Shown piece after piece: positions 1 to 64,000 of a stretch of DNA of 64,000 nt. Position numbers and translations under genes: made by a program. The stretch is from assembly GCA_965204745.1 (NCBI GenBank), contig OZ242010.1:3744001-3808000 (forward strand), given 5' to 3'. The first letter of the stretch is position 1; every line of letters begins with the position of its first letter. The stretch is from Candidatus Latescibacterota bacterium. Its GTDB lineage: Bacteria > Latescibacterota > UBA2968. The notes below the pieces were generated by a model. That model was not told the DNA's origin and ran no database searches. It worked only from the letters and a program-made list of their open reading frames with translations.

Positions 1-2214
<2,214 letters not shown>

Positions 2215-2231
<17 letters not shown>

Positions 2232-3987
2232 CCGAACCTCTCCCGTCGAAAAAAATTGCACCGCCTTCTTTGCCCACGACCAAAATCGCCACTTGGCTTC
2301 CGGTCAGCACGTACTGGGTCATCAATCGCTGTTGACCATAAACCGACTGCTGTGACTTTTGCACCACATCTGACCCACGCGCCAGCGAGAGGGCAGCCAT
2401 CACGGACGCGGGCAATCCGGAAATGGCCCGCCCACCCATGCTCACGCCGGGCGCAGACCCCACAAAGCGCGCGACGAGTGCGTCATTGCGCCCGGGGGTT
2501 TTTATCACTCCTAGCAATTCATCCAGTGTTTTGGGTTGGTAAGACGTGCTCTTCGCGTCTTGCAACCGCTGGTCGCGCTCGTTCACAACTTGCAACATCA
2601 ACCGCCCAGGCCGCATGTACTCGGGAATGGGCAGGGCCACCTCTACCACCTCGCGCTCGCCCAATAACGGCGCCAGCGACACAGAGGCCCGCACCGTATC
2701 GCCCGGGTCGTAGTGCGACCGATCCAAGCGCAACCCCTCGATGCGCGCGCTTTGGGTGCGCTCTTCAACCGATAGTTCAAACACCGCCGAGTCGATATCG
2801 GCCTCGACAAAGGGATTTTGAATCACCTGCGCCAGGGGTTGCGTCAACCCGAGCACGGCTAGCCCAAGGCCCTGCGCGCCCGCGTACTTGTTTTTGATCA
2901 CCACGCTTTCGCGCTCGGGCAGGTGCAATGTCAACTGCCCGACGACCGTGGTTTCGCCGGTCAGTTTTTCCGCAGAGATGAGGGAAGTGGCCACGGCCAT
3001 CCGCACCAACAAAGGCCCGAGTTCGCGGTGGCGAAAGATCTCCATCTTAAACGCAGCGGCGTGGTTGGACGAGGAGATAGAGATCCGCACGGGCATCATC
3101 TCCGCGTCGGCCCCGACCACGCCGGCAATGCCCGGCGCACGGTCTTGCACAACCACGCCGAGGTGTTGAGACGCCGCGCCCAGCTTAAAGGACAGCAACT
3201 GGCTGGAGACCACCTCGTGGATAAACGCGCCCGTCATCGCCATTGCCGTGCGCCCGCCAAACAGCATGGGATGCCCAAACCCCACCACGCGGTTGCCCAC
3301 GCGATGGGTCAGGGTGCCAATGCCCGTCACGCTGAGATCGCCCCGAACCAGTTGCACGCCCAACGGCGCGCCCGGTTCAAACGCCCCCAGGGGCAACGAG
3401 GAGTCCGTGCCGCCGCCGCCCTGCATGGGCAACAAGCCGTATTTTGCCAGCTCGGCGCGAAATTCCTCGGCGATTTGAGGGGCGAATCCCGAAAGCATCA
3501 GCGGGATGGCCACGGGTTTTAAGACGCCGCCGCGCACGCCTGCGATTCGCCCATCCCACGGCGCGGACCCATAAGTCGCACGCGACAGGGTATCGACAGC
3601 CGCGCGCTGGAGCACCGTCATCATCTCGCCAATGGGGGTGATGCCCGCGATGGGCTCTTCGGCAAACGCGCCAATGCTATACCCCACTGCGCCGATCAAT
3701 TTTCCTTCGATATACACCGGGCTACCGCTCATGCCGGCGATGACCCCGGTTCGCGCCAAAGGCCCGCCGGACAGGCGCGCGAGGATCATATCGCTTTTGG
3801 GGCCAAACACATTGCGTAAAACCCCCAAGACCTCAACGCCAAAGGTGTCGATGCGTGTGCCATGAAAAACCGTGCGCCCAACGCCTTTCATGCCGCGCTG
3901 GATGTCCTCGACCGGCAGATACAACTCGGCGCGGCTCGATCCGTACAGCGCGAAGGTGATCAACAATGTCAAAACTCGAGAAATCAT
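2215..3987 (-). CDS. SpoIVB peptidase S55 domain protein, exported
   Basis: Signal peptide, catalytic motif GVIAGMSGSPVY, then GTLT and FGHP motifs. Overlaps the downstream gene. Confidence 0.85.
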
Positions 3988-4408
3988 GCGTTCACGTTCC
4001 GCGTAAAATGGGGTGGGCGTGCGTTTTGGTATCGCGTTATTATACCGATTTTTCGGGCCGTGAACAAGTTTCTTGTGAAACGCATCAAACCGGCGTATCA
4101 TCAAAAAAGCGATCCTCATTCAGCGACCTGCCGATCCAATGGATGGAAAGTTGACCACTGACTGCTGACCGCTTAATCCGCCCGGGGGCGGGCAACTCAC
4201 ACAGCCGGGGAGAGATGATTCTGCACCGAGGAATCCGGCTGCGTTGAGCGCGTCTCGCCCCCGGGTTTTTTGTTTCAAAACCTAAATGGCGAGTTTGCTT
4301 TGGAGCATGTTGATGATATGGGGAAAAGAAGGGTGGCATTCAGATGACGGAGAATATCCGATGGGGAATCGGTGTCACCTTTCTGACTCGGCGGGGGGTC
4401 GACGAGTT

Positions 4409-4437
4409 TTTCTTTTTTAGACAGCCTTAAGATAGGC
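4409..4437 (-). promoter_or_regulatory. sigma70-type promoter TTGACC-17-TATCTT
   Basis: Read on the minus strand, about 420 bp upstream of the S55 peptidase start. Confidence 0.5.
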
Positions 4438-4559
4438 CATTGTTTTTTTTAGGTCAAGAGTCGTTTTTGAGAAGGCAGCGAAAGGCGAATACAACTGGCG
4501 CCCAGCGAGTTCAAAGGCGCGAAAGGGGTTGATCGCGGATCGCGGATCACTGCCTCTGT

Positions 4560-6440
4560 TCAGCGTCGGCTTGCCCGAAGCGGTGGATCGATGCCCTGTT
4601 TCAAAAAGCGGACGAACACATCCACGTCGCGCGTCATCCCCGGAAAGTGGGCGATCTCTTCGCCATCCGGCGACAGAACGGCGTACAAAGGCAGGGCCAC
4701 CGTGCCGAAGCGCGCTTCTTGCAAATCGCGGTTGCGCTTGTATTTCTCTCCTCTGCCGTCTGTGTAGAGTTGTAAGCGCACGAATTGTTTGAGCAAGGCA
4801 TGCACCTCTTTTTCTGGAAAAATATTGGCCTCCATCCAGCGGCAATTCGTACACGCATAGCCCGTAAAGTCGATGAACACGGGTTTGCGCGCGGCCTGTG
4901 CTTCTGCCAAAGCGGCCTCGTAATCATCGCGCCATGTCAACTCGGGTTCGCCGCTCCTGATTTTCGCAATTTCGCCATAGCTGCCATAAGGCGGGAAAAA
5001 TGCGTCCCATTCGCCCAAGGGCGCGCCCAAAAGGCCCGTCATCAAATACAGCCCAAAGGCCAGACAACCACTGCTCGCCAACAAGCGCAGGGGGCCAATC
5101 GCGTCCAGCGGGGAATCGTGGGGCAAGCGGATTTTGCCGAGCAAATACATGCCGCACAGCAAAAAGATGGCGACCCAGCCCGCGATGAAAAGCTCGCGCG
5201 ACAGAATGCCCCATTGCCACACGAGATCGACATTGCTCAAAAATTTCAATGCGGCGGCCAATTCCAAAAAGCCCATCACCACCTTCACGGAATTGAGCCA
5301 ACCGCCGCTTTGGGGCAGTGCGGAAAGCGTTTGCGGAAAGAGTGCCAAAAAGAAAAACGGCGCGGCAAACGCGGTCGAAAACGCGAGCATGCCCAAAATC
5401 GGCCACGCCCATGTGCCCTGTGCGGTGAGCACCAACAACGTGCCGACAAAGGGCGCGGTACACGTAAATGAGGTAAGCGAAAACGTGAACCCCATGATCA
5501 AAATCGCGCCGTAGCTGCCGCCCTGCACTTGGTTCAACTTGTTGAGCAACCCGTAGGGCAAGCGGATTTCAAACAGGCCGAACAGGGCGAGGGCGAATGC
5601 CACAAAAATCCCGGTGATCAACAAATTGATCCAGGGATTGGCTGCAAATTGCGCGGCGCCCGAAGCCCCCAAAGTCGCGGCCAACACCATCCCCAGCCCG
5701 GTAAACGTGAAAACGATGCCCCCGCAATAGGCCAGTGATTTGGCGATAGACTCGCGCCGGCTCTGGATTTCCTGCTTGGTGAAAAACGACACGGTAATCG
5801 GAATCATGGGAAATACGCAAGGCGTGAGCAGGGCCAAAAAGCCCATGGACAAAGACAGGTACAAAAACGCGCCCAATCCCTGCGTGATCGCGCGCCCCAC
5901 ATCGGCCACGCTGCCCGTGCCATCTAGCGGTACGTCAGCAACAGCGGAGAATGTGTACTCGGCCCGCGCGGCCCCGGCTTCCACAGTCACGGGGATTTCA
6001 AAAACGTGCGTCTCGGGCGGCAAACACTGCGTAGCATTGCACAGCATGTAGGTTATCTCACCCGCCAGGGTCTTCACCCCAGGCGCGCCTTCTGCCACCT
6101 CGGCCCGCATTCCAAATCGCACTTCGGTGTGGTAGTATTCCACATCCATGTCAAAATTTGGATCGCGTTCCACTATCGGCTCGGGCTGAATCGCCCGGCC
6201 CACCTGCCGAAATCCCGCGCCCGACAGAACAATTTCCGTGGGGATCGGCCCGCCCGGGGGCAGAGTCGTGGAATAAATATGCCAATCGCCGGACAGGGAC
6301 ACATCGATCCAAACCGTGACCGCCTCGCCCACGCGCGCCACTTTGGGGTCAACCGAAATGCCAAACGCCGCCTCATCCTGCGCCCTCGCGGCGCTGATCT
6401 GAAGGGCCATCAAAATACATGCTGCGATAAAAGTACGCAT
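4560..6440 (-). CDS. dsbD: Thiol:disulfide interchange protein DsbD
   Basis: N-domain CNATQCLPP, transmembrane cysteines LTPCVFP and FTCTAP, thioredoxin motif CTNC. Confidence 0.9.
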   Translation of the reverse strand: MRTFIAACILMALQISAARAQDEAAFGISVDPKVARVGEAVTVWIDVSLSGDWHIYSTTLPPGGPIPTEIVLSGAGFRQVGRAIQPEPIVERDPNFDMDVEYYHTEVRFGMRAEVAEGAPGVKTLAGEITYMLCNATQCLPPETHVFEIPVTVEAGAARAEYTFSAVADVPLDGTGSVADVGRAITQGLGAFLYLSLSMGFLALLTPCVFPMIPITVSFFTKQEIQSRRESIAKSLAYCGGIVFTFTGLGMVLAATLGASGAAQFAANPWINLLITGIFVAFALALFGLFEIRLPYGLLNKLNQVQGGSYGAILIMGFTFSLTSFTCTAPFVGTLLVLTAQGTWAWPILGMLAFSTAFAAPFFFLALFPQTLSALPQSGGWLNSVKVVMGFLELAAALKFLSNVDLVWQWGILSRELFIAGWVAIFLLCGMYLLGKIRLPHDSPLDAIGPLRLLASSGCLAFGLYLMTGLLGAPLGEWDAFFPPYGSYGEIAKIRSGEPELTWRDDYEAALAEAQAARKPVFIDFTGYACTNCRWMEANIFPEKEVHALLKQFVRLQLYTDGRGEKYKRNRDLQEARFGTVALPLYAVLSPDGEEIAHFPGMTRDVDVFVRFLKQGIDPPLRASRR

Positions 6441-6461
6441 ATTGTTCTCCTTGGTCAGTGG

Positions 6462-9400
6462 TCAGTCCGCCCTACCGCAAGCCCTTTCCCTTTTTATCAC
6501 GAGAAGCGTGACGTCGTCTGTCTGTGCGGAGGAGGCTCGGAATTGAAGCAAGTCGTCTATCACGGTATCGATCAGGGTGCTGGCATCCTCATGGGCGTGT
6601 TTTTTGAGTAGGGCTTCCAACCGCGCTTCTTCGTAAAAATCGCCCGCGGCATTTTGCATATCCGTCACCCCGTCGCTGTAAAGCACCAGCATATCGCCCG
6701 CGTCTAATGAGATATGCGTCCCTTTGGGATCCGTATTGACCTCGGGGGGCAAGGTCATGCCCAAGGGCACGGACATCAATTCGACCATGTGCAACTGCCC
6801 GGCCGCAGAGACGTGATAGGGATAGGGATGCCCTGCATTGGCCAAAACGACCTTCCCATTCTGCAAATACAGCGTGCCCAAGCAGCAGGTCACAAAACTC
6901 GCCGCGTCGAATTGCTCTTGCAAAACCGCGTTCAAATTCCGCAACACATCTAGCGGAGGGCGTTCCGCACGCGCCTCGTAGTGTAGCATCCCGCTCAACT
7001 GCATGGCCCGCACCGCGCCTTGCATGGCTTTGCCGGACACATCGGCGGCGCCGAATCCCAGAATTTGCCGGTCGTCGTCCAGCCAGAAATACGTGAAATA
7101 ATCCCCGCCGACGTGATTGGCGGGCAGGCATCTGCCCACCACCTCAAAGCCCTGTTCGCGCACGGGGTCTCGGGGCAACAGGCCCATCTGCATATCGTGG
7201 GCTTCTTGGAGTTCCGTCTCCAATTCTTCGATCAAGCGCGCCTGTGCTATGCGCCAGCGTTTGTGCTTTTGAAACGCATATCCGGTCGTGACCAAGACGA
7301 TGAGCAGCGAAAACCCGCTCAATCCCACAAACCATGGTCGTTGCCACACCGGGGCCAAAACTTCAAACTCCTGCACGACCGGGGTCGCATCCACATTAAA
7401 AGCCAGGTCCATAGCGCGCACTTCGAGGTCGTGTTTGCCGGCATCGAGGTTTTCCAACAACACGCGGTTGTTGCGCGAAAACGAGGACCACGCGCCCTGG
7501 TTGAGCCGCCATGCGTATTGCAAGGACCGGTCGGGCGTTTGCTTCCACACATCTTGTCCCGCAAATTCAAACAGCGCGTTTTGGTACGGCGCGATCTGCA
7601 CGGGCGGGGCCAAAAGCAGGGTTTCGGGGGCGTCTCTATCCGGGCGATAATGGGCCAATCCGCCGGCCGTCGCAAACCAGAGGTGGCCTTCGGCATCTTG
7701 CCCCACATCCCAAACCAGGGTGCTGGGCAACCCCTCTTGAACCGTATAGCGCACCCAGGCAAAACCATCCGTGTGAATCGCGCCATCGATAGACGACGCC
7801 AGCCAAACCGTGCCATCGTCCGCCGGGAAAATGCGCGTGACCCCATTGAACTGCGCCTGATTCGCGCCCGGCACGCGCCGCCATCGCTGCCCATTGAAAT
7901 GCGCCACGCCTTCGAGCGGCGAACTGATCCAAACGCGCCCGCCAATATCTTCGGCAACCGCGTTGATCGGGCCTTCGGGGATGCCATCGGCAAGCGTGTA
8001 TTTGCGCGGTTCGCCATCCGCCACATGCAACACGCCATCCATCTGCCCTATCCACAGCGCGCCATCGCTGGCCTCGCAAATCGAAATGCCATTGAGAGTG
8101 CCCGCCATCTGCGCCAAGCCGCGCACGGCAGCTGGGATGGTCCACGTCTGCCCATCAAAGCGATAAATGCCCGAGCGCGCGATGATCCACACGCCGCCAT
8201 CTTGCGCGGGACACACGGCGCGCATGGTCGATCCCCTGAGATGGTCGGGGGTTATCACCTGCCATGAGTCGCCGTCATAGCGCGCCAACTGATACGGGGT
8301 CGCGCCCCAAAGATCGCCCTTGCTATCGACAAACAGATCGAGCAGCCGCCCGCGCGTCTCGCGGTCTAAGTCATACACCTGATGCCATGCGTCTCGATCA
8401 AATTTGTACAGGGCGTCATTGCCGACCCAAAGTTGACCAGCGTCGCCGAGGGCGAACAACGCCATGCCGCGATCATCCATCCCCGGCCAGTTGCGATGGT
8501 GTTGCCATCCCGACAGCCCCAAGCGCGCAACGCCGCCGCGCGTGCCCACCCATACCGCGCCATCCGCAGCAATGCAAATATCGACCACATAGCTGTTGGG
8601 CAACCCCTCGCGTTCTGCAAAGCTATGCCATTGCCCGCGTGCATCTCGAAACGCCGCGCCGGCCGGCGTGCCGATCCACATGCCGTCTTTTGCAAAGCGG
8701 ATCACCTGCACGCGGTTGGAGGGCAAGCCGTGCGCGGTCGTGAACCCGTCCCAGTTGCCCCGATGATACCGCTTAAGCCCGGCCGCGCGCGTGCCAAACC
8801 ACACCGCGCCATCCGCACTGCGCGCCATCGCCAACACGGACACATCGACCAAAGTGTCCATGGCTGCAATGGGTTTCAAAACGCCCGTATCCATATCCAA
8901 CAAGTCCATGCCTTGCATGCCGTTTAGACCACCCACTTGCCGCGTTCCCCGTGCGGGCCTGCGGGGCCGGCGTTCTGCATCCATGAAACCGCCGCGTCCC
9001 CTGCGACCGCCTGGACCATCCGCGTCTCGAAAACCGCCGCGCCTGCCTCGGCCCGCCGCGTCGCCCGGTCCCATACCGGGGCCCAACAAGGCATTCCCGC
9101 CGCGTCCGCCATACGCGACCCAGACCTTGTCATTGGCGTCGGCCATCAGGCTTTGCACGCCTTGAATCGGGCGACCGTCGCGTGTCACCACATCCAATTT
9201 CGCGCCGGTAAGGCGCAACAGGCGGCCGTCATCTGTCACAAAACAGACGCGATTTCTGCCCAGCGCCAAGATGTGGCGCACGCCCACCTGCCCCAACCAC
9301 TCTGGCCCATCGATGCCCCGCCACTCGTTTTGAGAAAAATGAGCGAGTGCCTGTTGGGGTTGGCGGTCGAGGCGGCGGCCCAATGCGGCCCAAACCTCGT

Positions 9401-9689
9401 TGTCGGACGTGGCGACCAGATCTAAAACCGCGTTTCCCGGCAGGCCATCTTCAACGCCATAAGTCTTCCAAACGCGGCCGTCATAGCGCGACACGCCGCC
9501 CAAGGTGGCAAACCACATGGCCCCATCTGGCGTTTGCACAACCGTCGTCACCACATTGTGCGCCAGCCCGTCTTCTTGCCGAAAAGCCGTCCACACGCGC
9601 TGGGCCTCGCCCGCAAAACTTTCGCTGTCAAATAAAAACAACCCGACGAGCACCCAACTGAAAAGCGTCTTCAATTTTTGACCGCCCAT
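6462..9689 (-). CDS. Periplasmic beta-propeller (Reg_prop/Y_Y_Y) sensor fused to a SpoIIE/PP2C phosphatase
   Basis: GLP.N.V..I...DG.WF.T repeats, single TM helix, PP2C motifs VGGDYF, ADVSGK, NAGHP, LYSDGV, DDVT. Confidence 0.88.
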   Translation of the reverse strand: MGGQKLKTLFSWVLVGLFLFDSESFAGEAQRVWTAFRQEDGLAHNVVTTVVQTPDGAMWFATLGGVSRYDGRVWKTYGVEDGLPGNAVLDLVATSDNEVWAALGRRLDRQPQQALAHFSQNEWRGIDGPEWLGQVGVRHILALGRNRVCFVTDDGRLLRLTGAKLDVVTRDGRPIQGVQSLMADANDKVWVAYGGRGGNALLGPGMGPGDAAGRGRRGGFRDADGPGGRRGRGGFMDAERRPRRPARGTRQVGGLNGMQGMDLLDMDTGVLKPIAAMDTLVDVSVLAMARSADGAVWFGTRAAGLKRYHRGNWDGFTTAHGLPSNRVQVIRFAKDGMWIGTPAGAAFRDARGQWHSFAEREGLPNSYVVDICIAADGAVWVGTRGGVARLGLSGWQHHRNWPGMDDRGMALFALGDAGQLWVGNDALYKFDRDAWHQVYDLDRETRGRLLDLFVDSKGDLWGATPYQLARYDGDSWQVITPDHLRGSTMRAVCPAQDGGVWIIARSGIYRFDGQTWTIPAAVRGLAQMAGTLNGISICEASDGALWIGQMDGVLHVADGEPRKYTLADGIPEGPINAVAEDIGGRVWISSPLEGVAHFNGQRWRRVPGANQAQFNGVTRIFPADDGTVWLASSIDGAIHTDGFAWVRYTVQEGLPSTLVWDVGQDAEGHLWFATAGGLAHYRPDRDAPETLLLAPPVQIAPYQNALFEFAGQDVWKQTPDRSLQYAWRLNQGAWSSFSRNNRVLLENLDAGKHDLEVRAMDLAFNVDATPVVQEFEVLAPVWQRPWFVGLSGFSLLIVLVTTGYAFQKHKRWRIAQARLIEELETELQEAHDMQMGLLPRDPVREQGFEVVGRCLPANHVGGDYFTYFWLDDDRQILGFGAADVSGKAMQGAVRAMQLSGMLHYEARAERPPLDVLRNLNAVLQEQFDAASFVTCCLGTLYLQNGKVVLANAGHPYPYHVSAAGQLHMVELMSVPLGMTLPPEVNTDPKGTHISLDAGDMLVLYSDGVTDMQNAAGDFYEEARLEALLKKHAHEDASTLIDTVIDDLLQFRASSAQTDDVTLLVIKRERACGRAD

Positions 9690-9915
9690 TCACACACTCC
9701 TTCAAAATTCATATCGCGTCAATACCCGTGCATCGCCATTTTGTCGCGCTTGCTATCTCAAGTGCCATGCGCTATGTTGACAAATCGCAGATTAGCCGAA
9801 GTGATCGTATCGGTATGGCGTTTGCCCTTCGTGGATCTTAGACCTAACATTTACAAATGGAGTTCCTAAAGCACTTCGCGTCCTTCGCGGATCACCTTTA
9901 TCGAGGAGTTTTTTT

Positions 9916-11328
9916 ATGCCTACGGATCGTCCCAACATCCTCTTCATCATGTCTGACGACCACGCATCGCATGCGATGAGTTGTTACGACAGCCGCATCA
10001 ACCAGACGCCCAACCTCGACCGCATTGCAAACGAGGGCATGCGTTTTGACAACTGCTTTTGCACCAACTCGATTTGTGCTCCCAGCCGTGCGGTCATCCT
10101 CACCGGCACGTACAACCACATCAACGGCGTCACCACGCTGGCGACCCATCTCGACGGCAGGCAACTCACCTTTCCCAAACTGCTCCAACGCGCGGGCTAT
10201 CAAACCGCCATGATCGGCAAGTGGCATCTCGGTCACGGTGGGATTCACGACCCCACCGGCTTTGACTACTGGAATGTGTTGCCCGGGCAGGGCTTGTACC
10301 ACGACCCCAAAATGATGGAAATGGGCGAGGAAAAGGTCTATGAGGGCTATGTCACGGACATCATCACGGACTTGAGCCTCGACTGGCTCAAAGCGCGGGA
10401 CACCAACCGGCCGTTCATGCTCATGTATCACCACAAGGCACCCCATCGGGCTTGGGAGCCAGACGAGAAACACGCCCACCTGTACGAAGACGAGGACATT
10501 CCCGAACCCGAAACCCTGTGGGACGATTACAGCAACCGCGCCAGTGCGGCCAAAGCCGCCAAGATGCGCGTTGACCGCGACATGAACGAAAGAGACCTCA
10601 AGGGATTGCCCCCTGAGGGCCTCACGCCCGAAGAAGACAAAAAATGGAAGTACCAGCGTTATATCAAAGACTACCTGCGCTGTGTGGCGTCTGTTGACGA
10701 CAATGTGGGGCGCGTGCTCGACTATCTCGATGCGGAGGGCCTCGCCGACAATACCATCGTCATTTACACGTCTGACCAAGGCTTTTTCCTGGGCGACCAC
10801 GGTTGGTACGACAAGCGATTTATGTACGAGGAATCGCTGCGGATGCCGTTCATCATTCGCTATCCCAAAGAGATCGAACCCGGCGGTGTCAATCCCGACA
10901 TGATCCTCAATGTCGATTTTGCCCCCACCTTTCTCGACTACGCGGGGATCGACATTCCCGAGACCTTTCAGGGATCGAGCATCCGTCCCTTGCTCAACCG
11001 CGAAACCCCCGACGGTTGGCAAACCTCGATGTATTATCGCTATTGGATGCACTTGTCACACCACGGCGTTTATGCCCATTACGGCGTTCGCACCCACGAG
11101 TACAAACTCATCTACTACTACGCTGATGGCCTGCAACAAAAAGGGTCTGTCGAAGATACCAAAGAACCCGAATGGGAACTTTTCGATCTCGAAAAAGACC
11201 CCCATGAACTCAACGATGTGTACGACAATCCCGAATACGCCGAGGTCGTGCGCGAACTCAAAGACGAACTCCACCGCCTCCAAGCCAAGGTGCAAGACGA
11301 GCGTTATTCAAAGGATGTGGAAGCGTGA
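9916..11328 (+). CDS. Formylglycine-dependent (S1) sulfatase, Cys-type
   Basis: SDDH, CAPSRA, GKWHL, SDQG and KRFMYEES motifs. Confidence 0.93.
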
Positions 11329-12263
11329 AGATGTAGCACGGGGCATCGCCCAAAAAGGTGAGAGGTGAGAGGCAAGACGGGAGAAGACCACCCCTCTCCC
11401 CTCTTGCCTCTTACCTCTTGCCTCTCCCCTCTCTTTTGTATCACTTCTGCAATCTCATTCGCAAAGCGGAGTTGGCTGTCGTCTTCGGGTGCGTAGCCCA
11501 CGATGCGTCTTGCGTTGGCGATGTTCCAGAATCGGTGTGTGTTTCCGCTGATGCCGAAAAAAATTTGAAATGGGATGCCGTTTTCGTCTTCGATGTTCTC
11601 GGTTTCGAGGCTTTTGATGACGAGTTGCGAGAGGTCGCGCGCGCTCAAGTACGCGCCGAGTTCGCGGTGCAGGCGTTTCAGGTCGTCGGCGGATTGCCCT
11701 TCCATGACGGTGTCGCGGGGCGCGCCGATGCGGATGTGGACGCTTTCCAGCCGCTTGCCATCGGTGGCGGTGCCGGTTGCAAACACGAAGGCGAGGTGTT
11801 CGTAAGAGGATTTGGCCCAGCCGTAAAAATTGTCGGACAGGGGCAACATGTCGGTGGTGGCAAAGTCCAATTGGTCGGACCAGATCAGCCGCTCGTAAAA
11901 GTCGCAGGCGTGGTTGGAACTCATCACCACGATGCGGTTGACGCCTTCTTCAATGCAGGTTTGGTACACATTGTAGCACATCCGAATGTTGTCGGATTCT
12001 TTCCAGTAGTCCGTGTGTTGCCAGTCCACCGTGCCCTTGAACCCGCAGTGGACGACGGCGTCTGCCCCTTGAAAATGGGCGCGGTACGCATCCCGATCCG
12101 GATTTTCCAAGTCCGCGATTTGCACGCCTTCGACGGCGTCACCATCGCGGGTGGTGGTTTTGACGTCCAACATGGTCAGGTCGTACTGTGCGCGCAATGC
12201 GGGCAGCATCAACCCCGCCACATAGCCCGCTGCACCGGTGACGACGATCTTCTTTTGTGACAT
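11304..12263 (-). CDS. NAD-dependent epimerase/dehydrogenase (uronate dehydrogenase-like)
   Basis: VVTGAAGYV Rossmann motif, SSNHA, YGWAK. The last ~40 codons run through a repeat element. Confidence 0.8.
11336..11432. repeat. Dispersed ~60-bp repeat (inverted copy at 57661-57720) followed by CTCTTRC heptamers
   Basis: agcacggggcatc..aaaaaggtgagaggtgagaggcaagacgggagaag matches the reverse complement of 57661-57720. Confidence 0.8.
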
Positions 12264-12279
12264 GGCGTTTCTCCTGTGT

Positions 12280-12843
12280 TCATGACGCTCGATAGACGAC
12301 CTGCCCGCGCACGACAGTTGCCACGATGTCCAAGTTTGCCTGACCTGCTCGCCAGCGGAACAAGGACAGGCTCGCCTCTTTGCCGACTGCGATGGACCCC
12401 ACGCGGTCGTCGATGCCCAACAAGCGCGCCGGGTTTATCGAGGTCATGGCGATGGCGTCTGCCAATGATGCGTCTGTGTGATGCACGGCATTGGGAATCC
12501 CGCTGTCCAGCAACAGGCCCGCGCCGGCCAGATAGGGCGTGCCCGCCAGTGAGATTTTGCCATTGGCGTGCAACTCGCTTTTGCCCAACCCGCTTTCGGA
12601 TCCGTAGATGCCGGGCGGCAGGCCCGCGATAGAGGCCACGTCGCTGACCAAGCAGATCCGGTCTTTGCCTTTGGCGCGGTAAAAACTTTTCAAGACGGCT
12701 GGGGGCAAGTGAAAGCCATCTGGGATGATGCCTGCCCACAGCGCGTCTGCGGAACCGTCGCGGCGAATGCCCGCGATGTGCGCGCCCTCTGTCTGCACTG
12801 TGACGACCTCTGACGCACCGACCAACTTGCCTTTGAAATTCAT
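12280..12843 (-). pseudogene. nagA: N-acetylglucosamine-6-phosphate deacetylase-like gene with a large internal in-frame deletion
   Basis: C-terminal motifs IPDGFHLP, LVSD, LAGAGL, NPARLLG and GSIAVGKEA are present. Only 187 aa; the metal-binding N-terminal barrel is absent. Confidence 0.65.
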
Positions 12844-12939
12844 GGTTGTTCTCCCTCTGCAAAGGATTTGTCTATAAAGGCGTCATATAATACGCATTGA
12901 CCTTGTCTTCAGCAAACGGATTTCTTTTTTTTCGGGTGT

Positions 12940-12975
12940 AGAAGCCCCGACCTTTCAACGCGGGGAGTGTATCAC
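12940..12975 (+). mobile_element. Isolated IS200/IS605-type right end (non-autonomous remnant)
   Basis: agaagccccgacctttcaacgcggggagtgtatcac: subterminal hairpin ending in TCAC, typical of TnpB-element right ends. Confidence 0.55.
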
Positions 12976-12977
12976 TG

Positions 12978-13006
12978 TTGACGACTTTGGCGGACAATCG
13001 TATTAT
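12978..13006 (+). promoter_or_regulatory. sigma70 promoter TTGACG-17-TATTAT
   Basis: Upstream of the Gfo/Idh/MocA gene. Confidence 0.6.
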
Positions 13007-13091
13007 GAGACGCAGACGCTGGAGACGCTGATCCCGCTGAAGTTGGGCGACGGAGCGCGTCCTGTATCCACAAACCGAAGAAAGGAAATCT

Positions 13092-14177
13092 ATGTCTGAC
13101 AACATCATTCGCGTTGCCATTGGGGGGCAGGGCCGCAGTGGGTATAATATTCACGCCGACTGGTTGCGCCAAGTGCCCGACAAATTCAAAATCGTAGCGG
13201 TTTCGGATCAGTTGCCCGAACGGAGGCGCGATGCCCGCGAACAATTCGGCGCCAAAGCCTATCGGGACTGGGAGGAAATGATCAAGGTCGGAGGGTTCGA
13301 TCTCTTTGTCAATGCCCTGCCCCAGCCCTTGCATCCGGTTGCCAGCATTGCGGCCCTCAACGCCGGTTGCCATGTCGTGTGCGAAAAACCCACCTGCAAA
13401 ACCGTGGCGCAATTCGACCGCATCGCGCACGCAGCCAACGACAACCATCGCGTTTTTGCCCCGTTTCAAAACAACAGGTTGCAACCCTTTTTCGACAAAA
13501 TGCAGGAAGTCATCACCTCCGGCGTGCTGGGCAAAATCGTCTATATCCGATCCTCATGGGGCAGGTTTGCGCGGCGTTGGGACTGGCAAACCCGTCAGGA
13601 AAACTGGGGCGGCGGCTTGCTCAACACTGGGCCGCATGCGGTCGATCAGGCCCTCTGCCTGTTCGGCTTTGACCGCACCCCGCACGTCTTTGCCCGCATG
13701 GATTGCAACAATCCCTTTGGAGGCGACGCGGATGACCACTGCACCCTAACCCTGTACGACCCGGCGCGGCAGGCCCCGCAAATCGACATTGTCGTGAGCA
13801 ACTACCTGCATTATCCGCAGCGCGACACGTACACTGTCGACGGCACCTACGGCGGCCTAACCGGCGGCGCGACTGCGTTGACATGGCGTTATTTTGATCC
13901 GGAAAGCGCGCCCAAGCACGAGATGTGGACGTGGTCTGTGGATAGAAAATATACCCGCGAAGAACTCGACTGGGTCGAGGAAACGTGGACGCTCGCAGAA
14001 GAAAAGACCGGGCTCGAAAGCGGCCCGGAACGGTTTTACAACAACGTCTATGACGCGCTCAAAAACGACGGCCAACTCCTCATCACCCCCGCACAAGTGC
14101 GAAAGCAAATCGCCGTGATGGAAGAAGCGCATCGGCAAAATCCACTGCCTGAAAAGCAACCCCATAAGAACGCATAA
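13092..14177 (+). CDS. Gfo/Idh/MocA family oxidoreductase
   Basis: GGQGRSG, HVVCEKP and GGGLLNTGPHAVD motifs. Confidence 0.9.
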   Translation: MSDNIIRVAIGGQGRSGYNIHADWLRQVPDKFKIVAVSDQLPERRRDAREQFGAKAYRDWEEMIKVGGFDLFVNALPQPLHPVASIAALNAGCHVVCEKPTCKTVAQFDRIAHAANDNHRVFAPFQNNRLQPFFDKMQEVITSGVLGKIVYIRSSWGRFARRWDWQTRQENWGGGLLNTGPHAVDQALCLFGFDRTPHVFARMDCNNPFGGDADDHCTLTLYDPARQAPQIDIVVSNYLHYPQRDTYTVDGTYGGLTGGATALTWRYFDPESAPKHEMWTWSVDRKYTREELDWVEETWTLAEEKTGLESGPERFYNNVYDALKNDGQLLITPAQVRKQIAVMEEAHRQNPLPEKQPHKNA

Positions 14178-14219
14178 GAACGCAGATTTCGGCCCCATCG
14201 TGCTATCAGTCCTTCGCCC

Positions 14220-14308
14220 CGTAGGGACAGGCTAGGCGACGCATACGCTCTCGAGTTCGCTGAACGCCATCCCCATCATCCGTAGGGCCAGGCCCCCGTG
14301 CCTGTCCG
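14220..14308 (+). repeat. GTAG-type REP-like palindromes
   Basis: cgtagggacaggc.. and cgtagggccaggcccccgtgcctgtccg. Confidence 0.45.
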
Positions 14309-14403
14309 TGCGCCCGGTAGCGACGCAGAGATGTGGCTCCGTATCTGCCCGCCGATGAACTTCTACTATCCCTCGTTCCGCCAATTCGTTGCAGGAGAAC
14401 CCC

Positions 14404-15258
14404 ATGGCCATCCCCATTTTAGACACGCATCAACACCTGATCTACCCGCGCAATTACCCGTATTCGTGGACGGATGGACTCGAGCCGCTCGCGGGAAATG
14501 CGTTCCACCTCGAGGATTATTTGGCCGCCGCAGAGGGTTGCGGGATTGCGCGCACCATTTTCATGGAAGCCTCGCCCGATGATCCCCATTGGCGGGACGA
14601 AACCCGGTTTGTCTGCGAATTGTCCGACCAGCCCGGTGCGATCATCGAAGGCATCATCGCCAACTGCCGGCCCGAAAACCCCGTTGGCTTTGAAGCCTAT
14701 CTCGAATCCATCCAGCATCCCAAACTCGTCGGCCTGCGCCGCATCTTGCACACCATGCCCGACGCCCTCTCCCAATCGGATCACTTTGCCGCGAACATCC
14801 GCTCGCTCGAGAAATTCAACCTCAGCTTTGACCTCTGCTTCCTCGGCCGACAACTGCCCATTGCCCGCGCTTTGGCAAAAAAATGCCCCGATGTCCAATT
14901 CGTCCTCAACCACTGCGGGGGCCCGGATATTGCAAACGACGCGCTGGATCCCTGGCGCGACGAGATCGCGCAACTGGCCGCGCTTCCCAATGTCGCGTGC
15001 AAAATCTCTGGCGTGCTGGCCTATTGTGCGCCGGGCAATGCCACCCTCGCAGCGGTTCGCCCTTATGTCGAACATTGCATCGAAAGTTTTGGCTGGCATC
15101 GCGTGGTATGGGGCAGCGACTGGCCGGTTTGCAACACGCGCTCCGATCTCAAAACATGGGTATTTATATCGCGCGAAATCGTCGCCCAGGCAGACGCGGC
15201 GGATCGAGAAAACCTCTTTTACAAAAACGCGGAACGGATTTATCTCAAGATCCCGTAA
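14404..15258 (+). CDS. Amidohydrolase-2 family protein (sugar lactonase-like)
   Basis: DTHQHL, LNHCGGP, CKISG and WGSDWP motifs. Confidence 0.88.
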   Translation: MAIPILDTHQHLIYPRNYPYSWTDGLEPLAGNAFHLEDYLAAAEGCGIARTIFMEASPDDPHWRDETRFVCELSDQPGAIIEGIIANCRPENPVGFEAYLESIQHPKLVGLRRILHTMPDALSQSDHFAANIRSLEKFNLSFDLCFLGRQLPIARALAKKCPDVQFVLNHCGGPDIANDALDPWRDEIAQLAALPNVACKISGVLAYCAPGNATLAAVRPYVEHCIESFGWHRVVWGSDWPVCNTRSDLKTWVFISREIVAQADAADRENLFYKNAERIYLKIP

Positions 15259-15289
15259 GCCTCCTTCGCTTCACCTGAAGCACCAACGC

Positions 15290-15322
15290 AAAACGGCCAC
15301 CCACAAAGCAGGTGGCCGTTTC
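15290..15322. terminator. Bidirectional hairpin terminator
   Basis: aaacggccacc..ggtggccgttt between convergent genes. Confidence 0.7.
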
Positions 15323-15327
15323 GTCGT

Positions 15328-15564
15328 CTAAGCCTCTCTGTCCGATTCCTCGGTCACGCGGTTCTGCGCTTCGGCTACGCCATCCTCTTTGCCGAGGTCA
15401 TAAGCCTTTCGCGTTGCAAGCATCAGCATCGCAACCATGACGCCTGCCGCAGCAGACAGTGCGATAGTATCGCTCCAGACCGTATGAAATATAATCCGAG
15501 TGGTGGCTATCGCAGCCAAACCTATTCCGAGATGGCGGATTCCCACCCCGATAGACTTGTTCAT
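15328..15564 (-). CDS. Small two-TM membrane protein
   Basis: AGGAGG ribosome-binding site, two hydrophobic segments. Confidence 0.65.
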   Translation of the reverse strand: MNKSIGVGIRHLGIGLAAIATTRIIFHTVWSDTIALSAAAGVMVAMLMLATRKAYDLGKEDGVAEAQNRVTEESDREA

Positions 15565-15721
15565 AATTCCTCCTTTTAAGAATTAAAAATCGTCAGTCCA
15601 CGCCAAACAATCTGTTTCTGTGCTGGATGACGTGATATTCGTATCGGCTACTTCGCTTGAGTTGGATTACTTGCGTTGTGCTTGCATCAGTATATAGGCC
15701 ATCGGGATTTTTGCGTCTAAG

Positions 15722-16255
15722 TTATCGCGTTTCTCTTTCGCATTTCCGCATAAAGTACCCAAAAGAGGTGTTCTGAGTCAACGCTGTGTTTTGATCAAAT
15801 ACCTTCATGATCTCTTGCATAAAATCAATTCTTGAAACGAATTTTTTGGGCACCATACCGTCAAATCGTTCTTTTGACATGCTGTCTGTGTCGTAACTCG
15901 GCGGTATTCCGATTTGACTGCAACCTTCATCATTGAGGCCAGCGAGATACCAACTTTCAATTTCCCTGCACACGATCAAAATGCGATCCTCGGATAACTT
16001 CTCAAACTTGGATGCAATCCGCGCTTTCTTATCGGTGACACATGGGGACTCGTCCATATCAGAAACAAAAAGGTATTCAGCCTGCATGGCATTGATACTT
16101 CGCAGAAAACCATTCACCTTTTGTTTTTTTGCCTGGGCGTACTTCCAAAGATGAACATGATCGTAAATCTGTTCGTACATGGGTTTGATGACGCGATCAA
16201 AAAACCGCTCATCATCGTCGCCTTCCAAAAAAATAAAGAGCCTTCGATACGCCAA
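15722..16255 (-). CDS. TOPRIM-like (DUF4276/RloB-like) putative nuclease
   Basis: LFIFLEGDDD, SDMD and EIESWYL motifs. TTG start behind GGAGGT, coupled to the ATPase stop. Confidence 0.65.
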   Translation of the reverse strand: MAYRRLFIFLEGDDDERFFDRVIKPMYEQIYDHVHLWKYAQAKKQKVNGFLRSINAMQAEYLFVSDMDESPCVTDKKARIASKFEKLSEDRILIVCREIESWYLAGLNDEGCSQIGIPPSYDTDSMSKERFDGMVPKKFVSRIDFMQEIMKVFDQNTALTQNTSFGYFMRKCERETR

Positions 16256-16256
16256 T

Positions 16257-17480
16257 CTATACCTCCAACAAGTTCTGTACCAGTAAATCGTCAAGGCCCA
16301 TTTCGTTTTCCAAGAAAATTCTGATTTGCTCACTGTCGGCTGGCTTTGTGATCTTGGAAAATCCTCGCCCATCTCTTTTCACCAACAAAATGTGCTCCAA
16401 ATCTGCTTGCTTAACCATTTCTGGATTATGCGTTGTTGCGATGATCTGCTTTTTCTTGGATGCTTCCCGAAACATGGTCATCACCTTTGAAATTAAGTGC
16501 GGATGGATGTTCCGTTCGGGTTCTTCTATGATGGACAGTCGTTTCTCCTGAAAGTAAAGCGCGATGATTAACGCTATCATGTTGATGGTACCGTCAGAAA
16601 TCAGAAAGGCGGGCAGATCCGCCTTTTCAGCGTATTTTTCTTTTAGCTTAAAAAATATAGACTTATCGGCGACCTTTTCCACATCTACGCCGCTTAGGAA
16701 CGGCAAGAGATCCTGAGACAAATTGAGGAACCCGCGCTTGGATTCTTCATCGCTTAGGACCTTGTTCAAAACGATAGCCAAATTGCTACCGTCTATCGTC
16801 AATTCTGACGGGCCACTTATAGGCGTGGCTCGCTTGGGCAATTTAGGATCAAAGTCATAGATACCGATGTTGCTTAACCAATCCAAAGCGGGTTGTACGT
16901 ACAGACCAACGAGAGGAGATTCTATCAAAAGCGTCTTTTCCTCGCCCCCGGGTTGTTCTCGGAAAATTGGCACACCCTTAAAAGATAATGCCGATTCTAC
17001 GTCGGGATTCGTCGATTCTATCCCGAGATTGCCATCGCGGTTGAAAAACGAGACGCTAAATTTTTCGGCAGGGTCTTCTCTGGAATAGGTCAACGTCATT
17101 CTGTTTCGATCAACCGCGTATTCATATCCTTTTTTTTCAAATTTCAAAGAAAATTCATAATTTATCTCATGGATTGTGACATTAAATTTGTCGTGGTCAA
17201 AGGGTGACAACCACCACTTCGTATCACCTCGCATAACCACATGAAACAAAAGGGGGCGAAACTCCGCGCTCTTGATGTTTCGCAAATACTCTACCCCGCC
17301 CTGACGCGAGATGGCATCTTCCAAGCCATGATTGACGATATCTCGCAGAAATTGGAAGGCTTGAACAAAGTTGGATTTTCCCGAAGCATTGGCGCCGACC
17401 AACAAGTTGAAATCGTTCAAGCGAACCGACAGGTCGTCAAAATTTCTATAATTCGATATTTTGATTTTTACAATTTTCAT
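16257..17480 (-). CDS. ABC-type/AAA_21 ATPase (OLD/AbiEii/SMC-like)
   Basis: Walker A GANASGKSN, signature SDGT, Walker B IIEEPE, TTHNP. AT-rich relative to the flanks. Confidence 0.88.
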   Translation of the reverse strand: MKIVKIKISNYRNFDDLSVRLNDFNLLVGANASGKSNFVQAFQFLRDIVNHGLEDAISRQGGVEYLRNIKSAEFRPLLFHVVMRGDTKWWLSPFDHDKFNVTIHEINYEFSLKFEKKGYEYAVDRNRMTLTYSREDPAEKFSVSFFNRDGNLGIESTNPDVESALSFKGVPIFREQPGGEEKTLLIESPLVGLYVQPALDWLSNIGIYDFDPKLPKRATPISGPSELTIDGSNLAIVLNKVLSDEESKRGFLNLSQDLLPFLSGVDVEKVADKSIFFKLKEKYAEKADLPAFLISDGTINMIALIIALYFQEKRLSIIEEPERNIHPHLISKVMTMFREASKKKQIIATTHNPEMVKQADLEHILLVKRDGRGFSKITKPADSEQIRIFLENEMGLDDLLVQNLLEV

Positions 17481-17563
17481 CTTGGCAACCTCAAAAGTTG
17501 GGAACTCGCCGCTCGCTATCTTGGCGTTTATTTATGGGTTGTCAGAGGTCTTAAAACGGCCTC

Positions 17564-18328
17564 TTAGGGCATTTTGAGGGCGCGGGCGAATAGGTCGAGC
17601 ACCGCAACCCACGATTTCTCGGCGGCGTCTTTGTGGTAATGCGTTGTGCGTTCCGGGAAGAAATAGCCGTGCAGTGCGCCGCGCATAAAATCGATGCGAT
17701 GCGGCACCTCGTAGCGGGTCAGTTCGGTTTTGTAGAGGTGCAAGTGTTCTTTGGTCGCGCCGGCGTCTCGGTCTGCCCAGCCAAAGTACCCCTCTGCCCT
17801 GAGTGTGGGAATGGCGAGATGCGGCGAGTCTAGGGCATCGGTGACGAGTTTGCCCCCGTGAATGGAGGCAAAAGCCAAAACGCGATTGGGATATATCGCG
17901 GCGGCAAAAAGCGCGTGCCGCCCGCCCATGCATGTGCCGATAGAACCGACCCGGTGGGCATCGGCTTGGGGTTCGTTTCTGTCGAGATGTTGTAGCAAAG
18001 CCCCCGTGTCTTGAATGACCAGCGCGTTGGTCGTGCTGGCATTGAGGTTCATCGGATGCAACGGATCCGTTTTGTCCAGGCCGAGATCGCCGCGCATGAA
18101 TTTCGCAGGGTCATAAGACGGATTGCCCATGCGGTAAAACAGCGATGGGAGAACCGCGTAATACCCCGCACGGCACAAGCGACGGCACATGGTTTTGATT
18201 TCGTCGCGAACGCCAAAAATATCGAAGTAGAAAATCACAACGGGATGCGGCCCTTCGCCTTCTGGATGAAACACATACGCCGGCATCACGCCATCAGAAG
18301 TCACAACATCAATGGTTTTCTCAATCAT
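17564..18328 (-). CDS. Dienelactone hydrolase family protein
   Basis: Nucleophile motif GTCMGG, HGG, HGYFF. Start at MIEKTID. Confidence 0.88.
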   Translation of the reverse strand: MIEKTIDVVTSDGVMPAYVFHPEGEGPHPVVIFYFDIFGVRDEIKTMCRRLCRAGYYAVLPSLFYRMGNPSYDPAKFMRGDLGLDKTDPLHPMNLNASTTNALVIQDTGALLQHLDRNEPQADAHRVGSIGTCMGGRHALFAAAIYPNRVLAFASIHGGKLVTDALDSPHLAIPTLRAEGYFGWADRDAGATKEHLHLYKTELTRYEVPHRIDFMRGALHGYFFPERTTHYHKDAAEKSWVAVLDLFARALKMP

Positions 18329-18354
18329 ATCGTTCTCCTTTTTATTTTCTGACC

Positions 18355-19344
18355 TCAAGAGCTTTTGAAAGTAGGCCGTTTTCGTTGTTGCAAGGCTTCC
18401 CGCATGTTCTCGGCTATGGCGCGGACGACGGGAATGGCGACGCTGTTGCCCGTTTGTTTCCGCAGTTGTGTGATGTTGACCACGATCTTGAAGTCTTCGG
18501 GAAATCCCTGCAAGCGCAAGAGTTCTCGCGCCGAGGGGCGGCGAATGCCATTGACCAAGAGGTAGTTGTATGACGCGCCAGCGCGCAACGCGCATGAGAA
18601 CGGTAGGATAGAGACGTTGCCGCCTTTGTTTTCGTGCCAGATAGAGGGGTAAAACGGCGCGACCTTGCACTTTTCAAGACGGGACTTTTGGATTCTCGCA
18701 GACGCGAAAAAACGGGCATCGATCTCGTCATCCGGCTCCAGAATTTCCGACAAGGGCTTGTACGACCCGTTTCCCATTGGAAACGCAAAGGCGATGGGAT
18801 CGCGGAATCCGACGATAAAAATTCGCTCTCGCTTTTGAGGCAATCCAAAATCGAGCGCGTTCAAAATTTGGTGGTAGATCGCATAGCCCAGTTTTTGCAG
18901 GCGGTCACAGATGGTCGAAAACGTCCTGCCCTTGTCGTGGCTCGCCAACTGCTTCACGTTTTCGAGCAAAAACGCCTGTGGTTGTTTGGCGCGCAAGATG
19001 CGTTCTATCTCAAAAAACAGCGTGCCCCGCGTGTCTGCAAATCCCCGTTTGTTGCCGATAATGCTAAACGGTTGGCACGGGAAGCCGGCCAGCAAAACAT
19101 CGTGGTCTGGAATTTCGGCAGCGGCGATTTTTGTAATGTCGCCGGCCGGCTGTTCGTCAAAATTGTGATAATAGGTCTGTCGGGCGGATTTGTCCCACTC
19201 GGAACTGAACACGCACGCGCCGCCCAAGGCTTCAAACGGAAGCCTCATGCCGCCGATGCCGGCGAATAAATCCACAAATGTCCAGTTATCTTTGAACGCC
19301 ACCCTAGCCGCTGACTTCGCCTTACCCATTATCACTGTCTCCAT
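18355..19344 (-). CDS. DNA (cytosine-5)-methyltransferase, orphan
   Basis: DLFAGIGG, GFPCQ, ENV, QKRER and GNSV motifs. Confidence 0.93.
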   Translation of the reverse strand: METVIMGKAKSAARVAFKDNWTFVDLFAGIGGMRLPFEALGGACVFSSEWDKSARQTYYHNFDEQPAGDITKIAAAEIPDHDVLLAGFPCQPFSIIGNKRGFADTRGTLFFEIERILRAKQPQAFLLENVKQLASHDKGRTFSTICDRLQKLGYAIYHQILNALDFGLPQKRERIFIVGFRDPIAFAFPMGNGSYKPLSEILEPDDEIDARFFASARIQKSRLEKCKVAPFYPSIWHENKGGNVSILPFSCALRAGASYNYLLVNGIRRPSARELLRLQGFPEDFKIVVNITQLRKQTGNSVAIPVVRAIAENMREALQQRKRPTFKSS

Positions 19345-19366
19345 TCGTTTTGGGCCTACACCGCGT

Positions 19367-19642
19367 TCAGTATGATCTCTCCCCGCGCTCGTATTCCGCC
19401 ACTTCTGCGGCGGATTCTTCGGCCATTGTGATCAGTTCTTGGGCGTTCTTCATCAATTCGCGGTGCTTCTCTCTTTCCTCTTCCGTCAATGTGCGGCCTT
19501 CGCTTCGCGCTCGTTCTCTGGCTTCTGCGATCAGGGTTTGGGTGCGCTTCATGAGTTGCCGCGCTTTCGCTGGGTTGCGTTTGATTTTTTCCCGCGTCTT
19601 TTTGCTGGATCGTTCCATGCGGCGGCGTTCCTGTCTGGTCAC
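19367..19642 (-). CDS. Hypothetical charged helical protein
   Basis: AGGAGG ribosome-binding site, R/E/K-rich, co-oriented with its neighbours. Confidence 0.5.
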   Translation of the reverse strand: MTRQERRRMERSSKKTREKIKRNPAKARQLMKRTQTLIAEARERARSEGRTLTEEEREKHRELMKNAQELITMAEESAAEVAEYERGERSY

Positions 19643-19822
19643 TGCTTTCCTCCTTTCGCGCCTTAGACGCGCCTTTCATTTGGTCAACGAGCCGATGGTG
19701 ATCACAACCCCAACCCATCGAGACGATGAAGCCGCTCGTTCATCGCGCTCATGTCGCGCTGGTCAGCCTCGATCCGTGCCAACCGCGAGATGCGACCTTC
19801 GTGTCCGCAACAAATTAGCGGA

Positions 19823-20248
19823 TCAACTCGAGATGATTCCGCCCGGTGGGCTACCGCCACCTGGGATTCCGCCTTGCCCGGGCACTCCCCCGGGCATTGC
19901 GCCGGGGACGACGATGCGCGAAGATTCTTGTCGGCGGTATTCTTTGGCCTCTTCAACCATCTGGTCAACCGCCTCTTGCACTGCTTGGGGGAACTTCTCC
20001 AAAGCCTCCCGCAGAGAAGACGCTTCGATAGGCGTGGAAATCGGCAAAGGCCCCAGTTGGGAAATGATCTGCGTGGAGCCGATGTATTGCACGGGACGGC
20101 TGAGGTCATCCGTGCCATCGGCATTGATCGGGATGAGCCGCCGAATCGTGGCGACGCGCAAATCCGTGATGGATTCCTCTCGATAGAGGTTGGCTTGATC
20201 GACTCTGATCTGGTCGAGTGGCAACTGGTCGTTCATGAAATTCTCCAT
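19823..20248 (-). CDS. Conserved hypothetical cytoplasmic protein with Gly/Pro tail
   Basis: Globular-looking LYREESITDLRVATIRRLIP..GPLP core followed by SRIVVPG and a GP-rich tail. Confidence 0.7.
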   Translation of the reverse strand: MENFMNDQLPLDQIRVDQANLYREESITDLRVATIRRLIPINADGTDDLSRPVQYIGSTQIISQLGPLPISTPIEASSLREALEKFPQAVQEAVDQMVEEAKEYRRQESSRIVVPGAMPGGVPGQGGIPGGGSPPGGIISS

Positions 20249-20371
20249 AGAAAAACAGTCGAAAACCGCGGGCAGGCGAATCCCACCCGCAAACGGCTAC
20301 AATATAGGGAAGTTGAGAGGGGAGATGCAAGAGGGAAGAAAGCGAGCGTCCCACAAGTGAGACGTAAGATG

Positions 20372-20473
20372 CAGTAGTCAGTAGTCAGTAGTCAGTAGTC
20401 AGTAGTCAGTAGTCAGTAGTCAGTAGTCAGTAGTCAGTAGTCAGTAGTCAGTAGTCAGTAGTCAGTAGTCAGT
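20372..20473. repeat. Heptamer microsatellite (CAGTAGT)x14.5
   Basis: Perfect tandem array, followed by a REP-like hairpin at 20474-20512. Confidence 0.97.
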
Positions 20474-20536
20474 CCCCTCTCCCGTCTTACCGAAGGGAAG
20501 TTGGGCGGGGGATGGGGCATCCGCTAACCACTCTCC

Positions 20537-21586
20537 CTATCCTTCCAATGTCTGCTGTCGGCGGCGGCGGGCGAGTTCGCGGAGGTCATCGACCCGGTCG
20601 GATTCATCTACGATTTCAGAGCCGAGGATTTCTTCGAGAATGTCTTCGAGCGCCAGCACGCCTGCCATGCCTCCATATTCGTCGATTACGACAAAGAGGT
20701 GTTGGCGTTGTTCCAAGAAGATGTGCAAGATGCGGTCGAGGGTGTGGGATTCGGCGACGAAATGCACGGGGCGCATGAGGTCGGACAACTTGGCGGTGCC
20801 CCGGTCGTCTGTGAGCGCGACCAAAATGTCGCGGCGCAACACGATGCCGACAATGTCTTCAAAATCCTTTTCGTACACCGGGATGCGGCTGTACGCCCAT
20901 ATCCCGCGGCGGTTGCGGGCTTCTTCGACTGCGAGGTCGTCCTTGAGGGAAAAGACGACGGTTCGGGGCGTCATCACCTCCCCTGCGGTTTTGGATTTGA
21001 GGGATAGGATGTTTTGGATCACACGCGCTTCGGTTGGGTCTAACGCGCCGCTGCGCCTGCCCAAGCGCGCGAGAGAGATGAGCTCTTCGTCGGAAATATC
21101 CTGTTCTTTTTGGTCTTTGGCAACCGTGCGCGTAACCAGGCGCGACAAAAAGATAAACGGCGCGAAGATCCAGACCAAGACTTGCAGCGGCCGGGCGATG
21201 ATGCTGGACAGGGGACGGGCATAGACCACGCCGATGGTTTTGGGCAAGAGTTCGGACAAGAACAAGATGGCAAAGGTCATGGCGATAGAAAAGACGATGC
21301 CCGCAGCCGAGTCCTCGCGCGTTTCTTCCCCCATCACAGCCGTTGCAAAGAGGAACCCTGCCAGACTCACGCCACCCGTGTTGGAAATGGTGTTCAAGGA
21401 CAAAATCGCCGAAATGGGGCGATCGACGGTTTGGCGCAACTGCCGCAAGATGCGCCCGGATATTTTGCCTTCCCGCGCCAGGGTTTCGATGTGGCTGATG
21501 GGCACGGAATAGAGCACGGCTTCAAACAGGGAACACATGGCCGAGGTCAAAATCACAGCCGCGACGACGATGGCGAGTTCGATCAT
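20537..21586 (-). CDS. CNNM/CorB-like (DUF21 + CBS pair) membrane protein
   Basis: SELLPKT, VMTPR, YSRIPVY and VIDEYGG..LEDILEEILG motifs. Confidence 0.9.
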   Translation of the reverse strand: MIELAIVVAAVILTSAMCSLFEAVLYSVPISHIETLAREGKISGRILRQLRQTVDRPISAILSLNTISNTGGVSLAGFLFATAVMGEETREDSAAGIVFSIAMTFAILFLSELLPKTIGVVYARPLSSIIARPLQVLVWIFAPFIFLSRLVTRTVAKDQKEQDISDEELISLARLGRRSGALDPTEARVIQNILSLKSKTAGEVMTPRTVVFSLKDDLAVEEARNRRGIWAYSRIPVYEKDFEDIVGIVLRRDILVALTDDRGTAKLSDLMRPVHFVAESHTLDRILHIFLEQRQHLFVVIDEYGGMAGVLALEDILEEILGSEIVDESDRVDDLRELARRRRQQTLEG

Positions 21587-21774
21587 GGTATCTCCACGCG
21601 AGGTTGGCGAGTCGGGATGGGTTTATCTCTCTACGTTACGCATAAATTATTTTTCGTCAAGAGGTTTGAGTAACCCCTGCGCGGCAATGGGGATTTTCCC
21701 TTGCCATGTCGGGTTGAAACCGCTAAATTACGGCGGCCTAATCAGACGCGCAACAAGGTCGAAACATCCTCAAA

Positions 21775-22170
21775 ATGAATGCGATACCAGACGCGATGAA
21801 ACGCGAAAAACTACATTACAACACGGTGCGGGAAGTTTGTTTCGCGCCGGAAGATCTAGCCCGCCTTTCCGACGATTTGCAGGAACAGGGCGCGCCGTGT
21901 CACATTCGCCACCTGATGCCCGGCGAGGCCGATCCCGTGCGCTTGGCGCAGGTCAAGGACGTGATCGAGACCGTGATGACCGGGCGCAAGTACGAGGTCT
22001 TGTTGTTGCGGTCGCAGGGCAAAACCTTTGCGGAGATCGCGTTGCTCTTGGAAATTTCAAAAAGCGCGGTGCAAAGCCACTACCGCCGCGCCATCCGACG
22101 GATGCAACACGCCTTGGGCATCGACCCCATGAAAAAAGCCAAGTCACCGTCGCCGCATCTCGTCGTTTAG
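21775..22170 (+). CDS. Sigma-70 region-4 type HTH protein
   Basis: QGKTFAEIALLLEISKSAVQSHYRRA helix-turn-helix. Confidence 0.7.
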   Translation: MNAIPDAMKREKLHYNTVREVCFAPEDLARLSDDLQEQGAPCHIRHLMPGEADPVRLAQVKDVIETVMTGRKYEVLLLRSQGKTFAEIALLLEISKSAVQSHYRRAIRRMQHALGIDPMKKAKSPSPHLVV

Positions 22171-22251
22171 CGTTCATCCCATTTTCTTTTTTGATGCAGG
22201 TTCCGCTTTGCGCGACCTGTTTTTTTGTTTTTCTTCCGAAAGGAGTTTGTT

Positions 22252-22629
22252 ATGGCTGTGTTTCTCCATACGCGCATCCGCGTGAGCGATTTGGACAGGT
22301 CGATCCAGTACTACTGCGATCACTTTGGGTTTGTGTTGAAGAGCCGGTCGGATAAATCGCCGGCTGGCAACCAGATCTGCCACTTGGAATTGCCGGGCAA
22401 TGCCCACACCCTGGAACTGACCTACTCGGATGACTACGAGTTGAACGTGCCCGAAGATTTGATGCACTTTGCTATCGGCGTGCCCGATCTGATCGCCTTT
22501 TGCGATGAGCTCGAAAAGAAGGGCCTCGAAATTTGGCCCGGCGATTGGCGCGAGACCTTCCCCACGGGGCGCAAAATGGCTTTTGTGGATGACCCGGATG
22601 GGTACGAGATCGAGTTGCTCGAGCGGTAA
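22252..22629 (+). CDS. VOC family protein (lactoylglutathione lyase-like)
   Basis: HTRIRVSD, LELTY, HFAIGV and DPDGYEIEL motifs. Confidence 0.88.
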   Translation: MAVFLHTRIRVSDLDRSIQYYCDHFGFVLKSRSDKSPAGNQICHLELPGNAHTLELTYSDDYELNVPEDLMHFAIGVPDLIAFCDELEKKGLEIWPGDWRETFPTGRKMAFVDDPDGYEIELLER

Positions 22630-22636
22630 AACAATA

Positions 22637-22812
22637 GCCACAAAAGGCACAGAAACACAAAAAGGGGCAAAACCCGTTCATTCTGTACCTTCTGTGCTTT
22701 TTGTGGCTCATGAATAGAGCAGGGCGCAAGACGAAGAATTGCCACAAGAGACACAGAAACACAAAAGGGTTCAAAATCCATTCTGTGTTTTTTGTGGCTC
22801 ACTTTTGTGGCT
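22637..22812. repeat. Two palindromic units built from nonamer repeats (GCCACAAAA/GGCACAGAA)
   Basis: Inverted arms agccacaaaaggcacagaa..ttctgtgctttttgtggct. The same family occurs at 38100, 44320, 57605 and 60472. Confidence 0.8.
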
Positions 22813-22829
22813 CCAAAAGGAAAGGCTAT

Positions 22830-24284
22830 ATGGCGAGATATGCAACAGGGGGCAACGCGCGCTTCGGGTTTTGGGTGTTCTTTGCAATGATGGTCGGATG
22901 TGCTTCGGCGCCGCACGTTCAGCAATCGCCGATCCCGTCTCCCCAAAATTGGCAAACAAAGGCGGACGCCGCAACGCCTGCGGACACGCTTTGGTGGGCC
23001 ACATTTGACGACAGCCGGCTCCACATCGTGGTCGCGCAGGCACTGGTGTACAACCGGGATTTGCACGCTGCTGCCGCGCGCCTCAATGCTGCACGCGCAC
23101 AGGCGAAAATGGCCGGCGCGCCTTTGTTTCCGCAACTCAACGCGAGTTTGTCACGCGCGGAACGCAAGCAGAATTTCATCGGATTCCCCATTCCCGGCCA
23201 AGCAGAAGGCGAGGTCCCCTCGAACACGAGCACGACTTATGGGGTCTCCGTCAATGCCACATGGGAAATTGACCTTTGGGGCCGGCTCGGCGCGGGTGTT
23301 GCGGTTGCGTTGGCGAATTATCAGGCGACGCGAGCCACGTATCGGGGCGCGCGCATGTCGCTGGCCGCCCAAACCGCCAAGGCGTGGTTTGCCGCCATTG
23401 AAGCCAAACGCCAGCGAGAACTCGCACGGGCCACGTACGAAGACAACCGCATCAGCCACGAACAAGTGCGTGCGCGCTATGAACGCGGGGTGCGGCCCTC
23501 GCTCGATGCGCGCCAAAGCCAATCGGACCTCGCGTCCTCGCAAGACCGGTTGCACCAGCGCGAACAACTCTTCGACCTCTCCATCCGCCAACTCGAAGTG
23601 CTCCTCGGTCAGTACCCGGCCGGCACATTCGCCATTGCGGACGACCTTCCCCCCGTGCCGCATCCGGTTCCCGCGGGCCTGCCGGCGGATCTCATCGGCA
23701 GACGCCCGGACCTCATCGCCGCAGAACGCCGATTTGCCGCGTCTCAGGCCAATCGCAAAGCCGCCAGACGCGCGCGTTATCCGCGCATCAGTTTAACCGC
23801 TTCGGGCGGCAGCAGCACAGACGCATTGGGCGAGTTGCTCAACGGGGATTTCGGCGTGTGGTCCTTGATCGGCAACCTCACGCAACCCCTGTTTCAAGGC
23901 GGGCGCGTAAAGGGCAATATCGACCTGACCCGCGCCCGAGAACACGAGGCCGCCGCGCTATTTGCCCAAGCGGTTTTGCAAGCATACCGCGAAGTTGAAA
24001 ACGCGCTCTCGGCAGAAGCGTATTTGGCAAAACGCGAGGCCGCGTTGACGACCGCCGCCGAACAAGCGCGGGAGGCCCGTCGGCTGGCAGAAGACAGGTA
24101 TTACCGAGGGCTTTCAGACCTGTTGACCATGTTGCAAACGCGCAGCACGGCCTATCAAACCGAAAGCCAACTGCTCGCGGTTCGCAGGCAACGCCTCAAC
24201 GCGCGCATCGACCTCCACCTCGCGTTGGGTGGGGGCTTTGGAGGCGACGGGCAACCGCGGATAGACGCAGATGCGCGCAGATGA
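22830..24284 (+). CDS. NodT/OprM-family outer-membrane efflux lipoprotein
   Basis: Lipobox VGC, WEIDLWG, PADLIGRRPDL and LHLALGGG motifs. Confidence 0.9.
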   Translation: MARYATGGNARFGFWVFFAMMVGCASAPHVQQSPIPSPQNWQTKADAATPADTLWWATFDDSRLHIVVAQALVYNRDLHAAAARLNAARAQAKMAGAPLFPQLNASLSRAERKQNFIGFPIPGQAEGEVPSNTSTTYGVSVNATWEIDLWGRLGAGVAVALANYQATRATYRGARMSLAAQTAKAWFAAIEAKRQRELARATYEDNRISHEQVRARYERGVRPSLDARQSQSDLASSQDRLHQREQLFDLSIRQLEVLLGQYPAGTFAIADDLPPVPHPVPAGLPADLIGRRPDLIAAERRFAASQANRKAARRARYPRISLTASGGSSTDALGELLNGDFGVWSLIGNLTQPLFQGGRVKGNIDLTRAREHEAAALFAQAVLQAYREVENALSAEAYLAKREAALTTAAEQAREARRLAEDRYYRGLSDLLTMLQTRSTAYQTESQLLAVRRQRLNARIDLHLALGGGFGGDGQPRIDADARR

Positions 24285-24354
24285 AATCGATGGCAATGCC
24301 TTGCCCTTTCGCAACAACAGTCCGTATTTTTTATTTTAACTTTTGGAGGTACCC

Positions 24355-25200
24355 GTGAAGAACAACAAGCAAATCATCGCGGTGATCGGCGGCGCGGCCG
24401 TCATCTTGGGCCTGCTTTTGTACATCGCATTGTTGCCGAGCGAAGAGGAAATCGTGCAGAAAAATCTCTATGTCCAGCAACTCGAGGCCGATGCCGAACG
24501 CTATTCAGCGCAGGCCGATTCCCTGAATCTCGTGGTCGAATCCCTCAACGCCCGCATCGACACTGTGCGCGCACAAATGGACAGTGCGCGCACGGACAAT
24601 AAAATGTTGCTGACCACGTTGCGTCGCGTGACCAACGAGAGCAAGGAGTACCAGCGTTTGTACAAAGAACAACGCACGATGGTCGACGAGTTGCGCGCTG
24701 AAATCACGCGGGTCAAAGCCGACGCAGCCACGCAAGTCGAACAGCTCAAAACATCCTTGGACAGCTTGCAAAGCACGCTTTCCGAACAAGCCATTCGCCT
24801 CACCCGAATGACCGTCTCACTCCAAAAAGCCCACGAGGAAAACCGCGCCTTGCGCGAAAAAAACCGCGCCTTGCGCGAAACCCTCCGGTCAGTGCTCGTC
24901 TATGTGGGCATAGAAGACAGCTTAAAACAACAGGGGTATCTCGATACGTCTCGGCGATTCGTTCGCAAAAATTACAAAATGACAAATTTCCCGGACCTCG
25001 ACAACAGCGACGTCATCAAAGTCGGCATTGGGGAACCCTTTAGGGTGCAGGGCGAACTCGCGGCCCTGTGTGACCGCCACGGCAAACTCGGCAAAGGCAA
25101 GGAATACGAACTCCAAGAGGGACGAGACGGGCAACTCCGCATCACCTTTTCCGATTCCGCACTCGCAGGCCAACGCATCCTCGCGGTGTTGAAAAATTGA
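24355..25200 (+). CDS. Membrane-anchored coiled-coil protein
   Basis: N-terminal TM helix, long heptad region, small globular C-terminus. Confidence 0.7.
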   Translation: MKNNKQIIAVIGGAAVILGLLLYIALLPSEEEIVQKNLYVQQLEADAERYSAQADSLNLVVESLNARIDTVRAQMDSARTDNKMLLTTLRRVTNESKEYQRLYKEQRTMVDELRAEITRVKADAATQVEQLKTSLDSLQSTLSEQAIRLTRMTVSLQKAHEENRALREKNRALRETLRSVLVYVGIEDSLKQQGYLDTSRRFVRKNYKMTNFPDLDNSDVIKVGIGEPFRVQGELAALCDRHGKLGKGKEYELQEGRDGQLRITFSDSALAGQRILAVLKN

Positions 25201-25228
25201 GTGGCACGCTGTTTTGTCCAATAACAAT

Positions 25229-25260
25229 GCCCTTCTCCCCAGATCGGGAGGAGGGCTTTT
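25229..25260 (+). terminator. Intrinsic terminator
   Basis: gcccttctccc..gggaggagggc followed by a T run. Confidence 0.65.
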
Positions 25261-25361
25261 GCGTACATATTTGAAAATATGGGGTTGATATTTGCATCGA
25301 ATTTGGGTATTATTTCATGTCATTGCCAACTGCACATTCACCACTTCAAAGGAGGAAACCG

Positions 25362-26171
25362 ATGGCTGTTATCAACACGATGGAAGACCTAATTCGCCTA
25401 CTGGATGAAAATCCCAAGTGGGTCGAGGCCCTGCGCGTCCGGCTACTCACGCGCGAACTGATCGAACTGCCCGAAAAATTTGCCGAGTTCGTCAAGGTGA
25501 CGAATGAGCGGTTTGACAAGCTCGAAGGGAGATTTGACAAACTCGAAGGGAAACACGACAAACTCGAAGGGAGATTTGACAAGCTCGAAAAGAGATTTGA
25601 CAAGCTCGAAAGGAGATTTGACAAGCTCGAAAAGAGATTTGACGAACTCGAAAAGAGATTTGACAAGCTCGAAAAGAGATTTGACGAACTCGAAAAGAGA
25701 TTTGACAAACTCGAATCCCAAGTGCAGTCTCTCCAAGATGACGTCGGCATGCTCAAAGGTGCCCACGCCAGAAGTGCCGCGATTAGGGATGCCTCTTCCA
25801 TTGCCAGAGAAATGAATTTTTATCGGACGAAAAATCTCAGTCAAGACGATCTTTGGGTGCTGATTGACCGCGCCGACACAGTGGATATTCCCAAAAACGT
25901 GTTGCGGAGTTTCCGCCATGCAGACCTGATTATGGAAGCCACGGACCAAGATGGCGAAACCTGCTATATTGCCGTGGAAATCTCCTTTACGGTCAATGGG
26001 CGGGACACCACGCGCGCCCTTCGCAACGCCGAGTTCCTGACCCGGTTCACCGGCAAACCCGCCCATGCCGCTGTCGTCGGTTTGCGCCGCGATGATCGCA
26101 TCCACGACCTCATCAAACGCGGCGAGGTGTTTTGGTATCAACTGGACCCGGAGATCATGGATGTGGAATAA
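25362..26171 (+). CDS. Heptad-repeat coiled-coil protein with C-terminal PD-(D/E)XK-like domain
   Basis: Ten RFDKLE(K/G) repeats, then ADLIME..AVEISFTV. AGGAGG ribosome-binding site. Confidence 0.75.
   Translation: MAVINTMEDLIRLLDENPKWVEALRVRLLTRELIELPEKFAEFVKVTNERFDKLEGRFDKLEGKHDKLEGRFDKLEKRFDKLERRFDKLEKRFDELEKRFDKLEKRFDELEKRFDKLESQVQSLQDDVGMLKGAHARSAAIRDASSIAREMNFYRTKNLSQDDLWVLIDRADTVDIPKNVLRSFRHADLIMEATDQDGETCYIAVEISFTVNGRDTTRALRNAEFLTRFTGKPAHAAVVGLRRDDRIHDLIKRGEVFWYQLDPEIMDVE
25509..25718 (+). repeat. Coding 21-bp tandem repeat x10
   Basis: agatttgacaagctcgaaaag units. Confidence 0.92.
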
Positions 26172-26227
26172 TCCGTAAATTGCCGCTCCTTTTATCCTTG
26201 TTTATACCCGCCGGGACATGCCCGTGT

Positions 26228-28342
26228 TCATCGGTGGTTGCTCGTTTTGACCTCAAAACTCTCACTCCAAAAATGTGAATATTCTCCATGGTGGTAATGG
26301 TGCTGCCCGGTACGGATTTTTGCAATGTCGTAGTCCGGCAGGCGGCGTATCGCCATACATGCTTCTCTTTCAAGAACGTCGAGTCGAAAGTCCAGATTGT
26401 CATAGCCGTATAGTTGGCGACCATCGGGCAGGTCGAACAACGCAACCGGGAATACGTGCAAAAAAAATGGCTTGTCAATCATTTTTTTGCACGGAGACTG
26501 CATATAGACGAGTTCGTTGTTGACCAAATAAACGTCATAAACCGAGCGGATGACCGGCTCTCTACCTCGGACCAGTGCCTCAATTAGGGGCCTTAAATCG
26601 TCGGAGTCGGTCCGCGAGCGCAAGCCGAGTGCCGCGAAACGCGCTTGTGCCCACTGCGGATCCGCTTTGAAGGGCATCCACAGGTTAGGGCCAACTAGGA
26701 CAGCATGGGGGGCATAGTAGAGGGCACCTGCCGCGCTGTTTGTGGCCGGGTAGATCTCGAAGTTGACGCCTCGTTGTTCGAGATATCCTAATGGTGGCTC
26801 GCGGTCATGCGCTATCTGGCGTTCGCTGTTAGGGACCGTCACGGGAGCGCGCGCTATGGTCTTGTCAACCAAGCCGCGCCAGTCAATGAATTTCACAGTG
26901 GGCAGGTAATAGGGCCGGATGCCTGCCCCCCTTGTGACCAGCACCACATCATCGGGAATAACCCCGCGCTTCATATTTCGATAGGGTTGCCAATACCGCA
27001 GAAGCCTATTGGTACTTGCGCGGTGACTAGGAAATCTCACACCGACCTTTTGCCTAAAGAGCTTTGTTCGTAGGTCGTTGGAGGTTGTAGATAGCATCGC
27101 CATCCCGGGCGCGGCCAGTAGCCAGCCCGAGTTCTCCTCATTGAGCTTCACTGATATGCTTGGATTCCTGATGCCATCAACCATGAGAGCAATTTGCATA
27201 GCACTGGCATAGAATAACATGGGGAGAAAGACAACGATTGTGAAAATTATGTATAACCTTGGGGGCGGGACATGCTTGTAGTGACGCGAACTGGCATACC
27301 TCCGGGCAAGGGCGGACGACCACAGGCCGAGATGAACGAGGCCCTCTGCCGCGGGCACCGCCAACAGGGGCCAATAGAAATCCAACGGGCGATACCCAAA
27401 ATGATCCCCGCCAATCCGGGCGATGTACGCCATGTGAGAAATGATGCAAAGCAACGGCAGGATGTAAGTCAGGCTATGGCGTGCTCGCCATCCTCTGATC
27501 AAAGACAGTACTACCAACGGCAATAGCAGATACAGCCCGGTCTCCAACGCCGCCATCCACAGATAGCGCAGGCCCATGTCGTACCACGAGCGCACATACT
27601 TGGCGTAGTACGTATTGGGCAACCACTCGCCATAGTACGCATAGCGGAACAGAAAATGCGCCCCCACTATCGCGACGAAAGGCACGACCAAATACGCCAA
27701 TTCGCGCCAATCCACTCGCAACCGTTTGTTTTTAACCATCCGCACTACGACGAACCAACCAAAACAGCAAGCCGCGATTAAAGGTCCCTCGGGCCGCGTC
27801 AAGGCAGCAGCGGATAAGAACAACGATGTCCCCAACAAACCCCGGAGGCTATCTCCGTACAGGCTCAGACACACGACGGACGAGACGACGAAGAGCGTGA
27901 ACTGTCGCGTCTCCAATCCACCACCTGATGTCCATGTTGCAAAAGTCACACTGCTGCACACCAACCCCAACGCCATCCACGCCACCAATCCCCGATAGCG
28001 CAGTTCGGGCAAGCGAGATACCCACCACAGCATCGCGGCGAGTGTGCCCACCGTGCAGGCCACCGACAGCCACGGTGCCACATGCTCGGGACGCAGGCCG
28101 AACAGGCCCCAGATCGCCGCCAATTCCAGCACCCACAGGAAGTTGGAGTAGCCCTCAACGCGCTCGCCGGGATTGAACACCAAGCCGTGCCCTTCTAGCA
28201 GGTTGCGGACGTAGCGGAAGCTGATAAACGCATCGTCCGTCAGAAACCATGTGACATAGGTCAGACAGCCGAGCAATATCAGCCACGGCAGGCAAGCGAT
28301 GGCGAGGCCAAATCGGGATGTCGGGCTAGAACGCATTCTCAT
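26228..28342 (-). CDS. GT-C fold membrane glycosyltransferase (AftB-like) with extracellular C-terminal domain
   Basis: TDDAFISFRY..GERVEGYSNFLW, TRPEG and LPNTYYAK motifs; multiple TM helices. Confidence 0.72.
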   Translation of the reverse strand: MRMRSSPTSRFGLAIACLPWLILLGCLTYVTWFLTDDAFISFRYVRNLLEGHGLVFNPGERVEGYSNFLWVLELAAIWGLFGLRPEHVAPWLSVACTVGTLAAMLWWVSRLPELRYRGLVAWMALGLVCSSVTFATWTSGGGLETRQFTLFVVSSVVCLSLYGDSLRGLLGTSLFLSAAALTRPEGPLIAACCFGWFVVVRMVKNKRLRVDWRELAYLVVPFVAIVGAHFLFRYAYYGEWLPNTYYAKYVRSWYDMGLRYLWMAALETGLYLLLPLVVLSLIRGWRARHSLTYILPLLCIISHMAYIARIGGDHFGYRPLDFYWPLLAVPAAEGLVHLGLWSSALARRYASSRHYKHVPPPRLYIIFTIVVFLPMLFYASAMQIALMVDGIRNPSISVKLNEENSGWLLAAPGMAMLSTTSNDLRTKLFRQKVGVRFPSHRASTNRLLRYWQPYRNMKRGVIPDDVVLVTRGAGIRPYYLPTVKFIDWRGLVDKTIARAPVTVPNSERQIAHDREPPLGYLEQRGVNFEIYPATNSAAGALYYAPHAVLVGPNLWMPFKADPQWAQARFAALGLRSRTDSDDLRPLIEALVRGREPVIRSVYDVYLVNNELVYMQSPCKKMIDKPFFLHVFPVALFDLPDGRQLYGYDNLDFRLDVLEREACMAIRRLPDYDIAKIRTGQHHYHHGEYSHFWSESFEVKTSNHR

Positions 28343-28520
28343 GGTCTCTCAATAGTGTTGGGATGTTCACAGGGCTTCCCCGTCTTGTATCCTCACGTCT
28401 TATCCACCCGTGGCTAACCCCCATCTCCGCTTCCGCACCGCCGCCCAAGTGCGTGCCCCATCTCACCCTGCCCCGCCGCGTGCGTTTTGCCTTTCATCTG
28501 TATTCTTAGGCGAAGCGGGC

Positions 28521-28583
28521 CTCTTACCTCTTACCTCTTACCTCTTACCTCTTACCTCTTACCTCTTGCCTCTTGCCTCTCCC
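28521..28583. repeat. Heptamer microsatellite (CTCTTAC)6(CTCTTGC)2
   Basis: Read directly from the sequence. Confidence 0.95.
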
Positions 28584-28619
28584 CGCTTCTTCCACCCCTC
28601 CACCCGTGCGTGCCCTACC

Positions 28620-29450
28620 TCACCCTGCCTCGCCATGTGCGTTTTGCCTTTCGCTGTTCAGCATTTGACGCAGGGTTTCTGCGGCTTGGCGGGCGGCCCG
28701 TGCGAAGTCCGGGCCGGGCGAGGCGTAGAGGATGCTGCGCGACGCGTTGACGAGAATGCCGTTGCCATTGCTGTTCAGGCCGTTTTGGACCACCGCGCTA
28801 GTCTGTCCGCCTTGCGCCCCGATGCCGGGCAACAGGATGGGCAGGTCGGGCGCGATGGTGCGAATGGTTTTCAAATCGTCGGGATGTGTCGCGCCCACAA
28901 CTAGGCCGCACGGGCCGGTTTGCGACCAGACGACGGCTTTTTGTGCGAGCACCTCGTACAGCGCGCCCCGGTCCGTGTCGAGGCGCAAAATATCCGCGGA
29001 GCCGGGATTGGACGTGAGGCACAAGAGAAAGGCGCAGCCATTTCGATAGGCCAAAAACGGGGCGATAGCATCTGTGCCCATCAGCGGATTGACGGTCACG
29101 GCATCCACGCCGAGTTGTCGATAGGCCATCGTAGCATAGTGTTCGGCGGTGTTGCCAATGTCGCCCGCCTTGAAATCGAGCACGATGGGCAGGTCTTGGG
29201 GAATGGCGTCAAGCGCGCCTTGTAGGGCTTCCCATCCGGCGATGCCCTGCGCCCCAAAAAATGCAAAATTGGGTTTGTACGCGCAGGCGATGTCCCGCGT
29301 GGCTGCGACGATTTCCGTGAGAAAATCGCGCATGGGATTGGGCGTTCCCAAGAAGCGGGCGGGCAACTTGGTCATGTCCGGGTCGAGGCCCACGCACACA
29401 AAGCTGTTGTTGCGCTGCACTGCGTTCTCGTATTTTGTCAAAAAGGACAT
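28620..29450 (-). CDS. pyrF: Orotidine-5'-phosphate decarboxylase
   Basis: CVGLDP, YKPN, LDFKAGDIGNT, TSNPGS, VVGAT, PGIGAQGG and NASR motifs. Confidence 0.95.
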   Translation of the reverse strand: MSFLTKYENAVQRNNSFVCVGLDPDMTKLPARFLGTPNPMRDFLTEIVAATRDIACAYKPNFAFFGAQGIAGWEALQGALDAIPQDLPIVLDFKAGDIGNTAEHYATMAYRQLGVDAVTVNPLMGTDAIAPFLAYRNGCAFLLCLTSNPGSADILRLDTDRGALYEVLAQKAVVWSQTGPCGLVVGATHPDDLKTIRTIAPDLPILLPGIGAQGGQTSAVVQNGLNSNGNGILVNASRSILYASPGPDFARAARQAAETLRQMLNSERQNAHGEAG

Positions 29451-29469
29451 GTACCTCTCCACTGATAAA

Positions 29470-29498
29470 ATGGCGGATCCCCCATGGGAATCCGCCAT
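29470..29498 (-). terminator. Hairpin downstream of rnpB
   Basis: atggcggatccc..gggaatccgccat. Confidence 0.6.
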
Positions 29499-29503
29499 AC
29501 TGA

Positions 29504-29876
29504 AACAAGCGGGCCTATAAGCCGAGTTCTGTCGTTTGGCGGTTGCCAAACGGATGGTCATTTATCTGGGACGCCTGTTGCCAGACGCCTCGTGCAGCCT
29601 ACCCGAGCGTGATAGCGAGACGGGCCGCCTCTCCGCTCCTATTCGGCCTTGCTCCAAATGGGGTTTACCGTGCCGCGCTCGTCGCCGAGTCGCGCGGTGG
29701 GCTCTTACCCCACCGTTTCACCCTTGCCCGCTGCGCGAATCACCGCGCCCGCTGGCGGTCTGTTCTCTGTGGCACTTTCCATCGGGTCGCCCCGCCTGGG
29801 CATTACCCAGCATTTTGCCCTGTGGAGCTCGGACTTTCCTCATCCCAAAAAGGACGCGACCATCCGGCCCGCTTGT
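29504..29876 (-). ncRNA. rnpB: RNase P RNA, class A
   Basis: GAGGAAAGTCCGAGCTC near the 5' end, AGTGCCACAGAGAACAGACCGCC, 3' ACAGAACTCGGCTTAT, and terminal P1 pairing caagcgggcc. Confidence 0.97.
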
Positions 29877-29880
29877 GCAT

Positions 29881-30309
29881 CTATTCGTCTCGTTGCCCCG
29901 TGGTTGCTTTTTGCCTTCCGTCTATGCCTCGATTTGCCAACTGATCGGCTTTGTCGTTTTGGTCTCGGCGCACGTGTCTGATTTGGAACAGGTCAAAGGG
30001 TTTGCTCTGCATTTGCGCGGTTTGATACAGGGGCAACAGCGCGTTGCTTTTGACCTTGTAGTGCCCGTTCATCTGGCGCACCACGAGTTCGCTGTCCGAA
30101 AAAACGGTCACGCGATTGGCGCGCAACTGCGCGGCGAGTTCGAGGCCCTTGATCAAGGCGCGATATTCTGCCGCGTTGTTGGTGGCCTGCCCGATGTACT
30201 CGCAGTGCTCGGTCACGAGTTCGCCATCTCGTTCAATGCGAATCCCAATGCCCGCGTGCCCGGGATTGCCCTTGGATGCCCCGTCGATGAATAGGATGAG
30301 ATCGTTCAA
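29881..30309 (-). CDS. Ribonuclease HI family protein
   Basis: DGASKGNPG, TNNAAEY, DSELVVRQ and NDKADQLAN motifs. TTG start overlaps the upstream stop. Confidence 0.9.
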   Translation of the reverse strand: MNDLILFIDGASKGNPGHAGIGIRIERDGELVTEHCEYIGQATNNAAEYRALIKGLELAAQLRANRVTVFSDSELVVRQMNGHYKVKSNALLPLYQTAQMQSKPFDLFQIRHVRRDQNDKADQLANRGIDGRQKATTGQRDE

Positions 30310-31028
30310 CCCGCGCCCTCGCCTTCTCGCCACGCCAAGATGCGCGCACAATTGTCGCAGCGCAAGATGCTGTTAGCCCGCTTGACTTCGACCAACCGCT
30401 GCGGCGACAACTGCCGGTAACAACCGCCGCAGGCCCCCTTGTGAACTGGCACCACTGCGATCCCGCCCCTGACGACCGTGCGGATGCGATTGTACAGGCC
30501 CAAGAGTCGGGAATCCACATGGGGTTCGAGGGCGGCGCGCTTCTTTTCCCACCCGCTCACGTTTTTCTCTGTGGAATTGAGGCTAGCCGTCAACTCGTCA
30601 ATGCGTTGTTGGCGGTCCTGTTTGATTTCCCGATAGTACTTCTCGTCTTCGCCGAGGTGGGCCGCGATCTCCTCGAGCTGTTCAATGCTGTCCAAAATCG
30701 CGGTTTCGCAGTCGTCCTTGCGATCTTGCAGGGTCGCGATTTCGATTTGCAACGCGTCGTATTCCTTGTTCGTTTTGACCTCGTAGAGCCGGTCTTGGTG
30801 TTTTTTCAGATCGGCTTCAATCGCGCCGAGGTCCAATTCGAGGGCGCGCCGATTTTTTTCGAGTTCTTCGCGGTTTTGCTGTTGCGCGTCGAGTTGATCG
30901 CGTGCGGTTTCCAGTTCGGTTTTCAAGGTGGTGATTTCGTGGGGATAATCGACTTGCGCTTGGTGTAGCGCGTTGATCTCTTTGTCGATTTCCTGAATTT
31001 TCAGCAAATGGTGCAAACTCTCTCGCAT
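30306..31028 (-). CDS. Coiled-coil protein with C4 zinc ribbon (DUF164-type)
   Basis: NKEYDAL, CGGC..CDNCARIL. Usual neighbour of RNase H and rnpB. Confidence 0.88.
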   Translation of the reverse strand: MRESLHHLLKIQEIDKEINALHQAQVDYPHEITTLKTELETARDQLDAQQQNREELEKNRRALELDLGAIEADLKKHQDRLYEVKTNKEYDALQIEIATLQDRKDDCETAILDSIEQLEEIAAHLGEDEKYYREIKQDRQQRIDELTASLNSTEKNVSGWEKKRAALEPHVDSRLLGLYNRIRTVVRGGIAVVPVHKGACGGCYRQLSPQRLVEVKRANSILRCDNCARILAWREGEGAG

Positions 31029-31138
31029 GCGCGTCTCCTTGTAAAAAAAGAAAAGGTGCGACCCTGAACAGGTGCACCTTTCTATGGCTGTTTTACTGCG
31101 CGTCAAACCTCTCGATCTGCTGAGAAGAGGAGGGTAAA

Positions 31139-31215
31139 TGGTGGGCGATACTGGATTTGAACCAGTGACCTCCGGTATGTGAAACCGGCACTCTAACCAA
31201 CTGAGCTAATCGCCC
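31139..31215 (-). tRNA. tRNA-Val(CAC), CCA encoded
   Basis: GGGCGATTAGCTCAGTTGGTTAGAGTGCCGGTTTCACATACCGGAGGTCACTGGTTCAAATCCAGTATCGCCCACCA. Confidence 0.97.
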
Positions 31216-31547
31216 AATTTTGCGATGATACCGCCCGAGGCAGTCGCTATTTTTTTTCATGATCAAAAGGGGGACTTGGGGTTTTGCAAGGAGTTGTAAT
31301 TAACAAAAGATGCGCGGATATGTCAAGCCCGATGTGCAAAGGCGAAAAGCAACCATCGGCTTTTCGCTCGAAAGAAAGCGCGAGGAGTTGTGCGATTTGT
31401 TCCTTGCACATAGCGACAAACCAAAGTATTTTTCGCGCATCCTGTGAATTGTCTAATTGTTGCATTTGGTGAAACCGCAGGTTAAACTCAGGCGTCACTA
31501 CGTCTCGATTGGGCAACGCATCTCAAACTTGGATGAGGGGACACACT

Positions 31548-32366
31548 ATGGAAATCCGGCCCCAGAAACTCAATTTCGCACGCCCTCCCATAGAGGAGAT
31601 CGTATTGAGTGTTCTCTTTCAGCCTCTCGAAGGATTCCTCGCGCCACATCTTGGCGAAATATGGCGGGAACTCAAAAAGGAGGGGTTTGTGAACATCGCC
31701 GAACAGCCACCGGTTATTTCCACGATGGAGCATTTTTCGAAGATAGGCGGAGAACCCGAGTTGCATATTGGCAATGTCCCAAATCTCGCACGAATTTGGT
31801 TCATCCACAAAGATGACAACCAAATCATACAAGTGCAACGCGACCGATTTACTTTTAACTGGCGTAAAACCGAGGCAGAGCCGAACTATCCTGGATTCTC
31901 CGCTATTCTTGAAAAATTTGTGGGGTTCTATAACCGCTTTGGCGAAACCATCCAAAACATGGAAGTCGGCGCACTAACGCCGTTGCAATACGAGTTGACC
32001 TATATCGATCAACTCATGCGGGGAGAAGGCTGGGATAACTTCGAGGACCTGGGGAAGATTTACAACCTGTTTATGGATACTCAACCATCGGATTCATTTT
32101 GGTCTGGCGCCGAATCGATGGTGTTGCAGGCATCATTTCCCATCGAGGATTTACACAGCCGATTGTACCTGACCATAGACAATAGGGTTAGGGTATCTGA
32201 CCAAAGGCAAACGTTGCAAACCGATTTCACCATGCGCGGTTTTCCACTGAACGCGGAACAGGCAATGCGTGCGTGGTTTAAGTGGGCGCATGATCGGATC
32301 TGTGAAAAATTCGTCCGTATGTTCACGGAAGGCATCCAGACACAAATATGGGAGCGAAAAACATGA
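31548..32366 (+). CDS. TIGR04255 family protein
   Basis: PPIEEIVLSVLF, RIWF..IIQVQRDRFTFNWRK..YPGF and ELTYID pattern. Confidence 0.75.
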   Translation: MEIRPQKLNFARPPIEEIVLSVLFQPLEGFLAPHLGEIWRELKKEGFVNIAEQPPVISTMEHFSKIGGEPELHIGNVPNLARIWFIHKDDNQIIQVQRDRFTFNWRKTEAEPNYPGFSAILEKFVGFYNRFGETIQNMEVGALTPLQYELTYIDQLMRGEGWDNFEDLGKIYNLFMDTQPSDSFWSGAESMVLQASFPIEDLHSRLYLTIDNRVRVSDQRQTLQTDFTMRGFPLNAEQAMRAWFKWAHDRICEKFVRMFTEGIQTQIWERKT

Positions 32367-32905
32367 ACGCGCTTAGTCCGTGGCTTCAAACCCAAGTGGG
32401 GAGGAACACCGCGATCAGTCCCTCCGCGCCTCCAAAAATGCCTCACAATGGGTTGCAAACTCAGGAGTACAGGCTTTTCGAGATGGGTGAGGGGGTTATA
32501 GTCGTTGATCGGCATTTCTTTTTTGTCGATGCACAACGGCAAATGGAGGAGATTCGCCAAGAGGCTATGGAAGCCTATCGGGCGAATAACGAAATTGATC
32601 CTATCCCCGATTCGGCATACGAAGAGACGCTTTCTTTGTTGAAACAAATGCCTCGCAATGTTCCGATGCCCGACATCATGTGGTCTGAAGACGGAGGGAT
32701 TGGGTTGGAATGGCGACCAGAGAACGGCATCGTTACGATGAGTTTATACGGGGACAATCATGTCATTTATGGCGCTTTTTTTGGCGACAAGCGTGAAGTT
32801 GAAGGAATTTGCACATTATCAGACACCGCATTGTTGCAAGGTTTTTTGACAACATTGAGAAATTTTTATGAAAAAAAGGCTCGATATGAATGTTCCGCCC
32901 GATGA
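32363..32905 (+). CDS. Hypothetical protein (P.PDI...DGGIGLEW motif)
   Basis: ATGA overlap with the upstream gene; AT-rich. Confidence 0.7.
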   Translation: MNALSPWLQTQVGRNTAISPSAPPKMPHNGLQTQEYRLFEMGEGVIVVDRHFFFVDAQRQMEEIRQEAMEAYRANNEIDPIPDSAYEETLSLLKQMPRNVPMPDIMWSEDGGIGLEWRPENGIVTMSLYGDNHVIYGAFFGDKREVEGICTLSDTALLQGFLTTLRNFYEKKARYECSAR

Positions 32906-33272
32906 GAAACTCGCTCGTTTTATTTTTTCCAAAAGCCATTTCTCCATTGTGAACAAGACAGTCAAATTTAAGGCATTCATTCCTCCTTCAAATAGTGTAG
33001 AACTGTCTGTGTATCGCATCTCAACGCTCTCTGACAGCGAGGTGTGGGCAATTGGGCGAAAATACGTCGAAACAGGGGACAGAAGCCTAAAAGCAAGGGC
33101 GGATTTCTCGGCAGATCGAGTTTATGAAAACAATCTCGAAGTCATTCCAGCCACGCAACCCCACGAGCGACATGCCAACATCACGCCGTTTCCAGCCGAT
33201 AGGAGAACGCGGGATCGCATCGCGAGAAAACTCGCTCTTTCCAGTAAATTGGTAATCATGCCGACAACGTAA
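32868..33272 (+). CDS. Hypothetical protein, possibly an ART/RES-like toxin
   Basis: LARF..KAF.P..LSV..HANI spacing. Start may be 32886. Confidence 0.55.
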   Translation: MKKRLDMNVPPDEKLARFIFSKSHFSIVNKTVKFKAFIPPSNSVELSVYRISTLSDSEVWAIGRKYVETGDRSLKARADFSADRVYENNLEVIPATQPHERHANITPFPADRRTRDRIARKLALSSKLVIMPTT

Positions 33273-33281
33273 GGAGCATCC

Positions 33282-33662
33282 ATGCAGAGGGAGACCGAAA
33301 TGATGGAGCACGCGACCCGACAGGGCAGATTAGACGCGCTGTGCATCCGCGCGGACGAGGGCACGCTGACAAAACAAGAGCGAACCGAATTAGACGCCCT
33401 CTTTGCGGAACGCGAGGCCGAGGAAGCGGCGGTCTTAAAACCCACGCGAGAAAAGGCGAAAGTGGCATGCGTGCTCGAACTTCTCCGGCGAGGGGACATC
33501 AGTGCTGGCAGAGCCGCAAAACGCCTTCACATTTCCCGTTGGGAACTCACGAGATTGATGGCCGAAGCAGGCATCTCCCCCTTTGACGACAGCCTCACCA
33601 CAACAACCCTCGCGGCTGAAGTCAATCGCGCGTTGCGGGCTTTCGATGAACCCACATCATGA
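33282..33662 (+). CDS. UPF0175-type antitoxin with a duplicated N-terminal module
   Basis: LLRRGDISAGRAAKRLHISRWELTRLMAEAGI. Confidence 0.72.
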   Translation: MQRETEMMEHATRQGRLDALCIRADEGTLTKQERTELDALFAEREAEEAAVLKPTREKAKVACVLELLRRGDISAGRAAKRLHISRWELTRLMAEAGISPFDDSLTTTTLAAEVNRALRAFDEPTS

Positions 33663-33695
33663 AAATTGTCGCAAACAGCACGCCGCCAAAATTTT
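33659..33695 (+). pseudogene. Stub of a PIN-domain (DUF3368-like) toxin gene; second stub at 34625
   Basis: ATG overlapping the UPF0175 stop reads MKIVANSTP, the typical PIN N-terminus, then loses similarity. Confidence 0.5.
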
Positions 33696-33807
33696 GTCGC
33701 ATCTCGAGCATCTGAACAGCGCGGATGGGACAAACCAAAGGAGCATCCATGCAGAGGGATTATTCCGAAGTCAAAGGGCACTTGCGGAGCCAAGAAAGGA
33801 GAACGAA

Positions 33808-34203
33808 ATGATGGAGCACGCGACCCGACAGGGCAGATTAGACGCGCTGTGCATCCGTGCGGCCGAGGGCACGCTGACAAAACAAGAGCGAACCGAATTA
33901 GACGCCCTCTTTGCGGAACGCGATGTAGCTACCCATGAGGAGCACCTGTTATTGGCGGAGATCGAGGCGAACTCGCGCTTGCCCGATCAAAAACAACATC
34001 GCTATTGGTTGTTGCGGCGCAAGTGTGAGGATGAGACGCTGACCGATGCGGAATTGCAAGAGTTGCAATCGTTGAACCATGAGTGGGAAGCGCGAAATGT
34101 AAAGCGCGTCGAAGCCCTCTGCGCCTTAGCCGAACATCGCGGAACGACCCTGCGCGGCGTGATGGCAGAACTCGGCCTCAAAGGATCGCACCGTGACTTC
34201 TGA
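33808..34203 (+). CDS. Putative antitoxin paired with the HNH nuclease
   Basis: First ~38 aa shared with the gene at 33282. TLTDAELQELQSL..RVEALCALAEHRG helical motif. Confidence 0.7.
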   Translation: MMEHATRQGRLDALCIRAAEGTLTKQERTELDALFAERDVATHEEHLLLAEIEANSRLPDQKQHRYWLLRRKCEDETLTDAELQELQSLNHEWEARNVKRVEALCALAEHRGTTLRGVMAELGLKGSHRDF

Positions 34204-34615
34204 CCGCTTGCGGCGTCAGGTGCGCGAGCGTGCAAATGGACTTTGTGAATACTGCCTTTGCCCCGATCATTTGACAAGTGCCCCTTTCCACTGCGAACAT
34301 ATTCAACCTCGCAACGCTGGCGGTGAAACGGCATTGGATAATCTGGCGTGGTCGTGTCCATCTTGCAATGGCAATAAATACACACAAACCCACGCAATCG
34401 ATCCGAAAACCGGACGCCGCGTGCCACTGTTTCACCCGCGCCGCCAACAGTGGAAACGGCATTTCCAATGGCGTGCGGATTTTATGTACATCGTCGGACG
34501 AACGCAAACCGGACGTGCCACAGTCAGAGCCTTAAAAATGAATCGCACGACCTTGATAAATTTGAGGCGGATTCTCCACAGGGTAGGAGCGCATCCGCCA
34601 AAAATAACGAGGTGA
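34193..34615 (+). CDS. HNH endonuclease
   Basis: CEYC, CEHIQP, NLAWSCPSCN, LFHPR..W.RHF and GRATV motifs. Confidence 0.9.
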   Translation: MTSDRLRRQVRERANGLCEYCLCPDHLTSAPFHCEHIQPRNAGGETALDNLAWSCPSCNGNKYTQTHAIDPKTGRRVPLFHPRRQQWKRHFQWRADFMYIVGRTQTGRATVRALKMNRTTLINLRRILHRVGAHPPKITR

Positions 34616-34737
34616 CCTCGCACCATGAAAATTGTCGCAAACAGCACGCCGCCAAAATTTTTGGGATTGAGTATTTGATCGGAGATCGCATCTCGAACAT
34701 CTGAACAGCGCGAATGGGACAAATCAAAGGAGCATCC

Positions 34738-36525
34738 ATGCAGAGGGATTATTCCGAAGTCAAAGGACACTTGCGGAGTCAGGAGTGGTTCGACAACCCG
34801 CACAACATGGGCATGACCGCGGTGTATGTGGAACGCTACATGAACTACGGCTGGACGCGCGAAGAGCTCCAATCGGGCAAACCCGTCATCGGCATCGCGC
34901 AAACAGGCGGGGACCTCACGCCTTGTAATCGCATCCACGTCGAATTGGCGGACCGGGTCAAAGCCGGGATTCGGGACAACGGGGGCATCCCCTTTGAATT
35001 TCCGGTTCATCCCATTGCCGAGCAGGGCAAACGGCCCACGGCCGCGCTCGACCGCAACCTCGCGTACTTGGGCTTGGTCGAAATCCTACACGGCTATCCC
35101 ATTGACGGCGTGGTGCTCACCACCGGGTGCGATAAAACCACGCCTGCGTGCATCATGGCCGCCTGCACCCTCAACCTGCCCGCAATCGTGCTTTCGGGCG
35201 GCCCCATGCTCGATGGGCACTTTCAAGGGCGTCTGGCCGGATCGGGCACGGTCGTGTGGGAGGCGCGCGAACGCTATGCGGCCGGTGAAATTGACTACGA
35301 CGGGTTTATGGACCTCGTCACGTCCTCCTCGCCCAGCTTGGGCCATTGCAACACGATGGGCACGGCCCTGTCCATGAACGCCTTGGCCGAAGCACTCGGC
35401 TTGTCCCTGACGGGTTGTGCGGCCATTCCCGCGCCCTATCGCGCCCGCAAGCAGATGGCGTATCGCACGGGCCTCCGCATCGTGGACATGGTCAAAGAAG
35501 ACCTCACCCCGGCCAAAATTTTGACGCCCAACGCCTTTCAAAACGCCATTGTGGTCAACTCTGCACTCGGGGGATCGACCAATGCGCCGGTTCACATCAC
35601 CGCGATTGCGCGGCACATCGGGCACGCGCTTCCGGCAAAAGACTGGCAAATCCATGGTCACCACATCCCTTTGCTCGTCAACTGCCAACCCGCGGGCGCC
35701 TACTTGGGCGAGGCGTTTTACCGCGCAGGCGGCGTGCCCGCGGTCATGGCCGAACTCGTCAAGGCAGACAAACTCCACACAAACTGCATGAGCGTCACGG
35801 GCAAAACCATGGGCGAAAACCTCAAAGGCATCGCCATTGAAGACGACCGCGTCATCAAGCCCTACGACCGGCCCCTCAAAGAAAACGCGGGCTTTATCGT
35901 ACTCGGCGGCAACCTCTTTGACGCGGGCTTGCTCAAAACCTCGGTGATCGGCGACGACTTTCGCAAAAGGTACCTCCAGCACGAAGGCGATGAAAACGCC
36001 TGGGAGGGCACGGCCGTGGTCTTTGACGGCCCGGAGGATTATCACCACCGCATCAATGACCCCGCGTTGCCCATTGACGAAAATGCCATGTTGTTCGTGC
36101 GCTATTGCGGGCCTGTGGGCTATCCCGGCTCTGCCGAAGTCGTCAACATGCTCCCGCCTGACCGGCTCGTGCAGGCCGGCATTTCCGAATTGCCCTGCAT
36201 TGGCGACGGGCGTCAAAGCGGCACGTCTGCCAGCCCGTCCATCCTCAATGCGTCGCCCGAAGCCACTGTCGGCGGGGGCCTCGCGTTTCTCAAAACCGGC
36301 GACCGCGTGCGGATCGACCTCAACACCTGCACGGCCGACGTGCTCATCGGCGACGGAGAACTCGCCCGCCGCAAACGAGATTGGAAACGACCCGCCCTGA
36401 CCCACCAAACGCCCTGGCAGGAACTCTACCGCCAAACCGCGGGTCAACTCGCGGACGGCGCGTGCCTTGAGCTGGCCGTCAAATACCAAAACGTCCGCGA
36501 CAACACCCCCCGGCACTCGCACTAA
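34738..36525 (+). CDS. xylD: IlvD/Edd family sugar-acid dehydratase, D-xylonate dehydratase-like
   Basis: LRSQEWFDNP..ERYMNYG, PCN, CDKT, GHCNTMGTA and DGRQSGTS motifs; resembles Caulobacter XylD. Confidence 0.8.
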   Translation: MQRDYSEVKGHLRSQEWFDNPHNMGMTAVYVERYMNYGWTREELQSGKPVIGIAQTGGDLTPCNRIHVELADRVKAGIRDNGGIPFEFPVHPIAEQGKRPTAALDRNLAYLGLVEILHGYPIDGVVLTTGCDKTTPACIMAACTLNLPAIVLSGGPMLDGHFQGRLAGSGTVVWEARERYAAGEIDYDGFMDLVTSSSPSLGHCNTMGTALSMNALAEALGLSLTGCAAIPAPYRARKQMAYRTGLRIVDMVKEDLTPAKILTPNAFQNAIVVNSALGGSTNAPVHITAIARHIGHALPAKDWQIHGHHIPLLVNCQPAGAYLGEAFYRAGGVPAVMAELVKADKLHTNCMSVTGKTMGENLKGIAIEDDRVIKPYDRPLKENAGFIVLGGNLFDAGLLKTSVIGDDFRKRYLQHEGDENAWEGTAVVFDGPEDYHHRINDPALPIDENAMLFVRYCGPVGYPGSAEVVNMLPPDRLVQAGISELPCIGDGRQSGTSASPSILNASPEATVGGGLAFLKTGDRVRIDLNTCTADVLIGDGELARRKRDWKRPALTHQTPWQELYRQTAGQLADGACLELAVKYQNVRDNTPRHSH

Positions 36526-38032
36526 AAAAGCGCGAATTGACCAACGCGCTAATTTCAGCATCTGCCCGCGATCCAGACAGGGTTTTGTGCTGCATCTTTG
36601 CGAGTGCCAGCAAATCCAGCCGCTTGAGGATCTGCGCGGTGATCGGGCGTTTGGCATCCCAAAAAATGAACGCCCGCAAAAACTCGCGCGCGGCTTTTGA
36701 ATTGAGCAGATCGGCACACAAAACCGCCTCATCCTGGTTTTTGCAGGGCAAAAAATAACACGTATCGTCAACCATTGCGGGTTTGCCATCCAAAGGCGGG
36801 ACGATTGAAAACTGGATCCGCTTGTACAATCCGGAAATCGCCACCTTCCACGCGGCAAAGGAATAATCCCCGACGCCAAAAATGGAAAACCGCGGTTTCT
36901 TTTTGTACACAGAGCTTTTTCTTTGGTCTAACCTGTCCGCGTGTTTGGTCAAATACGACCACGTCTTGGGCGCGCGCTCCCGAATAATGCGGGTGTCATC
37001 GCCGACGCCTTTTTGCGTGATCAGGACCCAACGCTCGGGCCTGTTCGTCAACCCCTTTGCCACAGCCGAACTCTTGTACAGCGGGAACACAAACTCGTCC
37101 TCGATATCGACCATCTCGCCCAAGCCATTGACCAACGCGCCATCTCTGCGGATAAATTCCATGATTTTCACGCAATCGTGTTTGACGCCCGACCGCCATG
37201 CAACGGGCACCTGCCCATCGAGTTGCGACCACTTTTCGTACTTTTTGAGATCGGCCAAAATTTCCGCATTTTGCATCCCAATCGCAGAGAGTTTGCGCGC
37301 AGTCGAAACGCCGCTGAAAACATCGCACGCCTTGGCCCTAGCGGGCAGGCCCGTCTGACACACCAGCAAGCACGCGGGTGCAGAAACATCGAAATGCGCC
37401 TTGGCATCCACGGCGTATAACCGGGTATCCGAGATGCAAAAATCCCGCGTCCAAATATGTTTCAACACTTTTCTCGCAACCGTCGTCTTGCACAGCATCG
37501 CCAAGACAGCGCGCCTGTGTTGCAGTTTGTCCAGCAGGTGAATGAGCATCCATTCCGATATGTCGAAGTTGGATTTTCCGGTGATGGCGTCAAATCCCCT
37601 GTGGCCTTGAAAATTATTTTTGCTGGGCAAATTCGATCCCCGAATGCGCCCCAAACCCGAATTGGTCACCCACGGCGGATTGCCGAGCACGAGAATGGGT
37701 TCGGGCAGATGGGTCAAAATAGTCTCCCAGTCGAGTTGAAAAAAATCCGCATGCCTCAGTTCCACCCGCTCGCGTTCCGCCTGTCCCAACTTTTGTTCGA
37801 GAACCCGCAGATATGCCCGATTGATCTCGATGCCCAAAAATTTTCGCGCATGCTCAAAAGCGGTCATCGCACGCAAGAGAAACCCCCCTGTCCCACACGT
37901 CGGTTCAACGACACTCTCGGGACGCACGCCCTCGGCAACCAGAAAATGGCATATCTCGTCCGCAAGTTCACTCGGCGTCTGAAAATCGCCAAACTCCACG
38001 ACCCGTCTATTTTTTCGATTCTTTGCAGTCAT
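36479..38032 (-). CDS. Amino (N4/N6) DNA methyltransferase, M.NspV-like, orphan
   Basis: FGDFQTP, EPTCGTG, GNPPWVTNS, GKSNFDISEW and SGVKHDC motifs. Confidence 0.82.
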   Translation of the reverse strand: MTAKNRKNRRVVEFGDFQTPSELADEICHFLVAEGVRPESVVEPTCGTGGFLLRAMTAFEHARKFLGIEINRAYLRVLEQKLGQAERERVELRHADFFQLDWETILTHLPEPILVLGNPPWVTNSGLGRIRGSNLPSKNNFQGHRGFDAITGKSNFDISEWMLIHLLDKLQHRRAVLAMLCKTTVARKVLKHIWTRDFCISDTRLYAVDAKAHFDVSAPACLLVCQTGLPARAKACDVFSGVSTARKLSAIGMQNAEILADLKKYEKWSQLDGQVPVAWRSGVKHDCVKIMEFIRRDGALVNGLGEMVDIEDEFVFPLYKSSAVAKGLTNRPERWVLITQKGVGDDTRIIRERAPKTWSYLTKHADRLDQRKSSVYKKKPRFSIFGVGDYSFAAWKVAISGLYKRIQFSIVPPLDGKPAMVDDTCYFLPCKNQDEAVLCADLLNSKAAREFLRAFIFWDAKRPITAQILKRLDLLALAKMQHKTLSGSRADAEISALVNSRFFSASAGGCCRGRFGI

Positions 38033-38148
38033 AAAATCTCCAATATCCCCGTAGAGTGTGAACTAGAGGGTCGCAATCCAGTGCTGAGCCTGTGCCGCTT
38101 TCTTTTGTGTCTTCTGTGTTTTTTGTGGCAATTTCATTTTTTTACTCC

Positions 38149-38829
38149 ATGATACTCCCGACTTCCGAAGAATATACCGTCCTCATCCTCTCGCTCGAGG
38201 TGGGCGTGTTGTGCGTGGTGATCAGCTTGCCGTTTGCGGTCTTGTTGGGGTGGGTGTTGGCGCGCAAGAATTTTCGCGGCAAGCTCCTCCTCGACGGCTT
38301 GTGTCATCTGCCGCTCGTGTTGCCGCCCGTCGTGGTGGGCTATTTGCTCCTCTTGGTATTGGGGCGGCGCGGGTTTTTGGGCCAACTATTGAACGACTGG
38401 TTTGGCGTGCAAATCGCCTTTACGTGGCGCGGCGCGGTCCTCGCGGCGGCCGTGGTGGGGTTTCCGCTCATGTTGCGGGCCGTGCGCTTGGCGATTGAAA
38501 GCGTCGATCCCCGGCTTGAACGCGCAGCGCGCACCCTCGGCGCCAATCCGTTTCGCGCCTTTGTGTCCATCACCCTGCGCTTGGCCGCGCCGGGCGTGCT
38601 CGTGGGATGCCTCTTGGCATTTGCCCGCAGCTTGGGCGAATTTGGCGCCACCATCACCTTTGTCTCCAACATCGCCGGCGAAACCCGCACCCTCCCGCTC
38701 GCCATTTTCACGTACATCAACCAGCCCGATGGCGAAGCCGCAGCGACGCGCTTGGTCGTCCTCTCCATCATCCTCTCCCTAGGCGCGCTCATCGGTAGCG
38801 AGGCCATCGCAAAAAAAATGAAACCGTAA
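38149..38829 (+). CDS. modB: Molybdate ABC transporter permease
   Basis: LPLVLPPVVVG, EAA loop, FARSLGEFGAT. Confidence 0.93.
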   Translation: MILPTSEEYTVLILSLEVGVLCVVISLPFAVLLGWVLARKNFRGKLLLDGLCHLPLVLPPVVVGYLLLLVLGRRGFLGQLLNDWFGVQIAFTWRGAVLAAAVVGFPLMLRAVRLAIESVDPRLERAARTLGANPFRAFVSITLRLAAPGVLVGCLLAFARSLGEFGATITFVSNIAGETRTLPLAIFTYINQPDGEAAATRLVVLSIILSLGALIGSEAIAKKMKP

Positions 38830-38832
38830 GCC

Positions 38833-39585
38833 ATGCTCACCTTGCGCGTACACAAACAACTCGCTGAATTTGTCCTCGAAGTCGATGTGACGTGCGCTTG
38901 TCCGGTCACGGCGATATTCGGGCCATCGGGCGCGGGCAAGACCGCGATCCTCAATCTCGTCAGCGGCTTGATGCGCCCAGACAGCGGCGAAATCGCCTTG
39001 GATGGCGTCCCCATCTTCCACGCGGAAAAGGGTGTTGACCTGCCCCCGGAACAGCGGCGAATCGGCCATGTGTTTCAAGACGACCTGCTCTTTCCCCACT
39101 TGAGCGCGCGCCAAAACCTCGCGTATGGCTACCAATTTCTCGCCCCATCAGAACGCAAATTTCACCCCGATGCCATCGCGGACCTGCTCGAATTAACCGC
39201 CTTGCTCGACCGGAAGCCCGCGAGCCTTTCGGGCGGTGAACGCCAGCGAGTCGCGCTCGGGCGCGCCATCCTGACCTCGCCCAAGTTGCTCCTTTTGGAC
39301 GAACCCTTGGCCGCGCTCGACCGGGAACTCAAAGATCGCATCATGCCCTATTTGCGCCACATTCGCACGGACTTGGGCATCCCCATGCTCTACGTGAGCC
39401 ACGCGGTCGGGGAAATCCTGCAACTCACCGAGCGAGTCATCGTACTCAACCGCGGGCGAGTGCTCGCGCACGGCGCCTTCTCTTCTGTCGCGCACCAACC
39501 CCAAATCCTCCCCTTGCTCAAAGCACACGGGTTTGAGGGGAATGGCCGAAAAAATTTCCCTCAAAGTGCATCCAAAGACGGGTAA
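38833..39585 (+). CDS. modC: Molybdate ABC transporter ATP-binding protein (short, no TOBE domain)
   Basis: GPSGAGKT, LSGGERQR, LLLDEP and YVSH motifs. Confidence 0.88.
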   Translation: MLTLRVHKQLAEFVLEVDVTCACPVTAIFGPSGAGKTAILNLVSGLMRPDSGEIALDGVPIFHAEKGVDLPPEQRRIGHVFQDDLLFPHLSARQNLAYGYQFLAPSERKFHPDAIADLLELTALLDRKPASLSGGERQRVALGRAILTSPKLLLLDEPLAALDRELKDRIMPYLRHIRTDLGIPMLYVSHAVGEILQLTERVIVLNRGRVLAHGAFSSVAHQPQILPLLKAHGFEGNGRKNFPQSASKDG

Positions 39586-39617
39586 CAATGAAAGGAAAAA
39601 AATCCCAAATTCTCCCT

Positions 39618-39646
39618 TGACGAATTGGGCTTCTCTGGGTATCTTT
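39618..39646 (+). promoter_or_regulatory. sigma70 promoter TTGACG-17-TATCTT
   Basis: Upstream of the structured leader. Confidence 0.55.
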
Positions 39647-39871
39647 TCGCGGTCACAACCCATCACCCTCAAACAGGGAATCCATCGTGTATATTTTCAA
39701 TCCCACACCATTGGGCTGAGTGTCCTGGTACGACATTCGCGGTAACACGAGAACTTTGCTTTCAATCTCGCCATCGTTGCTCTCCCTCACGTCCCCCCAG
39801 GATCGCTCACAACGCACGCGCTTTGTCGCGCTTGGGGAGGATGTATGGCTTGTTGAACGCATCAAAGAACA

Positions 39872-39941
39872 GGGCCATCCCTCGCCGGATGGCCTTTTTT
39901 GAGGCCACAGCGCGACCAAAACGCGGTGGCCCTTTTTTTTT
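39872..39941 (+). terminator. Two tandem intrinsic terminators
   Basis: ggccatcc..ggatggcc + T run, then ggccac.gcg..cgcggtggcc + T run. Confidence 0.75.
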
Positions 39942-40170
39942 GAGGCGCGATGATGATTTGACGAACGAGTTGCACCCTCGAACTGGTATCACGCCAACCA
40001 GAAAGGAGGTTCGACATGACGCCAGTGAAAACAAAAAGGCCCTCGCGCGAGTCTTTGGCCGGACGTCGCGAGGACCTCTGAGCACACCGATCAGTTAAGT
40101 GCGGTGTTCGCACAATTTAGGACAAATTTTCCATAACTGCAAATGGAATATAAACTTGTGGAGACAGCCC

Positions 40171-40362
40171 ATGCAAACGTGGAAGGATGTGTTCCGCAGA
40201 AAAGAGGAATGGCAAAATCTGAAAAACATCGGATTTTGCATCTCGATCATCGTCGCGCTCGTCACGGGTTCGTACGCCCTGTCGTCGCTGCGCGACATCT
40301 TTCAAGTCTCGCGCGAGGCGCCCGCAGAGTGGGAAGTGACGCTCGACCTCGTCGAAGACTGA
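40171..40362 (+). CDS. Small single-TM protein upstream of the ECF sigma factor
   Basis: GGAG ribosome-binding site; hydrophobic IGFCISIIVALVTGSYAL. Confidence 0.55.
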   Translation: MQTWKDVFRRKEEWQNLKNIGFCISIIVALVTGSYALSSLRDIFQVSREAPAEWEVTLDLVED

Positions 40363-40394
40363 ATCGACAACCATTTACCAAAAGGGTACAAATC

Positions 40395-41018
40395 ATGCAG
40401 TATGCAGAAGAGAGGGACTTGGTGCGCCGCACCTTGAACGGCGATGCCCGCGCTTTCAACAGGCTCTACAAACGCCATCACCCCCGGATTTTGGCAACCC
40501 TGATCGGGCGAACCCAAAACCGACACGATGCCGAAGACCTGATGCAAGTGACCTTCTTGCGCGCCTATCGCGGTTTGGCCGGGTTTCGCGGGGACGCCGC
40601 ATTTTCGACTTGGCTGATGCAAATTGCCCTGAATGTGTGTACCACGCACCTGCGCGCCAAACAAGCCCGCAGGTCATGGCAAAAGACCATCGAAGACCCG
40701 TTGCTGGGGTATCGAGACACATGGGAGCCTGCTGACGCAGAGCGGCCCGACGACGCGCTGTCTCGAAAGGAATGCCGCGAGATGCTCGAAGAACGCATCG
40801 CAGAATTGCCACAGCAATACCGCCACGCCGTGCGGTTGCACTATGTGCAAGATCGATCTTACGCAGAAATCGCCCGAGAGCTCGGCGTGCCCATGGGCAC
40901 ATTGAAAACCTGGTTGCACCGGGCGCGCCACCAGTTGCAAGCCTCGCTCAACGAGACCGAACTCGCTACGATTTGTTTCGCGCCTGTGGGACGGTCGGGC
41001 CTGACCCCTGACCACTAA
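40395..41018 (+). CDS. ECF RNA polymerase sigma factor
   Basis: DAEDLMQVTFLRAY, FSTWL and SYAEIARELGVPMGTLKTWLHRAR motifs. Confidence 0.92.
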   Translation: MQYAEERDLVRRTLNGDARAFNRLYKRHHPRILATLIGRTQNRHDAEDLMQVTFLRAYRGLAGFRGDAAFSTWLMQIALNVCTTHLRAKQARRSWQKTIEDPLLGYRDTWEPADAERPDDALSRKECREMLEERIAELPQQYRHAVRLHYVQDRSYAEIARELGVPMGTLKTWLHRARHQLQASLNETELATICFAPVGRSGLTPDH

Positions 41019-41022
41019 CCCA

Positions 41023-41055
41023 GAGCCGCCGGTACTTAGCTATCGGCGGCTTTTT
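41023..41055 (+). terminator. Intrinsic terminator
   Basis: gagccgccg..cggcggc followed by a T run. Confidence 0.7.
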
Positions 41056-41276
41056 GTGTTCATTAGATTGAGAGGCGATATGTTTTTCGCGTTCAAACCC
41101 GCAGCCGCCCGCCGCGATCCGGTCAACGCATTGCGTTGCGAATGAGCACGAGAATTTTCCCTGTTGACAGAACCGGGGAAACCGCGATATTAGCGGCCCG
41201 CAATCAACCCCATCGCCCCACCACTCGGGGCCGGGTGGCGGGGCGGACTGACAACTGACAACCGACAACTGACAAC

Positions 41277-42461
41277 GGCGTTGTTGCATAAATAGCAATT
41301 TCCTGCAAGTTGGGATAGCAAAAAGACAGGCTCCTTCGTAGATTGGGCATATAGATCACCAAACACCACTCACCCTTTCTCACCAGGAACCTGTCATGCC
41401 CAAGATAACCGCTTCCCTGACCGCTGTCAAGTCCCCGCGTCGCCCGCGTCGCCCGCGCTGTGCGCCTGTCTATCGGGTCCGGAACTGGGCGGCCTACGAG
41501 GCCGGTCTCAAGCAGCGGGGCAGTCTGACGTTTTGGATTACGCCGCAAGCCCTTCGGGGGTGGTACCATCAAGGGCCAACGCAACGGGGGAGGCAAAACA
41601 CCTTTTCAGATTTGGCTATTCAAACGGCGTTGATGGTGCGCTTGGTCTCTGCCTTGCCCCTGCGTCAAACCGAGGGGTTTCTCACATCCATCCTGGCGTT
41701 GATGGGGGTGGCTTTGCGCGTGCCCGATCATACGACTCTCTGCCGGCGACAGGGCGATTTGAATGTGGATTTACCTGTCCAATCCCATCATGCGCCGATC
41801 CACTTAGTGGTGGATTCTACCGGCCTGAAAGTGTATGGCGAAGGCGAATGGAAGGTGCGTCAACACGGCTTTTGCAAACGCCGGACTTGGCGCAAATTGC
41901 ACATCGGCGTCGATGAGGCCACCGGGGAGCTTGTCGCACAGACCCTGACTTCGGCAAGCGTTGATGACGCTTCGCAGGTCAAACCCTTGCTCGATCAAGT
42001 CCTGGCCCCTGTGATATGATGGGCGCAGATGGCGGCTATGACAAACGCAAGGTCTTCAACCTCTTGGCTTCCCCCAAACAAGGAGCCCCCATCCGACCCC
42101 TGATTCCCCCGCGCCATGACGCGAAAATTGAACAACACGGAAACAGGAAGGCGCCCCGCCTCGCTCGCGATGAAATCATCCGAGCCATCCGGCGTCAAGG
42201 CCGCCGACAGTGGAAACGCACCCGTGGCTATCATCGTCGCTCGGTCGTTGAAACCCAACTATGCCGCTACAAACAACGCATTGGGCGGCAGTTGCGCGCA
42301 CGAAGTCAGGAGAACCAAGAAACGGAAGCGCGGTTGGGATGTGCGGTGCTCAATCGCATGATGAGGATCGCGAAACCCGTGTCCTATCCCAGAGAAAGAG
42401 GGGCTTAAATCTCGCGGGAAAGGGACGAACTTTGCCACGACAACATTTATGCAACAACGCC
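41277..42461 (+). mobile_element. IS5 family, IS903-group insertion sequence
   Basis: Perfect 17-bp terminal inverted repeats GGCGTTGTTGCATAAAT; 9-bp flanks actgacaac / actgactac. Confidence 0.93.
41396..42408 (+). pseudogene. IS903-type DDE transposase, frameshifted near 42012
   Basis: NWAAYEAGLKQRGSLTFW, VDSTG, WRKLH in one frame; ADGGYD, GYHRRSVVET in the next. Confidence 0.85.
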
Positions 42462-42500
42462 ACTGACTACTGACTACTGACTACTGACTACTGACTACTG
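42462..42500. repeat. Heptamer microsatellite (ACTGACT)x5.5; (ACTGACA)n on the other IS flank at 41247-41276
   Basis: Read directly from the sequence. Confidence 0.92.
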
Positions 42501-42509
42501 TCGTTACCC

Positions 42510-44318
42510 TCAAACCCGATCCGCAATCGCCCCCCGCGGTTTTGGGCGGTGGAGCGGGCACTCGGCGGGGCATGATCGCTTGCAGGGGTATTGGTCATCC
42601 AATGATGCCCAAGCGCACGCCAAGGCCCGATCCAAGGTGATGTGAAAGCGATCCCTGCCAATGGCGTGGAGCATGCCCGCACGGTCGAGCGCGTCTGCGA
42701 TCTGCTTTTTGGTCCGCGCAAATAGCACTTCCACGCCGGCCTCGTGTAGCCGTTGCACCACGCGAATGAGCATGTCCTCGCCCGTGGCGTCGATCTCGTT
42801 CATCCCCTCGGCATCCACAATTACATAGCGCAATTTGGGGTCGCCGATCCGATCTAAAATGGCGTCTTCAAACGCGCCTGCACTGCCGAAGTACAAAGAG
42901 CCGTCAAATCGCATGGTGGCGATGGCATCGCACAATTCCAAGTCGTGTTCTATCGCGTCTCGAAACGCGCCGTCCGGATGCCGGGCTAGAAAGGCCACGC
43001 GCGGTTTCATGGTGCGGTAGAGGTACAGGACGAGGGACAGGGTCGCGCCGATCAAAATGCCCTTGTCGAGGTGGGGCGCGAAAATGAGGGTCAGCGCGAA
43101 GGACGAGAGGGCCACGATGCCATCGTGCTTGTGAACCCGCCACGCGCGCACGATGGGTTTGACGTGTAGCAACCCGGCCACAGACACCATGACGATTGCC
43201 GCCAAGGTGGCCAAGGGCATGTGGTACAAGAGTTGCGTGAAGAACAGCAGTAGCAAGATGACCACCAGCCCGGCGATGACAGACGCAAATCCGGTTTGAC
43301 CGCCTGCGCGCAAGGTGACTGTGGATCGCACAAACGAGCCGGAAACCGGAAAGCTCTGAAAAAAGCTGCCCGCGATGTTGCTCAAGCCCTGCGCGAGCAA
43401 TTCCCGATTGGCGTCGATGCGCTGGCGCGTCTGTGCGGCGATGGCCTTGGCGATAGAGATGGTCTCCAAATAGCCGATGAGCGCGATGGTGATGGCCGCG
43501 CCAAACAGGGTCGGCACGATGCCCCAGTCCATGCTCGGCACGGCAAAAGTGGGCATGCCTTGGGGGATGTTGCCCACGACCTGGCCGCCGTAATTGCGTT
43601 CAAACCCGATGAGCCACGACACCCCGGTGGTGAGCAGGGCGACGATCAGCACATTGGGGATTTGCGGGTTGACGCGCCGCAGTGCGAATAACAACGCAAT
43701 CGCGGACGCGCCCATGATCAAAGTGGGCGTGTGAAAGCCCGCTGAAATCACGTCCCACATGCGGAGTACGCGCTCGTAATGCGCCCCCCCGCGTTCTGCG
43801 CTGACGCCGAATAATTTGTCGATTTGAGACGTGCCGATGATGATGGCCGCGGCATTGGTGAACCCGAGCACGACCGGATGCGCGAGAAAGTTCACCATCG
43901 CGCCCAAGCGCAACGCGCCCAGCCCAAATTGCAACACCCCGACCATCAGGGCCAACAAAATAGCGTAGGCGATATACGCTTCTTCGCCCACGGATAATTG
44001 CCCTAATTCAGAGGCGACCATCAAGGCGACGAGCGCGACCGGGCCCGTGGAGAGTTGGCGAGACGACCCGAACAGCGCGCTGACCATAATGGGCACAAAC
44101 GAGGCGTAAAAGCCGTAATAAGGCGGCATCTCGGCCAGTTGTGCATTGGCCATGGCCTGCGGGATCAACACCAGCGACAAGGTGATCCCCGCCATGATAT
44201 CCGCACGCAAAACGCGCCCATCTTTGAGTTCGCCAATCCAACCGAGAAATGGCAAATACCGCCCAAGTCCATGCTGTCGCACCATCGCATTTCCCCATCC
44301 GTGATTGAGATGAGCCAC
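42510..44318 (-). CDS. sulP: SulP/SLC26 anion transporter with STAS domain
   Basis: IPQAMA, FGSSRQLSTGP, ELLAQGLSN, SGSFVRS and a STAS IDATG motif. Confidence 0.92.
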   Translation of the reverse strand: MAHLNHGWGNAMVRQHGLGRYLPFLGWIGELKDGRVLRADIMAGITLSLVLIPQAMANAQLAEMPPYYGFYASFVPIMVSALFGSSRQLSTGPVALVALMVASELGQLSVGEEAYIAYAILLALMVGVLQFGLGALRLGAMVNFLAHPVVLGFTNAAAIIIGTSQIDKLFGVSAERGGAHYERVLRMWDVISAGFHTPTLIMGASAIALLFALRRVNPQIPNVLIVALLTTGVSWLIGFERNYGGQVVGNIPQGMPTFAVPSMDWGIVPTLFGAAITIALIGYLETISIAKAIAAQTRQRIDANRELLAQGLSNIAGSFFQSFPVSGSFVRSTVTLRAGGQTGFASVIAGLVVILLLLFFTQLLYHMPLATLAAIVMVSVAGLLHVKPIVRAWRVHKHDGIVALSSFALTLIFAPHLDKGILIGATLSLVLYLYRTMKPRVAFLARHPDGAFRDAIEHDLELCDAIATMRFDGSLYFGSAGAFEDAILDRIGDPKLRYVIVDAEGMNEIDATGEDMLIRVVQRLHEAGVEVLFARTKKQIADALDRAGMLHAIGRDRFHITLDRALACAWASLDDQYPCKRSCPAECPLHRPKPRGAIADRV

Positions 44319-44387
44319 CTTTTGTGCCTTTTGTGCCTTTTGTGGCTAAACTTCCCTCTTGCGTCTCCCCTCTTGTATCTTGGAAGT

Positions 44388-44585
44388 AAGGGTTAATTAG
44401 GAGTTGCGCCCTCGTATCGAGATAAGCCATCTTGATGCCCGGCTCGGGGAAGGCCGGCCCCTCTTGAAGGCGATGACCTTGTAGGTAAGATAGGCCCCCC
44501 GACCGCCGGGTCTATGCCGAAGAGTATCTAAGCCCCTTGAGGCTGCATATACAAGACCGGTAGACTTGGCGTCAATGGTCGGGAC
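44388..44585 (+). ncRNA. Predicted bridge RNA (target-binding and donor-binding loops)
   Basis: Guides at 44456-64 (LTG), 44483-89 (RTG), 44521-29 (LDG) and 44549-55 (RDG). Each pair flanks a short hairpin inside a closing stem. RNA ends are approximate. Confidence 0.8.
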
Positions 44586-44640
44586 GCGACCCCGAGCGCG
44601 CACCAGATCCCTTACAACCCCCTCATCACAGGAGGCCCCC

Positions 44641-45648
44641 ATGTCGAAATCTCACCCCGCTTTTGCCGGCATTGATGTCAGTGCCCGCACGTTGTCCGTT
44701 GCCCTGTCCAGACCCGGACAAGCTGTCATGCAAGCGACCTTTGCCAATGATCCCCAAGCGCATAAGCGGTTGCTGAAGTGGCTCACGAAGGGCGGGCACA
44801 TGGTCTCTGTGTGCCTCGAAGCGACCGGGCTTTACAGTTTGGGGGTGGCCTTGGCCTTGCATCGGCATCGCCACACAAAGGTCATGGTCGTCAATCCCAA
44901 AGCGATGAGCAAGTACGCCCAAGCCTGCATGCAACGGGCGAAGACGGATGCGAAGGATGCGTTGTTGATCCTCGACTATGCCGAGCGCATGCCTTTTGTG
45001 CCTTGGCAAGCGCCGAGCGAGCAACGGCTTCAACTGCAAGCCCTCACCAGACGCATTGACCAACTCAAGCAGGAGATCATCCGCGAACAGAGCCGCAACC
45101 ACGCGCAGAGCTACCACATCCGCAGCACACGTCTCATCGCACGCGATATTCAGGTGAATATTCGACACTTCAAACGCCGGATTGCATACTTGGAAAGCCA
45201 AGCCCTCGATCTCGTTTTGCACGATGAGCCCCTCAAGCGTGCCTACCAACGCCTCTGCTCGACGCCTGGCATCGCGCAAACGAGTGCCTTGCGGCTCTTG
45301 GCCGAGTTGACCCTTTTGCCAGAGGAGATGCAACCGCCCCAGTGGGTCGCACATGCAGGCCTGGATCCCAAACCCAAACAATCCGGAACCGCCAATCCAC
45401 AAAGACGCATCTCGAAAACCGGGAATAAGTACCTCCGCCATGCCCTCTATATGCCTGCCTGGGTGGCCATCAGACACGAAGGCCATGTCAAAGCCTTCTA
45501 TGACCAACTCATCGCCCGCGGCAAGAAACCTTTGCAGGCTATCGTTGCGGTGATGCGAAAGTTGCTCCATTCGATCTGGGGCATGTTGCGCCATGACCAA
45601 GATTTTGAGGGCGAAAAATTCTATCGAATCACCCCGAAAACCCCTTGA
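44641..45648 (+). CDS. IS110 family recombinase/transposase
   Basis: DEDD residues in GIDVS, LEATG and KTDAKD; catalytic Ser in PKQSG; GNKYLRHALY and AVMRKL motifs. Confidence 0.95.
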   Translation: MSKSHPAFAGIDVSARTLSVALSRPGQAVMQATFANDPQAHKRLLKWLTKGGHMVSVCLEATGLYSLGVALALHRHRHTKVMVVNPKAMSKYAQACMQRAKTDAKDALLILDYAERMPFVPWQAPSEQRLQLQALTRRIDQLKQEIIREQSRNHAQSYHIRSTRLIARDIQVNIRHFKRRIAYLESQALDLVLHDEPLKRAYQRLCSTPGIAQTSALRLLAELTLLPEEMQPPQWVAHAGLDPKPKQSGTANPQRRISKTGNKYLRHALYMPAWVAIRHEGHVKAFYDQLIARGKKPLQAIVAVMRKLLHSIWGMLRHDQDFEGEKFYRITPKTP

Positions 45649-45664
45649 CCTTTTAAGAGAGTAT

Positions 45665-45700
45665 CTTGCCTCTTGCCTCTTGCCTCTTGCCTCTTGCCTC
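45665..45700. repeat. Heptamer microsatellite (CTTGCCT)x5
   Basis: Directly abuts the IS110 right end. Confidence 0.92.
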
Positions 45701-45833
45701 GTTAATCTGCTCAACGCAACCAGAAAGTGCAAGGAGAAATCCGCCTCCCTTAAAAACGCTACACGGAACCTCAATTTGTGTTATATTGTAAGCGCGTTCG
45801 CATTTTGTAAAACCATTAAAATGGGAGGATTGT

Positions 45834-47372
45834 ATGTATGGTAGGTTTTTGCTGTTGGCCTTGCTGATAGGGTCGTTTTTGTTCGGTTCTGTGTTCACGC
45901 AGGAAGCGTCGGCAGGCGAGTCGCCAGAAGGAATTGAAGCACTTACAACGGCTTTGAATGAATATCTGGGCACTGTTGTCGGGTTTCTGGCAAATATTTT
46001 GTTTCAAGATTTTGGCACCAGTATTCCGCTCATTGTCGTTATCCTGTTTGGCGGCGGAGTCTATTACTCTTTTTATTTTCGCTGGATTTCCCTGCGCGGG
46101 TTCAAGCATTCGCTCGATGTGATTCGCGGACGGTATGATCACCCCGATCATCCCGGCGAAATTTCACACTTTAAGGCACTGACTAGCGCGTTGTCAGCAA
46201 CTGTGGGATTGGGAAATATCGCCGGAGTTGCAATCGCAATCAGTCTGGGTGGGCCTGGTGCTGTTTTTTGGATGATTATCACTGCATTTTTTGGCATGGC
46301 ATCAAAGCTGGCATCTTGCACGCTGGCCGTTATGCACAGGAAAATTCATCCAGATGGTCGGGTGTCAGGTGGGCCGATGTATTACTTAGAGCACGGTCTT
46401 TCAGAAAAAGGACTCAGGCCATTGGGTCGCACGCTGGCCGTGATTTTTGCCCTATTGACAATTGGCGGTTCTTTGGGTGGCGGCAATATGTTTCAGGCCA
46501 ACCAAACCCTTGAAATTCTCGGCACAGTGTCTGAAAGTTTTGTAACATATAATTGGGTGATGGGTATTATTATGGCGGTATTTGTAGCCATTGTCATCAT
46601 CGGCGGGATCAAGCGCATTGGCAATGTCACGTCGCGCATCGTGCCCGTTATGTGTGGCCTGTATGTTCTGACCTCAATCCTGATTATTTTTTGGCATATT
46701 ACAGAAGTTCCTGCTCTTATTGCTGGCATTATCATACAGGCATTCACGCCTGAAGCGATGTATGGCGGGTTTATTGGGGTGCTCGTAAATGGGGTTAAAC
46801 GGGCTGCATTTTCCAATGAAGCAGGGCTGGGGTCCGCGGCCTTTGCCCACGCGGCGGCCAAAACAGATGAACCCGCGCGCGAGGGGATGGTCGCCATGAT
46901 CGGGCCTTTTATCGACACCATTGTGATATGTTCGATGACCGCGCTGGTCTGCATGATCACAGGCGCGTATCAGCTTCCGGAGTTTCAAGGTCAATCAGAC
47001 TGGATTGTCGGGGCTAAAATGACGGCCGTTGCATTCGATTCCTTCATCCCAGGGGCGCGGTACGTGCTCGCAATTGCCGTGATGCTTTTTGCGTATTCCA
47101 CGATGATTTCTTGGTCCTATTACGGCGAGCGCGCATGGGAGTATTTGTTTGGGACGAATGCGACGCTCATCTATCGGATCATTTTTGTGTGCTTTGTATT
47201 TATCGGATCGGTCACTACGCTCAAAAATGTGCTTGATTTTTCTGACATGATGATCCTGGGCATGGCTTTCCCCAACATCATCGGCGGCATCATCCTAAGC
47301 CCGCAGATCAAAGCCACGCTCCAAGAATACTGGGCGCGGCTAAAATCCGGCGAGATGAAGACGTACAGATAA
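45834..47372 (+). CDS. Alanine/glycine:cation symporter (AGCS)
   Basis: ATVGLGNIAGVA, GGPGAVFWM, GGPMYY, FSNEAGLGS and FIDTIVIC motifs. Confidence 0.93.
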   Translation: MYGRFLLLALLIGSFLFGSVFTQEASAGESPEGIEALTTALNEYLGTVVGFLANILFQDFGTSIPLIVVILFGGGVYYSFYFRWISLRGFKHSLDVIRGRYDHPDHPGEISHFKALTSALSATVGLGNIAGVAIAISLGGPGAVFWMIITAFFGMASKLASCTLAVMHRKIHPDGRVSGGPMYYLEHGLSEKGLRPLGRTLAVIFALLTIGGSLGGGNMFQANQTLEILGTVSESFVTYNWVMGIIMAVFVAIVIIGGIKRIGNVTSRIVPVMCGLYVLTSILIIFWHITEVPALIAGIIIQAFTPEAMYGGFIGVLVNGVKRAAFSNEAGLGSAAFAHAAAKTDEPAREGMVAMIGPFIDTIVICSMTALVCMITGAYQLPEFQGQSDWIVGAKMTAVAFDSFIPGARYVLAIAVMLFAYSTMISWSYYGERAWEYLFGTNATLIYRIIFVCFVFIGSVTTLKNVLDFSDMMILGMAFPNIIGGIILSPQIKATLQEYWARLKSGEMKTYR

Positions 47373-47392
47373 TTCGCGTTGTTCGGCGAGAC

Positions 47393-47428
47393 AAAACGGG
47401 TTCCCCCTCAAAGGTGAACCCGTTTTTT
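47393..47428 (+). terminator. Intrinsic terminator
   Basis: aaaacgggttc..gaacccgtttttt. Confidence 0.7.
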
Positions 47429-47458
47429 ATGAAACAGCGATCAGCTGTGGTTTCTCTC

Positions 47459-48604
47459 ATGAATAATCCCACCCAAAACATCGCCATCATCGGCACGGGG
47501 ATTGTCGGGGCGTCTATCGCAGTTCACCTCGCACGGCGCGGCGCGAGCGTGCATGTGATCGATGCGGGGACGCCCGGCAAGCAACGGGCAATGGCGAGTC
47601 AACCGGCCACGTATGTCTCCTTTGCGTGGATGAATGCGCGAGACAAAGACCCGAGGCACTACCACCTGTTCAACCGACGGTCCCTCGACATGTGGCCGCG
47701 ATTTGTGCAACGGTTGGGCATCTCCCAAAGCGCGACCTGGGGCGGGGAATTGCGGTGGGCTTCTACAGAGGATGGGGCGCGAGAATTGGTCGCGCGCGTG
47801 GGCGTTTTGCAGTCGTGGGGCTATCCCATCCGCCTGTTGGACGCCGAGAAGATGAAAGCGCTGGCGCCAGGGTTGACCCCCGGCGTGGTCACAGCGGCCT
47901 CTTATACGGATGTGGATGGACACGCAGATACGGGCGCGGTGGTGGGCGCGTGTGTGAAACACTTGCAGGAATGGGGCGCGGACCTGTGGTTTGACACGCG
48001 CGTTGTGGGGCTGGCGCGCTCCGGGTCACGGATCGCGGCGGTTGTGACGGACAAAGGCGAGGTGCCCTGCGATGTGGTGGTGCTCGCAGGCGGCGCAGAT
48101 ACCGCGCATCTCGCGGCAATGGCCGGTTTGGATGTGCCCATGGATCACACGTATGGATGTACGATTTTGACCGATCCCGTGCCCCCGGTGTTCGAGACCG
48201 CGGCGGTGGTGCATTCCCCACGCGATTGCCCGCCGCAGACCAATATCCGGCAGTTGCCCAATGGCTCTGTGATGTTGCACGGCAGCGCGCACGGGCGCGT
48301 GTATGACGGCGGTTCACTGGGGCGGACGGATGGCGAAGTGCAGCGCGTTGTGGATGCGGTCACGCGATTTTTACCAGCCATTGCGGGCGTGCCTATAAGC
48401 GAGGTTCGGCGCGGGCGTCGCCCCATTCCAAAAGATGGCCTTCCCATTCTCGGCTTTTCCGAACGGGTGCCCAATTTGTACCTGTCCGTCACCCACAGCG
48501 GCGTGACCCTCGCGCCCATCATCGGCGAATGCGCGGTCATTGAAATTTTGGATGACGCTCGAATAGATTTCCTAACGCCCTATCGCCTCGCACGATTTGG
48601 ATGA
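47459..48604 (+). CDS. FAD-dependent oxidoreductase (DAO/glycine oxidase family)
   Basis: IIGTGIVG, RPIPKDGLP and HSGVTLAP motifs. Confidence 0.88.
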   Translation: MNNPTQNIAIIGTGIVGASIAVHLARRGASVHVIDAGTPGKQRAMASQPATYVSFAWMNARDKDPRHYHLFNRRSLDMWPRFVQRLGISQSATWGGELRWASTEDGARELVARVGVLQSWGYPIRLLDAEKMKALAPGLTPGVVTAASYTDVDGHADTGAVVGACVKHLQEWGADLWFDTRVVGLARSGSRIAAVVTDKGEVPCDVVVLAGGADTAHLAAMAGLDVPMDHTYGCTILTDPVPPVFETAAVVHSPRDCPPQTNIRQLPNGSVMLHGSAHGRVYDGGSLGRTDGEVQRVVDAVTRFLPAIAGVPISEVRRGRRPIPKDGLPILGFSERVPNLYLSVTHSGVTLAPIIGECAVIEILDDARIDFLTPYRLARFG

Positions 48605-48662
48605 AAGGCGTCTTGTCTTCGGATTTTGTGGCCGCTCACGCTTCAAAAGGAAAGATGGGATT

Positions 48663-49008
48663 TTAGGTTGTGTTGACATTTTATTATTTTCTGACGTTCC
48701 ACACAGATTAGCAAATGTGTTGCTTGCTCATTTAAGGCGTTTCCTTTGATGGCTTCTCGCTCTGGTTGCTCTGATGGCGTTGCGCGAGGGGACCTATCCC
48801 CCGGCCCCTTTCCTACGAGGAAAGGGGAGTAAAGCTCCTTTGATGGCTTATCTCAAGGGTTGCTCTGATGGCGTGGCGCGAGGGCATAAAGCGATTAAAT
48901 ATCCCTCATCAATACCCTCGCAAAACCTCTCGCCATTTCCCCTTCCTCGCAGGCACAGGCGTAGCCTACAACGAAGCGTAGCGAGTAACGGGGCTAGGGG
49001 GTAGGTCC
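48663..49008. repeat. ~340-bp composite repeat (IS5-type end plus REP-like palindromes); direct copy at 57171-57487
   Basis: Near-identical blocks from ttaggttgtgttgacattt to ggggtaggtcc. Confidence 0.88.
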
Positions 49009-49123
49009 AAAATTTTCTTGACAAGAAACGGCGTGGTACTTTAATTTTTTTCCACCATCGTTATTTGGCGCCCGCAGGCAAAAGCCATGCCTGTGCAACT
49101 CATTATATTTTCGGAGGTTTCAG

Positions 49124-52100
49124 ATGATTACCACCCTTTTCAGATCGCGCTTGTTGGCCCTGTTCATGCTGGTCGGACTGGTGGCATCGGGGCCGGCTTT
49201 TGCCCAAACCATCATCGACTACGACACCGACGACGACGGCTACATTGAGGTGTCCGGCCACGCCCAACTCAACGCCATTCGCAACGACCTCGACGGCGAC
49301 GGCAATCCCACAGTCGGCGGCTCCAGTGCCTACAACAACGTATTCCCCAACCGCGACGGCAACGCCGCCACGCGCATGGGCTACCCCTCAGGAAACTGCG
49401 TCGGCTACGAACTCACCGCCAACATCAACCTAACCACCTACACCAACTGGGATCCCATCGGCGACAACACCAACAACTACACAGGCGACTTCAAGGGCAA
49501 CGGCTACACTATCGACAACCTGACCATCAGCCGTTCCACCGAATCTTATGTGGGACTATTCGGCGCCTTCAGCTCCACCGCTCGCATCGAGTCCGTCGGC
49601 ATAACCAACGCCAACGTTACGGGAAGCGAATTCGCCGGCGCTCTGGTCGGCGGCTCTAACGGAGAAATCATCGCCTGCTGGTCCACCGGCAGCGTTACGG
49701 CAAGAAGGGTCGTTGGCGGACTGGTCGGATAGACTGGCAGCACTATCACCTCAAGCTACTCCCACGCATCCGCCACCGGAACCCAAGCATCAACGTCTGA
49801 TCACGTCGGCGGACTGCTGGGACAAGCCAAGGTGCCAACGTAAGGAACTCCTACTCCACCGGCAGGGTTACCCGCGCCACCGGTGCCACTACTACAAACG
49901 TCGGCGGGTTGATAGGAAGCGGCAGCTCGACCGACGCTCCCGGTAGTTACTGGGACACCCAAACCAGCGGGCAGGCAACAAGCGCCGGCAGTGCCACCGC
50001 GGTGGGACAAATGACCACCGCGCTCCAAAATCCCACCGGCTACACCGGCATCTACGCCAACTGGAACATCGACCTAGACAACGCCGACGGCGACAACAAC
50101 AGGACAACCGGCGTGGACGACCCCTGGGACTTCGGCGCCACAAACGCATATCCCACGCTGACATACGGACTCACCGACTACGATCTGGACAACGACGGCT
50201 ACATCGAGGTGTCCGGCCACGCCCAACTCAACGCCGTCCGCTACGACCTCAACGGCACTGGGGTCGTAGCCGCTACTGATACCGCGAACTACAACGCCGC
50301 CTTCCCCCTACGCATGACATCCGCCACAAAGCGCATGGGCTGCCCCAGAAGCGGTTGCACGGGCTATGAACTCACCGCCGATATAGACCTCGACACCAAC
50401 GGCGACGGCAACCACACCGCCGCCGACGCATACTACAACAGCGGCAACGGCTGGGATCCTTTAGGCGGCGACTCCGGCAACCGCAACCAGTACTCAGGCA
50501 ATTTCAAAGGCAACGGCTTCACCATAGACAACCTGGTCATCAATAGAACCGGCACCGACGACGTCGGTCTGTTCGGCGCAAATTCCAGTACATCCACCAT
50601 CGAGACATTGGGCGTAACCAACGCCAACGTCTCGGCGCGGGAATATGTCGGCATTCTGGTAGGCACCAGTTACGGAGCAATCATCGCCTGTTACACCACC
50701 GGCGCGGTGAGCGCCTCCGTAGCGGATGTCGGCGGGCTGATAGGCTTAATGAACAGATCCGCTACGTCCGTCACCTCTAGCTACTCCACCGCGTCCGTCA
50801 GCGGAGGCGCCAGTAATGGCGGCGGCCTAGTAGGGCGGGTCGTAAGCGGTAGCGTAACAAACTCATATTCCACCGGCAGCGTCACCACCACCGACACCCC
50901 AAGGGGCGGGTTAATTGGGCTGAGCAGCAGCGGCATCGTAACCGCAAGCTACTGGGACACCACAACTAGCGGCCGCTCCAACAGCGCAGCCGGAACGGGC
51001 TACGCCACCGCAGACCTCAAGGGCCCCACCGACTACACCGGCATCTACTCCACATGGAACGCCAACATCGACGGACAGCCGGGCAACGACGACCCGTGGT
51101 ACTTCGGTAGCCCCGGATGGTACCCGCTACTGAAGTACGGCGGGCATGACCTCGGAAAGCAGGACTCCGGCGAATACGACTACGATGACGACGGCTACAT
51201 CAACGTCTTCACCCTCGCTCAGCTCAACGCCATCCGCTACGACCTAGATGGCAACGGCGATCCCGCAAGCGGCGCTACCGCCTACAACGCCGCCTTCCCC
51301 TACCGCGACACCGCCGCCGGTAGCCGAATGGGTTGCCCGTCCGGCACCTGCACGGGCTACGAACTGCTCGCAAGCCTCGACTTCGACGAAAACGGCGATG
51401 GCGACATTACCCAAACCGGCGACCCCACATATTGGAACAGCGGCATGGGCTGGAATCCCATCGGAACTTTCTCCACCCCATACCAAGGCGATTTCAAGGG
51501 CAGCGGCCACACCATCAACAACCTGTTCATCAGCCGTGGCAACGTGAATACCATGCCTGCTACACCACGGGATCGGTCACCGGCACAGACCGCGTCGGCG
51601 GCATAGTTGGCTATCAAGGCCGAAACGCGGCGGTTATCAATTCCAGCTACTCCACCGCCGCCGTCAGCGGCAACAACTATGTCGGCGGGGTGTTGGGGCA
51701 AAAGTTCGGCAGTGTAACGAACTCATACTCCACCGGCCGAGTCAGCGGGTCCTCAAACGTCGGCGGGCTAATAGGATCCTCTAGTCAAGGCAGCACGACC
51801 AATAGCTACTGGGACACCTCCACCAGCCGCACAACCAGTAGCAGCGGTGGCGGCACGGGTAAGACGACCAGCGAGCTCCAAAGCCCCACCACCTACGGTG
51901 CCACCGCCAACGACACCTACTACGGCTGGGACGCCGACCTCGACGGACAATCCGGCAACGATGATCCGTGGACCTTTGGCGCGATGAATCAGTATCCGGT
52001 CTTGAAGTATGCTGGCATGGACACCACCGTGCAATTTCAGATCCAACCCGTGGTCGTGACGTTGGCACTGACGCCCTCGACGATCTCGGAAAGCGGCGGG

Positions 52101-53618
52101 ATGAGTACCGTGACCGCGACGCTGGCACACCCGTTGAGCACGGCGACGACGATCACTGTGCGCCCTGTGGCGGGTGCTTACACGGTGGGGACGGATTCGA
52201 CGATCACCATCGCGGCCGGGCAAACCGCGAACGCGTCGGACACGGTGGTCATCACAGCGGTGGACAACACCCAAGACGCGCCTAATCGCGACGTGGACAT
52301 GTCCGTTGTGGCGGGCAACGCCCAGGCAGTGTTCCTCTCGACTGTGATAACGATCACCGATGATGACGCGCCGCCGATGCTCTTGATCGATTCGCCGAGT
52401 GCGGTTGAGGGCACTGCCTTGACGTTCACCGTTAGATTGAATGCGGTGAGTGGCAAGGAGGTGACGGTGGCGTATGCAGACGCTGGCACGGGTAGCGCGA
52501 CTTCGGGGACGGATTACACCGCGCTTACCGCAGGAACCCTGACCTTCGCGGCGGGCACGACCATGACCAGCCAGACCTTCGCTATTTCTGTGACCGGCGA
52601 CACGGATGATGAGCCGAACGAGACCGTGATGGTGACTTTGAGCAACGCGGTCAATGCCACCTTTGATGGCGGGGCTACGAGCCTCACCGGCACCGGTACG
52701 ATTATCGACAACGATGGCATGCCTGCGCTGAGTATCGGTTCGCCAAGCGTGATTGAAGGCGCGACCGGCGCGACCCTGACCTTTCGGGTGTACCTACGCC
52801 CAGCGCACACGGCACAAGTGACGGTGGCGTATGCAGACGCTGGCACGGGCACCGCGACTTCGGGGACCGATTACACCGCGCTTACCGCAGGGACCCTGAC
52901 CTTCGCGGTAGGCGATACCATCCAGACCATCCCTGTTTCTGTGACCGACGACTCGGATGATGAGCCGAACGAGACCGTGATCGTGACGCTGAGCAGTGCG
53001 ACCAATGCGACCATAAGCACAGCGTAAGGCACCGGGACGATTATCGATGACGAAACCCCGAGTGCCAACTTGGATGTGGATGGCGATGGCCGGGTGAGAT
53101 TGTTCTCGGATATAATCCTGGTCATTCGATATGTCCTCTTCTTCCGGAACGAGGCCCTCCTCAGAGGGAACGTCATCGAGCCAACTGCCACGCGCACGAC
53201 CGCTCAAGAAATTGAACCCTACCTCGACACGTTGGTCAATCAGAACATTCTCGATGTGGATGGCGATGGCGATGTGAGGCTGTTCTCGGATATAATCCTG
53301 GTCATTCGATACGTCCTCTTCTTCCGGAACGAGGCCCTCCTCAGAGGGAACGTCATCGAGCGAAATGCTACGCGCAAGACCGCTCAAGAAATTGAACCCT
53401 ACCTCGACACGTTGGTCAATCAGAACATTCTCGATGTGGATGGCGATGGCGATGTGAGGCTGTTCTCGGATATAATCCTGATCATTCGATACGTCCTCTT
53501 TTTCCGGAACGAGGCCCTCGTCAGAGGGAACGTCATCGAGCAAAATGCTACGCGCACGACCGCTCAAGCCATTGAACCCTACATTCGAAACCTCTATCCC
53601 GACTCCCACTTCCAATGA
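49124..53618 (+). pseudogene. Large secreted adhesin-like protein (GLUG-type repeats, Calx-beta domains, three 60-aa Ca-binding repeats) with multiple lesions
   Basis: Signal peptide; DYD.DDDG and VGGLVG repeats; TSGTDYTALTAGTLTFA Calx-beta units. In-frame TAG at 49730, frameshifts near 49830 and 51550, in-frame TAA at 53025. Confidence 0.82.
53073..53585 (+). repeat. 180-bp coding tandem repeat x~3 (DVDGDG..)
   Basis: Units start at 53073, 53253 and 53433 and are nearly identical. Confidence 0.92.
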
Positions 53619-53809
53619 AAGCCTGTTCCCTGACCGCCACAGATGAAGATGGCGATGGCAATGTGAATTTCGCCGACTTCTTGACCTTTGCGGATAAGTT
53701 CGGCTCGCGGCTCGGACAGGAGCGATATGACGCCCGGTGCGATGGCGATGGTCAAATTGACTCTGCCGATTTCTTCATCTTCGCCGATAACTTTGGTTCG
53801 ACAGGCTGA
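53615..53809 (+). CDS. EF-hand/dockerin-like domain, probably the detached C-terminus of the adhesin
   Basis: DEDGDGNVNFADFLTFADKFG..DGDGQIDSADFFIFADNFG. Confidence 0.6.
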   Translation: MKACSLTATDEDGDGNVNFADFLTFADKFGSRLGQERYDARCDGDGQIDSADFFIFADNFGSTG

Positions 53810-53832
53810 CAAATGCGAAAGACGTGAAAGGG

Positions 53833-53876
53833 AAAAGTAAAGCCCGGGTTCCCAGTGAACTCGGGCTTTACTTTTT
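53833..53876. terminator. Bidirectional terminator
   Basis: aaaagtaaagcccg..cgggctttacttttt. Confidence 0.8.
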
Positions 53877-53885
53877 GGGAATTGG

Positions 53886-54258
53886 GTACCTACCCCCTGG
53901 CCCCGTTACTCGCTACGCTTCGTTGTAGGCTACGCCTGTGCCTACGAGGAAGGGGGAATGGCGAGAGGGATTGCGAGGGATTGCGCGAGCGGTTTTTGGA
54001 TTTCATGGCGTGATCCATTCGCCCAAAGCCATCAGAATAGCCCTGGATGCAAACCTTTAAGAAAGCCATGCGCTCCCCCTTTCCTGCGAGGAAGGGGGAA
54101 TGGCGAGCGGTTTTGCGAGGGGAATGGCGAGCGGTTTTTGGGGTTCATGGCGTGATCCATTCGCCCAAAGCCATCAGAATAGCCCTGGATGTAAACCTTT
54201 AAGAAAGCCATGCGCTCCCCCTTTCCTCGCAGGAAAGGGGGCCGGGAGGATAGGTCTA
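53886..54258. repeat. REP-like composite repeat, inverted relative to 48900-49008, with an internal ~140-bp duplication
   Basis: cctaccccctggccccgttactcgctacgcttcgttgtaggctacgcctgtg..; the block ttcatggcgtgatccattcgcccaaagcc occurs twice. Confidence 0.85.
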
Positions 54259-54278
54259 TGGCGGTGGGGATGTGTGGG

Positions 54279-54327
54279 GTAATCCGCGTAATCCGCGTAA
54301 TCCGCGTAATCCGTTTAATCCGCGATT
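54279..54327. repeat. Nonamer microsatellite (AATCCGCGT)n
   Basis: Three perfect and two degenerate units. Confidence 0.85.
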
Positions 54328-54351
54328 CAGACACGGCCGGGAGGTGAGGCA

Positions 54352-55518
54352 TCACAATTTGAATGGTTCGCGCTCGGTTTGGGCGAGGGTTTGCGCGATG
54401 AGGGGGGCGAGGTCGAGGGAGGATTCAATGGCGTGGACTTTTTGTAAATCCGCGTGCGTTTCCGGGTGTTTGGGCACGAAGACCGAGCAACAATCCTCGT
54501 AGGGTTCGATAGAGATATCATAGGTGCCGATGCGCCGAGCAAGCGCGATGATCTCTTCCTTGTTGTCGCCGGCCAATGGGCGCAGGATGGGTAGCGCGGT
54601 CACTTCTTCGATGGCGCGCAGGTTCGACAGGGTTTGCGATGCGACTTGACCGACGTTTTCGCCGGTGACGAGTGCTTGGGCATCCACCTTTTTGGCGATG
54701 GCTTCTGCGATCCGCAACATCGCGCGGCGGTAGAGAATGACGCGATAACTCGCGGGCGCGCGCATCATAATTTGGCGTTGAATTTCCACGAAGGGGACGA
54801 GGTACAAGTCCGACGCGAATTGATGCCGGTTGAGGAGGCGCACGATGTCTTCGGTATTGCGCTGGGAATTGCGATTGGTGTAGGGCTGGCTGTGGAAATG
54901 CACGTACGTCAGGGTGACGCCGCGCTTCATCAATTTGTAAGACGCCACGGGCGAGTCGATCCCGGACGAGATGAGGCTGACAGCGCGTTCCCCCGTACCC
55001 ACGGGCAACCCCCCGGGTGCGGGGATTTTTTTTGCATAGACAAAGATGCGTTGCGGGGCGATTTCAATAAAACAAGTGAGATCCGGCGCGTCCATCTGCA
55101 CGCGCGCGCCGGAAAGGGTTTGGATGTGATGGCCCACGTCTCGATTGATTTGCTCGGAATTGAGCGGAAAGGTTTTGTCCCCGCGCTTGGTCACAATTTT
55201 GAAGGATGCGAACTCGGCTTTTTGTGCCAGTGCCCAAGCGGTTTCCCGGATGGCTTCCATCTCGCGTTCTACGACCACAGCCTCGGAAAAATTGGCGATG
55301 CCAAAGACCGTTGCGAGCCGCTCGCAGATCACCTCGGTCGGCGATTCCGGGGTGAGCGCGAGCATCATCCGGCCCGACAGGCGTTGCACATTCCCGCGCG
55401 GCAACCCTTTGAGCGCGCGGTCGATGTTGGTCATCAGGCGCCGTTCAAATCTGCCCCGATTTTTGCCCTTGAGGCCGATTTCGTGATAGTGGATGAGCAT
55501 GAAGCGGTCGTTGTTCAT
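54352..55518 (-). CDS. thiI: tRNA 4-thiouridine synthase ThiI (no rhodanese domain)
   Basis: HEIGLKGKNR, THUMP domain, SSGIDSPVA, GQVASQT and EDCC motifs. Confidence 0.94.
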   Translation of the reverse strand: MNNDRFMLIHYHEIGLKGKNRGRFERRLMTNIDRALKGLPRGNVQRLSGRMMLALTPESPTEVICERLATVFGIANFSEAVVVEREMEAIRETAWALAQKAEFASFKIVTKRGDKTFPLNSEQINRDVGHHIQTLSGARVQMDAPDLTCFIEIAPQRIFVYAKKIPAPGGLPVGTGERAVSLISSGIDSPVASYKLMKRGVTLTYVHFHSQPYTNRNSQRNTEDIVRLLNRHQFASDLYLVPFVEIQRQIMMRAPASYRVILYRRAMLRIAEAIAKKVDAQALVTGENVGQVASQTLSNLRAIEEVTALPILRPLAGDNKEEIIALARRIGTYDISIEPYEDCCSVFVPKHPETHADLQKVHAIESSLDLAPLIAQTLAQTEREPFKL

Positions 55519-57089
55519 AGTCGAGTCGTCGAGAATGGATCGCGCTGGAGAACGACGAGGGTGATATCGTCTGTGCGCCGCGCATCGCCGATAAAAGAGG
55601 TGACCTCTGCGACCAAGTCGTCGATCAAATCCGCGGGCTGTCGGGAGGGGAGGGCGCGCTCGAGGCGGCGAACAAATCGGTCGTCGTCAAAAAAGTCGCG
55701 CTGGGCATTTTGCGCTTCCACGACGCCATCGGAATAGAGCACCAAGCGATCCCCCGGGTTCAGGGTGAGATGGATTGTGCGATAAGGCGTTTCTGGCCGC
55801 ACGACTGCGGGAATGCCCAAGGGATAGCCCGTGAGATCGAGAAATTGAGAGTGCTTGGAAAGATGAATCGGCGGGCAGTGCCCCGCGCTTGCGATAGTGA
55901 CCTCGGCGGTGGTTGTGTCGAGCACGGCGATGCAACAAGTGATAAACGTGGCGGCTTCAATCTGACCTTCGAGCGACGCGTTTAGCCCATCGAGAATATC
56001 CCCCGGCGCGGTGCGATTTTGGCATTCGTAGCGCAGCATCTCATTAAAACGCACGGCTGTCACCGCCGCTTCCATCGCTTTGCCAGAGACGTCGGCAACC
56101 ACGATGCCGAGTTTTGTCTGCTCGTCGTCCAAATAGCGGTACGCATAGTAGTCCCCACCCACGCTGTTGGCCGGGATGCACGTCCCTGCAAGTTCAAACC
56201 CGGGCAGTTCTGGACTCGATTGCGGCAACAGGCTCATTTGCATGTCGTGCGCGGTTTGCAACTCGTCTCGCATTTCTGAAAATTGTTGTTTGTAGTCCTC
56301 CCACTGCCGGCCTTCTTCGCACAGGGTTTGGTTGTACGCGGATGCCACGATGCCGAGGGACAGGGGTTGAAACAGGAGGAAAATGCAGACTTGAACGAGG
56401 GTATTGGCGGCGACCTGCCCGATGAGCACAACAGCACCCCCGAGAATCCCAAGCGAGGCGAGGATGAGGGCGAAGTGCCGGAAAAAGCCATAGCGTTCAA
56501 CGGCCTTGCGGCTTTCCACATGGGCTTCGTCGACGTGCATGCCGCGGTCCGCGGCCAGCAGGTAGATGTAGAAACACTTGACGACAAAAATGAGGCCGGG
56601 CAAAAATAACAGGCATGACGCCAACACAGATGCGTAAAACAGGATGTTCCGCTCCGCCAAAAATCGTTCGATATGCTCTGGCCCAATGGCGATGACCCAA
56701 GGCGTTTCTCGGGCGATATCTTGCTTGAACGCATTGAACAGGAGCGCAAACGCATCGCTATTCAAAAACACCGGCACTGCGATAATGAGCACGCCGAGAA
56801 TGAAAAACAGCAGCACAAAAATGTTCATCGAAAAAAAGCGGGCGAACCGGATGAGTTGCCCAAACAGATCGCGCAAGTGGGGTTTCTCGCCTTGGTGGGC
56901 GCGCAAAATCATCATGGCAAACCCCGCGTACAGGCTGCCCAAAAGCAGGGTGCCGGACAGCACACTCAGGAGCGTCGCCAAAAATGACGCCAAAAACAAG
57001 ATGGGCAGATGGCTCGCCCAAGTGGAGAGGCTGTCGCTGAGACAGCGAAAGAATCGGAGGTTTGCCCGAACGGGAATGTCGAAAGCCAT
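55515..57089 (-). CDS. Multi-TM protein fused to a SpoIIE/PP2C phosphatase
   Basis: VGGDYY, ADVSGK, SAGH, YSDGVVEA and DDIT motifs. Confidence 0.88.
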   Translation of the reverse strand: MAFDIPVRANLRFFRCLSDSLSTWASHLPILFLASFLATLLSVLSGTLLLGSLYAGFAMMILRAHQGEKPHLRDLFGQLIRFARFFSMNIFVLLFFILGVLIIAVPVFLNSDAFALLFNAFKQDIARETPWVIAIGPEHIERFLAERNILFYASVLASCLLFLPGLIFVVKCFYIYLLAADRGMHVDEAHVESRKAVERYGFFRHFALILASLGILGGAVVLIGQVAANTLVQVCIFLLFQPLSLGIVASAYNQTLCEEGRQWEDYKQQFSEMRDELQTAHDMQMSLLPQSSPELPGFELAGTCIPANSVGGDYYAYRYLDDEQTKLGIVVADVSGKAMEAAVTAVRFNEMLRYECQNRTAPGDILDGLNASLEGQIEAATFITCCIAVLDTTTAEVTIASAGHCPPIHLSKHSQFLDLTGYPLGIPAVVRPETPYRTIHLTLNPGDRLVLYSDGVVEAQNAQRDFFDDDRFVRRLERALPSRQPADLIDDLVAEVTSFIGDARRTDDITLVVLQRDPFSTTRL

Positions 57090-57171
57090 GGGAGTTGTCA
57101 GTTGTCAGTTGTCAGGCCGCCCCGCCCTGCGAACCCGCAAGCGAGACGTGAGACGTGAGATGGAAGTTTAT

Positions 57172-57604
57172 TAGGTTGTGTTGACATTTCATTTTTTGAC
57201 GTTACGCACAGAGTAGCAACTGTGTTGCTTGCTCATTTAAGGCGTTTGGTCCTTTGATGGCTTATATCTCTAGTTGCTCTGATGGCGTGGCGCGAGGGGA
57301 CCTATCCCCCGGCCCCTTTCCTACGAGGAAAGGGGAGTAAAGCTCCTTTGATGGCTTCTCGCTCTGGGTTGCTCTGATGGCGTGGCGCGAGGGCATAAAG
57401 CGATTAAATATCCCTCATCAATCCCCTCGCAAAACCGCTCACAGTTCCCCCCTTCCTCGCAGGAAGGGGGGTTAGGGGGGTAGGTCCCGATAAGGAGCGA
57501 CTGTTCCAGTTTCTCAAATCGAGAGCATATCCTGCGATAGGGCTTGATCTTCTCGATAAATCGCTCAAGCCAGTTGCTTTGCTCGTAAATGTCAACAGAA
57601 CCTA
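57172..57604 (-). mobile_element. Non-autonomous IS5 (IS427-like) MITE with a transposase remnant and nested REP-like palindromes
   Basis: 17/18 inverted repeats taggttgtgttgacattt / aaatgtcaacagaaccta with TA at both ends. Minus strand encodes YEQSNWLERFIEKIKPYRRICSRFEK. Confidence 0.72.
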
Positions 57605-57759
57605 GCCACAAAAGGCACGAGCGGGGTACAATGGCGATAGCCAGTTCAAAGGCGAGCAGTGAGGGTGGGGCTTCTCCCGTCTTGCCTCTCACCTCTCACC
57701 TTTTTAGATGCCCCCGTGCTCGCCCGAAGATACAAGATGTAGGAAAGCCGCACAGCAGT

Positions 57760-59172
57760 CTAAGGTTTTTCTTTGTTCAACTTGTACTTGCGGTACAAGT
57801 GGCGGAATTGGTCGTAGCTGAGTTTGAGTTGGTCGGCGGCTTTGCGTTGGCTCCAGGAGACGTCGTGGAGAACGCGGCGCAACAGGCCGAGTTCAAAGGA
57901 TCGCACCTGTGCTTCAAATCCACTGTCCATGCCGACGGATGCGGGCGCGTGTTGGGCCACTTCGGGCGGCAGGTCGCCGGGTTCTATCGCAGTGCCACGC
58001 GCCACACACGCGGCGCGTTCAACTGCAAATTTGAGTTCGCGCACATTGCCCGGCCAGCGATACGCCATCAGGTGTTCCATTGCCGAATCGGAAAATTCGC
58101 GCTGTTGAAGGCCGGGGACTTCCCCGACGATTTGCGCGACGAAATAATGGGCCAATGGGGGAATGTCTTCGCGGCGTTCGCGCAACGGGGGGATCCGCAA
58201 CACCTCAAAGCGCAAGCGGTCGTAGAGGTCTTGGCGGAATCGGCCCTCGGCAATCTCGGTTTCGAGATCGGCATTGGTCGCGGTAATCACGCGCACGTCG
58301 GGCAAAGCAATGGGCACCGCGCTGCCCACGCGCTGAATTTCGCCGTATTCGATGGCGCGCAGTATGTTTTGCTGAAACTCGGGCGTGGTATTGCCAATTT
58401 CGTCGAGGAATATCGTGCCCCCGCGCGCGGCTTCAAATTTGCCCGGGCGGGCTTCTGTGGCGCCGGTATAAGCCCCTTTCTCGTGCCCGAAGAGTTCGCT
58501 TTGCAACAACTGATCCGCAAGGGCCGCGCAGTTGACTTTGACAAAGGGCCGATCCTTGCGCGCACCGCCGTAGTGGATGGCAGCGGCGACGAGTTCCTTG
58601 CCAGTGCCGGGTTCGCCCACGATGAGCGCGGGCCGAGGGATGGGCGCGACGGTTTGGGCTTGTTGGAGAATGTGTCGAAATTTCGCGCTGTTGCCGATGA
58701 TCCGATACCGCTTGCCAAATTCGTCTCGGTAAAATTGGTTTTCCCGGCCCAAGTCCTGAACTTCGGCGCGCAGTTGGGCGTTTTCCCGGAGTGCGCGATA
58801 CACGCGGTCGAGTTTTTTGACGCTGAGTTCAATTTTGTCTTCCAAGTAAAAATCTTTTTCAATAAAGTCCGTCGCCCCCAGGCGCAACGCGGCCACGGCC
58901 GTATCTATGGTGCCTTGCCCAGTCAGCATGATGATGGGCAAATCCGGCACGGCGTCGAGCATCTGCGGCAAAATCTCGAGGCCATCGGGTTGGTCAGGCC
59001 CGAAGTCGAGGTCGAGAATCACGAGGCCGATGCGGTCCGGATGCTGCTCGAGATAGGCCAACGCCTCGCAGGCAGTTGAAAATGCCTGTACCCTGCGCGT
59101 GTCGCTTTGCAGGGTTTCGATCAGCATGTCGAGGACTTCGATTTGGTCGTCTGCAACGATAATTTCGGTCAT
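57760..59172 (-). CDS. sigma54-dependent response regulator (REC-AAA+-HTH) with PspF-like HTH
   Basis: REC domain (VADD, LDLD), GEPGTGKE, SELFGHEKGAYTGA, WPGNVREL and QRKAADQLKLSYDQFR. Confidence 0.92.
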   Translation of the reverse strand: MTEIIVADDQIEVLDMLIETLQSDTRRVQAFSTACEALAYLEQHPDRIGLVILDLDFGPDQPDGLEILPQMLDAVPDLPIIMLTGQGTIDTAVAALRLGATDFIEKDFYLEDKIELSVKKLDRVYRALRENAQLRAEVQDLGRENQFYRDEFGKRYRIIGNSAKFRHILQQAQTVAPIPRPALIVGEPGTGKELVAAAIHYGGARKDRPFVKVNCAALADQLLQSELFGHEKGAYTGATEARPGKFEAARGGTIFLDEIGNTTPEFQQNILRAIEYGEIQRVGSAVPIALPDVRVITATNADLETEIAEGRFRQDLYDRLRFEVLRIPPLRERREDIPPLAHYFVAQIVGEVPGLQQREFSDSAMEHLMAYRWPGNVRELKFAVERAACVARGTAIEPGDLPPEVAQHAPASVGMDSGFEAQVRSFELGLLRRVLHDVSWSQRKAADQLKLSYDQFRHLYRKYKLNKEKP

Positions 59173-59204
59173 GGGAGTTTCGCCACAACAGGTGAAGGCG
59201 TGAA

Positions 59205-60458
59205 CTATGGAATAAACTCTTCGGCGATGGGATCGCGGGAGATGTCGGTGACGCTGTGTTGGAGGCCAATGCTGTCTTTGCGGGCAGAGACCTCGAAATC
59301 CACGGGCAGATCGATGCGAAAAACCGCCCCCGCGCCCGGGCGGCTGATCACGCGCAACGTGCCCCGATGCGCTGCGGCAATGCGCGCACAGATGCTCAAG
59401 CCATAGCCATTGCCGCGTTTTCGCGTTGAAAACCCAGGGTCAAAAATGCGCGTTTGCAAATGTTCGGGAATGCCGGGGCCATTGTCTTCCACCTCGACAT
59501 AGACCGACCCGCGTTCTGTATCTGCGCCGACTTGGACCGTTACCCGGCCGCCGGTTTCAATGGCTTCGAGGGCGTTGAGGGTGAGATTGGTCACGGCTTC
59601 GGACAGCATGCCTGCATCCGCTTTGACCTGCGGCACTTGCGGTTCGGCGGCAAAGGCGATTTCCCCGTGGCCTGCGCGGGTTGCGAGTTTGTCGGTCGTT
59701 TGCGCCGCGAGTTGCACCACATCGACCAACGAGGGGTTCAGCGCGTCTTGCTTCATCGACCGCAAGTACGCCACCCATTGGTTGTAGATGTGTTCTTGCT
59801 CGCGCGCGATGTCTTTCAAATCGTCGAGGCCACAGGTGTGCAATGGCAACTTGCGGATCGTGCGGCGCATGCGGCTACCGGAAAGCCCCATCAGGTTCTT
59901 GATGCGGTGCCCGTGCGTGTACAGGCTTTCGTACACCTGGGCGCGGCCCAAGTCGATGAGCTCGAGAGACAAGCGGGCGAGGATGCTCGGCGCGCGGACG
60001 CCAAATTCCTCGGTGATGCTCGCGTATTCGCTTTCCATTTGCGTGGGGGTCATGGATTGAAAGAGCAACCGCGCGAGGTTGCGATAGGGCAACATGTAAT
60101 CGGGTTCGAGGTGGATGGCGATTTTGAGTTCGCCCAAGGCCGACAGAATTTGCCCATTTTGCATGAGCAAAACCCCGAGGTTGTTGTGCCCGGGCGCGAA
60201 GAGAGGGTCGGCCTCCAACCCCCTGCGATAAACCGCAATGGCACGCGCGGTGTTTTCCGGCAAGTCGTCGAGCAGGCTACCCAACAAAAAACACGCACGG
60301 TCGAGAAAGGCACACGCGCCGCCCTGCTCGCTGTGGTCGAGAATGGCTTCGAGGTGTTCAACGGCTTTTTTGAAGTCATCCGACCCCGGCGTCGCGCCGC
60401 GTGCATGTTGCAAAGCCCGTTGGAAACGGGCTTCGATAGTGTGTTGGTCGTTGGACAT
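59205..60458 (-). CDS. Soluble TPR-containing histidine kinase
   Basis: TPR motifs (GHNNLG, YRNLA), atypical H-box HRIKN, NLTLNALEA, DNGPG, GNGYGL; no TM helix. Confidence 0.85.
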   Translation of the reverse strand: MSNDQHTIEARFQRALQHARGATPGSDDFKKAVEHLEAILDHSEQGGACAFLDRACFLLGSLLDDLPENTARAIAVYRRGLEADPLFAPGHNNLGVLLMQNGQILSALGELKIAIHLEPDYMLPYRNLARLLFQSMTPTQMESEYASITEEFGVRAPSILARLSLELIDLGRAQVYESLYTHGHRIKNLMGLSGSRMRRTIRKLPLHTCGLDDLKDIAREQEHIYNQWVAYLRSMKQDALNPSLVDVVQLAAQTTDKLATRAGHGEIAFAAEPQVPQVKADAGMLSEAVTNLTLNALEAIETGGRVTVQVGADTERGSVYVEVEDNGPGIPEHLQTRIFDPGFSTRKRGNGYGLSICARIAAAHRGTLRVISRPGAGAVFRIDLPVDFEVSARKDSIGLQHSVTDISRDPIAEEFIP

Positions 60459-60471
60459 TTTTTGATGATTT

Positions 60472-60592
60472 GCCACAAAAGGCACAAAAGGCACAATGCT
60501 TTGCCACAAAAGGCACAAAAGGCACAGAAGGCACAAAAGATGAATCGGCTTTTTGTGCTCTTGTGCTTTTTGTGGCTATCGGTTTTATGTGG
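60472..60592. repeat. Nonamer palindromic repeat (GGCACAAAA)n
   Basis: Same family as 22637-22812. Confidence 0.85.
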
Positions 60593-60598
60593 CGACAC

Positions 60599-62179
60599 CT
60601 AGTTGTCTTTTGAAGCATCGGACTTGCCATTTTCCCCAGCCGCTTGGTCGGCGTTCATTTTGCCCAAGAACTCGGGCAGTTCAAGGCCGGCCAAGCGCGC
60701 GAGGTCGTGCATGGGGGGCAATGCGCCCATCAGGCGTTGCCCGAGGTTGGACATGCCGCTGTCGCCATTGCCACCGTCCCACACCATCACTTTGTCGATG
60801 GGCAGGTTGCGAATGGCTTCGGCTTGGATGGTGGCGACTTCGGTGAGGCGTTCGATGATCAGGAAGGCGGCGGCGGCTTGATCGTTGTCGCCACACGCGG
60901 CGACGAGTTGTTTGTACCCCTCGGCCTTGGCGTTGAGAATGGCCTGCGTGCCTTGGGCCTCGGCCTGTTTTTGCGCGAGAATGGCCGCGGCTTCGCCTTC
61001 GGCAATCAGTTGTCGCTGCGCTTTTTCCGCTTCGGCGTCCACGACTTGGCGTTGTTTTTCCGCCTCGGCCTGCACTACGATTTCCGCGCGCAACCGCGCT
61101 TCTTCGCGCAATGCGCGGGCGTCTTCAGCGTCTTTTTCCGCGGTCTCTTGGGCCACGCGAACCGCGCCATCTGTGGCTTTGGTGGCTTCTTCGGATTTTC
61201 GGCGCGCGCCTTCTTCTGCGACGCGCTGTTCTGCGCGATACCCGGCTTTTTTCGCCTCGGCCTCGGTTTCCGATTGCACGGCTTCGGCTTCGAGAGACGC
61301 GACGTTTTGACGCTTGTCGCGCCCGGCCTCGGCTTCGCCAATTTCGGCTTGGGATTCGAGCGTGGCAACTTGTCGGCGTCTGTCGCGCGCGGCTTCGGCT
61401 TCGCCCACTTCGGCCTCTGATTCGAGTGCGGCAACCTGTCGGCGTCTGTCGCGCGCGGCTTCGGCTTCGCCCACTTCGGCCTCTGATTCGGCTGCTGCGA
61501 CATCTCGCCGCCTGTCGCGGGCGCGTTCTGCCACGCCGACTTGCCCGTGCCGCTCTTGTTCTGCCACGTCAATGGCCGCCTGATTCACGGCTTCGGCAGC
61601 GGCTTTTTGACCGATGGCTTTGATGTACCCGCTTTCGTCGTCGATGTCCTTGATGTTGACGTTGATCACGGACAAGCCGATTTTTTCCATCTCCGTGGAA
61701 ACGGCTTCATTGACTTTTGCCATAAATGCCTGACGGTCGCGGTTGATTTCCTCGATCTGCATGGTGGCAATCACCGCGCGCATCTGCCCGAGGATGATGT
61801 CTTGCGATTGGCTTTGGATCTTTTCTCGGGACAGGCCCAAGAGGCGAATGGCCGCGTTTTGCATGATCCCGGACTGGTTGGAAATGGCCGCCGTGACTGT
61901 GGTGGGCACGGATATGCGGATGTTTTCCTGCGAAAGCGCGTTGTCCAAATTGATGGGCACGACAAAGGGTTCGAGGTCGAGGTATTCGTAATCCTGCAAC
62001 AGGGGCAGGACGAACGCCGCGCCGCCGTGAACGCATTTCGAGGCTGACTCGCCACCTGTTTTGCCGTAGATGACGAGAATTTTGTTCGACGGACAACGCT
62101 TGTACCGCGAGATAAAGGTGAGGAACAGCAGAAAGACAACGGTTCCCAAAATGAGGGTGAGAATGAGTTCGGTAGGCAT
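60599..62179 (-). CDS. Flotillin/SPFH domain protein
   Basis: TM helix, SRYKRCPSNKILVIYG, SPFH core, EA-rich flotillin coil with about four 22-aa repeats. Confidence 0.92.
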   Translation of the reverse strand: MPTELILTLILGTVVFLLFLTFISRYKRCPSNKILVIYGKTGGESASKCVHGGAAFVLPLLQDYEYLDLEPFVVPINLDNALSQENIRISVPTTVTAAISNQSGIMQNAAIRLLGLSREKIQSQSQDIILGQMRAVIATMQIEEINRDRQAFMAKVNEAVSTEMEKIGLSVINVNIKDIDDESGYIKAIGQKAAAEAVNQAAIDVAEQERHGQVGVAERARDRRRDVAAAESEAEVGEAEAARDRRRQVAALESEAEVGEAEAARDRRRQVATLESQAEIGEAEAGRDKRQNVASLEAEAVQSETEAEAKKAGYRAEQRVAEEGARRKSEEATKATDGAVRVAQETAEKDAEDARALREEARLRAEIVVQAEAEKQRQVVDAEAEKAQRQLIAEGEAAAILAQKQAEAQGTQAILNAKAEGYKQLVAACGDNDQAAAAFLIIERLTEVATIQAEAIRNLPIDKVMVWDGGNGDSGMSNLGQRLMGALPPMHDLARLAGLELPEFLGKMNADQAAGENGKSDASKDN

Positions 62180-62199
62180 AGCCCCTCCCGTGGTGAGAA

Positions 62200-62781
62200 T
62201 TAAATGGGTTCGACTTCGACGGTGGTGGTGTCGAGTGTACGCAGCACGCGCACCTGCGTCTTGTGCTGGATGGAGTATCCGCCCTTGCTGCGCGCAGAGA
62301 CGTAGTTGACGGCGCCGCTTTCCATCACGCGAATTTGGCCGGTGCCGTTTTCGGGAATGTCGATATAGACTTCGCCCTCATTGCCGATGCAGGACGACAG
62401 GTTTCGGGTATGGGATTCGGAGAGTTGTTGCACTTTGTAAAAAAAGTAGGCCACGATGACCATGCCCGCGGCCCCCCAGACAAAGCCGCGAATAACGGCT
62501 TGTTCGACGGAATGGCCCGAATCGAGATAGAGCGCGCCCGCCCAGCCAAAGAGCATCCCAAAGGCGATCACGGATCGGATCGAGAGCAGTTGAAAGGTGG
62601 CGACGCCGGCGTCGAAACCATCGACATCTGGCCCCGCATCAGTCGCGCCCAAGCCATCGACCGAATCGCCCAAGCCGGTGAGCGTGGTGATGAGTTGCCA
62701 CAAAAACAAGAAACTGAAGAACACGGCAATGCCGTAGAACACTTGGTTGAGCAAGGTGAGCTCGATCCACCAGATTTGCAT
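62200..62781 (-). CDS. NfeD-like membrane protein (C-terminal OB fold)
   Basis: TM helices, GNEGEVYIDIP..GQI motif, directly upstream of flotillin; AGGAGG ribosome-binding site. Confidence 0.85.
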   Translation of the reverse strand: MQIWWIELTLLNQVFYGIAVFFSFLFLWQLITTLTGLGDSVDGLGATDAGPDVDGFDAGVATFQLLSIRSVIAFGMLFGWAGALYLDSGHSVEQAVIRGFVWGAAGMVIVAYFFYKVQQLSESHTRNLSSCIGNEGEVYIDIPENGTGQIRVMESGAVNYVSARSKGGYSIQHKTQVRVLRTLDTTTVEVEPI

Positions 62782-63267
62782 AATCACCTCCTTATACTAA
62801 ATTGATTTCCTGTTGACCTAATGTGTTGCGATATGCAGACAGGAAGCGATCTCCTTGACGTTCCACAATCATTCAGAGAAGCCATGGCAACTATGCCATC
62901 GCAAAGGACCATCCAATTAAAGCCATCACGCACAGCGCGCAAGGCCATCTCGCAACCAATGTCCATCTTGCAACCCACTTTACAGGCTGACGCATATCGT
63001 TCTGTTACAAAAGCGATTTGCGCTGTGCAAGCCCCTCGGCGTTTGAGAGCGGCATTTTTGAACTGCTGGGGCAGTTGTACCCCGCTCGCTTACTTTTTTT
63101 GCTGTTGAAAAAAAGTAGGTCGCCGAAGGCATCGGAGGCAACCAACGAGGCTTTAGGACCAAACGCATTAAACGTCAAAAAATAAAATGTCACCACGACC
63201 TAAATATGTATGACCAAACGCTGAAAAGCAATGGGTATTTATTTTATACCTATCCCCCGTTATTCGC

Positions 63268-63301
63268 TCCCCTCCTCGTCTCGGAGGAGGGGGCTTGTTT
63301 T
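63268..63301. terminator. Hairpin after the ECF sigma gene
   Basis: cccctcctc..gaggagggg. Confidence 0.55.
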
Positions 63302-63878
63302 ACCCAGGCTGCAAGTCGAGTTTGAGAAACTCGGCTTTGAGTTGCTGTCGCGCGCGGAACATCCAAGTCTTCAGGGTGCCGATCGGGACTTGAAGCACCT
63401 GCGTGATTTCCTCGTAAGACCAGTCCATCACATAGCGCAACCACATGGCTTTGCGATAGCGTTCGGGCAGTTTTTGAATGCTCTTTTGGACCAGCGCAAT
63501 GCGTTCCCGATGCTCCACGATTTGGTCTGGGCGATTGTCGGGCGCGAGGTCGCGGAGGACATTGTGAACGGCTTCCGGGTCTTCGGTTTGGCGGATCCAG
63601 TTTTGTCGGACGTGTTGCGAGCGCAGGTGCGAACGATAGGCGTTGAGGGCAATTTGCGTGAGCCAAGTCGAAAAGGCCGCGCGGCCTTTGAAGGTGTGGA
63701 GCGAGCGATAGGCGCGATAAAAGGTGTTTTGCATCAGGTCGTCAACCGTGTCGCGGTCCGAAACGCGCTGTGCCAGAGTGCTGTAAATCTGGCTGTGGTA
63801 CTTGTGGTAGAGTTGTTCAAACGCGCTACGGTCGCCCGCAATGGCTGCGCGAATCAAGATATGGTCGGACGTTTTCAT
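63300..63878 (-). CDS. ECF RNA polymerase sigma factor, paralogue of 40395-41018
   Basis: DDLMQNTFYRAY, AAFSTWL and VPIGTLKTWMFRAR motifs. Confidence 0.92.
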   Translation of the reverse strand: MKTSDHILIRAAIAGDRSAFEQLYHKYHSQIYSTLAQRVSDRDTVDDLMQNTFYRAYRSLHTFKGRAAFSTWLTQIALNAYRSHLRSQHVRQNWIRQTEDPEAVHNVLRDLAPDNRPDQIVEHRERIALVQKSIQKLPERYRKAMWLRYVMDWSYEEITQVLQVPIGTLKTWMFRARQQLKAEFLKLDLQPG

Positions 63879-64000
63879 TGGGTCTCCACTGGTTAAGACA
63901 ATGAACCAAAAAAAGAACAAAAGTCACTGGAACTCCGACGTTGGCTACGCCTGAGCCTGCGCCGGAGCGACGAAATATGGATGGGTGGTTGGGGGGAACT

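Follow-up and report, generated by a model that had tools for sequence, protein, structure and literature searches.

An IS110-family element with a predicted left-end guide RNA that appears to be programmed for heptamer microsatellite junctions in a Latescibacterota genome

The window, a stretch of 64,000 nt from contig OZ242010.1 of a Candidatus Latescibacterota bacterium, carries between two confirmed transporter genes an insertion element that is flanked by short tandem repeats. The features of the element and of its immediate flanks, all on the + strand, are the following.

44318..44344, +: 9-mer array CCTTTTGTG x3 in the left flank (Tandem Repeats Finder)
44365..44373, +: left target half CTCCCCT plus core CT (44372-73), together CTCCCCTCT
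44374..45664, +: element body, 1291 bp between both CT cores, with ends common to 52 full-length copies
44374..44381, +: left tip TGTATCTT, with right donor half TGTAT and -10-like TATCTT (44376-81)
44446..44500, +: predicted target-binding loop, stems GGGG/CCCC and GGCC/GGCC, inner hairpin AAGG/CCTT
44458-64 and 44483-89, +: left target guide CCCCTCT and right target guide AGGTAAG
44490-91, +: candidate handshake dinucleotide AT of the target loop
44505..44570, +: predicted donor-binding loop, hairpin AGCC/GGCT
44521-29 and 44549-55, +: left donor guide AGAGTATCT and right donor guide ATACAAG
44556-57, +: candidate handshake dinucleotide AC of the donor loop
44641..45648, +: recombinase gene, 335 aa plus stop (translation, Pfam, solved relatives)
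45645..45650, +: -35-like TTGACC, overlapping the stop codon and paired with TATCTT only if the ends are joined
45658..45666, +: left donor half AGAGTAT plus core CT (45665-66)
45664..45700, +: heptamer array TCTTGCC x5.3, whose first unit is the right target half CT-TGCCT (Tandem Repeats Finder)

The recombinase matched PF01548, the N-terminal RuvC-like DEDD domain (residues 9-154, E 1.2e-24, 87.3 bits against a cut-off of 29), and PF02371, the C-terminal Tnp domain with the catalytic serine (residues 203-287, E 4.8e-20). All 57 matches to PF01548 in the genome belonged to the same family as the window element. The best solved relatives were the ISCro4 transposase (PDB 9t56; residues 7-326, E 7.6e-40), a likeness at the protein level in which the name is that of the depositors, and the IS621 recombinase of Escherichia coli (PDB 8wt6-8wt9; residues 8-326, E 5.8e-36), which has the same two domains and is only distantly related. 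D12, E60, D103 and D106 aligned with D11, E60, D102 and D105 of IS621, and S248-G249 with S241-G242 (catalytic residues from PMC11208158; the PDB chain numbering of IS621 is offset by 2), so the DEDD and serine residues that the initial annotation had called intact all five have their counterparts in IS621.

A blastn search of the whole genome identified 52 full-length copies that share their ends, one of the 52 having a 1-nt insertion at the left tip, and in addition about 14 partial matches, which vary in age. CT was present at both junctions in 52/52 copies, which bears out the placing of the element between the cores at 44372-73 and 45665-66; every coordinate and string listed in the initial annotation was likewise present in the sequence. 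The non-coding left end upstream of the gene measures about 267-268 nt, and at the right end only 16 nt follow the stop codon. The ends, TGTATCTT... and ...GAGAGTAT, do not form terminal inverted repeats, and T1-T5 and T7-T8 of the left tip were invariant in an alignment of 24 sequences (A1). An extra T or TG common to the junctions is target as well as donor sequence, and there was no target duplication beyond the dinucleotide core. We also considered a left boundary 7 bp further in (CT at 44379-80) and rejected it, since the loop strings fit the outer boundary only; the empty sites that the inner boundary predicts, CCCCTCTTGTATCTT[AG]CCT, were absent from the genome (0, vs. 70 for CCCCTCTTRCCT). 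Stop-free stretches across reconstructed empty sites, used to ask whether the 52 sites are intergenic, are non-discriminating in such a G+C-rich, C/T-rich context, as the site of the window copy scores 543 nt in spite of its place between two transporter genes. The CCTTTTGTG module of the left flank was also found beside other repeats and belongs to the composite intergenic repeats of the host. In addition, a 7-bp TGTATCT insertion was found that looks like a scar of element loss, and the genome contains 166 element-free copies of CTTGTATCTT.

With the loop geometry taken from PMC11208160 and PMC11208158, the left end is predicted to encode an RNA with two internal loops, and both loops were recovered by RNAalifold from 24 left ends. 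Among 15 sequences from five lineages, 97.0% of cells were paired in the predicted fold, compared with 31-54% when the partners were slid, and 7 compensatory pairs (both sides changed) were counted against 2.5 +/- 1.0 in shuffled data (0/500 reached 7) and 0-2 in slid data. Among the close relatives of alignment A1 the stems were mostly invariant, with both-sided change in 2 pairs only. The single-sequence fold of 44385-44600 (z = -2.84) paired the guides with each other, and comparative folding was therefore relied on instead. This approach favored GGTC/GACT plus TGCCG/CGGTA as the register of the donor-loop stem; the two-loop layout proposed in the initial annotation was thus retained, while its contiguous gtcta/tagac donor stem was not. 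The first G of GGCCCCTCT forms part of the stem strand GGCCG, and an alternative stem enclosing the donor loop, CCCGAC/GTCGGG, competes with GGGG/CCCC, 97.0% of cells being paired for each. A search of 44200-45800 against Rfam 15 (E up to 10) returned no bridge-RNA family and four chance-level matches (best E 0.98), far below gathering scores.

Four short strings in these loops correspond to the element ends and to the target. The donor-loop string AGAGTATCT (44521-29) is identical to 45658-66, the last 7 nt of the element plus CT, and reverse-complementing ATACAAG (44549-55) gives CTTGTAT (44372-78), which is the CT core followed by the first 5 nt of the element. In the target loop, GGCCCCTCT (44456-64) matches CTCCCCTCT (44365-73) at 7/9 positions, the final 7 being contiguous, and AGGTAAG (44483-89) is the reverse complement of CTTACCT; the actual right flank in the window is CTTGCCT (45665-71). 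The donor-loop and target-loop matches reported earlier for this locus were therefore both confirmed. CT is contained in all four guides, and the strings occurred by chance in 0.05%, 1.1%, 2.0% and 3.3% of 200,000 shuffles of the left end. The candidate handshake AU that follows the right target guide complements donor A6 and T7. Of the two candidate bases in the donor loop, the second does not pair; the first is A here, where the target has T7, and G in genome B, where it has C7, and in genome C, where it has T7. Since T7 is common to target and donor, the first handshake base can pair with cognate DNA too; in IS621, cognate pairing of this base slowed strand exchange (PMC11208158). The donor guides and the element ends are conserved together in all lineages, and because the donor ends are the same throughout, the donor-loop matches cannot covary here.

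The target guides, on the other hand, varied together with the flanks. Among the 45 copies of at least 96% identity (the main family), the left flank was CCCCTCT in 40, or 41 counting copy 5198951, where the 1-nt insertion at the left tip shifts the flank register; the right flank fitted AGGTAAG perfectly in 24, and in 18 others the fit included a single G:U or G:T wobble. A guide variant in the same genome, TCCCTCT / AGGTGAG, is located at TCCCTCT | CTCACCT. Five copies of 89% identity carry the guides CGCCTCT or TGCCTCT with AAGTAAG, and their left flanks were CGCCTCT, CACCTCT or TACCTCT and their right flank CTTACTT in 4/5; an A:C mismatch is present in one of the five. In sister genome C (guides CGCCTCT / GGGAG) the right flank begins with CTCCC at 16/18 loci, and in sister genome B (guide AGAAAAG) it is CTTTTCT at 6/7 loci. 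Two distant relatives, of 54 and 48% identity, have GACGTTAG with CT-AACGT and CCGTTAG with CT-AACGG, respectively. In a cross-matrix, the own guides were top-scoring for 5/6 target classes. There were exceptions to the guide rule: copy 602782 has guides of the 89% type and is inserted at TCCCTCT | CTCACCT, the left flank of four copies is TACCTCT and thus differs from the guide at two positions, and the right flank is CTCCCGT in two copies and CTTGCCC in one. Truncated subfamilies in this genome show further guide specificities, aimed at a REP-like repeat.

Occupancy was graded by fit to the guide. Among the 52 copies, 48 lie among at least three units of the heptamer family, which forms 698 arrays in the genome. 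The perfect site CCCCTCTTACCT (CTTACCT) was occupied 20 times and empty 5 times, the G:U wobble site CCCCTCTTGCCT (CTTGCCT) 16 and 65 times, and the site with a mismatched CC unit, CCCCTCTCCCCT, 0 and 45 times (Fisher p = 7e-8 for CCCCTCTTACCT vs. CCCCTCTTGCCT and 6e-4 for CCCCTCTTGCCT vs. CCCCTCTCCCCT); TACCTCTTACCT was occupied at 4 sites and empty at 83, and TGCCTCTTGCCT at 0 and 241. It had been proposed for this element that one guide reads both A and G units. Tolerance of the wobble is supported by 16/81 occupied wobble sites against 0/45 mismatched ones; the two units are not read equally, as 20/25 CTTACCT sites were occupied and A is clearly preferred. Similarly, the microsatellite target is real, and it is not the CTCTTGC array as such but, more specifically, the TCTCCCC/TCTTRCC unit junction.

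The wobble reading has to be weighed against the possibility that the guide reads CT-TACCT only, and that CT-TGCCT flanks arose from later loss of a heptamer by slippage. Many arrays mix TACC with TGCC units, heptamer arrays are slippage-prone, nearly all perfect sites are in use (20/25), and a CTTACC unit lies further right in 6/18 TG-flanked copies. In 12/18, however, there is no CTTACC unit within the 45-nt right flank, and the majority of TG-flanked copies show 100% identity to the master, which marks them as recent. Slippage would be expected to bring other common units to the element as well, yet CTCACCT was found at no main-family copy, with 633 TCTCACC units in the genome vs. 719 of TCTTGCC. 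Across lineages, moreover, departures from the guide are mostly of the G/U-wobble kind, such as CACCTCT against the guide CGCCTCT in 7/18 left flanks of genome C and AGGAAAG with CTTTTCT in L032. We therefore consider slippage an unlikely source of the TG flanks, and these observations point to a tolerance of the guides for rU:dG and rG:dT pairs.

Far less probable is that the protein selects the target, or that short homology of the ends to the target does so, the guide-like strings being by-products. TCTT is common to donor and target, and TCTTG at TG sites, and the donor-loop matches have no room to covary, the donor ends being the same in all lineages. Yet in subfamilies with recombinases of 97% and 83-86% identity to the master, the targets diverge at precisely those positions where the loop strings do. 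The four strings follow the published IS621 pattern in strand sense, in order and in loop position, and each has a shuffle frequency of only 0.05-3.3%. It is just as improbable that the element is a dead relic whose copies were spread by duplication or recombination of repeat-rich regions. One tandem pair of copies, 9 bp apart, could be read in this way, as could the lack of joined ends among contigs and of the element in runs on record as RNA. Against this stand 30 identical 1291-bp bodies with different flanks and sharp ends at the CT cores, intact 335-aa genes in 51/52 full-length copies, the varied age of the partial matches, and a patchy distribution, with the element in 2/20 other genomes of the same genus that were searched. 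Taken together, the element is very probably a member of the IS110 subgroup of the IS110 family that is active or was so very recently, with a guide RNA coded in its left end. The bridge-recombinase reading of the initial annotation is upheld by the protein domains, the catalytic residues, the two-loop RNA with its compensatory pairs, the strand geometry of the four guides, the CT in each of them, the fixed distance of the -35-like box from the right end across five lineages, and the tracking of flanks by guides.

If the element works as IS621 does, its right end, CT and left end would be joined in a circular or copied-out form. TTGACC (45645-50) would then come to lie 18 bp from TATCTT, a spacing already noted and confirmed here in the sequence, and the resulting putative promoter would yield an RNA of about 200 nt from about 44388. 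The spacing across the joined ends is 17 bp in lineages B, C and D, and in five lineages a distance of 13-14 nt separates the -35-like box from the right tip; in the 48% relative it is 13 nt from the right tip, the left end being cut off by the contig end. A sequence scan of the integrated copy revealed no sigma-70-like site upstream of the predicted RNA. A search of sequencing runs returned the element or part of it in 20 rows from 8 studies, including sponge and marine metagenomes, all of them contigs and none RNA. The joint of 45664-66 to 44372-74 was absent from all four runs aligned out of 24 listed (four studies, 90% likeness), which has little weight either way because contigs drop rare forms. 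Backward joints in these four runs fell only within or between the flanking microsatellites (e.g., 45694 to 44354), and run X1 has one contig that stops precisely at 45666 and another that stops at 44373, the pattern that repeat edges would give. In the proposed mechanism, the chromosomal site would sit in the first RNA loop, its bottom strand paired with CCCCTCT and its top strand with AGGTAAG, the joined ends would sit in the second through AGAGTATCT (bottom strand) and ATACAAG (top strand), and the DEDD-plus-serine recombinase would exchange strands at the common CT. The programmed site would be CCCCT-CT-TACCT, where a TCTCCCC unit of the host heptamer arrays meets a TCTTACC unit, and CT-TGCCT would be accepted too, via rU:dG wobble, at lower efficiency. 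The element thus appears to insert at the programmed unit junction guided by its own RNA.

The bridge-RNA mechanism class has been known since 2024, and the element itself is accordingly no surprise. The IS621 target site lies in REP elements. IS621 uses an 11-bp site, ATCAGGCCTAC, whereas the target here is a unit junction of a heptamer microsatellite; the right target guide has 7 nt here vs. 4 in natural IS621, and the left guide 7 contiguous matching positions of 9 vs. the 9 used by IS621. The layout predicted here agrees with that of IS621 in that the RNA is coded ahead of the recombinase gene, within the left end, that its target loop precedes its donor loop, and that a promoter would be split across the joined ends. 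CT lies within all four guides, as in IS621 (PMC11208160), and the candidate A-U handshake after the right target guide would match donor A6 and T7, again as in IS621 (PMC11208158). ISPpu9 and ISPpu10 of Pseudomonas putida are described as IS110-family elements inserted into multi-copy intergenic repeats, the former with seven copies in REP sequences and the latter in identical copies of one conserved intergenic sequence. The REP-like target of the truncated subfamilies resembles the repeats of ISPpu9 and ISPpu10, while the main family is set apart by its simple tandem repeats in place of palindromic units. In the IS1111 subgroup the RNA lies downstream of the gene, in contrast to the left end of about 267 nt here, where the right end has 16 nt. 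This subgroup, with its seekRNA, belongs to the same recombinase superfamily and has RNA-guided target choice. No IS110 element at a microsatellite, nor this element, was described in the literature searched, where 'tandem repeat' in the two preprints that use the term denotes duplicated cargo or duplicated elements; the supplementary tables of large IS110 catalogues lay outside the search and may list it. The earlier suggestion of novelty therefore holds for this member and for the kind of target, and not for the mechanism class.

We tentatively propose, as a possibility somewhat short of even, that one IS110 lineage has diversified within this genome into at least five guide specificities, that TGTATCT is a loss scar and that many of the CTTGTATCTT copies are scar-derived. 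Three specificities would address different heptamer unit junctions, and one more microsatellite specificity and one REP-like specificity would be represented by truncated copies only. The scar would consist of the first five left-end bases plus the CT core and would result from recombination or deletion between two TATCTT sequences, one spanning positions 3-8 of the left end and the other located at the right junction. If true, a bridge element not only reads host repeats but also writes a heptamer into them, destroying its own sites.

The genome amounts to a natural specificity experiment, with hundreds of near-identical candidate sites that differ by 1-2 bases, 52 insertions, and sister guides that differ by 1-2 bases, and without an assay it shows how such sites rank in vivo, perfect ones first, wobble sites next and mismatched ones last. 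Wobble tolerance in the guides would bear on off-target prediction for bridge editors. The element also shows that a multi-copy landing pad need not be a REP element but can consist of simple tandem repeats. Given the fast mutation of microsatellites, such sites are continually made and lost, and this site turnover may drive the turnover of guides.

All strings and coordinates given by the initial annotation for the 1291-bp IS110-family element (window 44374-45664) were present on direct check of the sequence, as follows.

44372-73 and 45665-66: CT cores at the two boundaries, by direct sequence check
44458-64: left target guide CCCCTCT, equal to the final seven bases of the left flank
44483-89: right target guide AGGTAAG, reverse complement of CTTACCT; the right flank, CTTGCCT, differs by one transition
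44521-29: left donor guide AGAGTATCT, same letters as 45658-66
44549-55: right donor guide ATACAAG, reverse complement of CTTGTAT (44372-78)
44641-45648: open frame of the recombinase, a 335-aa product by translation

When the 268-nt left end was shuffled 200,000 times, the four guide strings appeared in 0.05%, 1.1%, 2.0% and 3.3% of shuffles, and their joint presence in the given order is no chance pattern. The source genome, a single 5.48-Mb contig, contained 52 full-length copies by blastn (37 at ≥99% identity, 8 at 96.1%, 1 at 95.7%, 1 at 94.8% and 5 at 88.5-89.1%), 30 of them with identical bodies, as well as about 14 partial matches. Different boundaries in other copies had been named as an outcome against the element as drawn; instead, the left and right ends were identical in 52/52, bar copy 5198951, whose left tip has one extra nucleotide. 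The genes on either side of the window copy are divergent and encode a SulP-family permease and a sodium:alanine symporter. At G000:C1:1121593-1124180 on the source contig, a 96.1% and a 100% copy stand head to tail with a gap of 9 bp (cttacctct).

The recombinase showed the domains DEDD_Tnp_IS110 (1.2e-24) and Transposase_20 (4.8e-20), and its only solved relatives were the transposases of ISCro4 (7.6e-40) and IS621 (5.8e-36). Its D12, E60, D103, D106 and S248-G249 aligned with D11, E60, D102, D105 and S241-G242 of IS621, which are described as essential (PMC11208158), and the alignment of all these residues to catalytic positions confirms that the DEDD and Ser residues are intact. The gene was intact in 51/52 copies, the exception being the frameshifted copy 3890251, and all 57 PF01548 matches in the source genome came from this element's family. 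By each defining feature that is testable, the element is a predicted bridge-RNA member of the IS110 subgroup.

In IS621-type bridge RNAs target binding falls to the first internal loop and donor binding to the second (Durrant et al., PMC11208160), and the 3' side of a loop forms 4-7 nt of pairing with the top strand (PMC11208160); the predicted loops and guides of the element match this published geometry exactly. RNAalifold recovered two internal loops from 24 distinct left ends (7 from the source genome and 17 from two sister genomes), with only 2 pairs changed on both sides, and most stem pairs were invariant because the relatives are close. Relatives at 54% (genome G036) and at 48% (a Gemmatimonadota contig) were therefore added. 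In this extended alignment 97.0% of cells pair, against 31-54% with partners slid, and 7 both-side changes were counted, against 2.5 ± 1.0 in shuffles (0/500 reaching 7) and 0-2 when slid. Comparative fold, guide geometry and both-side changes support the predicted IS621-type two-loop architecture. A candidate handshake dinucleotide, AU, directly after the right target guide complements donor positions 6-7 (A, T), as in IS621 (PMC11208158), and the donor-loop counterpart pairs at position 7 only. Since T7 is common to target and donor, cognate DNA could also pair with the candidate handshake base, and such pairing hindered strand exchange in IS621 (PMC11208158).

Agreement between guides and flanks across subfamilies and genomes is the strongest evidence for the predicted guide-directed targeting. 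In the main and 96% subfamilies the 45 copies have guides CCCCTCT / AGGTAAG, with left flank CCCCTCT in 40/45, and the 95.7% copy, with guides TCCCTCT / AGGTGAG, occupies TCCCTCT / CTCACCT. The five 89% copies combine left guide CGCCTCT or TGCCTCT with right guide AAGTAAG; their left flanks are CGCCTCT (3), CACCTCT (1) and TACCTCT (1), and the right flank is CTTACTT in 4/5. In sister genome C (18 loci, 76-78% protein identity) the guides are CTCGCCTCT and GGGAG, right flanks start with CTCCC in 16/18 loci, left flanks are CGCCTCT (5), CACCTCT (7), TGCCTCT (4) and TACCTCT (2), and the insertion sites also fall within heptamer arrays. Sister genome B (7 loci, 80-84%) has guide AGAAAAG, or AGGAAAG in one locus, and right flank CTTTTCT in 6/7, at sites judged by eye to lie outside arrays. 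The 54% relative has guide GACGTTAG against flank CT-AACGT, and the 48% relative CCGTTAG against CT-AACGG. When guides and flanks were cross-tabulated, own guides scored highest for 5/6 target classes. Donor strings cannot covary with the ends, because both are constant throughout. At the G036 loci (L072, L076) the cores differ, the left junction being AT-TGTAT and the right TAT-CT-AACGT, and the last two bases of the left target guide are AT in place of CT; these junctions would be consistent with AT as the target core, of which only the top-strand version was kept.

Heptamer arrays of the form T[CT]T[CT]N[CT][CGT], defined as at least three in-phase units, numbered 698 in the source genome (4045 units in total), and zero were found in a shuffled 2 Mb. 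Intergenic microsatellites are unusually abundant in the genome, these 698 TCTYNCC-family arrays included. Other heptamers, between window positions 4152 and 61523, are CAGTAGT x14.6 (20372-20473), ACTGACA, ACTGACT and CCTCTTA x8.7 (28520-28580), beside 9-mer repeats such as CCTTTTGTG; microsatellites often stand in fixed order with hairpin repeats, sometimes as inverted arrays. At least three heptamer-family units surround the insertion point in 48/52 copies. The microsatellite target first proposed holds, but more narrowly than stated: at the predicted programmed site a TCTCCCC unit gives way to a TCTTRCC unit.

Occupied and empty 12-mers counted genome-wide
12-mer (right half); occupied; empty; occupied/total
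CCCCTCTTACCT (CTTACCT, perfect); 20; 5; 20/25
CCCCTCTTGCCT (CTTGCCT, wobble); 16; 65; 16/81
CCCCTCTCCCCT (mismatched CC unit); 0; 45; 0/45
TACCTCTTACCT; 4; 83; 4/87
TGCCTCTTGCCT; 0; 241; 0/241

The proposal that one right guide reads both A and, by wobble, G agrees with the grading of the first three rows (Fisher p = 7e-8 for CCCCTCTTACCT versus CCCCTCTTGCCT and 6e-4 for CCCCTCTTGCCT versus CCCCTCTCCCCT), but the two bases are not equal, A being much preferred. It is improbable that TG-flanked copies needed no wobble and lost an adjoining TACC unit afterwards by slippage: in 12/18 of them the 45-nt right flank lacks any CTTACC unit, and the TCTCACC unit, equally common, never adjoins the element on the right, which makes slippage less economical than wobble.

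In 8/52 copies the flanks differ from the copy's own guides by more than wobble. These are copy 602782 (94.8%), a chimera with 89%-type guides at a 95.7%-type site, four with left flank TACCTCT, two with right flank CTCCCGT and one with right flank CTTGCCC; an A:C guide-flank mismatch additionally occurs in one 89% copy. Some exceptions may be due to a putative RNA acting in trans: ACGGGAG, which is CTCCCGT in reverse complement, is present in the truncated copies 2972661 and 845538, and donor ends are common to all subfamilies. Half-matched insertion, as reported for IS621 (10.64898/2026.08.31.748434), is another possible explanation.

Guides of other truncated copies point to a different site. 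Copies 921772, 1263487 and 1433018 (G000:C1) lie at (A/G)TTCCCC-CT, directly upstream of a 190-copy REP-like repeat, AGGCACAGGCGTAGCCTAC; their left guides end in CCCCCT, and their right guides, (T/C)AGGAAG, are the reverse complement of CTTCCT. The extra guide pairs of truncated copies (REP-like site, CT-CCCGT) bring the predicted target specificities of the family in the source genome to at least five. The REP-like sites took three forms, with 12 sites outside them.

CCCC-CT-TCCTCG: 161 copies, empty form, e.g. G000:C1:3877167
GAGAGTAT-CT-TCCTCGC: 1 copy, G000:C1:5088570, old right end
CCCC-CT-TGTATCT-TCCTCG: 16 copies, +7 bp, e.g. G000:C1:415955, 1079923, 3668590

The inserted TGTATCT consists of left-end bases 1-5 followed by the CT core, and is possibly a scar left when an element was lost between two TATCTT sequences, which would then have been amplified with the repeats. 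The current target of the main family showed no scar of this kind, with 0 sites of the form CCCCTCTTGTATCTT[AG]CCT in the source genome. CTTGTATCTT was counted 212 times, where composition predicts 5.9, and 166 of these lie outside full copies; in 74 cases, by the strictest pattern, a second REP-like hairpin, GGGCGAGCAC...GCATCGCCC-CTAC (GTAG on the other strand), comes next. Flanks in sister genome C show a hairpin with other stem letters and the same preceding motif. Two left-end remnants, at G000:C1:2089466 and 2459527, have breakpoints at ATCTT-type motifs; one joins left end 1-61 at ccATCTT to a hairpin repeat's gtatcttt, and the other reads TGTATCT TGTATCT TGGAAG, then directly TATCTTG.

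Joining of the right end to the left end across CT would bring TTGACC (45645-50) to a distance of 18 bp from TATCTT (44376-81). In 5/5 lineages TTGACC overlaps the stop codon, 13-14 nt short of the right tip, with variable spacer sequence. Left-end positions 3-8 read TATCTT without exception in the four lineages with a complete left end; a consensus scan found no sigma-70-like site upstream of the predicted RNA in the integrated copy. This putative junction promoter fits the promoter split across joined ends that was described for IS110 elements (PMC11208160). No joint of right end to left end was found in the assembled contigs, which drop rare forms, of four public runs, in which 96%- and 89%-type variants were also seen. 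The public runs listed with the element or part of it (window 44300-45750) number 20 from 8 studies, sponge and marine metagenome labels among them, and include none of RNA type. Within the searched set, the element was present in 2/20 other genomes of the genus and 1/16 genomes of a neighbouring family. The recombinase is unnamed in public collections, in a cluster of 91 members (40/91 examined).

Compared with IS621, the element differs in its right target guide (7 nt here), in the left guide match (7 positions, 9 in IS621), in copy number (52 copies here) and in the kind of target (here a heptamer microsatellite junction). The literature search, which did not extend to supplementary tables of large IS110 catalogues, found no description of an IS110 element aimed at a microsatellite, so the member and its target type do appear new, as first suggested, but the mechanism class was already known. 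The element family offers a well-documented natural specificity series.
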